From Podarcis pityusensis (Eukaryota): DNA of 64,000 nt. The stretch lies in assembly GCA_964106645.2 (NCBI GenBank), contig OZ067042.1; one strand, given 5' to 3'. The notes under the pieces were generated by a model, which was not told where the DNA came from, searched no databases, and was given only the letters and a program-made list of their open reading frames with translations. The translations under genes and the position numbers were made by a program. Of the stretch, positions 1-64,000 are shown one piece after another (the first letter of the stretch is position 1; each line of letters starts with the position of its first letter).

Positions 1-57
1 AAATATGTGCTACAAAAGCATTTTTTAAGCCAGGGCTCTTCCCCCCACCCAGGACTC

Positions 58-78
58 CACACACACACACACACACAC
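58..78 (+). repeat. (CA)n microsatellite
   Basis: Directly visible CA run. Confidence 0.95.
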
Positions 79-1617
79 GTCATGAACAAAAGAAAACCCT
101 GAAGGAAGCCAAAACTTGTTCTCAAATGAGCTAGCAATCATTAAGCTTCATGAGAGACATTTACAAGATTGCATTCAGTTTGATGTGTGGATCAAAAGGG
201 GCATTACCTCCAAGCACAGGATGGCATGCTTCTTGAATATCCCCACCTGGGCTCACAAGACACCTCATTATCAGTGGTCCGGTCACTTTACCGGACAATA
301 GATGTCAAAATCCTCCTTACTCCTTGCAAGGGTGATATCACTGGCTAACAGTGGAAACCTATGCATGTTTACTAGGAAGTTACATCTGGAAAACCAGCAC
401 ATAACTAGTAGTTACGGTGGTGACAGAGGACAGACCTCCATTTAAAGGTCTATCCAGTCCTCATCCAGTTTAAAAGATAATAAACCATATAAGGAGGGAG
501 AGAAGCTGCGGTTAATGTATTATATATTTTGCAAATTTTTAAAGTTCTGGTGATGGTTTTTAGCTGCTTGGGTGCTCCTTGCATGCCAAAAACTGGGATA
601 AAGAGAAAAACAAATATAAATATTGGAGAAAGAATTTAGTTAGGGGCAGCTTGGTGCAAGTAAGTTCCCTAGAGACCTGTAATTTATGGCATACATCCAG
701 CACGGTACTGTGATGAAAGAGAATTCTCACCTCCAGCCAAAGATCTGGTCAGCTTGGGCTGGACAACGAACTGCTGACTGACTGACTGACTAATATGGGA
801 AGCTATGCATGTTAATCAGACACTTTTACTTTGTTAAACAAAATAGAGAATAGCTGTAATACACATTGAGACAGAGACAGTCAAGTTCCTCTCTCAAACT
901 TGTTCTTTAGCAACATTTTGACTGGTCTAATAAAGGCATTGCATTGTAAAGTATAATCTGTAGTATAGTATGGAGTATATTAAACTCAAATAAGGGTAAA
1001 GTTAGTTGCCCACCTTCAATATGGTACATATTTAAAGACCAAGTCTGCAAAGATGTATCTATCACAGCATCTTAAGCAATACGTATTTTACGACTGGGAA
1101 GAGGCTACAATTAGAAAACCCTTTCCAGCTATCACAATCCACAATTCTACAGAAAAAGAGGAAAAAGAAGCCTTCATTGTTTCAGAGCAGAGAAAAATAT
1201 TCTTCTTTCGTGCAGCATTTGTAAAAAAAAACTTCTCCATAGACATGTTTAATTGGTTCCATCTATCAAAAGATTTTATTTATAGGATGGACAGCTTCTA
1301 GAGAAAGAGAGAGAAACGGAGAGAGGGAGGGAGGGAGGGAGACTTGACTCATCCAAACTGTCTAATTTAACATGGATTGAGTTCCTTCCGACACTTAGCA
1401 GGAAGGTTCCCAAAAGACATTTGCCCTTCTTTGACTCTCCCGATTAAAGTAGAGGAAATACAAATGTGAATGCACCAGTGGAGGAGGGGGACGAGAATAA
1501 TCGTGGTATTATTAAGTTCCATTGTCAATCGTGAAAAAAAGACCAGGCTAGTTGAGATGAAATTTCTACTGGTTTCTTTTTAAAGAGAGAGTGCTTAGGA
1601 TTCAAATCAGTCTAGGA

Positions 1618-1753
1618 CAGTGATGGCCAAACTTGGCCCTGCAGCTGTTTTTGGACTACAACTCCCATCACCCCCAGCTAACAGGACCAGTGGTCAGGGA
1701 TGATGGGAATTGTAGTCCCAAAACAGCTGCAGGGCCAAGTTTGACCATCACTA
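1618..1753. mobile_element. Palindromic non-autonomous hAT-type MITE ('ggactacaactcccatcatccc' family)
   Basis: Near-perfect foldback: CAGTGATGGCCAAACTTGGCCCTGCAGCTGTTTT...AAAACAGCTGCAGGGCCAAGTTTGACCATCACTA. Flanked by GTCTAGGA (1610-1617) and GTCTAGGG (1754-1761), a 7/8 match to an 8-bp TSD. Decayed relatives lie near 13770-13900, 17560-17680, 21870-21990, 28265-28380, 41000-41110, 42290-42400, 43410-43520 and 53700-53780. Confidence 0.85.
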
Positions 1754-2943
1754 GTCTAGGGGAATTTGCACTCTCCACTCCTCTATGGAAAACGTATGCA
1801 TGTGTTCAGGGGCACCCTTCAACATCACAAAGCTCATTAAAAATAAGCTATTTAGGAGACTGGATTCCTAACAAAAGATTAAGCCCAACAACCCTCTCTC
1901 ATTGTTTCTATTAAATGTTGTTTTGAGAGAACATACTTAAAATAATGTCTTCAAAAGCTGGGAGTTTTTCTATACTGAAGTCATTTCCATATAGAAAATA
2001 TAATGCAAGGAATACACAGATTATCAAACAAGCAATAATCATACTTTTCTTCTTGTCTTCCCATATACATCTGGTTGGCCACTGAGGCTGCTGGCTAGGG
2101 GTGTGTGGGTGTGGGTGTGGGTGTGTAAGAGAATCATACACATATACATGAATGCCAGGACTGTCTGTAACATAGACATGATTGCCAGCAATTAAATAGT
2201 TTCCTCAGATAATATATTACTTTACATCTTGAACAGCCATTTAGGTTTCTAGATAAATGGGAGCTTTCTTAATTTACCCAGTTTATGTTTCCTATATTAC
2301 TTCACGAAATCACAATCCACTTAACCTAATTAAACAAAATAACTGAAACAAAAAATATGATCCATCTGTACTCAAATGGCTACCTTCCTCATGGTCAAGT
2401 CAATAGGAGCATGAACTACATTTAGAGCTGTGCTGGCTGGAGAGTTGAAAGGAGAAACATTTTTATGAAAAAACTCTCTCACACACACACCCCGCACATT
2501 AAAAAGGCACTTCCCCTTCAGGCAATTTCTTCAAAAGTGAGCTAAAGCAGTTGCTTATGTAGGAAGCATGCCCTTACTCTGAAATGGCTTTATTTGCCTT
2601 CAATGATGTCAGCAACATGCAGCCAAATCAAATCGGCTCATCATCTTATGCAATTAATGATTTGGCTTATATCATTATAGAAATGAGAAAGAGGGAGTAT
2701 CAGGACAGCAACCAATATGGAAACAACAGCAGTGAACAACTTCAGGAAAGTGTAAAAATTCCCACCAAAGTCCAATCTAGAATATGGGGCACTTCGTCTA
2801 ATTAGGAATTGGGGAACATTGAGCATAGTCCTAACTACAACACACTCCTCAGATTATTGCTGTTCCTCCATCTGTTGCTGAAATGTCAAGCTATCCTGTG
2901 AATAAAAGTTTAACCTGGCTAGTTTTGAGGATGTTCTGACTAA

Positions 2944-3323
2944 AAAAAGGTAAAGGTAAAGGACCCTTGACAATTAAGTCCAGTCGCAGATGACTCTGGG
3001 GTTGCAGTGCTCATCTCGCTTTACAGGCTGAGGAGCCGGCGTTTGTCCGCAGACAGTTTTCCCGGGTCATGTAGCCAACATGACTGAACCGCTTCTGGAG
3101 CAACGGAACACCGAAACCAGAGCAGCGCACAGAAACGCTGTTTACCTTCTCACTGGAGCAGTACCTATTTATCTACTTGCACTTTTTGGCGTGCTTTTGA
3201 ACTGCTAGGTTGGCAGGAGCTGGGACCAAGCAACTGGAGCTCATCGCATCACAGGGATTCGAACCACCGACTTTCTGATCGGCAAGCCCAAGAGGCTCAG
3301 TGGTTTAGACCACAGCGCCACCC
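2944..3323 (-). mobile_element. Sauria SINE (Squam1), near full length
   Basis: Minus strand reads GGGTGGCGCTGTGG...GGTTCGAATCCC (tRNA-derived A/B boxes)...CCTAGCAGTTC...GCAAGTAGATAAATAGGTAC...(ACCTTT)n tail. 12-bp TSD TGTTCTGACTAA at 2932-2943 and 3324-3335. Confidence 0.95.
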
Positions 3324-6300
3324 TGTTCTGACTAAGGGTATGCAAAAACCCCTATTTAAAGTATGTAATATTTTTAAAGAGGAAGTGGCATTGCTCACTT
3401 TCATCCAGCCTTTTCTTCAACGTGGTACAATAAGCAACACAGAAACAAGGTAACAAGTATTATCCATTGAAGCTGCAAATGGGATCAATTTCTTGATTCT
3501 AGTTCCATCTATACTCCATACATTTTTATCCTTATCCATGTCTGCCTGTCCTTTTTCATCTGGTTCTACTGACCCCCCTGCCAAATCTAATGTTTGTTTG
3601 TTTTTATTCACAACCAATTTTACAAAGGTTAGCCAATTCTCCATTTTAAATTGCAGCAGGTGCTTTAATGGGGATCTGTCCAATACACAGTTAGCAAGAC
3701 TAGTAACTTAAAATAAGTGGCGATTCTCTAGTCCCACTGATATTTGACACAGTGAGTGCTCATGTCGTATCTCTGGCCTTGCCTTCTTTTATGTCTTTTT
3801 CTTTTGAAAATCTCTAATCAGAGAAATTCATTAGTTCTCCAGGCTCTCCACCCTCAATCACTTTAGATTTGTTGGTTTCAGAGATGACATTCAGCCAAGA
3901 AAAAGTTGAGACAGAGGAAAGGGTGAAGTCAGATTCCTTTCCCCAACCACCTCAACTTCTTGGAAAATTGGCTCACAGTCTACAGACTCCAATCAACTAG
4001 GTTACAGGTAGAAAAAGTTAAGGCAATGGTATTCCACACACAGATGTGTGAAACCACTTGGAGGGCATCCAAGAAGCTGCCAGACACAAGTTCCCCAACA
4101 GCTGGAGAACACCTAAATACTTTGGCACTTGACCCATTTCAACTGGCCAAAGCAAGTGTGGATTTTTTTAGCTGTGCTTTGAGATAGAAAAGGGATAGAG
4201 GCTGATCTTTTAAAGAGAAGGCAGGATTGAAGAGTGGAAGAACATTCCTAAAGGTGGCAGTTTGGTTTAGAGATGTTTAGGAGCAGGAAACTATTAGACC
4301 AGGTGTTCTCTCTATGCTCAGTTCAAGTGTTCTCAAAGTGCACTCAGGGCAGAACTTTTACATCTTGGCAGCCACAGTTCTTCCAAATTACTTTTGCTGA
4401 GGTAACATAAATGTGGAGAAAGCTGGAAGGGAGAGATGTCCCATCTACTGATTCTCTCCAGAAAACAGCTCCCCACAGGCATCTTTCCCCCTAGCCAGAA
4501 GGGGGAAAGGAAGGGGATAAGAACAGCCCAGGGTGTATTTGCAGGGGAGAACTGGTGAGCAGAGGCAGAATTAGGGGAGGCGGAGGGAAGACAAGTAAAA
4601 AGAACAATTTTTTTTGGCATGAGAGCATTAAATACAGAAGAGACCGGGGGTGGGGAGATTGCTTTCTCAAATGGCTTACATACAGTAATTTCCTCTCATT
4701 TAACTTTTTTCCTGCAAAAGGCTGCTCATACACATGGACTTTTACTGAAGCTCCAATTGCCTGCATCTTGCCATCGCAACAAATGCAGCCAGGTAATACT
4801 GCACGGTGCCAAACAGAGAGAGAATTTGGCTCAGAGTCTTAACATTTTAGAGGTGCAAGCCTCCCTTTCTCAACCTCCATCTCACACCTAGGCAGTTGTA
4901 TGTATTCCCATGGCCATATACACAAAAAAGTATCCAATGGGCTGCAAACTTTGCTTTCTATTAAACTGCTGAAAGACATAATTTGATACCTGAAAGAGCT
5001 TTGAGTTTTCTAAACCAAAGCCGCGCCTAATGAGGCACACATGGCCTTCAGTGTTAGCCACGCAAAATCCAAGGACAAATCTTTGTCTCTAATTTTTCAG
5101 ACTGTCTTTTCCTTTCAATGCCATCCAGATTGTTTGTTCCCTGCAACCCCCTCCCCCAATATTTCTTAGAACTTAAGACAAGGGAAAATATGCCTCTTAC
5201 AGAGGCAAGACTAACTCTTCTCACATCTGTCTTGATCCCTGCAAGATGTACACCCACAGGAGCAGGCTCTAGTGCCAACTGTAAATCCCTAACTTATTAT
5301 GTTCAGGGTGAGAAAGTGTGTGCTATGCAATGGGCAAGGTTAGCACATGCTCCAGGAAGCCATTCTAGCCATCAACACTTCATTGCTTTGGAACATCGCA
5401 TGGTAGTATCAGCCAGGCTCTAATTTATTAGAACTCAAATGTTTCCAGATTAATCTGGGATGCATGTGCATGAATGGCATATAGGCATTCTAGCCATCAA
5501 CTGGGTGCCATAAGAATGATGCATATAATACTATGCTAACCTAACCAGAGATCTCATACTGATAAGCTAGAGGTAAAAAGAAGGTCATATAACTAAAACA
5601 ATTGTTATGGCAGACATTGTTTACAGCAAACATGATTGATCAACCAATAAAGGTTAACCACGCTAATATACCATATGGTGCCAAAATTAATTCCTAATTT
5701 ATTCCTTATCTACATGTCCCTTTAGAGGAGAGCAGGTGTGTATGAAATTCTAAGCCAGTACTAGCAACAACCTGTTGAGTGAACTGTAGTAGTTCCCAAC
5801 GTTCATCTGTGAGTGACAGGGTAATCAGCAGTATCCAAATGAATGCAAGAAGTTGATCAAGAACTCTTTTTCTTGGCATATGCTGTTTTCATTTTGTGAG
5901 CTACACCAAGCAATCCCAAACTGTCATCTGAACTCTGAATACTGCCTCATTAGATGGCTTTTTCCACAAACTAACTTCACTTCAATAAACATAAAAGTCA
6001 CTTCCAACTCTTCTACAGTATCAAATTTTCCATCTACATAACAGCCAAACCAACAATGATAAGGAAGTGAGGGTAGCAAAAATGCTGTCAAGAATGTAGT
6101 CACCAAGGAGAGGTTAGAATTGGATAGGTGTTTATAGTAGTTTGTCGACCATATTTCAAACATGGTAAGTCTAAAAGCACAAGCACACAAAGACAATTTG
6201 AAGTAAGTTTGTTATCAACATTCCTGCTTCTGAAAGCTCCACTCATCACAATGAGCACTGGGTGTCAGCAATATCAGGGCTCTTCATCAACACAGCTGGC

Positions 6301-7329
6301 TTGAAGCTGCAGCTGGTGAGTGAGGAAGGCTGTCACTTTTACCCTTCAAATGAGACACCGTTCAAAACAGTATCAAAGGTGGTGTTGAGGCATAATGCCA
6401 CATTGTAAAAGCAGGTGCGGAGGAAGGTTATCAACGGTAACCAAGGTGGTCAGCATGTAGCAATGCTCTCTTTTATAATGGAAAGCAATCAATAGCTCAG
6501 ATGGCACAGAACATCCTACTTCTGCAAAAGCAATTCTATTTTGTGTCGTGCCAGCACCTGACATGTATGAATAATGAAAAAGCATGGGTGGATAAACTGC
6601 AATTACGGAAGTAATGAGTATTTGAAGAATATGCAAGCACCCCTGCTCAAATGACTTCAAGCACAATCCACCTCTGGCAGGCCCCTTGCTTCAATTCTGT
6701 TGGCAGCTTCACCCACCCAAATCCCACTTCCTCAAGGCTGTGCTTACTAGGTTTTTTGTAGCTCAAAGTAATTAGTGCCAACGTTGCTGTTTGCACCCAT
6801 GACCTTGAGCTGCAAGGTCTGTGGCAACAGAAACAGCTGAAGCAAGCCCAAGGTCAACGCACCTATGTAGACTGATGGGACAAGAGGGTCTTCAGCATAG
6901 CTCGCTTTTTACCACACATATACCCAAGCCACTGGCAGGCATTCAGTATTCTAAAAATTTCTTTGGAAGTGTGTGAAGAACATTATGTCTCCATGGATTT
7001 TTGTCAGTCACATCAAGATTTTGTGAGCATCCTTCAACTCTCAAGCTTCTGCAAGTACAATGAAGAAAAGCTCACAAAACATGGCTGATTTTCGAGCCGA
7101 ATGAGGGGGTGTTGAAGCTTCCCTACTTTCAGTCAGACTATGACTATACTCTTAGTCCATCTCTATGTACTACCACACCCCCACAGGCCACACACACACA
7201 AATAAAAAAGCAGCTAGCAATGGGAGGTTATGAAATAATTCCAAGAAAACGGCAAGTTTTCTGGAAGATTAAGCAAACAAAAGCCCTCACACACTGTCAA
7301 GTCTCAACAAAAATGAGAACTAGAAACAT

Positions 7330-7335
7330 CACACA

Positions 7336-7391
<56 letters not shown>

Positions 7392-7396
7392 GGAGA
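7330..7396 (+). repeat. Compound (CA)n(GA)n microsatellite
   Basis: Directly visible; it explains the HTHTHT/RERERE stretch of ORF 7109-7630. Confidence 0.95.
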
Positions 7397-7994
7397 GTTG
7401 AAAAGTGGCCACAGTCAGGAGGCCAGATGTGTCATAATACTAATGAGCAAGTCTTAGCCTCTGTATTAGCCCTCTACAGTTTTTATAGACAGTGGTTTCC
7501 AAACTTTTTTAAAAGGCCCTGTTCCCTTTTAAAATTAAAATATGCTCAGTTCTGTCCACACTCTAGTCCACCAACCCTGATGCTCATAACCTCTCTGTAT
7601 TCTCCAGGTAGCCCCCGTTTCTTGAAATAAGAAGAAACTGTGGGCAGGTGGCCAGATACAGCTGCATTCCTTGGCTTCTCAGGACCTAGCATGAAAGCTT
7701 CAGACAGGCTTCTATTTTATTCCACCCCAAGCTCCCATCCCTCATTGTACACCATCATTATATTTTTCTTATGGGATGGCACTTTATAAATACTCTCATA
7801 GGTAAACGAATCACTCGGTAGGCAAGTCAGCTCCACACAGGCCTTTAAAAATGGGTTCATCAGGAAGGAAGCACCATATGCCACACCCTAAATGCTGTTG
7901 CTCCTGAGCTTGCTGGTCACCTGAGAGTACCTACCTTTGCAAGCAGTCTAACTTTGCAAGATATTAAGAGGCATACAGGCAGTATACAGTTAAC

Positions 7995-8455
7995 ATGACT
8001 ATTAGCCATTCTCCATGAATTTGACTAATCCCCTTTTAAAGAAATTCAAGTTGGTGGGCATTACTATATCTTGTGGTAGGGAATTCCATTGACTATCTGC
8101 TGCATGAAGGACTTGCTTTTGTCTTTCCTCCTGAACCTCCCAACATGTAACTTCATTGGAGGACCCTGACTACTAGTATTATATGAGAGGCAAACATCTG
8201 TCTATCCACTTTCTTCACATAGTGCATAATTGTACAAACCTCTATAATCTCCAGACCCTTACCTCCCTCCCCTCCCTTAACCAAGAAGCCTCCCCATTAC
8301 AGTAACTTTATCTCAAAGGGGAGTTGTCCCTGCCCCCAGCCCCAAGCACTTTCTTCTGCACATTTTCAAGCTCTATAATCTCTTTTTTGGAGATTATACA
8401 AGAACTGTGTATAGTACTGTATTCCAAAAACAGTTGTATGATAAATTTGGAAAAA
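7995..8455 (-). mobile_element. Decayed CR1 LINE, 3' part of ORF2
   Basis: Reverse complement of the same CR1 segment seen at 11265-11875 (e.g. TCCATGAATTTGACTAATCCCCTTTTAAAG, AACTTCATTGGA, CTATCCACTTTC, AGAACTGTGTATAGTA). Many indels and stops. Confidence 0.8.
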
Positions 8456-9149
8456 GATACTGTCTTAATGTTTATTGTAAGCCGATTTGGATAGTTTACT
8501 GAGGAAAAGCAGAATAACTAAATGGGGGGGAGGAGATTCAAGAGATTTGTCATCGTATTGTGGATATGGTGAATATTATTTATATAGTTACACCATGCTG
8601 CAGAACTAACTTAGGGATTGTGAAATCGCTTTAACACTTTTTTCTTGGGAAATGTGAAGTGGATTAGGGAAATTTTGTTCAGGACATTATGAAATAGGTT
8701 ATGTCAACACTGCTAGGATTTGTGCAGTATAATTTGTAAACTATGTCCCATTTGTAATTTTTTAAAGAAACAGTTGACTATCACATTTACTGTAATTGAC
8801 TTCTCAGGTGTATCCATGTGGGACATCATCAAATGCAACTGTCATTAGATGGGTACTCTTTAAAATGACCCTTAAAGGCCTGAGGAATGATTAATACCCT
8901 TGGTCCACTTTAATTTTGGAATATATATTTACATAATTGCTTCTAATGCTTCTTTGTCTTCATACAGGTCTCTTGAGGAGAATGATGGCAAAACACAGAA
9001 GAATATCAAGAGACAGCATTACAGTGGATCATAATACCATTTCTTAAAAACTAACAACTGCCATAGTAAAATCCAAATACTCAAGAGTATGATGGAAGAT
9101 AGAAATCACCTTTCACCTAAAGAATTGAGAGGGAGAGGGGGTGGGAGAC

Positions 9150-9600
9150 TGATGGGGAAAGAAGAAAAAGGGAGGGAGAGAAAGAAATCTGAGAATATGT
9201 TAGAGGAGACAAAGAGACAAGATGGGAAGCTTAGTGCATGAATGGATACAACAGACAAGTAAAATGCCAAATGCAGATTGAGAAAATAATGGATTGACAA
9301 GGCTTGTGCTAGCCAGCCTGTAGACAAACACAAATGTGAGGACTGAACAGATAGCAAAACAAAGGGACAAGTTAAAAGGAATAGAACATGAAATAAGACA
9401 TAACTTTAAAATGAAACTTGCTGAAATAATTGGAAAGGCTCAAAGAATAGTTGGTCGATTTTCTTGGTATACAGCAAAACTGTACAACTGGTATAGGAGG
9501 CTGCAAACAGCATTAATTCTGGAACACTGAAGCAAGTAAATAAGCCAGTGGAGGATCTGCAATATAGGAGATGAAAGGTAGAACTGATCATCTTGGAGTT
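9150..9600 (+). mobile_element. Possible very old L1-like ORF1 remnant
   Basis: Purine/A-rich stretch. Translation ..KLKGIEHEIRHNFKMKLAE.. loosely resembles the coiled-coil plus 'ENRSRRNNLRI.GLPE' motif of L1-clade ORF1. Weak. Confidence 0.25.
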
Positions 9601-9669
9601 AAGGTTGTATGTTTAAGTAGTTTAGAAGACCAGGAACTTCATACAGAAACTTATTTATATCTTGGGCAA

Positions 9670-9792
9670 AGGCCACTTCTCAGTGGTTGAGTTTGCATAA
9701 GGTTCAATGCTGAATCACTGGCACCTCAAGGGCAGGCTGGGAATGACCCCTGTATGTAACCCTGGAGAGTTGCTGCCAGTCAGTAGACATAC
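9670..9792 (+). mobile_element. Decayed Squam2-like tRNA-derived SINE
   Basis: GGCAGGCTGGGAATGACCCCTG...CCTGGAGAGTTGCTGCCAGTCAGTAGACA body, shared with the copies at 21180 and 36550. Confidence 0.6.
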
Positions 9793-9794
9793 AG

Positions 9795-10190
9795 GCTTAA
9801 GAAGAGCCTACTAGATCAGGCCAATGGCCAGTGCTTTTTTTCTAGGAAAATAGGTGCCATGAAGTTGTTAAGGTAAGTGCCACACTTTTTAACAACAAAA
9901 AGGGGTGCGTACCCTGGAATACTCCCGGGGGGGGGGGGCACTGCCAATGGCCAATCTAGTCCAGCATCCTTTTCTCACAGTGCTGAATCAGATGCCTGTG
10001 GGAAACCTGCAAGCGTAATTTGAGTACAAAAGCACTTTCCCCTTGTGTGGTTTTCAGCAATTAGTATTCAGAAGCTTTACTGCCTCCAACTGTGGATGGA
10101 GAGCATAGCCATCATGGCTCATAGACTTCAATAGCCCTCTCCATGAACTTGTCCAATTATTTTAAAGCCATCTAGATTAGTGGCCAAACG
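9795..10190 (-). mobile_element. CR1 LINE 3' UTR/ORF2 end, interrupted by a MITE
   Basis: TAAGAAGAGCC..TAGATCAGGCCAATGGC | CAATCTAGTCCAGCATCC..TCTCACAGTG..CAGATGCC..GGGAAAC is the reverse complement of the CR1 tail at 11760-11875. Confidence 0.85.
9829..9943 (+). mobile_element. 115-bp hAT-type MITE nested in CR1
   Basis: Termini CAGTGC...GCACTG with a perfect 8-bp TSD CCAATGGC at 9821-9828 and 9944-9951. Same family as 18234-18361. Confidence 0.9.
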
Positions 10191-11264
10191 GTTGATCCAT
10201 ATAGTTAGTCAAAGGTCTATCCCAATCTATCCCTGAGTAGGGATCCCATGCCACTTATCTGCCTATAGCCTGCCATTCTCTCCCCATCTCCCATTCTAGA
10301 GATCTGTAATTGATATCCAGGGTACCAGAGAGAGCAAGCACAAATTTGTATATAAAAACAATATAGTACCTGCAATAACCTTCTTTGGAGAATCAGATAA
10401 GCTGGACATCCAGACTTCAAAGTCCAAGAAAAGAAGCAGCAGAGAAATAAGAAAAGCAGAAGAAGAGGCATTAGAAATACAGAGAAGCAGTTTTATGGCC
10501 CAGCAAATACTGAACAGCTTTTTTTTTTTAATGTGCACACAGAGGAACTATTTCCATAAAGCTCACAGCAAGGAAACAACCAAGGAGGTTGCTAAAAGAA
10601 GAGCATAAGAAGGCACAAAGTTATCCCTGTGGTAGAGTTTCATTAGTGACAGATATAGGCAGGGGATTATGTAACTTTGGTCTAAATCAGAAAGGTTTTG
10701 CTTTGTTTTTGAATAACTTATTAGCAATTTTAACAAGCATAATACAAACAACTGAGACAAATGGGGGGGGGAGTGGGAAGTTGTTGACATAGGAATGATT
10801 CACAGAAATGGTGCACCTAAGGCATCTCAGGGCCTACACTTACAGTCCCGCAGCACAGAAGGGTCCTAAGTGAACATCCTGGGTGAGGGGCTGTGCAAAA
10901 AAAGGCTCCGTATCGGAACCTGGCAATGGGATGATGCTTTCTTATTTTAAAAACATTCTGTAATCACGGACTACATGGCATGTACATGGCACAAATACTC
11001 ATTATTATTATTTTAAAATAAAAAATGCATTATTCTTTTATACAACACAATGTTGCATATAGCCAAGTAAATCAGGGAAGTAGAAGCAAACTTCATTTTA
11101 TTCCAGTAGTCATGATTATGCTATGATGTTTATATAGTCTGACTGTGGTTGCTGTATATCAGTGGAACAGATTCCAGTAGGGCTTGCATTTGGTGCCAAA
11201 TGTTGAAGGTGCCAAACGTAAGCCTTGCTTGCAGAGGAACAATCGGCAGCACACTCTGCAACTG

Positions 11265-11875
11265 CATTTGTTTGGAATACTGTGCACAATTCTGGTCCCC
11301 TCTCCTGAAAAAGAATATTGCAGAACTGAAAAAAGCTCAGAAAAGGGCAACCAAAATGATCAAGGTGGCAGAGCAACTCCCCATGAGGAAAGGTTGCAGC
11401 ATTTGGGACTTCTAGTTTAGAGAAAACGGTTACATGATGGGAGTTTATAAAATTACACATGGCATGGATAAAGTAGATATGAGAGAGGGAGAAAAACCTC
11501 TCTGTTAACACTAGAACTTATGGACATCCAATGAAGTTGAATGTTTTAGGACAGATTTTTAAAAAGCAATTCTTCACATGGCGCATAGTCACTCTCATGG
11601 AAGGCCATGATGGACACCAACCTGGATAGCTTTAAAAGAGAATTTGACAAATTTGTGGAGGATAATAGCTATTGGCCATGATGACAGCATCATTGGCAGT
11701 ACATCCCCGAACACCAGTTGCTGGAAACTGCAGGAGGAAAGAGCACTGTTGCACAGGACCTGAGTCCTGCTTGTGGGCTTCCCATGGGCATCTAGTTGGC
11801 CACTGTGAGGGCAGGGTGCTGATGGGCCTAATCTGCCCAAAGAGCTGGAAGTCCCCCATACTTGTTCTATCAGAA
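11265..11875 (+). mobile_element. CR1 LINE, 5'-truncated (ORF2 C-terminus + 3' UTR)
   Basis: Translation LEYCAQFWSPLLKKNIAELKKAQKRATKMIKVAEQLP/HEERLQHLGL matches the canonical CR1 ORF2 end. It is followed by GHPMKL.. and MDTNLDSFKREFDKFVED-like segments and a typical 3' UTR. Frameshifted. Confidence 0.92.
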
Positions 11876-12594
11876 ATGTAGAAGCAGTTGTAAAGCATGG
11901 AACAGCAAGTGAGGAGGAGGAAGAGAAATGTTACTTGTGTGCTTCACAACTGATGTCATGACAATCTAATTCTCCCATCCAATGGCTCAACACCACTGAG
12001 TCCAGGATCTAAAATTACTTAGCTGCACCATTGTCCACAAGACCCTCTGAGTATGTAGTGCAGCAATAAAACTGGATTTGCAAAGCTAAGCAGGGTCCTG
12101 TATGGACTGAAGCCATCCAGATAGACACTGACATTGTTCTTAAGGCAAAGGTATGATTAGAGTACTTCAGCACAAACACAGACTGGAGGTCACCCTGTGA
12201 ATTTAGCACCTCAATTCAATCCACTCTATCCTGAGCCAAGACTAGAGCTGTTGGTTTATTAACCAATTTTAAAATGTATTTTTAAGTTGGTCAATAAGCA
12301 GGTGATCAGCTAAACATTAATTATTATCACCAAAGCCTCTGTTTTCAGTACCTTTTGGAGGGAACTGAAGTTTAAAAGATTTGAATTGTAAGCTAAGCTT
12401 TACACCTACCATTTGTGACCAAAATAAATAGACTCTCAAGTATTATTTGACCTGCCTGACTTTGAGTTGTGCCAGAATGGAAGCTAGTGCAGATCCAGGG
12501 CAGTGTCCAAATATACCCAGCATGCACCTGCAAGGCCATCACATGAAACAGTAAAAATGTTACTTGGAAATCACACTAGGTTGGTAGCAAAACC

Positions 12595-12632
12595 CTGTAC
12601 CTCAGTTCATTCATCTGTAAAATGGAAAATTA
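12595..12632 (+). mobile_element. MIR/CORE-SINE core remnant
   Basis: CTGTACCTCAGTTCATTCATCTGTAAAATGG resembles the CORE consensus (CTGTGCCTCAGTTTCCTCATCTGTAAAATGG). Confidence 0.55.
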
Positions 12633-13357
12633 AGCCACACATTCTTGAATGAGCTTCTGTCTCTGGGAGAGAAGGTATTGTTCCATTCTGAAAGTCTTGA
12701 CCAAGTGTACAAGGGTTGACTCTGGTTACTTACTGGCACGGGGTGGGGGGAGCATTCTGCACATGTTCAGTATGCTCAAAGACATTGTTATTTTAGATGT
12801 TCCAGGAACTGAGGCCTGGCTAACCCTTTGCCATGAGGCTTTTATTTTAAAAGGAGTTCATGCATTAGAAGGAGCTCACACATGGCAAGTTTAAAAACAC
12901 TAAACCAAATATGTACATACTGTGTCTAGCTATTGAGGTTTCTCTGGATAAAGAGAAACAGAGGTGACAGTATAATGAAATAAAGCCACAGAATAATTCC
13001 ATCCAGGGAAAATACTCCAGAACTCCCCAACTACCCCAAACAGAGTTTGCACTGACCATGCCAAACCAATATTGAAAGAGCCAAAAAACAGGCAATGATG
13101 AAAAATATCTGGAATAAGAAAATGCATAGAGCTTATGGTTCTATTGGAACCATATGCTCCCGCAGTGGCACAAGATACAGTTTTTAAAATAGTATGCAAC
13201 TGACCTACTTGGTGAGGGGGGTGGTGAGATTTCTATCCATGACTGGTTTTTTTGAAGGAGCAGCTGAAGTGCAACCAAGCTATTCACACAATTGCCATTT
13301 AATCAGATTGCCCTGAATGCTAATTGGTTGTAAATTTTTAAAAGAAGCATTTCCCCC

Positions 13358-13359
<2 letters not shown>

Positions 13360-13393
<34 letters not shown>
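13360..13393 (+). repeat. (CA)n microsatellite
   Basis: Directly visible. Confidence 0.95.
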
Positions 13394-13396
<3 letters not shown>

Positions 13397-14596
13397 TCAA
13401 CAGCAGTTGAGCCAAAGCAGAGCACAGGCGGCAGGGAATGTAGAAGCATGCAAGCAACTGGCAAGCTATATTGTAGATTTCCAAATAAAAAAGATATATG
13501 TACATATAGGAAGAACACCAGAGCTCCCTGTGTCTGACAGCAGCTAGACAAAGATGAGAGTGCTTCTGAAAGGGAAGACAGCTAGCATTTTTTTGTTCTG
13601 AACATCTGCTTAGCATTACTTTTAAGGGTTTTCTAAAAAGATTAAAAACTGCACGACATTCATATTCTAATTGGTCCCAGCCTCTACAACCTTCCCCCTC
13701 CCATCACCAACAATACTATTGCATATAACCATTGAGCCCCATTGTGACAAAGGAGGGGCAGACACTGCAGTAGGGATTGGGAACCTGTGGCCCTCCAGGC
13801 ATTGTTGAACTCAGCTACCATCCTCCCTGACCATTGGCCATGCTGTCTTCGGCTGGTAGAAGCTGAAATGCAACAGCATCAGGAGGCTACAGGATTCTTG
13901 CTTGTTATGGATCTCATATAAGCTACCCTGGGTGCCTTTCTAACTAAAAGGCAGGATAAAAATGGTTTAAATAAATACAAAGTGATCCATAAAACTGCTC
14001 TAGTGCATTTTTGCTTTGAACAGTCCAACACAAGTGCATGCATGTACATTTAACAAAAACTTTCTGCAAGGCATTTCTAGTAGAAGTTGCCTGGCTTGCG
14101 GTTTAATTACATGGATAAGCCACTTCAAGGTGTTCGACTTATCATATGTACACTCAGACTTGCAAGAAATGGCTAGGGAAGGCCGGCAGTGGGTCCAGGT
14201 AGTAGAAAATGCTTATCATGTGAGGGAGTAGTACCTGCTGCCCTGAAGCAGTTAGGGGTGCAGCCCCTCAATTAGCCACCCATGAAACTAGCGATATACA
14301 ACTGCCACCCAGAGGCAAATACCCCCTTTTGGGGCAAGTTGCTCAAAATGGTGGTGAGTGTCCAGAAATGCTTGGAAAAAGTTATTTTTCTGGCTCCATT
14401 TCAATCTGGCTTTAGGGTTTGGCTTTGGCACTGAAGGAGCCTTAGCCATGTGACCTGTGCTGGGAGATGCAAAGAAGGAATGCAACCCTGTTAGTTCTCC
14501 TAGATCTCTCAGCAGCTTTTGATATCATTAACCACAGTATCCTCTTGGACTGGCTCTGTGGGTTGGGAGTTCGGAGCAGAAGCAATGTGTCTATCT

Positions 14597-14856
14597 CAGG
14601 GGTCAGCAACACGGGAGTAATTTAATTGGCCCACGAGCCGCCCCCCAACCAAGTCGCACGCTCGGCGAGTCCCTGTGCACTGCACTAAACCGATGCAGCG
14701 TGGCGCAGGGACTCACTTCTGCGGCACCCAAAATCGCGTCGATGAAGATGCCTGCCATTGTGGGCACGCGCGCTCATGCACATGCGCGATCTAGCCCATG
14801 GAGTGATCTCCGCTGGAGTGAACAGGCGAGGGCTGGGTAAACCTTGCCGACCCCTG
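14597..14856. mobile_element. CpG-rich non-autonomous hAT element (MITE), 260 bp
   Basis: TIRs CAGGGGTCAGCAA / TTGCCGACCCCTG with a perfect 8-bp TSD GTCTATCT at 14589-14596 and 14857-14864. Confidence 0.92.
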
Positions 14857-15544
14857 GTCTATCTGCAGGGCAGTGTTCAGAGACAGTAAGGGGCAAGGCT
14901 GCTCTTTGGTCCCATGAAAAATACGCTGTGGAGTTCTGCAGGGTTTCATATTGTCCCCTATGCTTAACACCATTATGAAGCCACTGGAGTGCCTCTCTTT
15001 GCATTGTTCTACCTAGGCTGCAGGATCTGCCAGGTAGGGACTTTTTGCCACTCCACCAGTGAGGGGAGCCCGAGATGCTTTATGTTAGGAAAGGGGCTTC
15101 TCTGTGAAATGCTCTTCCCCTGGAAGACATTGTTCAGTTTTTGGTGCGAGCAGAAAATCCTTCTTCCCCTAAAGACCACCTCTGTGTTATAAGAAGGAGA
15201 TGGAGCAATTCAGGTTGAGATCATTTTATTGAGTGATTTTATTGTATTTAAATCCCAAGAGTGCTTGCTATTAAGGGCAGGATATAAATTAACAAAATAA
15301 AGCAACTTCACATTTATTGATCTTCAAAACCAGGCTGCCTGGAAATCCTTCTCGTTTTATCTGTATCACTTCCACCAGTAACAGGGAATCCCACATGTTG
15401 TGTAGTTAAACCCACCTTGTATTAATCTTTGGGATGCCCCTTTCCTTCTGGAACTATGCCAAGGGGCGTATTGCTGCTCCCTCTCAACAAACATTACACA
15501 TTACCCTTTTAAATACAAATCCAGGGCACACCAGTGTTTTAAGC

Positions 15545-15655
15545 CTTGTGGCACCTTATCAACGGCAAAAGGTTTTCTAAGCTTTCATGGGCTCAGTCAA
15601 CTTTATCAAATGCACAGACCTGTGACTCCAAAGGAAGTGAGCTCTAGTCCATGGC
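15545..15655. mobile_element. Decayed Penelope-like pseudo-LTR pair with degenerate minimal hammerhead motifs
   Basis: CTTGTGGCACCTTA...TAAGCTTTCATGGGCTCAGTCAACTTTATCAAATGCA, then an inverted partial copy GGAAGTGAGCTCTAGTCCATG. This resembles, from recall, reptile Penelope/Neptune pLTRs (tctgatgaagtggac..gtccacgaaagcttatgc). Confidence 0.55.
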
Positions 15656-17954
15656 AGCCTTTTGCCTCTTTCTCATTTTAAAACCGAACCCTCATTTGCA
15701 TTGTTCTACACAGAATGAATCTGTCTTTGAGACTTTCGCTTGTTGTTCGCCTGTTGTAAGTTATCAGCTCCTCCCCTGTTCCGTCCCAGACCAATCAGAG
15801 GCTGCTTCCATTTGCCACGTAAACAGAACTGCCTCATTTATCATCTCCACGCCAGCAGAGACCAAACTGTTTCGAAATACTCACATCTGGCCTTCATGTG
15901 ATTGAATGGTGCTTCAGAACTGATCATATGGCACAAGAAAGCTCAAGGGAGGGGGGAGAGAGAAGCAAGGCAGGGGAAAAAGCTCAGTAATGCCCTACCC
16001 TTCTCCTGCTCCAAAAGCTATTTTTTTCTAGACTGTAACCTGAGCAGAGGTATCACACATGCTCCAAATAAACAAGGCATAAGTCTACATTTACACAATT
16101 GGGCTTCAAACAACATCACAAGTTAACTCTCCCTGGGAAACAGAGCCCAAAAACTATCGTCGTTGCATTTCATTTCCAGCATGATATACCTTGTGCTTAA
16201 TCCTCAAGAAAGAATCCTGATCTCATTTGAGACATTAGGAATCTACAGGATTATTTTGTTTTGTCTGGGCACTTTAGGTCCAGGGGGAAGCTTCTGACTT
16301 CAGGGAGTCCAGACAGATTGCACCCCCTACCCCCTTCCCATATGGTTGCTATATTAAGACAGCATGCATGGAGATCCGAAGGAGGTTATAATACTGCTAT
16401 TTTAGGGTCCAAAGCAGTGCAGCTGGCTTCTAAAGAGAGTCTGGATAACTTCATTGCCATCAATAACATTTACAGCTATGCAAGCAAGGAGGAAATGGCA
16501 GGAATTTGGGCAAGAGTTGAGTTCCTGCCAAAGATGGGGAGGGAGCTCTGGCTCCCAACCAGACAGTATCACTTAGCTGGTTAGATGCATTTGCAAGGGC
16601 TATAGAGTCCTGATGGAGAAGTATTGATCATTACTGCAAGAAAACCCAGGTTCTTAACTTATTTTTAAATAGGCACACATTTGCTTCCTTAAATCCAAAC
16701 AGCTGCAGTGAGACCTTATCATGTACTACATTGTTTCCCAAACTTCCAATAGCTGAAGCACACTTTTTCCAAATTAAACCTGGCATTGGCACACCTGAGT
16801 CCTTCAAGCTTGCATTTGGTGTGTAGGAAGGAACCCATTCCTTCAGTTTCTGCACACTCTGCTTGACACTCTTCTTCCAAGGGCAGGTAAATCTGCTGCA
16901 TCAGAAGCAGTGAAGGGTCCAATCTCCCTCATCTCAAATCATAAATAGCTCACTACTTGCAACTAGCATCTGTGAACACCCAATAAAAAGCTTGATTTTT
17001 TTATTCAAGAATTCCAACTTGGCTCACACCTCCTGCATAGTAATAAAAACAAACAGACCTGCTCTGGGAGAGGGGGAAAAAGTGAATGCCTGCTGATGCT
17101 TTTCTGAAAAATGCTTTTCCAAAAACTGATGTCCATTTTCAGGAGTGCACATTGCTGCCAGGCAATGTTTTAAAAACTTTATGCATTTCAAAACCAGCTC
17201 ATAGAGAACTGTGAATTGGGGAAATGCAATTATTTAACTCAATTGCTGATGCGGAGTGATGAAAAGATCGAAGCACACCTTAACCAGAGATGTGGCAGAA
17301 TTACCTCCCCACTCAAGCCAGAGCAGTGAATCATGCAAAGAGGCAGCCTCTTCTGTGAGTGGGTCCTTTCACAGGAAGCTTTAATTATTCAATATTATTT
17401 CTTAGATCACTTGTGGCACTGTGATTTATTGTGATAAGCACAAGCCTCAGATTTGTATGTCTGTCCCCCCCCCCCCAAACACCCTGGCTAGAAGGAAGAT
17501 TTCAAAAACCATTATTAAGCCATGGCTTCCTAAACCCAGGATTGTGGCTTTACACCAATGTAGTACCCTCTAGATGTTGAGGCCTGTAACTCCCATCATC
17601 CTTGACCATTGGCCATGCTGGGAGAGGGGGCTGGAGTCCGTAACATCGAGGGAGGCACCACACTGGGTACCCTGTTCTACAACAATATGGATAAAGAAGC
17701 CAGCTTCACATCTTGAAGCTGGCTCGTTTTGAGAACTGAGCATAGGTAGACTTTAAACAAAACACGAAACTCTTGCTTACTAAAAACCAAATAAAAAGCC
17801 CTCCTGACAGCCACATGAGGAGAGCACACAAGCCCAACACTCACTGCAGCTTGTGCATATCATGATAAAACCATGGCTTATCATGAGCATCACCAAATGG
17901 CCCTCAACATTTAACAGACCATACTGTTGTCCTAAGCTCCTGGTCTATGTAGAA

Positions 17955-18018
17955 ATAATAATTATTATTATTATTATTTATACTCCGCCCTCCCCAGCCA
18001 AGGCCGGGCTCAGAGTGA
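17955..18018 (-). mobile_element. L2-type 3' tail fragment with (TTA)n repeat
   Basis: (ATT)n run followed by TTTATACTCCGCCCTCCCCAGCC...GGGCTCAGAGTG; similar to the reverse complement of an L2 3' end. Confidence 0.5.
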
Positions 18019-18233
18019 CATGAGTTTGGGTGAAGGGTATTATCCAAACAAGTTTTCTATACTGCATAAGCACAAGAGATTGCAGCATTTCTTGTGAGTC
18101 TGGCGGGGGACGGGGGTTAAAATAGCCCAATGCAGATGTTCCATAAATATAAATATATCAACACTAGGAGAAAGGAGCTGCATCCACACAGCTGTTTATT
18201 CTCTCCCCTCGCCCCCAACATTTCCCTTACTGT

Positions 18234-18361
18234 CAGGGCTTTTTTCCAGCCAGAACTCAGTTCCCAGCACCTCTTCGGTGGGTGCCGTTGCCATTGTAAG
18301 AGAACAAGGGAGATGTTCATGGCGACTTGAGGCACCTCTTTTTCTAGAAAAAACAGCACTG
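18234..18361 (-). mobile_element. hAT-type MITE, same family as 9829-9943
   Basis: Termini CAGGGCTTTTTT...AAAAAACAGCACTG. The right end is the reverse complement of the 9829 left end. Flanks are CTTACTGT (18226-18233) and CTTACTGG (18362-18369), a 7/8 TSD match. Confidence 0.85.
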
Positions 18362-18377
18362 CTTACTGGAGCTTACT

Positions 18378-18476
18378 GGAGAGCCAGTGTGGTGTGGTGG
18401 TTAAGAGCGGTAGACTCGTAATCTGGTGAACTGGGTTCGCGTCTCCGCTCCTCCACATGCAGCTGCTGAGTGACCT
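18378..18476 (+). mobile_element. Squam3-type SINE, 5' (tRNA-derived) half
   Basis: GAGAGCCAGTGTGGTGTGGTGGTTAAGAGCGG...GGGTTCGCGTCTCCGCTCCTCCACATGCAGCTGCTGAGTGACCT, with A-box-like and B-box-like motifs. It resumes at about 19294. Confidence 0.9.
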
Positions 18477-19293
18477 GAGTGTGACAAAGCGTGTTCTCCC
18501 TAGCAGAGAGCACGTGCTGCGGTTGGGAACAGGCCACCCTCCAGTGACTAGGCAAATTTAGTTGAATCCCGACCATTTAAATGGTTAAACTGGGTTGCTG
18601 GGGTGTTTTGATTGTTGCCAATTCGGAGGAGGGGTCAGAGTCTATATATACAGGGGCCAGACGTTGGCACGGCCTCTTGGCCGTTTTGCATCGGATCACC
18701 CGCCCTCCCTCCCTTGTTTAAGGGGGGTATTGAAGGATTGCTTGACCTTGCTATGCCTGTCATGGGGTCGTTCGCCTTGGTGCGAGGGCCTGGTAGGAAT
18801 TTTGCCATCTGGCTGATTGGCTGGTGCCATTTGGTTTTTGCCTACTGCGTAGCAAATCGTCACAACTTGTAAGGTTGGCGGTTAGGCATTGGTTAAATTG
18901 GTGCTTGGAGGGGTAAGTGCCTACCCCTCCAAATGATGCGAATGGGAATTCCGTTAAAGGAAATCCAGGGGCTTGCCATTCTTTCGTCCTTGTCCCCGGA
19001 GTCGGACTTGGGCCGTGCAAGCCCCACAGGAACATGAGGGTGAGAAGTAATGGTCTGGTGCCCAGCTTTATTTCTCACCCAATACTTGTTTCCCACGCTG
19101 GCTTCCGCTGGTGTCCGGAAGGCCAGCTCTGTCCCTGAGGGCAAGGACAGATAGTCATAACCAATGCCTAAGCAACCACTCACATTTTTGTATTGAATAA
19201 AGTTGTGGCCAAAATTATGCCAAAAACCTTAAACAAAAATTGATGTGTAAAGTGTGAATTATTGGGGGGCTACTGTGACTCAACACGCAAAGA
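18477..19293 (+). mobile_element. LTR-like repeat with promoter, structured RNA domain and polyA signal; probable DIRS/Ngaro (tyrosine-recombinase) retroelement remnant
   Basis: ~815-bp GC/CpG-rich insert that splits a SINE, with no TSD. CCAAT at 18618-18622, TATATATA at 18643-18650, AATAAA(GTTGTGGCC) at 19196-19201, and many hairpins. The family assignment is inferred from the missing TSD and a recalled AATAAAG(T/C)TGTGGCC motif. Confidence 0.7.
18618..18650 (+). promoter_or_regulatory. CCAAT box + GGAGGGG + TATA box of the inserted element
   Basis: CCAATTCGGAGGAGGGGTCAGAGTCTATATATA; LTR-like order upstream of a polyA signal about 550 nt away. Confidence 0.6.
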
Positions 19294-19448
19294 AGTCACA
19301 CTTCTTTGAAATCTCTCAGCCCCACTCACCTCACAGAGTGTTTGTTGTGGGGGAGGAAGGGAAAGGAGAATGTTAGCCGCTTTGAGACTCCTTCGGGTAG
19401 TGATAAAGCGGGATATCAAATCCAAACTCCTCCTCCTCCTCTTCTTCT
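19294..19448 (+). mobile_element. Squam3-type SINE, 3' half with (CTC/CTT)n tail
   Basis: AGTCACACTTCTTTGAAATCTCTCAGCCCCACTCACCTCACAGAGTGTTTGTTGTGGGGGAGGAAGGG...GTTAGCCGCTTTGAGACTCCTTCGGGTAGTGATAAAGCGGGATATCAAATCCAAACTCC; continues the 5' half. Confidence 0.9.
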
Positions 19449-20049
19449 GCATTATATTTCAGCTTTCACACAACATAAAAGGGACTAATGGAGATCTAGC
19501 GGAATATAGTGTAAGTTTAGCACTTATTTTCATGTCAGCAGATTCCAGAAATAAATCTGTTTGAAGTACCATCATGCAGTTCTTTCTCTGCCATTTTCAT
19601 GGATGAATGATGGGGAATAGAAGTATGCATGTGTGGAAAGTGTGAGGAAGTAGCAACATTGTCCAATAAAGTTTGGTTTTTTGTCACACCACGCCCACTG
19701 GTGTGAATGAAATTTAGCACAACATGCTGGTAGATCGGTCAAAAGCCACAGTTCCATAACACAACAGATACTGCAGTGTGAAAAGAGCATTAAAAAAAGG
19801 AACACAAGCATCATAAGTCAGGAAAACTAACAATATTCCTCACATCGGAAAGCACCCTGAGTTTTTGAGCATTAGGCTGAACATTTGCATCCAAGAACTA
19901 GATCGGATGCACTGAAAACAATGTTCCAAGTAACTTTCCTTATGGGGGAAAAGCACAAAATAGCAACTTCAGGGGCTTGGGTCGATTATCGAGTGGAAAT
20001 TTAGGAAGTGTAAATACTGGCAATTCTCCTGCTGATGCCAGACAGTTAC

Positions 20050-20073
20050 CTTGTAGAAGTCATACCAGGCATA
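20050..20073 (-). CDS. Candidate 24-nt microexon of an unidentified minus-strand host gene (xMPGMTST[R/S] or YAWYDFYK)
   Basis: Minus strand: ...cttgctgtgtttggaattcctaattttacAG|TATGCCTGGTATGACTTCTACAAG|GTaact. Length is a multiple of 3, no other AG for ~130 nt upstream, and UGC motifs lie near the acceptor. Confidence 0.5.
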
Positions 20074-21179
20074 CTGTAAAATTAGGAATTCCAAACACAG
20101 CAAGCCAGACCAGAGCGAGTCACATAGCAAGGAAAATATTTCCAAAGAAAAGAGTTCCAGTAGGTGTGTCAAATGCCAAATCAATATCAAAAACACAAAA
20201 CCCATCCTCGTAAAAGTTCCGCAAGCAAGTCTAGTCACTTAAAAGAAAAGTGAAATCTAGATTTCTTGGCAAGATTCAGAAAACAATAAGCATCCATTTG
20301 TTTTATTTCTTAATCTGTCCTGGTGTTTTTCATGGGACTTCTTTATAGCGATGATCGCAGTGGTTTCAGTTTCGGGGGCAGGGGGGGATGCACTACCAGA
20401 CTGCAGCAAGAATGTTATATGCTGCTGGGTGGCAAATTCTATGTTTTTGTCCAGAAGCAAAACACATTATCATCATCATCATCATCATCAACTTTTCACC
20501 TTGAACTCTCAGGAAAGATAACAATTCAAAAATATAGTATTAAAATCAGTTAAAACAAATTAGTTAAGATAGAACTTATCCTATCAGGTGTCAAAGGAAA
20601 GGGTATTTTCTGCATTATTCTTCCAGCTACAAGTGATTGAACCACTGAGCACAAGGTGTAGTTCTAATAGCACTGCACCACCTCAAATACCTCATATTAA
20701 AGTATCTCTGAGTTACCATGTCCAGCCTACCTAGCCTTCTCCCAGTTCAAGGGTTAGTTCAGATTCTATGGTAGGACTCTGAATACTAGAAACTGTGACG
20801 GCTGTGGCAAGTGTACCATTGTATGCACATGTGTATGTTCTACCTTTCATACTCACAGCCCATGCCTCCATAGTGGCAAAGAGTTGTGCATGGCAGCCTG
20901 GCAGGGCTAATGCACTGAACATCCCGAATAATATGGGAGCACACATAGCTTCAAAGAGTGCCGTAACATCCCTTGCTGCAAGCCAAAATCTTGCACATTG
21001 GCAGAAATTAGGTACTATGTTAACATGTTACTTTTCTCTTAGAAAACCCCAATATTTTGCTACACCCCATGGCACCGACTTTTATGTAGCAAGAAGAGAC
21101 CAACAGGTAGGTCACACTAGCGAAACCACCATTTTCTTTCCTTTTTTGTTTAGGAGGAGGAGAAATCCCAAATGAGAAT

Positions 21180-21360
21180 GGACCATAACACATGGTTTGC
21201 ATACAGAAGGTCCCAGGTTCAATCCCTGACATCCTCAGTTAATAGAAACTAGTAACAGGAGATAAGAAACATCTTTACTGAGAACATGGAGGGCTGCTGC
21301 CGGTCAGAATATAGAATACTGAGCTAGATGGACAAATAGTTTGAGCTGGTACAAGGATCT
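21180..21360 (+). mobile_element. Squam2-like tRNA-derived SINE
   Basis: TTTGCATACAGAAGGTCCCAGGTTCAATCCCTGACATC (B-box GGTTCAATCC)...GCTGCTGCCGGTCAG...AATACTGAGCTAGATGGAC. Confidence 0.75.
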
Positions 21361-21772
21361 TATTCTGCAAGTTATGAGTTAAAGAAAGTTGAAAACTACT
21401 GTCCTATGGTCCCCATAACACATAGTGCATTGACATACTTAAACCAGAGACGTCACTAAGCTGCATATAGAAGATAGTGTGTCATGCTTCAAATTTAACA
21501 AGCAAGTATTTGCACACAATAGCTGCTGTATTTATGTCCATACACAATCTGATCTGGCAGGAGCCATGGGAATTACATCAGCTCTGCTCTTGGGGAATGT
21601 CTCCCCTGCTTCAGTGTACACCGAGATGGGTCCTCCAGAAAATACTTGTCAAATCAACATTAAGGGTGTGTGGATGGGAGCTGCAATCCATCTGGAGGGT
21701 TACAGATGCTCCATACCTGCCTTAGGGCAGGAGAGAGACATGCTAGATTACATCTCCCTGGTTCCACCTTGC

Positions 21773-21775
<3 letters not shown>

Positions 21776-21808
<33 letters not shown>
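21776..21808 (+). repeat. (TG)n microsatellite
   Basis: Directly visible. Confidence 0.95.
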
Positions 21809-21810
<2 letters not shown>

Positions 21811-22969
21811 GCTTCATTTTGTCTTCCTTTTGAAACATTTAGCTGAACATTTAGCTGGCGGGTAGCCAAAATGATGCCTTCCAGATGTTTTGGATGACAA
21901 CTTCCTTCAGGCCCAGCCAGCACAACCGATGGTCAGGGATGATGGGAGCTGTAGCCCACAACACCTGAAGGCACCACATTGGCATCCCAGAACTAGCCAA
22001 ATGAAACCAGGTAAGAGAGAAGGACAAGACTATTATAGCTTTGAAAGGTAATTTCAGTGGGTCGTTTTTAACCACCCACGCATGACAAATTGGAGCTGCC
22101 AAATTCTCTCTTCTACAATGTAATTCAAAGTAGAGGACCTTTGTCCTTTGCACACAATCACCCTACTGAGCAAACATTAGAAGCAGGTCTCACACAATAA
22201 TCTATAATTATGAGATAGCTTCTGAGTACACACAGCTGTCCCCAACTGCGCCAATGTCAGCCTGAGAGCAAGAGAAAAGAAGAAACTGGTATTGAGCCGG
22301 TAACAGCAAGAGTAACCATTTTTGTTGGTTAAAGAATTATTAGATAACTTCTAGGTTCTTGTATTTACTAGGAAACAACTCTTGGCCACTAACTGTGGGA
22401 CAGGATGCTATCACTGCACAGTCACACAGAGTCACCATGCTACAAAGCTCCAGCACTAGAAATGCTCTGGGATTATGTCCAGAGCAGACTATGTTTCTAA
22501 AGCACAGATGGTATTTTGCAGAGGGCTTTTGTTTGGGGGGTGGAGGTGGAAGAGATAAATAATTGGCCTAATTTATGAGATGTCTGTACAGAACCATTAA
22601 TTTTAAGAGGATTTATAAAGACACTTTAAAAGTGAAATAAAAGAGTTGAAAATAACTTGAACTGTGCAATTAAATCCAACACATGCAGCTCACATGTGCG
22701 TATAGTTTGCATGGTTAGTAGCTGAAGCATTAACTCAGCACTGTACACTTATGTCATAGCCATCATAATTTCACATGAGAGAAAGGGAGGAATGCCACAT
22801 TTAATACAGTAACGGCTTTCTACAGTTTTATAAAGCACTTGTATTAAAAATAATTACTTTATAAAACATCTGCAGCCAGATCACAGTCAATTTTTAAACA
22901 ATGCTTTAAAGCTCAGTGAAAATTATCAATACTAGAACTGCAGAGTTTAATCAGTGTTTTACTCCAGTA

Positions 22970-23194
22970 CAGTGGTACCTTGGTTCTCGAACTTAATCCA
23001 TTCTGGGAGTCCGTTTGAAAACCATGGCATGGCTTCCAATTGGCTGCAGGAGCTTCCTGTACTCAAGCGAAAGCTGCGTCAGACATTCGGCTTCCGAAAA
23101 ATGTTCGCAAACTTGAACACTTACTTCCGGGTTTGCGGTGTTCAGAAGCCAATTTGCTCAACGACTAAGCCATTTGGGAACCAAGGTACCACTG
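22970..23194. mobile_element. Tc1/mariner (pogo/Tigger-like) MITE, family A
   Basis: TIRs CAGTGGTACCTTGGTTC / GAACCAAGGTACCACTG flanked by TA on both sides. Confidence 0.92.
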
Positions 23195-23679
23195 TACTCT
23201 AATTCTCATTTATCTGTGGGGTGGGGGTACAGAATCACCATCTTTAAAGTATGAATAGCAGAATGCTATGCCCCACCTCTGTTCTAGGAACGAAAGGGGC
23301 ACTATTATTCCAATGGTATGAGCTGAAAGCATTAACAGCTCATGTCCATTTTCTCTTTATGCCAACTTTTTGAAGGCGTGTTTTGAAGAAGCAGATCTAC
23401 AGAAGCAGGTCTGGCTTGTTCTGCTCTGGGTTTTCCCAGCCCTAAGAAGAGAAGGCGGCTTGCCAGAAGATATAGTGTTGTTCTCAAAGTGGAGTATATG
23501 GTCAAGGACTTGGGGCCAAAATAATTTGCCAGTCACAGTGGGAGAGCCTGTCCAAAATCCCATTTTGTTATAACTAGATGAAGCATAATTTGGTGGATTT
23601 TGTAAAAAAGGAGCAGGTAGTCTTTTCTTCAGAAAAAATAAAGCAAACCAGGAAGATTGAGAAATGACAAGGAAGCTGC

Positions 23680-24170
23680 TTCTAAGTTAGAATATACATA
23701 ATATATTGATAGATATAAATAACAAAGAATAAATATTGTGATAAGTGGGTTGCAGATTTAAATGAAGATATTGTGGAGGTAGTACGAGAATCCATGTGGG
23801 AGCAATACAGACATAATTCACCACGTGGAAATCTTTTAAAGTAATAGCAAGATAGTACATGACGCCATAGAGAATTAAAACGATTTATCTGGAGGAGAAA
23901 GCTGAATGCTGGCAATGTAACGCTGCATATTTGATGGAAAGGTCTGGTTCCACGAAAGCTTTCAATACTTATATTAAGATGTGGTGCTGTACCCTCTTAG
24001 AATTTAACTGGGATATATGGAAGGTGCTAGATCAGAAATGGAAAAAAATGTATGGTTTACTGATAGCAGCAAAAATATTTGTGCAAGATGAGGAAAGAAA
24101 CAGAAGTACAACGAATAGTGGATTGGGAAAACAGAACATTTAGAGAGAAAGAGAATTTGGACATGTTTTG
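23680..24170 (+). mobile_element. Decayed L1-clade LINE, ORF2 C-terminal region
   Basis: Translation fragments KWVADLNEDI..W, FKVIAR*YMTP*RIKTIY..AECWQC and LLIAAK match the L1/Tx1 ORF2 C-terminal 'Y.TP...CWRC' pattern. Contains stops and frameshifts. Confidence 0.7.
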
Positions 24171-24841
24171 GACTTAATCTAGAGATAGTTCTTAATGGGA
24201 AATATTGAAGAGACTATGCCTTACCTTGTTATGGTTTACTGATATGGCATTGAGTCTGACTGTGAATGACAGATTCAAACCTACACACTCAGGCATGAAA
24301 TGCAGCTCATTCATTCGAGTCATAGTCTCAGCCTGATCTACCCAGCAGGGTTAATAAAAGATGAATGGAATGACAACTGCTATGGTTTCTTATGCTATTT
24401 ACCTCTGGGTTTCATGCTACAGGCTAGGAGCCTTTTTTCAAATCCTCAGGATTTCCAGGAAAGGGGCGGGGGAGATAGTCAAAATGCCAACTATCCATTA
24501 GACTACCACTTAGTTAAATTGCAAAAATCAAGCATTCCAGCTTAGCTAGCCCATCAATGGAATTAATAAGAGTCACGTGCCAGATAAGCACAACAGCATT
24601 AGGGTAAGTCATTCCCAAAGACAAATAAGAGCTATTGCCCAGGCTCTAATTGAGGTCTCTATACCTCTATACCCCCCTTAATATGCGTGCACGCGCATGC
24701 ACACACACATGCACACACATGTGTGTGTTTTGTAAAAAGTCAGACCATTAATGCATCTAGCACAGTAACTGACTGGCATGAGCATCTAAGACAGAGAATG
24801 GTCTTTTCTAGTATTTTGCCCAAGTACCTTCTAAACAGATA

Positions 24842-25100
24842 CAGTGGTACCTCGGGTTAAGTGGTACCTCGGGTTAAGTACTTAATTCGTTCTGGAGGTC
24901 CGTTCTTAACCTGAAACTGTTCTTAACCTGAAGCACCACTTTAGCTAATGGGGCCTCCTGCTGCCGCCACGCCGCCAGAGCACGATTTCTGTTCTCATCC
25001 TGAAGCAAAGTTCTTAACCTGAGGTACTATTTCTGTGTTAGCGGAGTTTGTAACCTGAAGCATATGTAACCTGAAGCGTATGTAACCCGAGGTGCCACTG
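24842..25100. mobile_element. Tc1/mariner (pogo/Tigger-like) MITE, family B
   Basis: TA-flanked, with TIRs CAGTGGTACCTCGGGTTA / TAACCCGAGGTGCCACTG and internal TAACCTGAAG repeats. The left TIR is tandemly duplicated (17 bp, 24843-24876). Confidence 0.93.
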
Positions 25101-25279
25101 TATTGTGGTCAAATTCTTCCTGGGATAGCCAACATGGTGCCCTCTCAATGCTGCTGGATTACAACTCTGAATTAACTCCCCTGGGGGGGAAACTGTTCCA
25201 TAGCGTGGGGCTACTCCTTGATCCATCACTGTTGCTTAAGGTCCAGGTGGCCTTGTTGACTAGGAGTGCCTGTTTCTAG

Positions 25280-25790
25280 CTGTTCAGCAGCTACTACCCT
25301 TTTGACAGATGTAGCTTCACCACAGTGATCCATGCTCTGGTAACTTCCAGATTGGACTGTTGCCATGCACTCTACACAGGGCTGCCCTTGAAGACAGTTT
25401 GGAAGCTGCAACTTGTGCAGAATGCAGGAATAAAGCAGAAGTGGGCATTTCTGGCTGGACTCAGAATATACTGGTCTTAAAGCAACTGCTCTGGTACCAA
25501 TTCACTATCAAGCCCAGTTTAAATTGTTGATTTTGGCATTCAAAATCCTAAGTGACTTGGGCCCCAAATATTTAAAGACTTCTCCTCCCATATCCACCTG
25601 CCTGGACTGACGGGAGGGCGCTGCTGGCAGTGCCACCTCCTTGTGTGGTTTGTGGGCTGGTGGCGCATGGGGGCTTTTTCCCTGGTGACCCCCATGCTGT
25701 AGAATGTTATCTCCTCTGAGGTGCATCTTGTATAGTTTTCAGCAACAGGTCAAGATGCCCCTCTTTACCCAAGATTTTAAGACAGTGAAT
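25280..25790 (+). mobile_element. Old L2 LINE 3' fragment
   Basis: Translates as TTVIHALVTSRLDCCHALYTGLPLKTVWKLQLVQNA...AQFKLLILAFK, a decayed homologue of ORF 51576-52328. Confidence 0.85.
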
Positions 25791-28700
25791 GTTTTCCCTT
25801 GTGCTGTCTTGCTGCACACCTGTTTCGCTGTTCTCATTATTTTGTTTAGTTCTGCAGCTTTAACTTATGGTTTTCAATTAATTGTACTATTTTTATATGG
25901 CCTGCCCCGAGACCATTCAGTGAAGAGAGGGCTAGAAGTAGAAAATATATATATATAAAGTCATCCCTGACCATTGATGTTGCCAGCTGGTGCTGAGGGC
26001 AGTTGCACTCCAAAACATCTGGATATTGCTACTTGGGACTAAGTCTCATTTAATTTAATGAGGCTCCCTTCTGAGTAGGCATTAACAGGATTTCATTGTG
26101 AACCTATTCTCCCATCTGACCCCCACAGCTGCACTTTTATTCAGCCCTGCACAATACATTTTGCTGCCTGAGGTAAAGGACAAGATAGCACTTCCACTTT
26201 CCATGTACGGAAGCCACCTCGATTGGCAGCTGGAATTTTGCTTTAATAGCTGCAGCAAGATAACATCTTCCACTGCACCTGAGGGCAACAGGCTAGTTCA
26301 GGGAGTACATGACAAGCTACATAGCTCACACAGCTCTGATCTTCAAGGGAAGGGAATGCCCAGAGGTTCAGGAGGAATTTGTCACCTGAAGGGACTGCCT
26401 TCCTCTGCCTAATGGTAGAGCTGGCCCTGATTTCATTTCTGAGCCATGTCTGCACTGCATAGTGCACACAACAGAGTATAACTTGTATTTATACTTTTGA
26501 CTGATTAGGAGAACTTACTAGTTAGAAATTTAGGCCAATAAAGATTATAGAGAACCTAATCTTAGGGTATCTGTGCACGATGAATTTCTCACTCACACAG
26601 CAATTTCCCTAACAGCTAGTAAGAATGCAGCCATTAAGAAAACCTGGTGATGAGTCAAGATTGAATCCATGTGAGGGCAGGTGGGCCAGAACACTAACAG
26701 CCAGGGTTCCTGTGCCTTTTTATAGTAGTATGCAAGATGACATTTTAGCAGGTGCAGGTTTTTCCACACTGGCACAATAAGCTGCATTTACTCTAAAACA
26801 CCCCCCCTTAGATACAGCTAAAGGTACAGGAACCCCTTCAGGAGCACTAGACTAGGGAGGGATAGAGAAATGTGGTGATACACACGAGGGAATGGGCAAT
26901 GCATGCACAAACTAAGCTTGCAAGTTCAGTTATACCATTACTATTCCTCCAGAAATAACCACGAACAATCCCTGGATTGAGACAGGGTCAGGTTAGAGTG
27001 ATTCTACCTTAGCAAGAAGAACATGAAACTAGATGGTCTTCAGGTAGCTTCCAATGCAATGCAAAACTGCAACACAGAAAGCCTGCTTTTTCTGCATTTA
27101 GTATTTGTAAAACATTTCCCCATCAACTAGAGAGGGCAGGGAGAGGCACATTTTCTGCTGAAATATACAACAGCAAAAACGTGCAAGCAACATTTTGCCT
27201 ACTCAGTTACTAAATATTTTAAATACTCCCTTTCCTGCTAAATGAAATCCATTAAACACCCCCAACATTTCATACAGCAGGCAATAAAAGAGCAATTGTT
27301 AAGAAACATTTTGAGCTTTGTAGACATGATGCTACATATGGAACAAGCATGGTTTCTTACCTGATTTCCTTTTTGAGGATCCATAATCCCTGAAAAAAAG
27401 GCAACAACAGATAGACATGGTTAGGTCTTGAAGCACAGGGGAGAAAAAAGGTAGAGCCCACTTGCTCAGAAGCACGTTGTGGGCTTCCCCTCTTTTAAAC
27501 TGGAGCCTGGGACCACAAGGCATTGACACACACACCCAGCCGGTGATGCACCCTCCCTTGATCAGCAGCAGCTGGTGCTTCTGCAGCAGAGCCTAACAAG
27601 CCCATGTGATCCACTAGAAAGAGCCGACCATCCACTCAAGGGAGGGGGAGAGCATATCAATTCTGCCTTCTTTAAATCAAGCTTCAGATAGAGCTGTTAC
27701 TGGCTTAACCCTTTATCGTTTTCATCCAGCACAGAGGCACAAGCATGCCGGCTACTCCTTGCAAGGTTACCGCATTTGCTTTGTTAAGCGATACTGTGTG
27801 ACGCTTGCAGTACTATGGTTTCAAAAAAGCAGTTTGCCATCTGCATACCCCTGCAGCTTCTTCTAGTTATCTCTGCCTAACACTTGTCTGTGCAAAAGAA
27901 GAGTAGAAATGCGTGGCTTCTTTCACATAGGGAGAATAAATGCTGTTTTCTCACTTTGACTGGTTCTTTTGATTATGGGGCTGACAAGGTTTCTTTATTT
28001 CTAGAAAATATTTTATTAACTTGTACATTCACATAGATAGCTGGAGAAGCTCTTGCATTTCCAAAGCAGGATTTCCCCACCATCACATACATGCTTACTT
28101 AGAAGTAAATCCTAATAAGTTCAATGGGAACTAACTCTCAAGTAGGTGTGCATAGGATTTTAGCCTTAAACATGAGAAAATGCACATTTTCCAATAGCGA
28201 TTTCAATAAATTGCCCATCTATTAGTACAATCTGTTCCCTACTAGAAATGAATAAGAACCTGGTGTTCCCCAGATGCTGCTGGACTCCCAACGTCTAGTA
28301 GCCCCAGCCAGAATGGCCAACAGTCAGGATTATGGAAGTTGGAGTTCAACATCTGGAAGGCCACCGGTTCCCCACCTCTACTTTAAGTGAAGCAGCTCTC
28401 CAAAGTCATAAATGACAATAAAGACATTTCATGAAAACATACAAATAGGAAATTGGTTAAAGGATTTAAATAATGATTAAGAACCTGTTCCCAACCTCTT
28501 GAAGCTACTGACCATTCATAGGTGATTGGGGGGAACTGAAGAGAGAATAGAATACAATGTATGGCTGTAAACAATACTGTGAGCAGAATACCCAGTGGTG
28601 GTACCAATGCTTCTCTTTGGGGACACAACCCCTGACTACTTATCCCCTTCCTTCTGGAGCTCTGAAATTGTTAAAATTGAGACGTTTGTAATGTTTCTAG

Positions 28701-29167
28701 CATTCTGACCCCTTTCCCTCTTTCACGAGACAAATAAACCAATGAAATAAAAGTAATTACTATCCTATTCATTTACTAAGCTAAATCGTTGCATTGTGGA
28801 GCTCTCTTCAACATGAATCTGTTCCTTCACAATCCGGGTCAACTTTTTCCATAGACTTAGAATGCCTCTCATTGTGATGGTATATTAAGTACAAGAGCCC
28901 AAAATTCCTTGCCTCCAGCAAAAACAGGGCTTGAGGAAGGCCAAAATTTCTGAAATTCTCTCTGTTCAAGCAGAGTAGACAGAAAGAAGGGCCCTGTGTT
29001 GAGGAGAAGGGGCTGCACAGACTTGAAGCAATACTGTGATGGTATTAGAAGAAGCTACAGTCTAGTTCTACACATGTTTACTCAGGTAGACTTCCCATTC
29101 TTCAATGGACTAATACCTATACCCATTATATATGGCATAAGTGCTTCTCAGCTTGCAAATCCCAATA

Positions 29168-29390
29168 CAGTCGTACCTTGGATCCCAAATGCCTTGGTAC
29201 TTGTCCATTTTGGCTCCCGAACGCCACAAATCCAGAAGTGAGCATTCCAGTTTGTGAACGTTCTTTGGAAACTGAATGTCCAATGGGGCTTCCACGGTTT
29301 CCAGTCGGAAGCTGCACCTTGGTTTCCGAATGTTTTGGAAGTCGAACGGATTTCCCAAATGGATTCCATTCGATTTCCGAGGTACCATGG
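29168..29390. mobile_element. Tc1/mariner MITE, family A relative (opposite orientation to 22970)
   Basis: TA-flanked CAGTCGTACCTTGG...CCGAGGTACCATGG. Its start is the reverse complement of the end of 22970-23194. Confidence 0.85.
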
Positions 29391-29501
29391 TATATTTGCA
29401 CAATGAGGGACTTGCCACATCCCAATTCCAGAGATCTTCTTTCTTCCTTTCACCATGCTGACAGCCCATCAGTACTGTTGGTTGGCCCATTTCAGAGAAC
29501 T

Positions 29502-29968
29502 GCCACATTCACACCACACATTTAAACCACTATGATGCTACTTTAGACAATTTACAGTTTCCTGCAAATAGATTGTCAAGTCACTCTGAAATTGTAGCTC
29601 TGTGAGGAGAATACAGGTCCCCTAACAACTCTTAGCACCCTTAACAAACTACAGCTCCCAGAATTCTATGGGGAAAGCCGTGATTGTTTAAAGTGGTATC
29701 ACTATACTTTAAATGTACAGTGGTACCTCAGGTTACAGACGCTTCAAGTTACAGACGCTTCAGGTTACAGACTCCGCTAACCCAGAAATAGTACCTCGGG
29801 TTAAGAACTTTGCTTCAGGATGAGAACAGAAATCGTGCGGCGGCAGCAGTGGGAGACCCCATTAGCTAAAGTGGTACCTCAGGTTAAAAACAATTTTAGG
29901 TTAAGAACGGACCTCCAGAACGTATTAAGTTCTTAACCCGAGGTACCACTGTACAGTGTGAATGTGGC
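29502..29968. mobile_element. Non-autonomous foldback DNA element (GCCACATTCACAC TIR family), hosting a nested MITE
   Basis: Perfect 13-bp TIR GCCACATTCACAC / GTGTGAATGTGGC, extended imperfectly by CATTTAAA/TTTAAATG. The internal AACAAACTACAG.TCCCAG motif is shared with 48750-49350 and 59210-59330. Confidence 0.8.
29718..29951. mobile_element. Tc1/mariner MITE, family B (inverted relative to 24842)
   Basis: TA-flanked, with TIRs CAGTGGTACCTCAGGTTA / TAACCCGAGGTACCACTG. Inserted in the right arm of the 29502-29968 element. Confidence 0.93.
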
Positions 29969-31139
29969 CTAATTCTATCCTTCATCTATCAGTGCCATCT
30001 CTGGGCATGATGTATTCTCCTCCTTCCTGCTCTTACCACTCCCCATTTGCTTACCCTCTTCTCTGGACCGAATCCATACTATCAGTTAGAGGGAAAGGGA
30101 AAGATAAGTAAGTGGAAGCTGATGCTGTTTGTCCTTGCTCCTGTCACTGCTCTCTTCCTTAGCCTGGTAAAATCAGAGTGACAGAAAGGACAATCATCAG
30201 GGCCAGGAACAAGGGGAAAGAAATTCACAAGGACCCAAAAGAGGACATAAAGAAGGGTCCAAACAGGCACAAAATGAATGAATAATTGGTGATGGAGTCA
30301 GGAGGATGACATGCAAATCCATTGAATGGGATAATATATGTGTGTGAAGCTACTTTTTTGTCCTGAATGTTTTGCCTTTGAAATTATTCAACTTTCCCTG
30401 ATGAAAGATGAACCTTGAGTTTGATGAGTTCATCAGTGCATTAGGATATAATATATGGCAGTGCAGCACCAGGAAAGGACCCATGCCTCATGGGGAAAGC
30501 AGCGACTATGGAATAACAAAACAGGAGGCTTCAGAGGGCAGGAACAATCAATTAAAACCACATGACCTTCCCCAGGAAAGGTCATCCAGACTGGGATATG
30601 CAACACTGATGTTTATTGCTGGCTTTTTCCTGGAAAGTTAAAGGACAAAATAGATATTGCTTAAGAATCATATCCCCCATCTGGTTCTGCTTTGCCTTGT
30701 TTATCCCTTCAATTTGTGAACTTTTGCACAAGAGACAGAATATTTACCTCACAAAGGACCTGCCCCATAAAGCAGCCTGGACTGCCTGCAGTCCAGTCTT
30801 TCAGATACATCTTGCATCAGACCAGATTTAATTTTCTCCCATTGTGAAGTTTTCATTGAGGGTATCATTTTATAGAATGTAAATAATGACAAACAGAAGT
30901 TTAAAAAGCACAGTGAGGAACAACACAAAGGTGAGTCATTATTATTTTGAAATATTCATAGTAGAAGTGTCTGCAAGTTGCAAAATAATGCTCATTGCAT
31001 AAATCATTTAAATGCTTTTAACATAGCTGGGGTTTCATAGATTCATGACATTACACTACAAGTTTAAGCTTGCTTCACACACATTGACTGCATAGGTGCT
31101 AACCAATGCCCCCCCCCGACCTCTCTGAACTCACTCAAC

Positions 31140-31450
31140 TCAGGGGAAGAGCTAAGGTAAAATTCGACCAAAAGAGATCCAAAATATACACATTTTTACA
31201 AGCAATTTTCTTCAAAATAATGCATTTTTATGTTATTTTCATTAATATGTATTTCTTTGATCACTTTACCTCAAAATATGGATTTTTTTTGTAAACATTT
31301 TTGGCAGGAGAACTGCATTGCAAAATTCGGAGAAGTGAGAATTTGGAAGCATGGCACTGTTTCATTCCTTGTGTTGTTTCAGAAAGTATGAATTTGGTAG
31401 CCTTTGCTTCAAATATGAACTGGGGGGGGGGGATTCTCAACCATCCCTAG
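31140..31450. mobile_element. Probable remnant of a non-autonomous DNA-transposon-like repeat
   Basis: AT-rich TGCATTTT-type core, then GAGAACTGCATTGCAAAATTCGGAGAAGTG, ending CATCCCTA. Resembles a recurrent lizard repeat from recall only. Confidence 0.45.
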
Positions 31451-32740
31451 ATCAAAGCAGGAATCAGTGTTTGAATGGTGTAGCCAGACTTTTTAAACCG
31501 TTTGTCCTCACTGGTAGGAGGGTGTGCGCACTTGGGCACCACTTCAGGCAGTAAAATGTCTTGGGCCAGCAGTAGTCAAAAACCCTGACCAGCACTAGCT
31601 GTAGATTTTTAGATCACTTTCATGATGAAAAAATAGAATTGTGGTTCTAAAATAGCTGCCTTTTTAGTGCTGAGTCCTAAACCCACTCACACACATGCTC
31701 TGGGATGATTAATATTTTTGTGGTTTTTGATTAGTTAAGGTCCCTTGTTCATAATTTCAAAGGCAGTCTTGATTTATCAGGTTTCCTAGCACTATAACAC
31801 CAGGGGCCCATTTCCCTCTGAAATGGCACAATGATTTTTTGCAATACATAATGTACTGGGATTATCCTATATCCTACAAGATGTGGGTGAGAGAGAAATG
31901 AAGCCAATTGTCAAGGTTTACAGTCTCCATTTTTCTTCTCAACAGTCATACAGTCTCTCTCTTGGTATACTGTTAGTATTAGTGATGTCCCTTTGATCTT
32001 GTGCATTTGCTGCTCATTTTTCTGAGCTATACTACTCCAGAAAGAAGCTGTAGTGTTGGCACTCTATCATTTCTTTATATAAGTTGTTGCCTGATTTAAT
32101 TTAACACGTGCTTCCTGGTCATATTCTATTTGCAGTTACAAAAGGAAACACAAAGACAACTCCTTATCCAACATGGCTAAAAGTTCATGCACATCAAAAT
32201 AGATCCTATAAAACTACATACAGTTGTGGGGAAAACACCAGAACAGACTTCCTAGAGGTCGGGCACTACCAGCTTTGATACAGCTTTTACATAAAAGGCT
32301 TTGTGCTCATAGTTCTATCAGGCTATAAGATGCAATCCAGACCAGTTCTCATAAGTATTAAGCATGTCAGGACATATGTTGGCACGCTCCAGTATGTGTT
32401 AAGCTTATACCAGAGACCTCCCATAACCTGTTTGGCAGTAATCCTATGAGATGGCTATCAGGCACTTCACTTTTTATGTAGAGTTATGCATATCCATCTG
32501 AGAAAACACCTTTTCAAATGGACATCTTTCTAACTTTCTGAACAAAAAATGCCACCTGCGTTTTGCTAGCAGCTTTCCTGGAGATGTGACTCTCTTAGCA
32601 CTAAGTAGCTACTTTATATTCAATATATTTCACCTGGTTATTTCCATAGATATAAAGTCCCCATGTCCCATATGTGTCTTGGTTAGGGATAGAGTACTCT
32701 TGCCCAGTGGTGGTAGACTTCAGATTTGTAGGAGCTGCTC

Positions 32741-32783
32741 TTATTTTATTTTATTTTATTTTATTTTATTTTATTTTATTTTA
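32741..32783 (+). repeat. (TTTTA)n pentanucleotide repeat
   Basis: Directly visible. Confidence 0.95.
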
Positions 32784-35700
32784 CTAGCAGCCAAAGATCC
32801 ACCAACCAGAGCCTGGTACAAAAGGCATACACTGAATGAAAGAATTCTGAAGCCAGGAATTTATTCTGAGTGCCCTTCCATGCAACAGTCCACTCCTGGT
32901 ATCCCAAGCTCTCTGCATTTCAGCAATATGATTTAGGGTGGTGATAGGAGGCGATCATTTTGCATATCAAAAATCCTTACCTATCTACTGCAAATCATCA
33001 TGAGATCTACCTTAGGCCCACTCCTGCTCTTGCTCATACATGATCGCTCTATGCTGTTCTAAAGCTGCTAGATCCATAAGACTGAAAGCTTGCATCTCTC
33101 TCCATAAGCATAACTATGGACTACAATGATAAATCATGCATTGATTTATTCTCTCCTTTGCTTCTTGGATTAGAAACAACAGACTCTTAAATTCCCCCAA
33201 AACTGAAATTTAACTAAAGAAGAGAGCTCAATATCCACTGGGAGACACAGTTGCCTTGTTCAGAAAATCAAAAGACTGGGACATGAGTCTTGGTTCAGAT
33301 GTAACACTAAAAGGAATGAGCTGGGCTAGTCTTTGCACATGACACCCCCTTCTCTCTCCTCCTCTGGCACAGCCAACCAGGAACTTTCACCTTTACAATA
33401 ATCAGAATTTCTCATTATGTCCACATTGATCCTGGCTTATTTCAATAAACCATAGTTGAAACTTACCTCAGTTTGTCTTGTTGAATGTAACAACAAACTA
33501 TGATTAGTTGAACATGATAGCAGATAGTTCTAACACGTATACAATTTACATTAAAAACCCTTAATGCCACAAAATAAGTCACACAGAGAACATTTCCTGC
33601 ATGTAAAAAATTAGTGCCTAAGGGAGAAAGCTAATTTAGAACCCTTCTCCCTGTCATGCCTGCATCACCCTGCAGCCTGAAGCAGTGCAGGACACACAAG
33701 GATTATATAGGCAATAGAAACACCATATGATCATGTTAAATGAGTCAAAGAAATCGCAAAGTAACTGCGGGGAAAACCAGTTAAATTAAAAACAAAAACC
33801 AACACATCATTGAGTAGGAGCCTACATTCTTCTGTGTAAATGCTTATAATGCATATAAATTACCAGCATCCAGAGCGGGATCTTGGCTTCCCCTGTGCAT
33901 TCGATTCAGCATTTTAGGCTCCAAACTGTCTTCTGGACAGTGATTTAGAATGGAAAAGCTTTTATCTAATTGTGAAACAGGATTCTTGCCAGACACCTCT
34001 AATGGATGAGATATACAGCAGGGCCTGCTGCCTCGTCATTGCTTTATTTCCTCCTGTTTGGTGAAATGGGGGAGGGGGACACTTCTCCATTCAACCTCCC
34101 TGACTCTGCTTTTCACCAGGTAGCAAATGACCCTCACTTAATGGCCTTAGTGGTTTTCAATTTGACAGGCAATTGCTTACAATGAGGAGTGCATACATGT
34201 GCACACTTTACTTGTTACTCAAAGCACCTTCATGGTTCCTCTTCTGAATGAGTCCCAGGAGTAAAACACTGGATTAGAGCCCCAGCTGTAGTAACTGTAA
34301 CCGGACATCAAACACAGGCCTGTGGCTTTATTGTCTGGATAGGTAAGGATTAACCTCAATCTTTGTTCAGCCTGACACAAAGACAATTCAGGGCATTTTC
34401 ACACATATGGCTTTACAACACTTCCTGCTTCAATCCATTTGCAATGTAAACAACACAGGCAATTTGTAGAAAAGCAGAGCCAACAGATGGATGTCACTGA
34501 CAACCAGAAGGGGGGGAAATTGGTTCTTCTCATTGTCATCAACATAATGATGCTGCATTTGTACTTCTGGTTAAGTACTGTCCCTCTTTTCCAACTGGTA
34601 TTGATATTTTTTCTATTAAAATGGGAAAGCACTTTATTTCCTTCCTCAAAGACCATATTAGATCCTGTGTGCACTTCAAGTTTCCAAATGGCTCTACCTG
34701 AAGACACAAATCTCTGTGGTTGTTGTGCAGCTGTTGTGGCAATAAGTCTTATCCTCCCAGTTCCTCCTATCATTTTACTTTTCTGTTTCTTACGGAGAGT
34801 CACTCAAGGGTGCAAAAGAGTGGTGGACCCTTATTCATAAGGATGAAAGGGATCTTGGCATACTTACTGAACTAGTTTGCTCTACACAGTAGATCTAACT
34901 TAGTGGGACCGTGAGAAGATTTGTTCTTCGCTCCAGCTTGTGGTGAGAGAGGTGAGAGCTTAACCACGATTCCCTGTTCCACCAAGATGCTAAGCCAAGC
35001 CTTGGTTTAGTTCAAGGAGCATGACAGTAAATAGGACCAGGGAGGAGCCAAGTGGCTGTGAGCTCATCTCCAGCAGCCCACATGTTCACACAGTTTTGCT
35101 AAACCAAAGTTTGGCCTACCATGCCATCTAAACCAACCTGTTGTCTGCATAGCCTAAAAGGGATAAGCATAATCTTTAGAAAATTTACCAGCTGTAACCA
35201 CCCTCATGCCTTACTCCCTGCAATTTTAAAAAAGGAGGAGTGATGATTAAAAATGAATAATAATGTAAAATATTGGAAATAAAAAAACATGCATTTTTAA
35301 TACTCTCATAACTAACATATATTGAGATCCGAGTGTGCCAAAGAGGCTCACAACACATTTTACACTGGTATTGCTTAAAAGGCAAACTTCATGGGCAGTC
35401 ATTTGTGGCAAGCAGCTCCCATGTGGTTAAAGCTGTTTTCAAAGTGTGCTCAATCAGCGCTCAATCATACTCCTGGCGTTTGTAACCCCAAGGAAAACCC
35501 CCTGAAAAAGATGAGAGTTGCTGGTTTGGTTCACATCAGTCCAAACCACATAGGAGTTGCTTCACAGATGGAAAGCTCTGCCCTCTAAGCAACAACTCCG
35601 TTGCAGAGAAACATAGGAAGCAAGCCAAAGAAAGCCAATGAGGCCACGAGGACTTCCAGCAATCATCTTTCAGCACCTTACCACTAGCTCTCTAGTCTCT

Positions 35701-36549
35701 CAGCAAGCCAGGCAAATTAGGCTCTGTGGGTTTGAGGACACCATCTAGCCTACCCCCACCCCCACCCTGTCACATTAAGATTACCTCATGCAAACTCTTC
35801 TCATCAAGCAGCTATAAAGACAGCCTCACCTAAACATAACCTTGCATCCGAACACCAGCCTGTTTTCAAGCAATTGGTTTACCTCTGGGTCTGTGGAACC
35901 AGGTCTGCTTGAGACAGAATCCTTCCCCCCACCCCCCACAACTGCAGGCTCTCATGGAGCTTGGCCGTGACCTGACAAAAGATGAATCAGATTCCACTTC
36001 TCTTAGGTACACTGATAACAATGCCATAGCCTAGCAATCCACCCACTAGGTCTGAACAACCCACTTAGGAGCCCCAAACCAAGATGTGTAAGTCAGGGAC
36101 ATCTGGCACCCTGGAATGACTTCACATTGTGGATCTGTTGCATGCTTGTGTTGATTCTATGTTTGCATAGATTCTCCTCTGCAAGGAATAAAAGGGCAGC
36201 TGCTGCCTCCAGGGAAATAGCTGAGTTTGGAGTCTTTATGTTATGGAAGAAATCATGTTCATCGTGCAGCTCTCCCCTTGTGTTTCTCATTCTTGAAGGT
36301 CTGAAAACAGTTTCTCTCGAACTGAGTTGCTTTTAGTGGCATATCTTCCATGCTCCCTTCAAGAACATAACAATAGTTTGCTTTGTAAATTACTGGGGGA
36401 GGAGAACAATACAGCCCAAAGATTTTATAGAGATGGGAAGACAATTATACCTTTTATGCTGGTTGGCCTGCGAAAACAGGAGATGGAAGGTGTAAAGAAA
36501 AACAACTAAAAGCCCTGTCCACAAGTCTTTCACGTATCTGCTCAGATAA

Positions 36550-36705
36550 GGTCCATAACTCAGGGATTAGAGAAGCTGTTTTAATTGCACAAGGTCTCAA
36601 CTTCAAGAGAGACCTGAAATCTCAGAAAGCCACTGCCAGTCAGTGGAGACAATACTGAGCTTGATGGACCAATGGTCTGACTCAGTGCATGGCAGATTCT
36701 TGTCC
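36550..36705 (+). mobile_element. Squam2-like SINE, decayed and internally deleted
   Basis: GCCACTGCCAGTCAGTGGAGACAATACTGAGCTTGATGGACCAATGGTCTGACTCAGT tail; head CCATAACTCAG. Confidence 0.7.
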
Positions 36706-39199
36706 CTATAACCTGAAGTAAGGAACCACATCCAGTAAAATGTCCAGTCACAACTCCTGACTAAGAGGTTGGCTGTGGTTGCCCATTAACCACAATGTAG
36801 GGATGATGTTTCCATGACATGAGCAAGGCATCTGCTCTGCCCTGGACTGCTTTTCAGCCATGTGGACAATGCACATAATTTATGTATTTTGTTTCTTTTA
36901 TCATAATGCAAAATCTATCTGTTTCTGTGTCAGGTTTTTCCTTGCCATTACACAAAAAGCTACTATTAAAAACGCTCAACCATTTCATTTATTTTTTTGC
37001 AACATTTTCAGCACCACTAAGGGTGCAACCCTGATCCCAGATCCACTGAATGGCTTAGGATGTGGTGGATCTTCAGCTCAGCTGGCTGGTTCCTGGTTCT
37101 GCTGAGCTACACCAGCGTAAGTCTCCAACCTTGGCTCAGCTGAAGACACACTGGCTTCAGTCCCTCATCCAGGCTTAGTTGGCTCAGCCAAGGACAGTGG
37201 ATCTTAAACTGATGCAAGCCCTGAAAAGGGGGCATTCCGGGGCAGTAGTGAGGGTGGGAACGCTGGGAGGGGGAGGCTTACACTGGATCCAAAGCCCATT
37301 CAGCTTGTCAGGTGACCTGGCAGCCCAGCATAAGTTCTGCCGGCAAAAGGAAAACCAACAGCGAGGGCCCAATCCTCAGAAATCAGGACCAGGCTTACCA
37401 GGCAGCTCCCCACACTCTGCTCAGAAAGAGCACTTGGGATGCTGCATCACTCCTGGCCAATCTCACAGCTGCAGCAGGATATAAACTATGGCTTAGTATG
37501 ATGCCCCAACAGGGCCAGTGAATTTCTATTGTCTTATATCTAAGACATTGAAAACCGGGGGGGGGGGGGGGGGGTTAAACTTGACCAGAAACAAAGACAT
37601 ATTCACATATTCAAGGCAGGGAAGCTTAGAGATGCAAGATCCAATTGTGGGAGTAAAAACTAAACATGGAATTGGATTCTTAAGACGGGGGGAGTGGTAT
37701 TAAAAATATTTCAAGATACTGCACAGAAAGGAGTACTTGTGTGGAGCTTAAATATAAGGATCCCTTCTCTTGAAAATAGGACTGTGAATTATCCGGAAAG
37801 GAGCAAGATCCTATCCTGCTAATTTCCCCATCCTGAATTACCACAACGATCACAAATTAATGTCAGCACAAAAATCACTGCCATGAAAACCTTACTTCAG
37901 CCAGCGTTGACCAACATAGCTGCAAAGGCAGCCAGTATATGGCAATCCCCAATCAGACTCTTGCAGCCTGCTGGAATTCCTCAAGCCGCTGGAAGAAATG
38001 CTGCCCAACAGCTGGTTTCTATCTTCCGTGCTTTGGCCCACGTCATGTCTCCGAAAGAATCTTTTGCAGTCTCAGTGAGATATATACCAGCAACATATCA
38101 GCAAGAATAACGGACTGAAAGCAAAACTGCAGAGCAATCAGGCGCTCCAATGAGCTGCTTGTAAATCTACTAAAACGTGGCATGTTTCCACAATAAACAC
38201 AGCGCAATCGCTCTTGCTCTCTTCCCACTTCATCTGTTGGGAGGCCAGCTCAGCTGTGAATGTGCCATCATAAAACAAACCTGAAGCAGATACTCCACCT
38301 ATTGGAGAAAATCTCTTCCTGCAGTCCAGCAATCTTTAAAGCAACTTTGGATGTTGCCCTGACTTTCTGTAAAGTCAGCAATTTTAAATGTGGTACAAGC
38401 ATGTTAGACCTGAACCCTCAAACTGTGGTTTGCTCTAGAACTGTTTCTACAATGCCAGTTTTCTTCCCATGGGGACCTTGAGCCCCTTTGGGAGAAAAGC
38501 AGCCCAGACAAAGCAACAACCAACAACAACAACTCTCTTGGGAATCAGAAGGGACCATCCTCTCACTGTAGCCCATCTACACAGGGCTTTATATGCCCCC
38601 CTTCTTTTATATTATCTTGGCAGCAACTATTGCACACCGCTCTGCTACTGTAATATCCTGAGGTTCGATTGTTTTGCAGAATTCTGCAAGAATAAAAGCA
38701 GGGGATCAGGAATCAACTCTTCATTCTCCTCCTATGCCTTGCAATGTTGACATTGAGCAGTTCTGTGTATGACCGGATTTTTCAAGGAAATTAGAGTATC
38801 CCTTATTTGCTGATCTAAAAATTGTGTGGAAACACTGGTAAGGTCCTTTATCTAATTATGAAAAAAACCCAAAATAAAATAAACCAGTGTGTTTTAAGGG
38901 CATAAGATCAACAGTGCGATCTTACGCACATTGGTTTGTAAGTATCACTGGATATAGAGGAACTTTCTTCCAAGTAAACACATGCAGGATCAGGCTGTAG
39001 AATAAAGGTTGTTTCCCCCCTTCCTTTTCCTTTTAAGGAGCTTTTAAAATTAACATGGATCTGGGCAAGAGGGCTAGTGAAATTTCACATAGACTGGTAG
39101 CATTAGTGGGCTTATTCGCAAGGCTGGCTTTGCTATATTTATCTAGATACAGTCATAGCTACATCCCACAAACTCTTACTCAGCCTAGCTTAGCTAGGC

Positions 39200-39410
39200 T
39201 AGAAAGTCAGTGTGATGTGGTGGCCAGAGTGTTGCACTTAAGACCAGGGAAACCAGGATTCCAATGTCTGCTCCCTTAACGCTCACTGGTTAGCCTTGGG
39301 GCAGCCACTTTCTTAGGCTTACCAACTGAACAAGACTGGTGTGAGGATGTATGATGTACGCCACCGTGAGCTCCTTGGAGGAAGGGCAGGACAATCATAA
39401 TTTTAAAAAC
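39200..39410 (+). mobile_element. Old MIR-like/CORE tRNA SINE with L2-like tail
   Basis: CAGTGTGATGTGGTGGCCAGAGTGTTG...CTCACTGGTTAGCCTTGGG...TGTGAGGAT...TGAGCTCCTTGGAGGAAGGGCAGG. Related fragments at 41295-41392 (+) and 52530-52695 (-). Confidence 0.65.
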
Positions 39411-39624
39411 TGTTACATTTAACAATTTGCTTTGCACACACTCCTGCCCCCTCCAATATATTCAGAAGCTCTAAAATGAGTTCTGCAATAGAAGTGTGAT
39501 GTGGAACAAAATACTGCAGCATAGAGTGCTTCTCTTCATAGTTCCTGCCAGTGATAACCTACAGAAGAGCTTTCCAAACATTTCATACTGGTGACACACT
39601 TTTATAGACATGTATCATTTTGCA

Positions 39625-39867
39625 CTCCTGCCAACCTAGCAGTTCGAAAGCACGTCAAAGAGCAAGTAGATAAATAGGTACCACTCTGGAAGGAAGGTAA
39701 ACGGCCTTTCTGTACGCTGCTCTGGTTTGCCAGAAGCGGCTTAGTCATGATGGCCACATGACCCGGAAGCTGTACACCGACTCCCTCAGGCAGTAAAGCG
39801 AGATGAGCACCGCAACCCCAGAGTCGGCCACAACTGGACCTAATGGTCGGGGTCCCTTTATATTTTT
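39625..39867 (+). mobile_element. Sauria SINE, 5'-truncated
   Basis: Starts at CTCCTGCCAACCTAGCAGTTCGAAAGCAC and ends GGGGTCCCTTTA. 12-bp TSD TATCATTTTGCA at 39613-39624 and 39868-39879. Confidence 0.95.
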
Positions 39868-40029
39868 TATCATTTTGCAACACAGTAATTCAGTTTTACT
39901 AGCAAACTGGAGGTTAAACGAACCCTTTTCCAGCCCCGGGAGGAGCGTGGAGAGCATTTGTGCAATACACCTACACACTGCAAAAGAAACTAATGTTTCA
40001 TGACACACAGTTTGGAAAGCTCTGATGGA

Positions 40030-40112
40030 CATGGACATCTTGTTGGCCACTATGAGAGCAGGATGCTGAACTAGATGGGCCACTGGCCTGATCCAGCAGA
40101 ATTATTCTTACG
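40030..40112 (+). mobile_element. CR1 3' tail fragment
   Basis: GTTGGCCACTATGAGAGCAGGATGCTGAACTAGATGGGCCACTGGCCTGATCCAGCAG; same tail as 9795-10190. Confidence 0.75.
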
Positions 40113-43100
40113 TACCTCTTCCAAGATACTCCATTCCATCTCTCCCATCCCCAGCAAGCCAGGGCTCTGTGCCCATCTCTATCTTCATTGGACTCTCTTC
40201 CAAATCCCCTCCTCTTCAGATTTTTTTGGTAAAGGTTTTTTGTTTTTTTTAACTGTGCACTTCTGCAAACTTTGGGCTCTTCCCAATCCAGTTGCTACCT
40301 CTACCCTGTGCATGGAAGGTGCCACTGTGGCTACATAAGGATCAACAGAGAATGAATTTGCTTAGTGTAGAGGATTCTTACTTTTCATTCACTGTACAAA
40401 TAACAGGTTACGACCAGATGTTGTGTCTGTCTATATTAAGGTTTACTACTCATTAATTTCTGGGCTCAACTGATGACTCAGCCACACTTTCATGTTTGTT
40501 ATTTTTAAAAACAGAAGACAAGATAGAATATAATTTAAAATGTCAGAAACCATTATGAATATCAAATACATTTTCTTATTAAAATGTCTTTTAACATGCA
40601 TAATAATAGAAAAACTGAGTTATGACAGAACAGTGTTTTCCCCTCCTGGATTAAATTAAAGAAAACAGATGGGTTTGCTGAGCTTCAGATAAAAAGAAAT
40701 TTATGGGTATGTGATGAGCATGAGGCAGACTGAACTTTGCAGACACTAATTCTCCAGCAGGCTCACCCAGAGCCTATCAATTCAAGATGATTTTTTCCTT
40801 CCTAAGGCCAACATGGTATAAATAACATCCAGAGAAGGCAACCTTTTTTCCTGACATACTAGTTTTCTATGACACCTCCCGCCTTGCATAGGGGGAACAG
40901 TCCAACACACAAACCTCCATCCTAGTCCAGCACAGCCTAATGTGAGACAGTCCAGCAAATGTTTTACCATTTGATGGTATAACCTGACACTAAGACACCA
41001 TGGCAGAAGTGGGGGGTTTTTGGTTCTCCAGATGTTGCTGAACTCTCATCATCCCTGGTCATTGGTCATGCTAGTAGGAGCTGATGGGAGTTGTAGTTCA
41101 GCAACTTCTAGAAGACCTTGAACTATAAGTTTATAACCAATTATTAGAACCCCAGTTTGTGTCAAGAGGAACAGGAGGCTTCATGGAGGAAGCCAGGCAT
41201 TTATCATGTGAAGTTGGTATGTCTACACCATCTTCTTCATCCCCAAGTCAACTGGAGCAAGGCTGGGTTTCATCTAACCTTTACTGATACAGATTAGACA
41301 GTGTGGTACAGTGGTTAGTGTGTTGTGACTAGGATTGCAAAGACCCGGGTTCAAACGAGCCCCAAAATTACTGGGTGACCTTGGATCAGTATATGGGTAA
41401 TCTAGGCATTCTTACTCGCACAGTTAGATGGGGCAGTGCTCACTGGCCCCTTCCCTTTCATCACATCCATGTCAATTTCCACACATTTGGGCAGAGGTTC
41501 TGAAGCGGGGAGCCTACTCTATTCCATGTGTTTGAGCAGAGTTCTAAATAACAAGGGGAGGAAACACTGGTAGAGCAGGCCTCCCTGTTTCAGGCTAGGG
41601 CTGTGAGATGTATTGATACAACTGGTCCAACACCAGTTTGTAGACCACATTGTAAGAACCATTTCAAAAATAATTGAGCTGGCAATGTATTGTGAAGCAC
41701 AGCCTTCAAAACTCCAGGGGGCAGTATAATTGCAAGCCCTCTGGGGACTAGCTGACTGCCCTCCCTTTCCCATCTGATGGCAGAACAGTCCCACTCCCAG
41801 CCTCGGCACCTCCCTGTGTCTCTATCAGATGCAGGAATTGTGGCTGGGCTGCTTCCTCTTTCTCCCTCTCTCTGCCTAGAGAGGAATGGAAGGAGTTCGC
41901 TCTCCAAATGTGAGGGCTCGCCTGCCTCTAAGAGGAGGAATCTGCAGTGCTCATAGCACATACCTATTAATCTCCATGACTGCTCCTTCGCCCGACTAGC
42001 AGGTGACTAGTACAGTCTTATTGCATGAGATGCCAGATCTGGCTTCAGTGTAGTCTGTGGATCAGGGTTCAAGAGACCACAAAGCAAACAATACTGGACA
42101 TTAGTACTTGTGGTGGAGGCAGATCTGCATCAGGGAAGACCAGCAAGTCAAATCATCATGATACTCAGAAAAGAGAACAGGCCTGCCTGGCAACATTTCA
42201 TATGCAGTTAGGCACTGTCATTGGGAGAGTTCCTTCTATATTCAATAAGCTTATTGCAGGTCTCGGTGGTCATCCTACAGAAGGAATGAGGAACATGTGG
42301 CCTTTTACATGTTGCTGGACTACAACTCCCATTATCCCTGACCATCGGCCATGCTGCTTGAGGGTAATGGGAATTGCCTCTGTGGCCAGAGGTTGGTGAT
42401 GGTGCACAGGTGGAATCCCACCTGACATTCTCAAGGTTCACACTCTGCTTCAGGCTCAGGTCCTAACACTGGGCCTTTTGAGGATCAGGTGGCTGTTATA
42501 TTCAAGAGGTGAGGAAAAACATTTCAGGCAGGCATTCCATATGCATAATGTGGGCTAGCTTTCAACCCCATGTCAAACATATGCACTGGACCACTAGAGC
42601 CTGAAGAAACACCAGTCCAGGATTCCTTATCTATCTTTCAGGTTCTCCGACTGGACTCTCTCACATCTGGCAACACTTGGCTCACAAGACAGCTCTCGGT
42701 TACCTTTTGAATGTGAAGGTATTTAACAGAGATGGTTGCAATTGTAAGATAAATGGGGAAAGGTGGGGCTGTAACACCTAATAAGATGACAGGTGGGAAA
42801 CATATTTAGAAGCATCTGCTAAATATTATGAGGAAAGATTTGTCTTTGCCAGATTTTCAGGGTCTGATGCAGACATTTTGAGTTGCAGATGTATGTATCG
42901 GCGTTGCAGCAGATCTCTGACCCACATAGGAGTTATGTACTTATAATGAGCTTTGGAAACGAGAGCCTTTGAGTAAACCATTATGGGTCTTCCATTCCGA
43001 ATTTTGGTTGAATCACTCATTATCGTTTTTTCAATTTTCTCCATCCACATGAATGGTTTGTTTTTTTAAGCCTGGTGCCCCTCCTAACTGCCTACATCTT

Positions 43101-43679
43101 ATTTGATCACGAATGCAGTGCAGCAGGCAGAAACTCACCAATCCTTATGCTTGAAGTCCTTTGGGGCACACCTCAATAGCACTGACTTGTAGAACTCTCA
43201 TCACACACATACACACATCCCAGGGATTCTGAAAGTGGCTTGAATAATGGTCTTCAACTGGTGGGTCCGAACCCACTAGTGAGTCATAACATGAGCACTA
43301 CCACTATGAAAATATATGGTAAACGATTCAGAAAGGGATCCCCAAATGTATGTTTGGGTGCAAAGTGGGTCCTGGGTCTGAAATGCTTGAAGACTACAGG
43401 TATAGTTTAACCTTTTCGCATCTGGTGCCCCCTAGATGTCACTGGACTCCAACTCTTGTTATTTCTGATTACTGGAATTAGAGCCCAAAACATCTGAAAG
43501 GCAGATTGAGGAAAGCTGATATAGTGGGTGTGATGGTTGTGTTGAAAAAGTAGAGTGAGTGGGTCAATCTGGTCATGCAAATTGGCCTTTATATCACTGC
43601 TTTTAAGCCTTAAAAAGAGAACAATGAAAAATGGAATGTATGGTATATAAGGAACTCTACATGTTGGGAGAAAAAGGAC

Positions 43680-43895
43680 AAGGGTTGATAGCTATTTTTA
43701 AGTCTGAATAACTGCTTAAAGGATAACAGCTTGAGGCAGGGTGAGGAATAATGAGTTGAGGTTGAAATGCAGCAGATGTAAGTTTGATATAATGGAAAAC
43801 CTCCTAAATGCAAGGATAATTGAACAGCCGATTGGATTACTCAGGAAAAGTTGTGGGGTCTTTCCATTAGGGACAGCTAGAAGATTTTAAGCAGG
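43680..43895 (+). mobile_element. Old CR1 (L3-like) 3' fragment
   Basis: Translates RNNELRLKCSRCKFDIMENLLNARIIEQPIGLLRK, a decayed form of CR1 'RSNGLKLQ.GRFRLDIRKNFLTVRVV..WNRLPREVV'. Confidence 0.6.
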
Positions 43896-44134
43896 AAAGG
43901 AGGCCGAGTTAGCAGACTTTCCACTCCAGCTATATCCCTGTAATTATTTTTCTTTGGACCAAAATAAAGGAAGCTTATAAAGTTCTCCCTATATTAAGTT
44001 CACCTCAGATTTGGGGGCTGCAAATTAACTTGTCTTGTTTGTGGTATGCCACTGATACCTTAGCAATCTGCTAGCCTTCCTTTCCCCCTTCAAAAATTGT
44101 TTAACAATACAGCAAAAAAACCTTCTCAAAATTA

Positions 44135-44302
44135 CCGTATTTTTTGCACCATAACACTCACTTTTTCCTCCTAAAAAGTAAGGGGAAATGTCTGTGCGTG
44201 TTATGGAGGGAATGCCTACGGGTGGCATGCCTACAGATTTTCCTCCTCTAAAAACTACATGCGTGTTATGGTCGGGTGTGTGTTATAGAGCAAAAAATAC
44301 GG
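44135..44302. mobile_element. Tc2/pogo-type MITE (CCGTA termini)
   Basis: Perfect 13-bp TIR CCGTATTTTTTGC / GCAAAAAATACGG flanked by TA, with internal TGCGTGTTATGG repeats. Confidence 0.9.
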
Positions 44303-45913
44303 TACATACTGTACATGCATGATGATCAGATACACACAAGAACTGTGCTTCATGTGATTCAGAGCCAGACCATGTATGTAAGAACCCTGCTCAGGAAAAG
44401 AAAAGGACCCTTAGCTCTGTTGTATGGAATGAACACATTCATTCCTCTCTAGAACAAGGCTTGAGTTGTGGGGAGCCCAGGGAGTTCTAATTATTATTAA
44501 TAAAGAAGAAAAATAAAAACCACATTCCATTCAATCGGTCTTTGTTTTCAATCCCTCTGACCACTTTCCTATGTTGCCTATCCTTCCGTTTTTTTATTTG
44601 TAGACTGCATTGAAGCCATTTGCCCTAGCCATAAGCCTCTTCCATTTCTTTGAGTCTTTCCCTGCCCCTGGCCCCAGCATCCAGGTTGCCAGTGTGCACT
44701 AGTGGTTATGTATGTTAATGAAACAGAGTACAAAAAATCATCTTGATGTGATGGTGCACACAAAGGCCTTGTGATTTTTGTGGGTGCGGGCTGTGTTTCC
44801 TCAATGCCCATAAGTATTTGCACACCTTAATAATACGCAGCAGCAGCAACAACAAGCATATGAACAGAAGGATCCTAAAAGCTGAGGCAAACTGTGCTTG
44901 GACCAGTTCTGAAACTAAATTTAGCAATTCTCCAAGTTGAAGAAAGGCAGAGCAGAAGCATGGGAGCACAGCTAACCCACAGGGCAGAAATGGGGTAAAG
45001 TCTGCCCATCCTTAATATTTTGATATACTTCCATTTGACAAGTACCGGTAAGTATGTAGACTGCATTGATTTCCATTTGATTTCTCCATTTGATTTCTAC
45101 TGACTTTTCCTTTATCCTTGTATACACCTTAAAATCAATCTCCAACCTTGCTAATACAAAAACTGTCATGCTTATCTTTAACTGAGTTCTCAGTCTAACA
45201 AGGAATGTTTATGCTTCACTTAAAGACAGGGACAGATCCAGGTAACGGCTAGATTTTATATTTTAAAAGTGGGAAGCGGAATGGCTGAGCCACTGTGTGT
45301 GTTTTGACTCTGCAGGTGCAGCCTGACACCTGCACAGATTCCAGTTGAGCCTGATTCAATTAAAGTTGCAATCCTGCATGCAAGTCTGTTATTTCCTCCT
45401 ATATTTCATATTACAATTGTGACATTTGGGCTACAACCATTTACCCTTTTTCTCCCCCTACCCCCACCACAAACCCATTTTGCTTAGCATCCAGACTGAT
45501 GGAATATTCTGGGGAACTGAAAAACTTTCTCACCATCCTAAAACAATATTTCATGGAATGCCCCAATCTGAGGACATAAATGTTGATCTTCAAATAATAC
45601 AAACTCTACTGATAACAGCAAAATTTTGTATGCCCAATTTTGGAAATGTAAAAATCCCCCAACAGTTATGGAATGGCTGCAGAAAACAGTCTTGCAGATA
45701 AAGCAAACAAACGACTAATTTGTTTTTTAAAATGTATCGAAAGATGGACCATGTTTATACAATTATAGAATGAAAAAGTAGCAGAGGATATAGCCCCTTA
45801 TAATTTATTTACAATAAACTAATTTTCTATCAGAGTGTATTATTTCTATCTGTTCTTTCCCTCTGTTCCCCATACAAACTTATGATTCACATTTTCTCTT
45901 CATTTTATTATTG

Positions 45914-46003
45914 TGTACCAATACTAAAATGAATAAAAATATATATATTTTTAAAAAATGTACCAATACTAAAATGAATATATATATATATATTTTTAAA
46001 AAA
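45914..46003 (+). repeat. 45-bp tandem duplication (2 copies)
   Basis: TGTACCAATACTAAAATGAATA...TATATATTTTTAAAAAA repeated at 45914-45958 and 45959-46003. Confidence 0.9.
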
Positions 46004-46186
46004 TGCTCAAAATGTTGTGGCCAACATTTGGCCCAAATAAAGTTCTTCGCTGAACTGTGGGTGATCTGCCCACCCCCTTTATGGACCCAACACAGCTTCC
46101 CTTGTTTATCTTCTGTCTGCCTCTCTGTGATGCAGATTTTTTAAAGGGCTGCTCACAAATGACAAGCAGTAGGAGGAATAAGAGAG

Positions 46187-46546
46187 AGACGCGGGTGGCG
46201 CTGTGGGTAAAACCTCAGTGCCTAGGACTTGCTGATCGTAAGGTCGGCGGTTCGAATCCCCACGGCGGGGTGAGCTCCCGTCATTCGGTCCCAGCTCCTG
46301 CCCACCTAGCAGTTCGAAAGCACCCTTAAGTGCAAGTAAATAGGTACCACTCCGGCGGGAAGGTAAACAGCATTTCCGTGTGCGGCACTGGTGCTGGCTC
46401 TCCAGTTGCAGCTTTGTCACGCTGGCCACGTGACCCGGAAGTGTCTTCGGACGGCGCCGGCTCCTGGCCTCTTGAGCGAGATGAGCACGCAACCCTAGAG
46501 TCGGTCACGACTGGCCCGTACGGGCAGGGGTACCTTTACCTTTTAC
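46187..46546 (+). mobile_element. Sauria SINE, full length, variant subfamily
   Basis: GACGCGGGTGGCGCTGTGGG..., B-box GGTTCGAATCC at 46249-46259, tail TACCTTTACCTTT. Its 3' half differs from the other copies. No clear TSD. Confidence 0.95.
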
Positions 46547-47359
46547 TCCTCCACCCCACCCCCCACACCCATGCTAGATTAAAAGTGCACCTTTCTGGAC
46601 CAGTTGCTGCTAGCCATGACTTCACGGTTAAAATGAAAAGAAGGTAAACCATGTAATGCATCATTTGACCTCATGGTGGAGATAGAGACCTAGAAGAACC
46701 CAATGTACAAACTAGTCCTGACAGACAAGCAGGGCATACGTAATTAGGGGCTCTTTCCCCAACCCCTCCCAATCAATGCCAGCCAAACCTTTTAGACAAT
46801 CTGTGTTGATTTCAAATTACATCAGACTACAACAAAGCAGAGATGTGCATGTTAGAGTGGCCACGTACCCAACATTACCGTTCTCTGATTGAAGGCATCC
46901 TCTATGTGAAGTGCTGTTCTGTCCCAAGTCTGGTTTAAAGATAAATAACCATAAGAAAGGAGAGCAGAAGCCTTGAACTTGCCTGTCAACATTTAGCTGC
47001 TGGACAGCAGCTGGTCACAGTGTTCTGCAGTCTGGTGAGGTGTGCTCTATGTCTATTCCTATTTGTACTTACATTTTGTGTCTGCACTTAAAAATCAGCA
47101 TGTGCTTATTTTATACAGATCTGTGCCCTTTCCCTCCCTCTTTTTTTTTGGCAATATGTAAGTGGTCTCTGTAGCACTGAACCACACACTCAAGTCAGCC
47201 TACAATGGCCTTTGAAGCAACAATGCCGCTAGATAGAAAATGGATGCTTGCAGCTGTCACCCCAAAAGCCAACGAAGGTTAATTTCATTTCACCACTCAT
47301 ATCTTCCTGGCCATGATATGAGATAGGCAGCAGTCAGTAAAGGTTACCTAAAAGAAGGA

Positions 47360-47432
47360 TGCCACCTCCTTCCATTCATTTCTTAAAATCCTTCCTCAAA
47401 ACCTCACGCTTTGCATGAAGCCTTTGGCACAA
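47360..47432 (+). mobile_element. Ancient L2 3'-end remnant
   Basis: AAATCCTTCCTCAAAACCTCACGCTTTGCATGAAGCCTTTGGC resembles the L2 'FKSLLKTHLFREAF' terminus. Confidence 0.35.
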
Positions 47433-47592
47433 CCCCCACGTTGTCCTACTGTAAGGAAGCCACATGCTACTGAAGTAATCATACATTCTTTTCTTGTTTA
47501 TCCACGGATGCCTCCAGACTGTATTTTGCAGGAGGGATTCCAGTGCATCCTGTAAATTTAGATTTGCGCTATTCAAGAAGATTACATTGTTC

Positions 47593-47791
47593 NNNNNNNN
47601 NNNNNNNNNNNNNNNNNNNNNNNNNNNNNNNNNNNNNNNNNNNNNNNNNNNNNNNNNNNNNNNNNNNNNNNNNNNNNNNNNNNNNNNNNNNNNNNNNNNN
47701 NNNNNNNNNNNNNNNNNNNNNNNNNNNNNNNNNNNNNNNNNNNNNNNNNNNNNNNNNNNNNNNNNNNNNNNNNNNNNNNNNNNNNNNNNNN
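47593..47791. other. Assembly gap (199 N)
   Basis: Run of N. Confidence 1.
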
Positions 47792-48749
47792 TGCAGTTAG
47801 GAAACTGACGAGGAAATGCACTGAAAAGTGTGGGATGGTAGAATGATGAATATGTATAAACACCCCTCAATGATATCAGAATGTGCGCTGGTTGTCATAT
47901 AACTAGCCTGCAAGTAAATCAGAACAAATGCTCCATAAAGAATGGCGGGAGGTGGAGAGAGATATATAACTTCCATGTAAGCTTTGTGAAAGCAATCCAT
48001 GGAGAATGCTCAATGTCTGGAGGAGTCTCCTGCCTCCCCTTTCCATATTGCTTCCCTGTGTCCAATTTTGGATGAGAAAATCCTTGGGGCAATACTCCGC
48101 TTGTACACTGTGATGTGCCATGCACATTGTTAGCATATATGTGGAAGGCCTTCCAGTTGTTAGCAGAGGTCCTCATTCTGCTCCTTGTCCTAATCTGTTT
48201 CCATGACTGCTAACCTCTGTCCCGCCCTGGGCACATGTACTATGAAATTCCCACACTTACCATCATTCTCTCCTGTCATCGCCACGTTGCAGTCCCTGAT
48301 GCACAGTCTGCATTGTGCAAGGAAAGTCAGATTTGGCAACCAGAATTTCCCCAAATTACATCTCTTATTATTCTTGCACAAGTCAAAGAACATTTTCAAA
48401 TGCACTAATTATAATTACTTACAGGCACTCTGGTTCTGAGAAATGTGATGCAGTACTATCTCCATAAACTGTAATCTGGAATAGGACCCATTGGTAGACC
48501 TACCAAGTGCTAGAGAGGCCTAGGAGGAAATTTCTAAGCGGTAAACATTCTGCTTTGGCTTTTCTTTCAGCCAAGTTTTCTGATATTCATCGGCACAGAA
48601 AGGTGAGTGCATCTGATGTTATAGTCTAGCGCTTAACAGTGATTGGTATCTGTGATGCTGTCGATTAACACTTGTCTCGCCTCCTTCGAAAAATGTTTCC
48701 TGGATTATCTTTTCCTCAGAAGAGGGTTATCTGGAGCACAAAGCAGTGA

Positions 48750-49349
48750 GTCACAACCACACCATACATTGAAAACACTCTTCTCCCTCTTCAGACTGCC
48801 ATGGCTTCCCCCAGAGAATCCCCAGAAACTGTAGTTTGTTAAGAGTGCTGAGTGTTGTTAAGAGACCCCTCACAGAGCTACAATTGCCAGTGCCCTTAAC
48901 AAACTACAGTTCCCAGAATTCTTTGGGGGGGGACCATGACTTTTACAGCAGTAGAAGGTAAAGGACCCCTGACCACTAGGTCCAGTCATGGCCGACTCTG
49001 GGGTTGCAGCGCTCATCTCGCTTTGTTGGCCGAGGGAGTCGGCGTACAGCTTCCGGGTATGGGGCCAGCATGACAAAGCCACATCTGGCGAACCAGAGCA
49101 GCGCACGGAAATGCCGTTTACCTTCCCGCTGGAGTGGTACCTATTTATCTACTTGCACTTTGAGGTGCTTTCGAACTGCTAGGTGGGCAGGAGCAGGGAC
49201 CGAGCAACGGGAGCTCACCCCGTAGCAGGGATTCGAACCGCCAACCTTCTGATCGGCAAGTCCTAGGCTCAGTGGTTTAACCCACAGCGCCACTTGTGTC
49301 CCACTTACAGCAGTAGAAGAATGCTTTAAATGTATGGTGTGGATGTGAC
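48750..49349. mobile_element. Foldback DNA element (same family as 29502), hosting a Sauria SINE
   Basis: TIRs GTCACAACCACACCATACATT / AATGTATGGTGTGGATGTGAC, with an internal inverted AACTGTAGTTTGTTAAG / CTTAACAAACTACAGTT. Confidence 0.8.
48958..49304 (-). mobile_element. Sauria SINE, full length
   Basis: Minus strand GGGACACAAGTGGCGCTGTGGGTTAAACC...GGTTCGAATCC...GGGGTCCTTTAC. 15-bp TSD TTACAGCAGTAGAAG at 48943-48957 and 49305-49319. Confidence 0.96.
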
Positions 49350-51386
49350 CATGGACAAGGAAGCAACAGCAGCACATGCATGGTGGGGCTGAGCCACACT
49401 TCTGACACGGGCGTCGCTGTTGTTTATGCAAAGAGGGCTGGGCCAGGGGGGCGGTGAGAGAGGGGCCATGACAGCACATCTGCTGGACTGCTGCTGCCGT
49501 TCCAGTGTTCTTTTTGGTGTACCAGCATGGCTTCAACTTGCTAATGTGTTTGCCCTGCCCAGGCAAGCAGCAGAGATTCTGGTATTGGGAGGTGAGCTCC
49601 AGCCCACCACATGCACTGCTACAGCAACAAATCCACCCGTAACAAAACAGAAGCCCCGAGTCTTCCTGATATAATGCTCCCCAAACCATTCCAGTGACAA
49701 TTTATTATGAACACTCAAGTGGTTAAGTCTTCCACAGGACGTGTCGCTGCTTTGCTACGACAGATGCATCACAGCTATGCCTCTGGATTTTATTAACACT
49801 CCAGGAGCCATGCAAGGCACCCAGTCTGAACTTGCCTCTCCCTTGACATGCCTCAGAAGGCATTTCCCCACAGCATCACCAAGATGTCTGGGATGCTTGG
49901 GCAAGGGGAAGGAGCATGTGCTCACAGGCCTGGAAAGCAGACAAGCTGAGCTTTGAAAACCTTCTCGGTGAATCATTGGTACCTGAGCACTGGCCAAGTC
50001 AAAGTGAAGCCTCTCAAAGGCATGGAGAGACACTCTAACCTGCAGTGGTACATTTTAGACTCTGGACTTAATTGTCTGACAGACAGCTCCTCTTTAGATC
50101 ATAAGGTGTATTTACTTCACTAACTTCAAAATGTGAGGTAAGTCATCCTGTGCATTGTAGGTTGGAGTGTCCCTTCTGTACATTCTCCCGAGAGGGGGCC
50201 CAAGACTTCTGCTCCAAAGATTTGCCCTGATGGCTCCGCTGATACTTCTCCCTCTATAGGTACCAGTGCTTCCTAGAAAAAACTTCTGCACAAGTGATTG
50301 GTACACAACCTTTCTAGTCATCGCTGAAAAAATATGGTTGCCCTATGGGACTAGTGGACACAGAAGGAGGAGCAGGCATGCCACAGATTTCCAACTCACT
50401 TCCTCTCTCTCTCTCTCTCTCTCACCTAGCAGGATTTCAAAGTCAGAAGGCAAAAGTGCCTGGAAATCCCTTGGGTGTTGTGACATGAGCTGGTATTATA
50501 TTTGGCATTTAAACTATGAATCATGCTTCCATGACTCTCTTGCCACGGAAGGATGTGCAAGAGATATCCTGCTTCTCACTTGTGTACATATTTTCTATAT
50601 GGTTGATCAGATTATCTTTCCTGTTTCTTGCAAGTTTGGCTCTGTTAAACTAGCTGCAATCTAAGCCAATAATATGCTGTTCTTACGCAACTCTTCTGCG
50701 CAATGCAATCAACGTAATTCTATTTAAATTTGACTTTACTTGACAATCTTGCCTTTCTTTTAATTAAAAAAACCTCTAGCTCTTATGGTCTCATATGAAA
50801 GCAAGAAAATGTGTAGTATTTGCTGAAGTTGCAAGAAACCAAAGGAAGTCTCAAGTAGGATATATATTCTGGTAGGATATATATTCCCTGCACTAACACG
50901 CTGTCCTTTCCCACAATTCTCTGTCCTCACCCCTCCCTGATCCTAGGAAAATTGGTTATCCTTGGCACCATAAAGATGCTAATCCCAGAAAGGGAACTGT
51001 CCCAGGGCCAATTCACATATTCTCCAGGTGAAAGAGCATTCTTATGATTATGGGTGCTATGTATGGTTTTTTATTCTTGCATTATGAATGTGATTGCTGT
51101 TTTAAATGAATTTTGTACTCCTCTCCAAGACTGATTTGATATGGAGTGGGATATAAAATACTTTAAACAAGTATGAAAGAAATAATATTTTGCAAACCAT
51201 TCCTCATCATAGAACTCAGACTGAATCCACTGGGTAATTTAAACTGTGACTGACATTCTTGTTATACTCTAAATTGCAAGTATTCATGATACTGTCAGTT
51301 CCATAATCACATGACCCTGTTTATGTGAACATTTTTCTTCACTGGATGAGAAAGGAGCAAGTCAGACTCATGCAACTTTGCCCCAT

Positions 51387-51436
51387 CCTCTCTCCTCTCC
51401 TCTCCTCTCCTCTCCTCTCCTCTCCTCTCCTCTCCC
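51387..51436 (+). repeat. (CTCTC)n polypyrimidine repeat
   Basis: Directly visible. Confidence 0.95.
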
Positions 51437-51568
51437 TGCATAGAAAGAAGTTCTTAAGACCCACCACAACATAGTGGTAAAGAGTAGGTTTTCGTGGGGA
51501 AACAGCCAGGGTGGCAGGGGAAGAAGCACTCAGACATGGAGCTTTAAAGAGTGGACCTATGTCTAGAA

Positions 51569-52432
51569 TGGATGGATGGCGGCTAATGGATTGAAGTTGA
51601 ATCCTGACAAGACAGAAGTACTGTTTGGGGGGGACAGGGGGCGGGCTGGTGTGGAGGACTCCCTGGTCCTGAATAGGGTAACTGTGCCCCTGAAGGACCG
51701 GGTGCGCAGCCTGGGAGTCATTTTGGACTCACAGCTGTCCATGGAGGCGCAGGTCAATTCTGTATCCAGGGCAGCTGTCTACCAACTCCACCTGGTACGC
51801 AGGCTGAGACCCTACCTGCCTGCGGACTGTCTCGCCAGAGTGGTGCATGCTCTAGTTATCTCCCGCTTGGACTACTGCAATGCGCTCTACGTGGGGCTAC
51901 CTTTGAAGGTGACTCGGAAACTACAACTAATCCAGAATGCGGCAGCTAGACTGGTGACTGGGGGCAGCCGCCGAGACCACATAACACTGGTCTTGAAAGA
52001 CCTACATTGGCTCCCAGTACGTTTCCGAGCACAATTCAAAGTGCTGGTGTTGACCTTTAAAGCCCTAAACGGCCTCGGCCCACTATACCTGAAGGAGCGT
52101 CTCCACCCCCATCGTTCTGCCTGGACGCTAAGGTCCAGCGCCGAAGGCCTTCTGGCGGTTCCCTCATTGCGAGAAGCAAAGCTACAGGGAACCAGGCAGA
52201 GGGCCTTCTTGATAGTGGCGCCTGCCCTGTGGAACGCCCTCCCATCAGATGTCAAAGCGATAAACAACTACCTGACATTCAGAAGACATCTTAAGGCAGC
52301 CCTGTTCAGGGAAGTTTTTAATGTGTGATATTTTAGTGTATTTTTGGTTTCTATGGAAGCCGCCCAGAGTGGCTGGGGAAACCCAGCCAGATGGGTGGGG
52401 TACAAATAATAAATTATTATTATTATTATTAT
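51569..52432 (+). mobile_element. Young 5'-truncated L2-clade LINE with (TTA)n tail
   Basis: Uninterrupted ORF2 C-terminus, a short 3' UTR with stem-loop (GGCTGGGGAAACCCAGCC) and an ATTATT tail. Imperfect flank similarity TAGAATG / TAGAAATG. Confidence 0.95.
51576..52328 (+). pseudogene. L2 ORF2 C-terminal fragment (RT thumb and downstream region), 250 aa, lacking the endonuclease and RT catalytic core
   Basis: Motifs LKLNPDKTE, VRSLGVILDSQLSM, HALVISRLDYCNALY, LQLIQNAAARL, LHWLPV..R.QFK, APALWNALP and LKAALFREVF are diagnostic of L2 ORF2. Confidence 0.93.
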
Positions 52433-54175
52433 AGAAATGAGGCACAAAAGCAAGTCTGGATGAGCACCTTCTTTCTAAGCTGAGCTTACCTATACCTGAC
52501 AGAAATTGATTACCATTTCCATATAACTTACTACATTTATATCCTTATTACAATGAAGAGCCCAAGGTATCATTCACCTCCATATTAGCCTCACAACAAC
52601 CCTTTGTGGCAAGTTAGGCTATGGGGTGGTGAGGTCCATGGCTGAATGGGAATTTGACCTGTATTCTCCTCAGTCCTAGTCCAGCACTACATTGCAATGA
52701 TACCTGTTCTGTAGACTTCATCCAGAGTGATTCAAGGGCCTGACTGTAAGAACACATGTGCCTCTGGCTCCTTAGCTCTACCTATGCAGATTGGAGCGGA
52801 TGAGAATTATATTTCAAAACTTGTGGAGGGTACCAGTATGAAATGCAACACTGCTTCTCCCTTGCTTTTAACACAAATTCTGTGCTACATGCCATTGTGC
52901 AGTGCAATAAGAAGTCACACATACAGAATTGCCTGTCTTTATCACACAACTTTGGGAGTGGGTGATGCTTGAAAGGTCATTTCTTACAAGCACACCTCCA
53001 CACCTGAGCAGATAGTTGATGCAAGATAATGGAGTGATCCCTCCATTAGCTTGCATAGGAGGAAAGAAGATAGTGGATCTCTATAAATGGTGGTGATGAT
53101 GGAGAATCTCACCAAAAGGGTTCTGTTATCCTTGGCAGATAAGATTCCCCCAACCCAGTTTCTGGGTAGCCATGCAAGTTAATAGAAGGATGGCTCTCAA
53201 TTAATTTGCATAGGGGAAAGAAGTATCTGTAGCCCCAGAAATAACTGCAGAGTGTATGTAGTCACCACCACAATCAGTTCTTCTCCTCCGCCTGAGAAAA
53301 ACTGAAGGTTTGGGAGAAAGGGGTTTTGAAGGTGTGCACTGAGAAGCAGTAAGCCCCCCCACCCTAGTTATGATCAACATTTGAGTTGTATAGTAAAATA
53401 GAGGATAAAACTTCATGCCTACAGATTCACTCCCACCTGCCTAAGATTAAAGATGGAGCAGGAGAGGAAGGTGAAGGGCAAAGGGTAGCAAACTGGTTCT
53501 GTATGAACAAAGCTACTTCCAGCAGTTAACATGAGGCTGGTTCACATGGAAATCCAGATCAAATGAGCAAAGAGAAATCACAACAGATTGGAAATGCATT
53601 ATGTGCCTCACAAGCCAGAAAAAGCTGTGGCAGGGGAAGAACCCAAATTGTGGATTGGACCTAAGTGTGTTAGAAGAGGGGAAGAGACGTTGCTAAAACA
53701 GGGGTGGCTAACCTCCCCCTGCCCTGTTGCTGGACTACAACTCCTATAATCATGGGAAGCGTAGTTCAACAACATCTAGAGATCCTTGAACTAGAAAATG
53801 CATAATTAGAATTTGTGTCACAGCCAGGCACTCCAGTTTGATCATACACAGTCATACCTATTCTAAAAAGGACAAGTTGCAAAGGGTAAGGGCAAATCTT
53901 GCAAATACAAATATTTTACCAGCTAAATCACTTGTACTAAACATTTTACCAGCATGTCCCCACCCTGCCCAGTACTAATTTGCCACAGCATAATGGGGGG
54001 GGGATGGATTTACTAAGCTACTTGCTTTGAAGGAACTGTTGCTTTCCCTAGGGCAATATCCAAGTGCAATACTGGGGGAAAGGGGATGCCAAACTTTCAG
54101 TAACATCTAAATGTCTTAACAGGCAAAACCAAGGGCAATCAGGACTAACATCTCAAGACATTTGGGAGCCCAAGG

Positions 54176-54255
54176 CTGCAATCCTGCGCTCTTGCCTGTG
54201 AGTAAACCACATTGAACTCAGTCTTTTTTTCTAAGTAGACATACATAGGATTGCA
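54176..54255. mobile_element. Small ancient palindromic MITE-like repeat (TGCAATCCT...AGGATTGCA)
   Basis: 9-bp inverted termini around an AGTAA..CATTGAACTCA core. Decayed relatives near 355, 26030, 28090, 29070, 38915 and 62650. Confidence 0.55.
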
Positions 54256-55729
54256 CTGTCAACTATCACTGAAGCAGTGCTAAAATTTTGTAAATGTTTT
54301 TCACCCTGAAAATTGCTCACATTTTGCCAAAAATGTAACCCACAAAGCCGTTTCACTTTCCATTTTTAAGTACGATCTTTGTTTAAAGCAGCTGGAGCTG
54401 AACATTTGATACAGATTGTGACTTAAAAGTACAACAGGAAAGCCTCAAGAACATAATAAAGGAGTGCCTGAATCTAATTAAGTGTGATGACAGAGGACAG
54501 CCCTCTCACTTCCCACTCAGACCCTCTATGTAGAAGTGTTTATACATCTTTAAGACAAGCCAGTGCTTAAAAGCTATGCAAAAGCAGAAGTTGAACATGA
54601 CAACAGATTTACTTACATGAGGGTTAAAGCATGAAGTTGTCCTTCGTTTAAGGAGCAGCTGGAAAGTGTTCTGCTGTTTAGCTTATGCAAAATACACAAA
54701 GCTGCTATTTGTGTTTGCTCGGAGTTATGGGAGGTGGGCCGTGCATCCCAGCACATACACGCAGAGAACAAAGCCTACATGCATACAATATCTCTTACTC
54801 CCACCCACTGGTACTTCTCCGAATGAGGGACAGATTTGCATAAGACATCATCTGCAGCCAGTGATAACAGCTGAAGAGCGGAGTGGGACAGAGGGGCTTT
54901 AATATGTGATAGATGATCGAAGAGTGAGACCACACAGCCAGTGAATAAGAAGAGGAAAAAAGGGCGGTGCCAGAGAATTCCTAAAACAGAGGGAGAGAAA
55001 TGCATGTAGGAAAGAGAAAATTTGGAACACACCCGTGATCTACCAGACCAATGGGAAGCTGCTCACTGGGAAGAGGACTACCCCACACTATGGGCATTTG
55101 CTCCCCCCTCACTAGCTATGCAGGAAAATGTTCAGACATTATCTTCATTTGTTCTATAAATTAGTCTACACCGACTTTCACTGGTTTTAGCCAATGAATA
55201 GAGGCATAACAATGATTGACATATAGGAAAGCAGATCTTACAAACTCCACAAACATGAAAAGGCCAGAGTGACACACCCACAGTTTACTTCCTGGCTCCT
55301 TTATTTTGGTCTTTCCGGGTGGAGAACAGATTATAATCATATTGCAGTGGCTATGAGAAAAAGAGTTACACCAGTCCTGCAAAAGAAACCCAGTTATCAG
55401 AGCTATTGCCTCAGTTGACAGGGTGGCAGATTTGTGCCCGCTGGGTCCCTGCTTCCTTGCCTTGCCAGCTAGCCCACCACCCCAGCTCTTTCAAAGCTCT
55501 ATAGAACACCTGCTCCATGCCTGTGCTGCCTGAAGCAAATTTAAACTTCAAATTACCAGTAAGAAAAAGAACTTCTAGCCACTACAGAATAATGGTACCA
55601 GCAGCACTCTCCTGGCCACCCTTCCTCAGAGGGTGTGTATGTTAACTATGTGTATTTATTTATTTGGAGTATTTACTTGCCCTTCCCAGGGCAAACAATA
55701 AATAAATCCCAAGGAATCCCATTTATGCA

Positions 55730-56005
55730 CTTACTTATTAAAAAAATAAATATATACCGCTGTATCATAAAAATATATCACAGCGGTTTGCAACAATAAA
55801 GCAAACATAAAGCAAACAATAAATTTGTAAAAAGTTAAATGCAAAAAGAAATTAAAAACAAACATCAACAGACCATTGTGGAGGATGTACTCTTAATACT
55901 CTTAATTGCCTGCAAAGGCTTGGGGGAATACAGAAGTTTCCAGCCAGTGTTTAGAAGTTGGCACAGAAGGTGCTCACTGAATCTCTAGTGGCAGGGTGTT
56001 GCCGA
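55730..56005 (-). mobile_element. Decayed L2-type 3' end
   Basis: TATATACCGCTG...CAGCGGTTT stem, an A-rich spacer, then AAGGCTTGGGGGAA...GGCAGGGTGTT, the reverse complement of a 'WN.LP...LK..LF..AF'-like end. Confidence 0.5.
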
Positions 56006-56178
56006 GGACTGAGCACTCCAGTGTGCCACTTTACTACATTAAAGGAGCTGTTGTTTTCTGTACTGTACTTTTCTCTTTTTTTATATAGAGGAGTATTCAA
56101 GAATATGATTTCTGCCCCTGGAAGTGTTACACTTCAAAATTCTACCTGTTGCTTTGAAAAGAAGCATCAAGAGAACCT

Positions 56179-56434
56179 GAACAGCCTTTACCAAAGGTGT
56201 CATGGACTTTGAGGAAGCACGAACTCAGGGCAAAAAGGAGAAATGAGCTAAGAGCAAGACATGTTTGGCAAACCCTCACTGTGGCCAACTCCCATCCAGA
56301 AACCTATGTCCCCACTGTGGAAGGATGTGTGGATCCAGAATTGGCCTCCACAGTCACTTACGGACTCACTGTTAAGACTGTGTTCATGAAAGACAATCTT
56401 ACTTGGCTACAAGTGATTGCCAAAGAAGAAAAAC
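56179..56434 (+). mobile_element. RTE-clade LINE 3' end
   Basis: Translates AFTKGVMDFEEARTQGKKEK...NL/CPHCGRMCGSRIGLHSHLRTHC*, the CCHH finger typical of RTE ORF C-termini, followed by a short UTR and (GAA) tail. Confidence 0.85.
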
Positions 56435-59209
56435 CCTCTTAAGCTTCACCATGCAGAGAATAAACAATCACAACTCACCATGTTCCATTCTTGTCTTTGA
56501 TAATTAATGTCTATGACCAAAACTGGGGTAACACTCTCACTCTCTCCTTTTGCTATCCCCTGCCCTTTGAATGGCTGGTTGAAACAACAACATTAATGGT
56601 TTCCAGTTGAACTGAAACTATTAGAAAGACGATGGCTCTCAAGAAAAAAGGCATGTTATTTCTGCAGCTGTATGAGTCACACCAGGCTTTCTCTTCCCTC
56701 CCCACCCCCAGCCTTATTCTATTAGGAACAATCCCTGGGAAGATTTTGGTTCCAGAGAGGGGGAAAGTTGGCAGAAACAACCCAATTCCCATATGTTCTG
56801 CATGATTTTAAAAAGGAAACTAACTGCCTTTAGTTTTGAAGCCCCAACTCCCAAGAATGGTTTTGACCTAGTAAAAGAAAATCAAGAGGTTTCTTCTCTT
56901 TTCTTTACATTTACCCATGACTTCTCATATTCTGTCCCAGGAATGTCTTGGAAGCTTTTCTGACAACCCTTTTCAGTTGGTGGAAATATTGTGCTTTTCT
57001 GCTGGGCACATATTAAATGCAGGGTAGTATCCCAAAACTTGCTTGACAGGGATAGCTAGCCATGACCACCTTGTGTCCCCGAAATGGGGGTTCCAGTAAA
57101 GTGACTGTGCACACCTGTGCAGAAGTCCACATTGCCCAACCATTACCACAGAGCAGAAGTCCAGAAGTAAATATAACATGGGCCTATAACTTATTTAAAA
57201 GTGAACATACCACAGTCATAGCAATACTCAGTGATAGCTGGGTGGAGTCCAACTGCTTCCCCACCCCCAAAGCCAACACTTTCTAAAAGCCTTGCAGCAC
57301 CATTAACACACCGTTCCTGCCTTCGGACCCCACACAGGTGCTGCCTGAGGCAAGTCATTTCACCCTGATGCATGGACTTGTTCAACGTTTTATCCGCCAG
57401 CGAAGGCCTTCACCACCGGTTAAATGTGTGGACCTAATGAAAGAGCAACTTTACAACCTTATCCTATTTCCTGGGAAATACTATGTGGGGAAGTGGGGGG
57501 GGGGGGTGGAGAGATTGCGCTGCTGCAACCTCATTAAGTCTCCACTCAATACTGGATCAGCTCTACAGATGCATGCTGCACCTGTGAAGGAACGGAAAAG
57601 GCATAGCTGGTTATGTGTGCTGCAAAGCTGTGCATGGCTAGGGAAAGGGAATGAAGCAGAGGGGGCATGTTTAGTTGGCATTGTATCCATAATACCAAGA
57701 TGAGGAAGACTGTTATGTGCATCAGTGCAATGGGGTACTTCATATATTTTCTCCCACTAAAATATGACTCCTTCCAGACTGGGCAACATGGCCAGAAACT
57801 CACACTCCCAGACCCAAAAGTAGACACGAAGAAGCAGAGGTTAGAGAAGAGTACAAGCATTTGTTATTCTCAAGGTAAATACTGTATTTTCAGTTGGGTT
57901 TTTGTAATTTGGTTTTGTTTGGCACTAGTTTTCTTGCAGACCAGATGCAACTTTCTTATAGGTCATGTTCAAATGGTGCACACTGTTATTTTCCTGGCTC
58001 ACCTAGAAACAAAGTGCATCTTGCTTTCTGACAAGTTAAGATCTAACCTTCTGGACAGTTCTGCCAAACCAAACATGAACGCTTAATATTGAAATGTCAA
58101 AATCTCCCCTGTAACATGCAACTGAAATGTTCAGTGCTTGGCTGAATATCATTCCTCAACCCCCTTTATCATCTTTATGTTTGTACTCTGGTTGAAAACT
58201 TTAAAAGCCCCAGGCATCCCCTATGAAAAATTAAGCACCAAATGGTACAAAAGATGTTCATTTTCATACACTGACCTAGGTAAAGAGCACATTTTTCAAT
58301 CCTCCTTTCCCCCACTGCCACTCAGAGATGGGCTAGAAGCCAAGTCTGTGCCGGTAAGCTTGTTTTTCTATTTAAAGTGTTCATTTTTATTAATAACCCT
58401 TTAATGTCTACACACTGGCACTGTAGGAGTTGTATTTCCATGTTATGTCATCGGGAGCTATTATGTATTTAATTCCTGAGCCCACAAATCCATATGGACA
58501 TCATTAAACATATATAGCATAGCATTAAAACTCTGTTCCACCCCCCTCCCAAAAAAAAGCCCAATCCCCAGCTAGGGTCATGGGAAAGAGAAACAGGCAA
58601 GCAGAGTGCTTTTAGCGTTACATTTTACTATGCACATCTTTAGGCAGTTTTTTGTGCACAATAGGTTGCAAGTTGCCCTGAGCTCTTGTTGGAAGGGTGA
58701 CTAATACCTGAGCCAAATAAATAAAAGTGGGGTTGTGTTAATAAACTTGGAGGGTGTTGAGGCAATAGGGCAAAACCCTTACCCATGTAAGCTTTGCATG
58801 TGCACCCAGATATATTTGCCATATTCAATGTCTGATTTCTGTACAGTATTAGCACACCAGGTGCTGATGGCCTGGGCATGTTTGCTGCTGGCATGCAAGT
58901 GTTACACAGAAATGGGTCAGGTTATGTACTAAGTACATCTAAATGCACATGGAAAGCTTACAGATGAAGCCCTGGAGGTGTTCAATGACACTTTTGTGGG
59001 GTTGGCCCACAGTAAAAGTTTCTAAAAGATCAATATGTACAATAGTAGAGAGAACAAAGAAATCCACTAAAATACATTTGTAGTTATTTCCCCATAGAAG
59101 ATGAATCATGAACCCAAATTGTGCTTAAATATCCCATGGGAACAATTTATATATTCTCACGATCAGAATGCATTGGGATATCCATCCATTTCCCTCTGTC
59201 TCTGAAAAG

Positions 59210-59330
59210 TTACACACCATGCATTTAAAGCACATGACTTCTTCAAAGAATCTTGGGAACTGTAGTTTTCCCCTCACAGAGCTACAATTCCCAGCACCCT
59301 CAAAAAACTACAGTACCCAGTTTGCAGGAA
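59210..59330. mobile_element. Partial copy of the foldback family seen at 29502 and 48750
   Basis: ACACCATGCATTTAAAGCAC...GGGAACTGTAGTTT...CCCCTCACAGAGCTACAATTCCCAGCACCCT. Confidence 0.75.
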
Positions 59331-61818
59331 GAGTAATGAAAGTGGCAAATCCATCAATGAAATGGGAAGAAAACATTTTTAGGTGTAATAGACTGGGGGA
59401 ATTAATCTCATAAAAATTAAAGCTGAAGTTTGAAAAATATTTATTTCCCCGTACATCTAGAAACACCAACACACAAACTTGCAGAATGTCTGTTCCTCAT
59501 CTGCTGCAAGCATCATAACACACATTTCACTATCAGGGCCTCTTTGATATTTCCATCTGGAAAAGGCAAGCGCTGCCTCCCTCAAGTCTGAAAACTACCT
59601 TTTAATCTCCTATTCTCCTTGATCTACTTCTTTTTCCACCACTTGTTCTAGCTCCCCAATGAATTCAAGGATCACTCATCTGTCTAGTTTCTAATGCTCC
59701 TTAAAATGCTCGCAAACTTTTCTCAGAAGGGGCTCTTAAATTTAATTCAGGTGATTCCATTCCTTCAAAGAGGGCCAGTCACTAGTCTATGCAGGTGAAA
59801 ATTTTTTTAAGAAGGACTGGGAGAAATAAAACTCTTTAGATGGAGCCGCTTGTATGTCCAGATTTCATGATCCATTTCTAGCCTTTAACAGCCTGTTGTG
59901 AAGACATGCATTTTAATGGCTTTAGCCTCATCGCTATCTGAACAACAGGGACTTGATCTGTGTATTGAGATGGAATAAGAGAACAATGGAAGCTTTTCTT
60001 TTATGCTTCTGGGCAGCCTAAAGGAAGTTTGCAAGAATGGAGCTCAGCTGTGCTGTGATATTTCCACCACCACTCAGTAGGGGGAAAAGATTAACAGATT
60101 AAAGGCCTTACCCAACAAGACAAGTGCATGTGTACACATATTCAGGTCCCATATCTAAGGGTCTACAACAAACTCAGGATCATTTGAAGAAGATTGATCA
60201 CCCTCTTCTGCTTCTTTTGATCTCACCATCACAAGTAGTTGAAGAATCTTAAAAGTGGAAGTGAGAAACTTACCATGCATTTTTTTCTGACGGTACTTAT
60301 ATTGTGATGTTTATTCATTTGGTGTATTGTTGTCTTAGGAACATATAATTAGGATGTCATAGAGTTTAATATTACTTAAACTGAGGCAGCTTCACACACA
60401 CACATGGTTAATTAACATATTTTACAATGACCCCAACTTTACATATTGGTAATGATGAAAGGTGCCCACTTTTCACTTAACATTCTTGAAACAGATGGAT
60501 CATACTGTCAATATAACCATGCTGTCTTTTAAGAACTGTTAAGTTCTTAAAATTCTGCTTCCCAATGTGCCATTCTCTACTCCAAGTCATTGGATTCCCC
60601 ATCATAATTCAACAAAGCAATCGCTTTTGGTTCTAACTTTAAGCCTACAATCTTTTTTAAAGTAATAGGGAGGTCGGATTACCAGCAAGTAGTTTCCAGT
60701 GGTTTCCTGACAATTTTTCAGAGAACCCACAAGACTCTAATTAAAAGCAAATGCAATTGGACAGATAAAATATCCTGAGGTTCACCACAACGCTTTGATG
60801 TCTGCCTTCTGAAGAGGGTGTTGAAATCTCTTGAATATGGGATATATACCACAGTTGACTCTTGCAGTTGCCCTTCATTGGCTTAGGCTAGAATACTTAG
60901 TGCCACTTCCAAGGATATGAGAGTCACAAACTGAATGGCTTGAACCCTGGTTTTCACATTCCAAGAAGGTGCCTCTGCAAAGTAAACTTTCTTACTCAGC
61001 CCTTCCACAGCTGCCCATGCTTAACAGATCATATGAATTCAACATGAGTACATCAAACTGACCTATATCGCAACATGAAGTATTTATTTAGTGCTTTGGG
61101 AATGTTCAAGATGTTTAATAGAATCCTAGTCATGTTCGTCTCTCCCTTCCCTCCTTGATAACTTGAGCACTCATCCTGTTCACCCCATTGTCTCAGCTGC
61201 CTCATGCTTTCCTCTCCCTAGCTTCCTCCTTTGCCCCATGCTTTTAGGCCGGTTTCCTCACTCACTGCCATGGCCATTATCTCAATCTTGTGTTCTGCTA
61301 GAACAATCTTTTCTCTAACATGATCACAGTCATAATGGCATTTCCTCTGGTAGCTGAGGCCCCGTTCTGAAAATCAGGTCTAGGGTTATCTGTGAAATTT
61401 CAATTAAATCAGAAGCTCTGATAGTTTGATAAGCTGCCTGTCGTTTTGAGTCAAAACATGAGGTTATTTGATCTGTTGTTTGTGTTTCTGGGGGCCAGAG
61501 TGCATCAAAGACCATCAGTGCAGACAGGCAGAAAGACTGATGATGTGGTGGTGACTTTACCAAGCAGTTTTTGACATTTATCTCTTGGATACGATATTCT
61601 TTAAAGCACCTAAAAGCTACCTACTTATCTTAAAAGAAATTAAAACTTTTTTTTTTTAAAAAAGAAAAGAATGTGGCCTTGTTCAGATATTTTCTTTGAA
61701 GAATAAATAATTTAGAGATACTGGGATGTTTGAGACATAATGCCAAACCACAGCTTAGTGCCACATGAGGGAGACTTGAGCCTCACACAGGGCTCATCCG
61801 CAGTTTTGCTTCACCCAT

Positions 61819-62073
61819 ATTTTGATTGTATTGTGTACCAATTAATTCACCCTAGTCTGAGAGCTTTTTGCATTGTTATATGACTGTCCCTTGCAGAAAT
61901 ACGATCTTACCCACTGAGTTGGATCTTTTCAGATGTGTGGAAAATCTGAAGAGAGATTTTGCTTAACCAAACTTCAATTGAGTGGGTAAGATCTGATTTT
62001 TCCAATGCACAGCTATGGAACAACAAGAAAAGCTCTTGGACCCAGAGGAATTAATGCACAATATGATCAAAAT
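61819..62073. repeat. ~255-bp imperfect palindrome (old foldback element)
   Basis: Paired arms ATTTTGATTGTATTGTGTA / TGCACAATATGATCAAAAT, GAGCTTTT / AAAAGCTC, GATCTTACCCACT (61903-61915) / AGTGGGTAAGATC (61981-61993), and a central TCTTTTCAGAT / ATCTGAAGAGA hairpin. Confidence 0.8.
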
Positions 62074-62074
62074 G

Positions 62075-62450
62075 CAGGCCAAGCCAAGGTGTGGATGAGA
62101 CCACAGGCGCCTTCCCCCTTCCCCTTTCCTTTCATGACAGGATCCCCTCCTAGCTTCTGGCATTGTTCGCAATTTCATCTGAACCAGCAAACCATGGTTT
62201 GCCTTGTCCTACAAACCAGTATGGAAACTAGGATCAAACCATGGTTTGCAATCCTAGTTTGTGGCGTTAAGTTTTGCAGATAGTTTTGCAGGTTTGTACA
62301 AAGTGGCAGACAGTGGTTTGCCACAAACAAGGAAGGGAGGGAAGAAATTTCAGCCTGTATGGCGAAGAGAGAAAGCATGAGCTCAAGGGTCTTTAAAAGC
62401 TTGTATGCATTGCATCAATCATGGTTTGATATTACATCTGAACCAGGCCA
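62075..62450. mobile_element. Old repeat of the 'AAACCATGGTTT' palindrome family
   Basis: CAAACCATGGTTTG occurs twice (about 62188 and 62234), and the element ends CATGGTTTGATATTACATCTGAACC. Similar motifs occur near 17500-17900, 33290-33510 and 34950-35135. Confidence 0.55.
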
Positions 62451-64000
62451 CTGAGTGCTTTTCTTACAAATAGCATGTACAGAATATATGAGGAGTTTAA
62501 CAGATAAGCTCAGATACAAAATAGGGGCATCTTTTCTATTCAATAAATGTTATGAATTAATCATGAATTGTATTAATCAATTAAAACTGTGTAGCTTTAC
62601 ATATGAATAATAAAAAAGCTTTTTTGAAGGACAGGGTTATGTCAAAGTAGGTCACACTTGGAGTAGATCCAGTGGGCTTAAAATCACTCATAACTAACAA
62701 GTGCATTGATTTCAGTGGGTTTGCTCTGAGTGTGGTACAGCCCAATCTTTATTTCACTGATGATTATGTATGTTTATGTATCATAGAAGTCACCTTCTCA
62801 GAAGTGGCATCTCTAACTCGCGTCAGACAAAAGGGGAAATGCTTCTCATAAGATGGCACTAGTCACCTGCAGTTTTATAAACAATACATTGTGTGTGTGT
62901 GTGTGTGTGTTGCCTGGAAAATCAGTTTTTATTCAGTCACTCAAAAGGTGTGTGATCATGCATGCACTTGGGGCAGAAAAGGCTCCACTTCCTCCCATTT
63001 TTAAACACATAAATAAATCTTTGCATGTAAGAGGAATGCCTGATAACCTCCTTCTACCTCTAGGTCAGGATGAGAATATCTGGCTGGACTGCCAATATAA
63101 ATTCAATTATATACCATGGTAAAACAGTTTAGATCTCCAAAGATATCAATTACTTTGCTGGAAACCAGAGAGCAGATCAATAAGTGCAAAAGCAATTTTC
63201 AGAAACAGGCATATTTCTTTTTCTTGAAAGCAGAGTGGATAGGTGAATAGAACTACCTTTCTTATGCAGAACATTATGGAATTAGCGATGCAGCGTGACA
63301 ACCAACTGCAGTGATCTATTGGCACAATGGATTTCAATTTGTGTAAACAGGGCTCATTCTTCCTCCCCTACTCCAAGAATCTGCCCATGTTGCCCCTAAC
63401 ATATACTCTGAAGGCTTGGAGGACCCCTCTGGAGTAGATTGTGAGGTACGGCGACTGCAGGGAGAAGGGGAGGGGAGGCAATTTCATTGCATCTGCTGGT
63501 GAAATGTCAGATTTCATGCATAACTGGCTTCCTGTCCAATCACAATATTTTGAATTAGGTATCCCTTTAGATGGATAACATTTTGATTACGTTTGTTTGT
63601 TTGTTGTTTTTTTTAGCTAGCTAGTTAGCTTGATAGGTGCTCAACCACTTCCAAGGATTTAGGGTTCATCATTTAAAATCTGATCAGAACAGGGCCCACA
63701 TACCTGTTCCCAACTGAAATACTCCCAAAGTTGCAGAAAATATATGAGGAGAAAAAAATCCTATAGGGCTAACCACAGCTTTGTGGGTGAAATTAGGTCA
63801 GGAAAACAGCATGAAGAAAATAGTTCGAATTTACTCCAGCACTACTGCTCCAATCCCTCCACCCCCACTTACTGCTGTTTTAAAATGAAAATATTTGGAC
63901 ATACATAATGTGTAATTTAGCTTTATATTGCCTGGTAGCTGCATCCCACTAGTAAGCAGCTGCAATACAGATGAGGCAGAGGAACATTCACAACTCCTTC

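Follow-up and report, generated by a model that had tools for sequence, protein, structure and literature searches.

The stretch of DNA considered here, which we call the window, comprises 64,000 nucleotides of contig OZ067042.1 from Podarcis pityusensis (assembly GCA_964106645.2). Within it lies a solo A-spacer-B unit of a Ngaro tyrosine-recombinase (YR) retrotransposon, nested in a SINE (Table 1). It had originally been described as an LTR-like retroelement repeat with a promoter and a poly(A) signal. The signals are there, with CCAAT at 18618, a TATA box (TATATATA) at 18643 and AATAAA at 19196, but the repeat is of another type, namely the split direct repeat of a Ngaro element. Transcription would start in repeat A near 18675; among the eight families shown, a TATA-like box occurs in all eight and CCAAT in only four.

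Near-identical copies of the unit are numerous in the 1.5-Gb genome. Among the best 30 genomic loci, a further copy of repeat B (B1, the last 417 query bases) lies directly upstream in 25, while five are solos like the window copy, which represents the downstream (B2) context only and has no coding capacity. B1 and B2 become identical from TGGCGG, at the foot of the closing stem P1, in all 38 distinct sense pairs, exactly in 35 and one base further in three (one antisense row excluded).

The ends of the window copy agree with an AA(A) crossover within a short hairpin at the B/A junction, the junction being seen in full elements and the ends in loci; 68 exact B/A junctions exist in the genome, and the hairpin formed around AAA by the joined ends would be the recombination site. 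The empty form of the host SINE, which we take to belong to the Sauria/Squam1 family, is documented by hundreds of RNA-seq reads per run that link 18476 to 19294 through six other letters. In the window, a short stretch of the neighbouring SINE sequence, in inverted orientation, stands in place of these six letters (18477-18485 and 19292-19293) and supplies the A-rich target.

Table 1. Features of the solo Ngaro unit and its host SINE, in window positions
Feature	Position	Strand	Remarks
Host SINE, left part	18378..18476	+	Resumes at 19294-~19445; Ngaro unit inside
Solo A-spacer-B Ngaro unit	18486..19291	+	806 bp; 99.4-99.9% identity to the 3' A2-spacer-B2 of full elements
Left end, A-tract and GCGTGT	18486..18494	+	With the right end (19283-19291), 6-bp hairpin around AAA
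Repeat A, promoter repeat	18486..18699	+	Query 6-220 found again at the 5' end of 8/8 young full elements inspected
Spacer between A2 and B2, structured	18700..18875	+	Helices 18748-18755/18848-18855 and 18792-18797/18841-18846
Spacer octamer	18859..18866	+	Pairs with 19202-19209 directly after AATAAA; possible only in B2 and solos
Repeat B	18876..19291	+	B1/B2 identity from TGGCGG immediately 5' of P1
Branched RNA domain	18882..19171	+	P1 closing stem, P2, junction helix around P3-P5, then P6, P7
Junction helix enclosing P3-P5	18944-18947/19091-19094	+	
Conserved unpaired bases	18955-18958; 19152-19155	+	TAAA loop of P3; TAGT 5' of the P1 3' strand
P0 3' strand (B1-only helix)	19174..19198	+	Partner is the SGNH ORF end, absent from the window solo copy
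Poly(A) signal AATAAA	19196..19201	+	GU/U-rich sequence downstream

Full-length elements and their classification

Full copies in the genome are organized as A1-gag-RT/RH-YR-SGNH-B1-A2-spacer-B2. The first 215 query bases are present again about 6 kb upstream in 8/8 B1-bearing copies inspected. Furthermore, a search with the ORF that precedes B1 retrieved 20 loci of other families, 15 of which hold both repeats, mostly 99.3-100% identical; the split direct arrangement A1...B1 A2 B2 was found in these 15 SGNH-led loci and in the eight young copies inspected. Most of the 20 loci carry four overlapping ORFs, which in the two copies scanned correspond to a CCCH-finger gag-like protein, a reverse transcriptase, a tyrosine recombinase and a GDSL/SGNH hydrolase. 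The reverse transcriptase matches PF00078 (E 1.5e-12 and 2.8e-11), and RNase H was recognized by eye from its acidic motifs, without a Pfam match. The recombinase, with 283 relatives, matches PF00589 above the cut-off in L094 (E 1.4e-6) and below it in L077, and the SGNH ORF matches Lipase_GDSL/GDSL_2 at or below the cut-off (E 7e-5 to 7e-3), one relative being named SGNH hydrolase. There is no Dam methyltransferase match in the scanned copies, in which ORF2 terminates shortly after RH, and no tRNA gene in a full element. The closest named relatives of these proteins come from Podarcis, Zootoca and Lacerta, and a metagenome scan for other hosts gave one weak match among 122 candidates, without the RNA domain.

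Two other origins were considered and discarded. An LTR or ERV derivation is ruled out by the ends (A-tract/GCGTGT and ACACGC/AA, not TG...CA), by the split repeats and by the recombinase. A Penelope-like tandem or a retrozyme multimer, suggested by B lying directly before A-B, was dropped once A1 and the ORFs had been found.

The architecture is that of the Xenopus element DIRS-53_XT (Ngaro-like, order DIRS), for which the accessible text of its description reports the same A1-ORFs-B1-A2-B2 split repeats, overlapping gag, RT/RH and YR genes, and an SGNH hydrolase ORF without methyltransferase (10.1101/2021.08.05.455354). Repeat B nevertheless measures about 420 bp here and 152 bp there, and a conserved spacer of about 175 bp separates A2 from B2 in the present elements. 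Isolated A-B units also exist in the Ngaro elements of Cafeteria, where they were likened to solo LTRs in the part of the report available (PMC8547959). In contrast to those solos, the unit is here highly structured, and A-internal-B copies are also common, since 30 of the 50 clade-2 loci described below (L177-L226) terminate exactly at the end of B1. Loci ending at B1 and solos represent the two reciprocal recombination products; the excised circles would carry the B/A junction and might reinsert. No permuted element (A-spacer-B-A-ORFs-B) was seen in the four B1-only loci with upstream DNA (L080, L081, L092 and L095).

The full copies nearest to the window copy are non-autonomous, with RT and YR broken. 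In this lineage (L031:2721-9790, L081, L093, L095), one degenerate backbone is joined to terminal modules (A and SGNH-B1-A2-spacer-B2) of different autonomous families, copies of the youngest being 98-99.5% alike. Its SGNH ORF stays open, RT and YR do not, and a TGCA-rich minisatellite of variable length occupies the position of the gag ORF (L031:3973-4537). Some Ngaro units lie within or beside others of opposite strand (L039, L040, L108, L111), the one in L040 inserted into a conserved spacer motif. Clade-2 SGNH matches are strongly concentrated on contig C19, as they might be on a repeat-rich sex chromosome.

A predicted branched RNA domain in repeat B

The original prediction listed a long-range stem enclosing six hairpins, and these stems indeed exist where it placed them (18882-18895/19158-19171, 18905-18915/18922-18932, 18968-18976/19017-19025, 19038-19050/19068-19080, 19097-19127 and 19128-19151); RNAfold recovers the 14-bp closing stem together with all six inner hairpins. 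The shuffle comparison it had called for places the fold beyond chance: the segment 18875-19180 reaches -143.1 kcal/mol (z -6.83), a value attained by none of 100 shuffles, and the wider 533-nt segment 18669-19201 has z -4.62. At 300 nt, none of the 211 non-overlapping tiles of this length in the window is as stable as the domain (-141.3), and the best of them (-138.5) is a MITE-like palindrome. A near-perfect palindrome of about 150 bp, probably a MITE, occupies window ~1613-1765, and pieces related to it lie at 21888 and 42313. Folding is also strong on the minus strand when compared with shuffles of that strand (z -6.94); the plus strand, which had been thought favoured, is the more stable in 22/22 and 26/26 family copies.

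Some details are less constant. The hairpin noted upstream, at 18669-18684, is present in the window but not conserved in other families. That at 18837-18856 holds in part: pairing is 74% over three of its outer pairs, one of which is C-A in 24/41 copies, and the copies are better described by a spacer helix of longer range that includes a compensatory change. P6 and P7 shrink to a single hairpin in most clade-2 copies, the junction helix is well paired in clade 2 and looser in clades 1 and 3, and an alternative P5 extension in the minimum-energy fold of the window copy is not conserved (47.7%). A search by eye for pseudoknot partners of the TAAA loop and of TAGT gave none that covaried. As had been anticipated, the domain has no Rfam family: its best match, SCARNA21, scores 15.1 bits for a gathering threshold of 60, and a scan of six other loci gave one match at E<=1, below threshold.

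Conservation and covariation of the fold

Three clades, about 55-75% alike, have conserved the domain, whose identity to the window copy ranges from 96% down to about 55%. It directly follows the SGNH ORF in 20/20 clade-1 loci, where z ranges from -4.8 to -9.4 (25 shuffles each). Clade 2, with SGNH 42-46% identical, has the domain too, and the poly(A) motif marking its end is in place in 50/50 loci, two of them without an intact 5' P1 motif. Clade 3 was found by motif search. A first alignment comprised 28 of the 48 cluster representatives plus the window copy, with exclusion of six mis-extracted rows and of 14 singletons, regarded either as degraded members of larger families or as near-duplicates; a chimera (L131:3-301) was excluded from a second one. 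All homologues come from one genome and represent few deep lineages.

Pairs were counted on a sequence-only alignment of 22 copies of clades 1 and 3, with the fold taken from one copy. There, 85.0% of the cells are paired, vs 78.4% in the shuffled alignment and 31-49% when the fold is slid. The covariation check that the original prediction had proposed speaks for the fold: double changes occur in 35 of the 87 pairs, vs about 20 +- 3 in a tree-aware null in which columns evolve independently along the tree, starting from the fold-donor copy, and none of 300 null runs reaches 35. The paired percentage of the core is attained by 0/300 and 5/300 runs under two transition biases, the latter being the high one. 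P1 also covaries in clade 3, a clade for which P2 is misaligned. Moreover, a covariance model built from the 22 clade-1/3 copies and run on 38 sequence sources retrieved, all full length and in sense orientation, 25 distinct clade-2 copies (33-65 bits), which are 87.9% paired in an alignment fitted to the model. Pair by pair, a low-power test on 42 copies gives E<0.05 for three of the 121 proposed pairs and for none when all pairs are considered (best E 0.68), and the excess of G-U over A-C in the core is small (94 vs 66).

Altogether, the fold is very probably a selected cis element of Ngaro RNA. The non-autonomous lineage has two extra internal copies of the domain (L031:7196-7481 and 7577-7820), the first of which has its boundary at P1 and stands in place of about 13 codons of the broken SGNH ORF.

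Predicted flanking helices that differ between B1 and B2

On the evidence of complementarity, the predicted structure is larger than originally noted and dependent on context, as the flanks of B1 and B2 differ in what they can pair with. Upstream of B1, the SGNH ORF ends in a sequence complementary to the interval between P1 and AATAAA. In 26 clade-2 copies, this helix (P0) has 23 pairs, is 97% paired and covers the first three bases of AATAAA; double changes affect 5/23 pairs vs 1.2 in the null (reached in 1/300 and 0/300 runs), G-U outnumbers A-C by 22 to 6, and some of the changes alter SGNH codons. In clade 1, to which the window copy belongs, P0 comprises only 11-12 bp and ends about 10 nt before AATAAA.

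In the B2 context, the spacer octamer is paired in 330/336 cells over 42 copies, with one G-U pair, a near-invariance that leaves no covariation to be observed. The two spacer helices of Table 1 are 95.8% and 94.4% paired in the same number of copies, the second with a compensatory U-A to C-G change at 18794:18844 in 10/42. The predicted accessibility of AATAAA in clade 2 is 0.49 in B1 vs 0.78 in B2, and is barely different in clade 1 (0.47 vs 0.54); these values derive from the first 22 rows per group among 79 B1 and 155 B2 rows, with one clade-1 row misfiled.

A proposed signal for 3'-end formation and replication

There is about an even chance, in our judgment, that the fold of repeat B and its spacer constitutes a 3'-end and replication signal of Ngaro. 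Judging from its architecture, the element would have to read through the poly(A) signal of B1, because only the read-through RNA would hold the B/A junction needed for both ends; a repeat-annealing model is cited in PMC6681497. In B1, the end of the SGNH gene would base-pair with the stretch running up to AATAAA and reduce 3' processing; in B2, the partner would be the spacer, and the paired stretch would lie immediately downstream of AATAAA. Both flanks would be held together by the branched core, to which Gag/RT of the element would bind, and the template switch that regenerates B2 from B1 would be fixed at the base of P1. Indeed, the fixed repeat boundary at the P1 foot suggests that template switching or priming occurs there, though such a boundary can also be historical. 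The direction of the switch is uncertain, because in B2, too, the probable cleavage region would be covered, by the helix and by the pairing that follows it.

A precedent exists in HIV-1, whose poly(A) signal is present twice, the upstream copy being kept repressed by an RNA structure, the polyA hairpin (PMC2645353). The repression is only predicted here, and the two systems differ in that HIV-1 has the same local hairpin in both copies, whereas in Ngaro different predicted long-range helices would form in B1 and B2 across a 290-nt domain.

Transcripts and alternative roles

Portions of four raw RNA-seq runs (6-12% of each) were examined. Depth over the domain is at most 16 per direction, vs ~260-520 on the SINE flanks. 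One run (X23) shows a one-strand bias, with a drop in depth after 19231, past the poly(A) signal. On an intact copy, depth is 0-4 in the YR and SGNH bins and up to 28 on B and the spacer, and most mapped reads are less than 99% alike, which indicates that they come from other copies. Twenty reads in the four runs span the spacer into the start of B. The discrete RNA of about 530 nt that had been proposed was not seen in these runs, whose depth is low and shows no pile-up of starts or ends; a discrete RNA in germline is neither shown nor excluded by them. That such an RNA, made from the A2 or solo promoter, would itself carry the function, either as a helper acting in trans or through co-option by the host, is very unlikely, even if the unit possesses a TATA box, a structured spacer and a poly(A) signal, if reads fall on the spacer and B and not on the ORFs, mostly from one strand in X23, and if 2302 exact spacer-B junction motifs exist vs 68 exact B/A junctions (the families covered by the two motifs are not the same). 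Against it stand a depth far below that of the flanking SINE, the lack of defined ends, the origin of most reads in other copies, and a number of solos sufficient for passive read-through. A ribozyme or an IRES, both among the roles first suggested, is most unlikely in spite of the compact fold and its conserved junction bases: nothing in Rfam reaches the gathering score, the hammerhead core motif appears in only 4/55 rows and outside conserved columns, no cleavage ends are seen in the four runs, and downstream of the domain B1, B2 and solos have a poly(A) signal instead of an ORF. It would be more surprising still if the pairing acted in single-stranded cDNA or were a neutral relic. The stable fold of the minus strand and the single-stranded DNA intermediates of DIRS-1, as described in the accessible text of PMC7192593, would fit this, but not the greater stability of the plus strand in 48/48 copies, the preference for G-U over A-C, or the double changes in excess of the null.

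Two further roles deserve somewhat more credit, though each seems doubtful. The core could bind a host export factor or Gag, as a nuclear export or packaging element of the MusD MTE or CTE type, the flanking helices being secondary. The MTE, in the available portion of its description, is a multi-stem RNA of about 400 nt beside the 3' repeat of the MusD retrotransposon (PMC4588558), hence a likeness of size and position, without demonstrated similarity in sequence or in Rfam and with the difference that the domain described here lies in a duplicated repeat. A splice-acceptor-like tract 5' of the SGNH ORF in L094, L031 and L108 means that unspliced RNA would need export, if the putative splicing takes place, and the amplifying non-autonomous lineage has extra copies of the domain; however, neither the context-specific helices nor the fixed boundary would be explained. 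Alternatively, in a reading we hold to be similarly tentative, the RNA would be cut just 3' of P1 in B2, and its paired 3' end would serve as a tRNA-independent primer, with cDNA synthesis beginning at the first base of B. For DIRS-1, PMC7192593 gives the primer as unknown, TGG at the P1 foot is the start of B in 38/38 pairs, the 3' strand of P1 continues in clade 2 into GCCA, complementary to the start of B, and a P1-bounded unit has inserted into an SGNH ORF. By contrast, the same extension needs a bulge in clade 1, RNA ends do not pile up at the P1 foot in the four runs and the 20 reads just mentioned cross the start of B, while active internal copies would be expected to misprime. Furthermore, P1 retains an A-A mismatch in one clade-3 subfamily, so that its 5' strand is not just a copy made on the 3' strand.

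The 3'-end and replication signal that we favour, self-priming, and export or packaging are not mutually exclusive. A possible, rather speculative combination is a 450-nt context switch in the RNA of vertebrate Ngaro retrotransposons, in which B1 would mask its poly(A) site and B2 would be processed at the P1 foot into a tRNA-free primer; if true, this would reveal for the first time how a tyrosine-recombinase retrotransposon primes reverse transcription.

A conserved RNA element in a known superfamily

The locus had been put forward as a candidate for a novel system. What is new is a conserved RNA element, within a transposon superfamily that was already known. The accessible text on DIRS-53_XT makes no mention of RNA structure in repeat B (10.1101/2021.08.05.455354), the words 'hairpin' and 'secondary structure' are absent from the available portions of PMC6681497 and PMC3783388, and literature searches, as far as the texts they gave access to, returned no paper on RNA structure in Ngaro repeats, although a mention in older reviews or in Repbase/Dfam is possible. 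A parallel within the order is the internal complementary region of DIRS-1, a non-coding sequence needed to rebuild the ends (PMC7192593, accessible part), with the difference that DIRS-1 has an inverted-repeat architecture and the present elements split direct repeats.

Priming in the order DIRS is stated as unknown (PMC7192593, same portion), and elements with split repeats would have to get past one poly(A) signal before arriving at the junction from which their ends are rebuilt; the conserved fold makes both questions testable. Named helices, natural compensatory variants and young copies bring short reporter and in-vitro assays within reach. At the level of the host, the many solo units scatter cassettes of promoter, structure and poly(A) signal through lacertid genomes.
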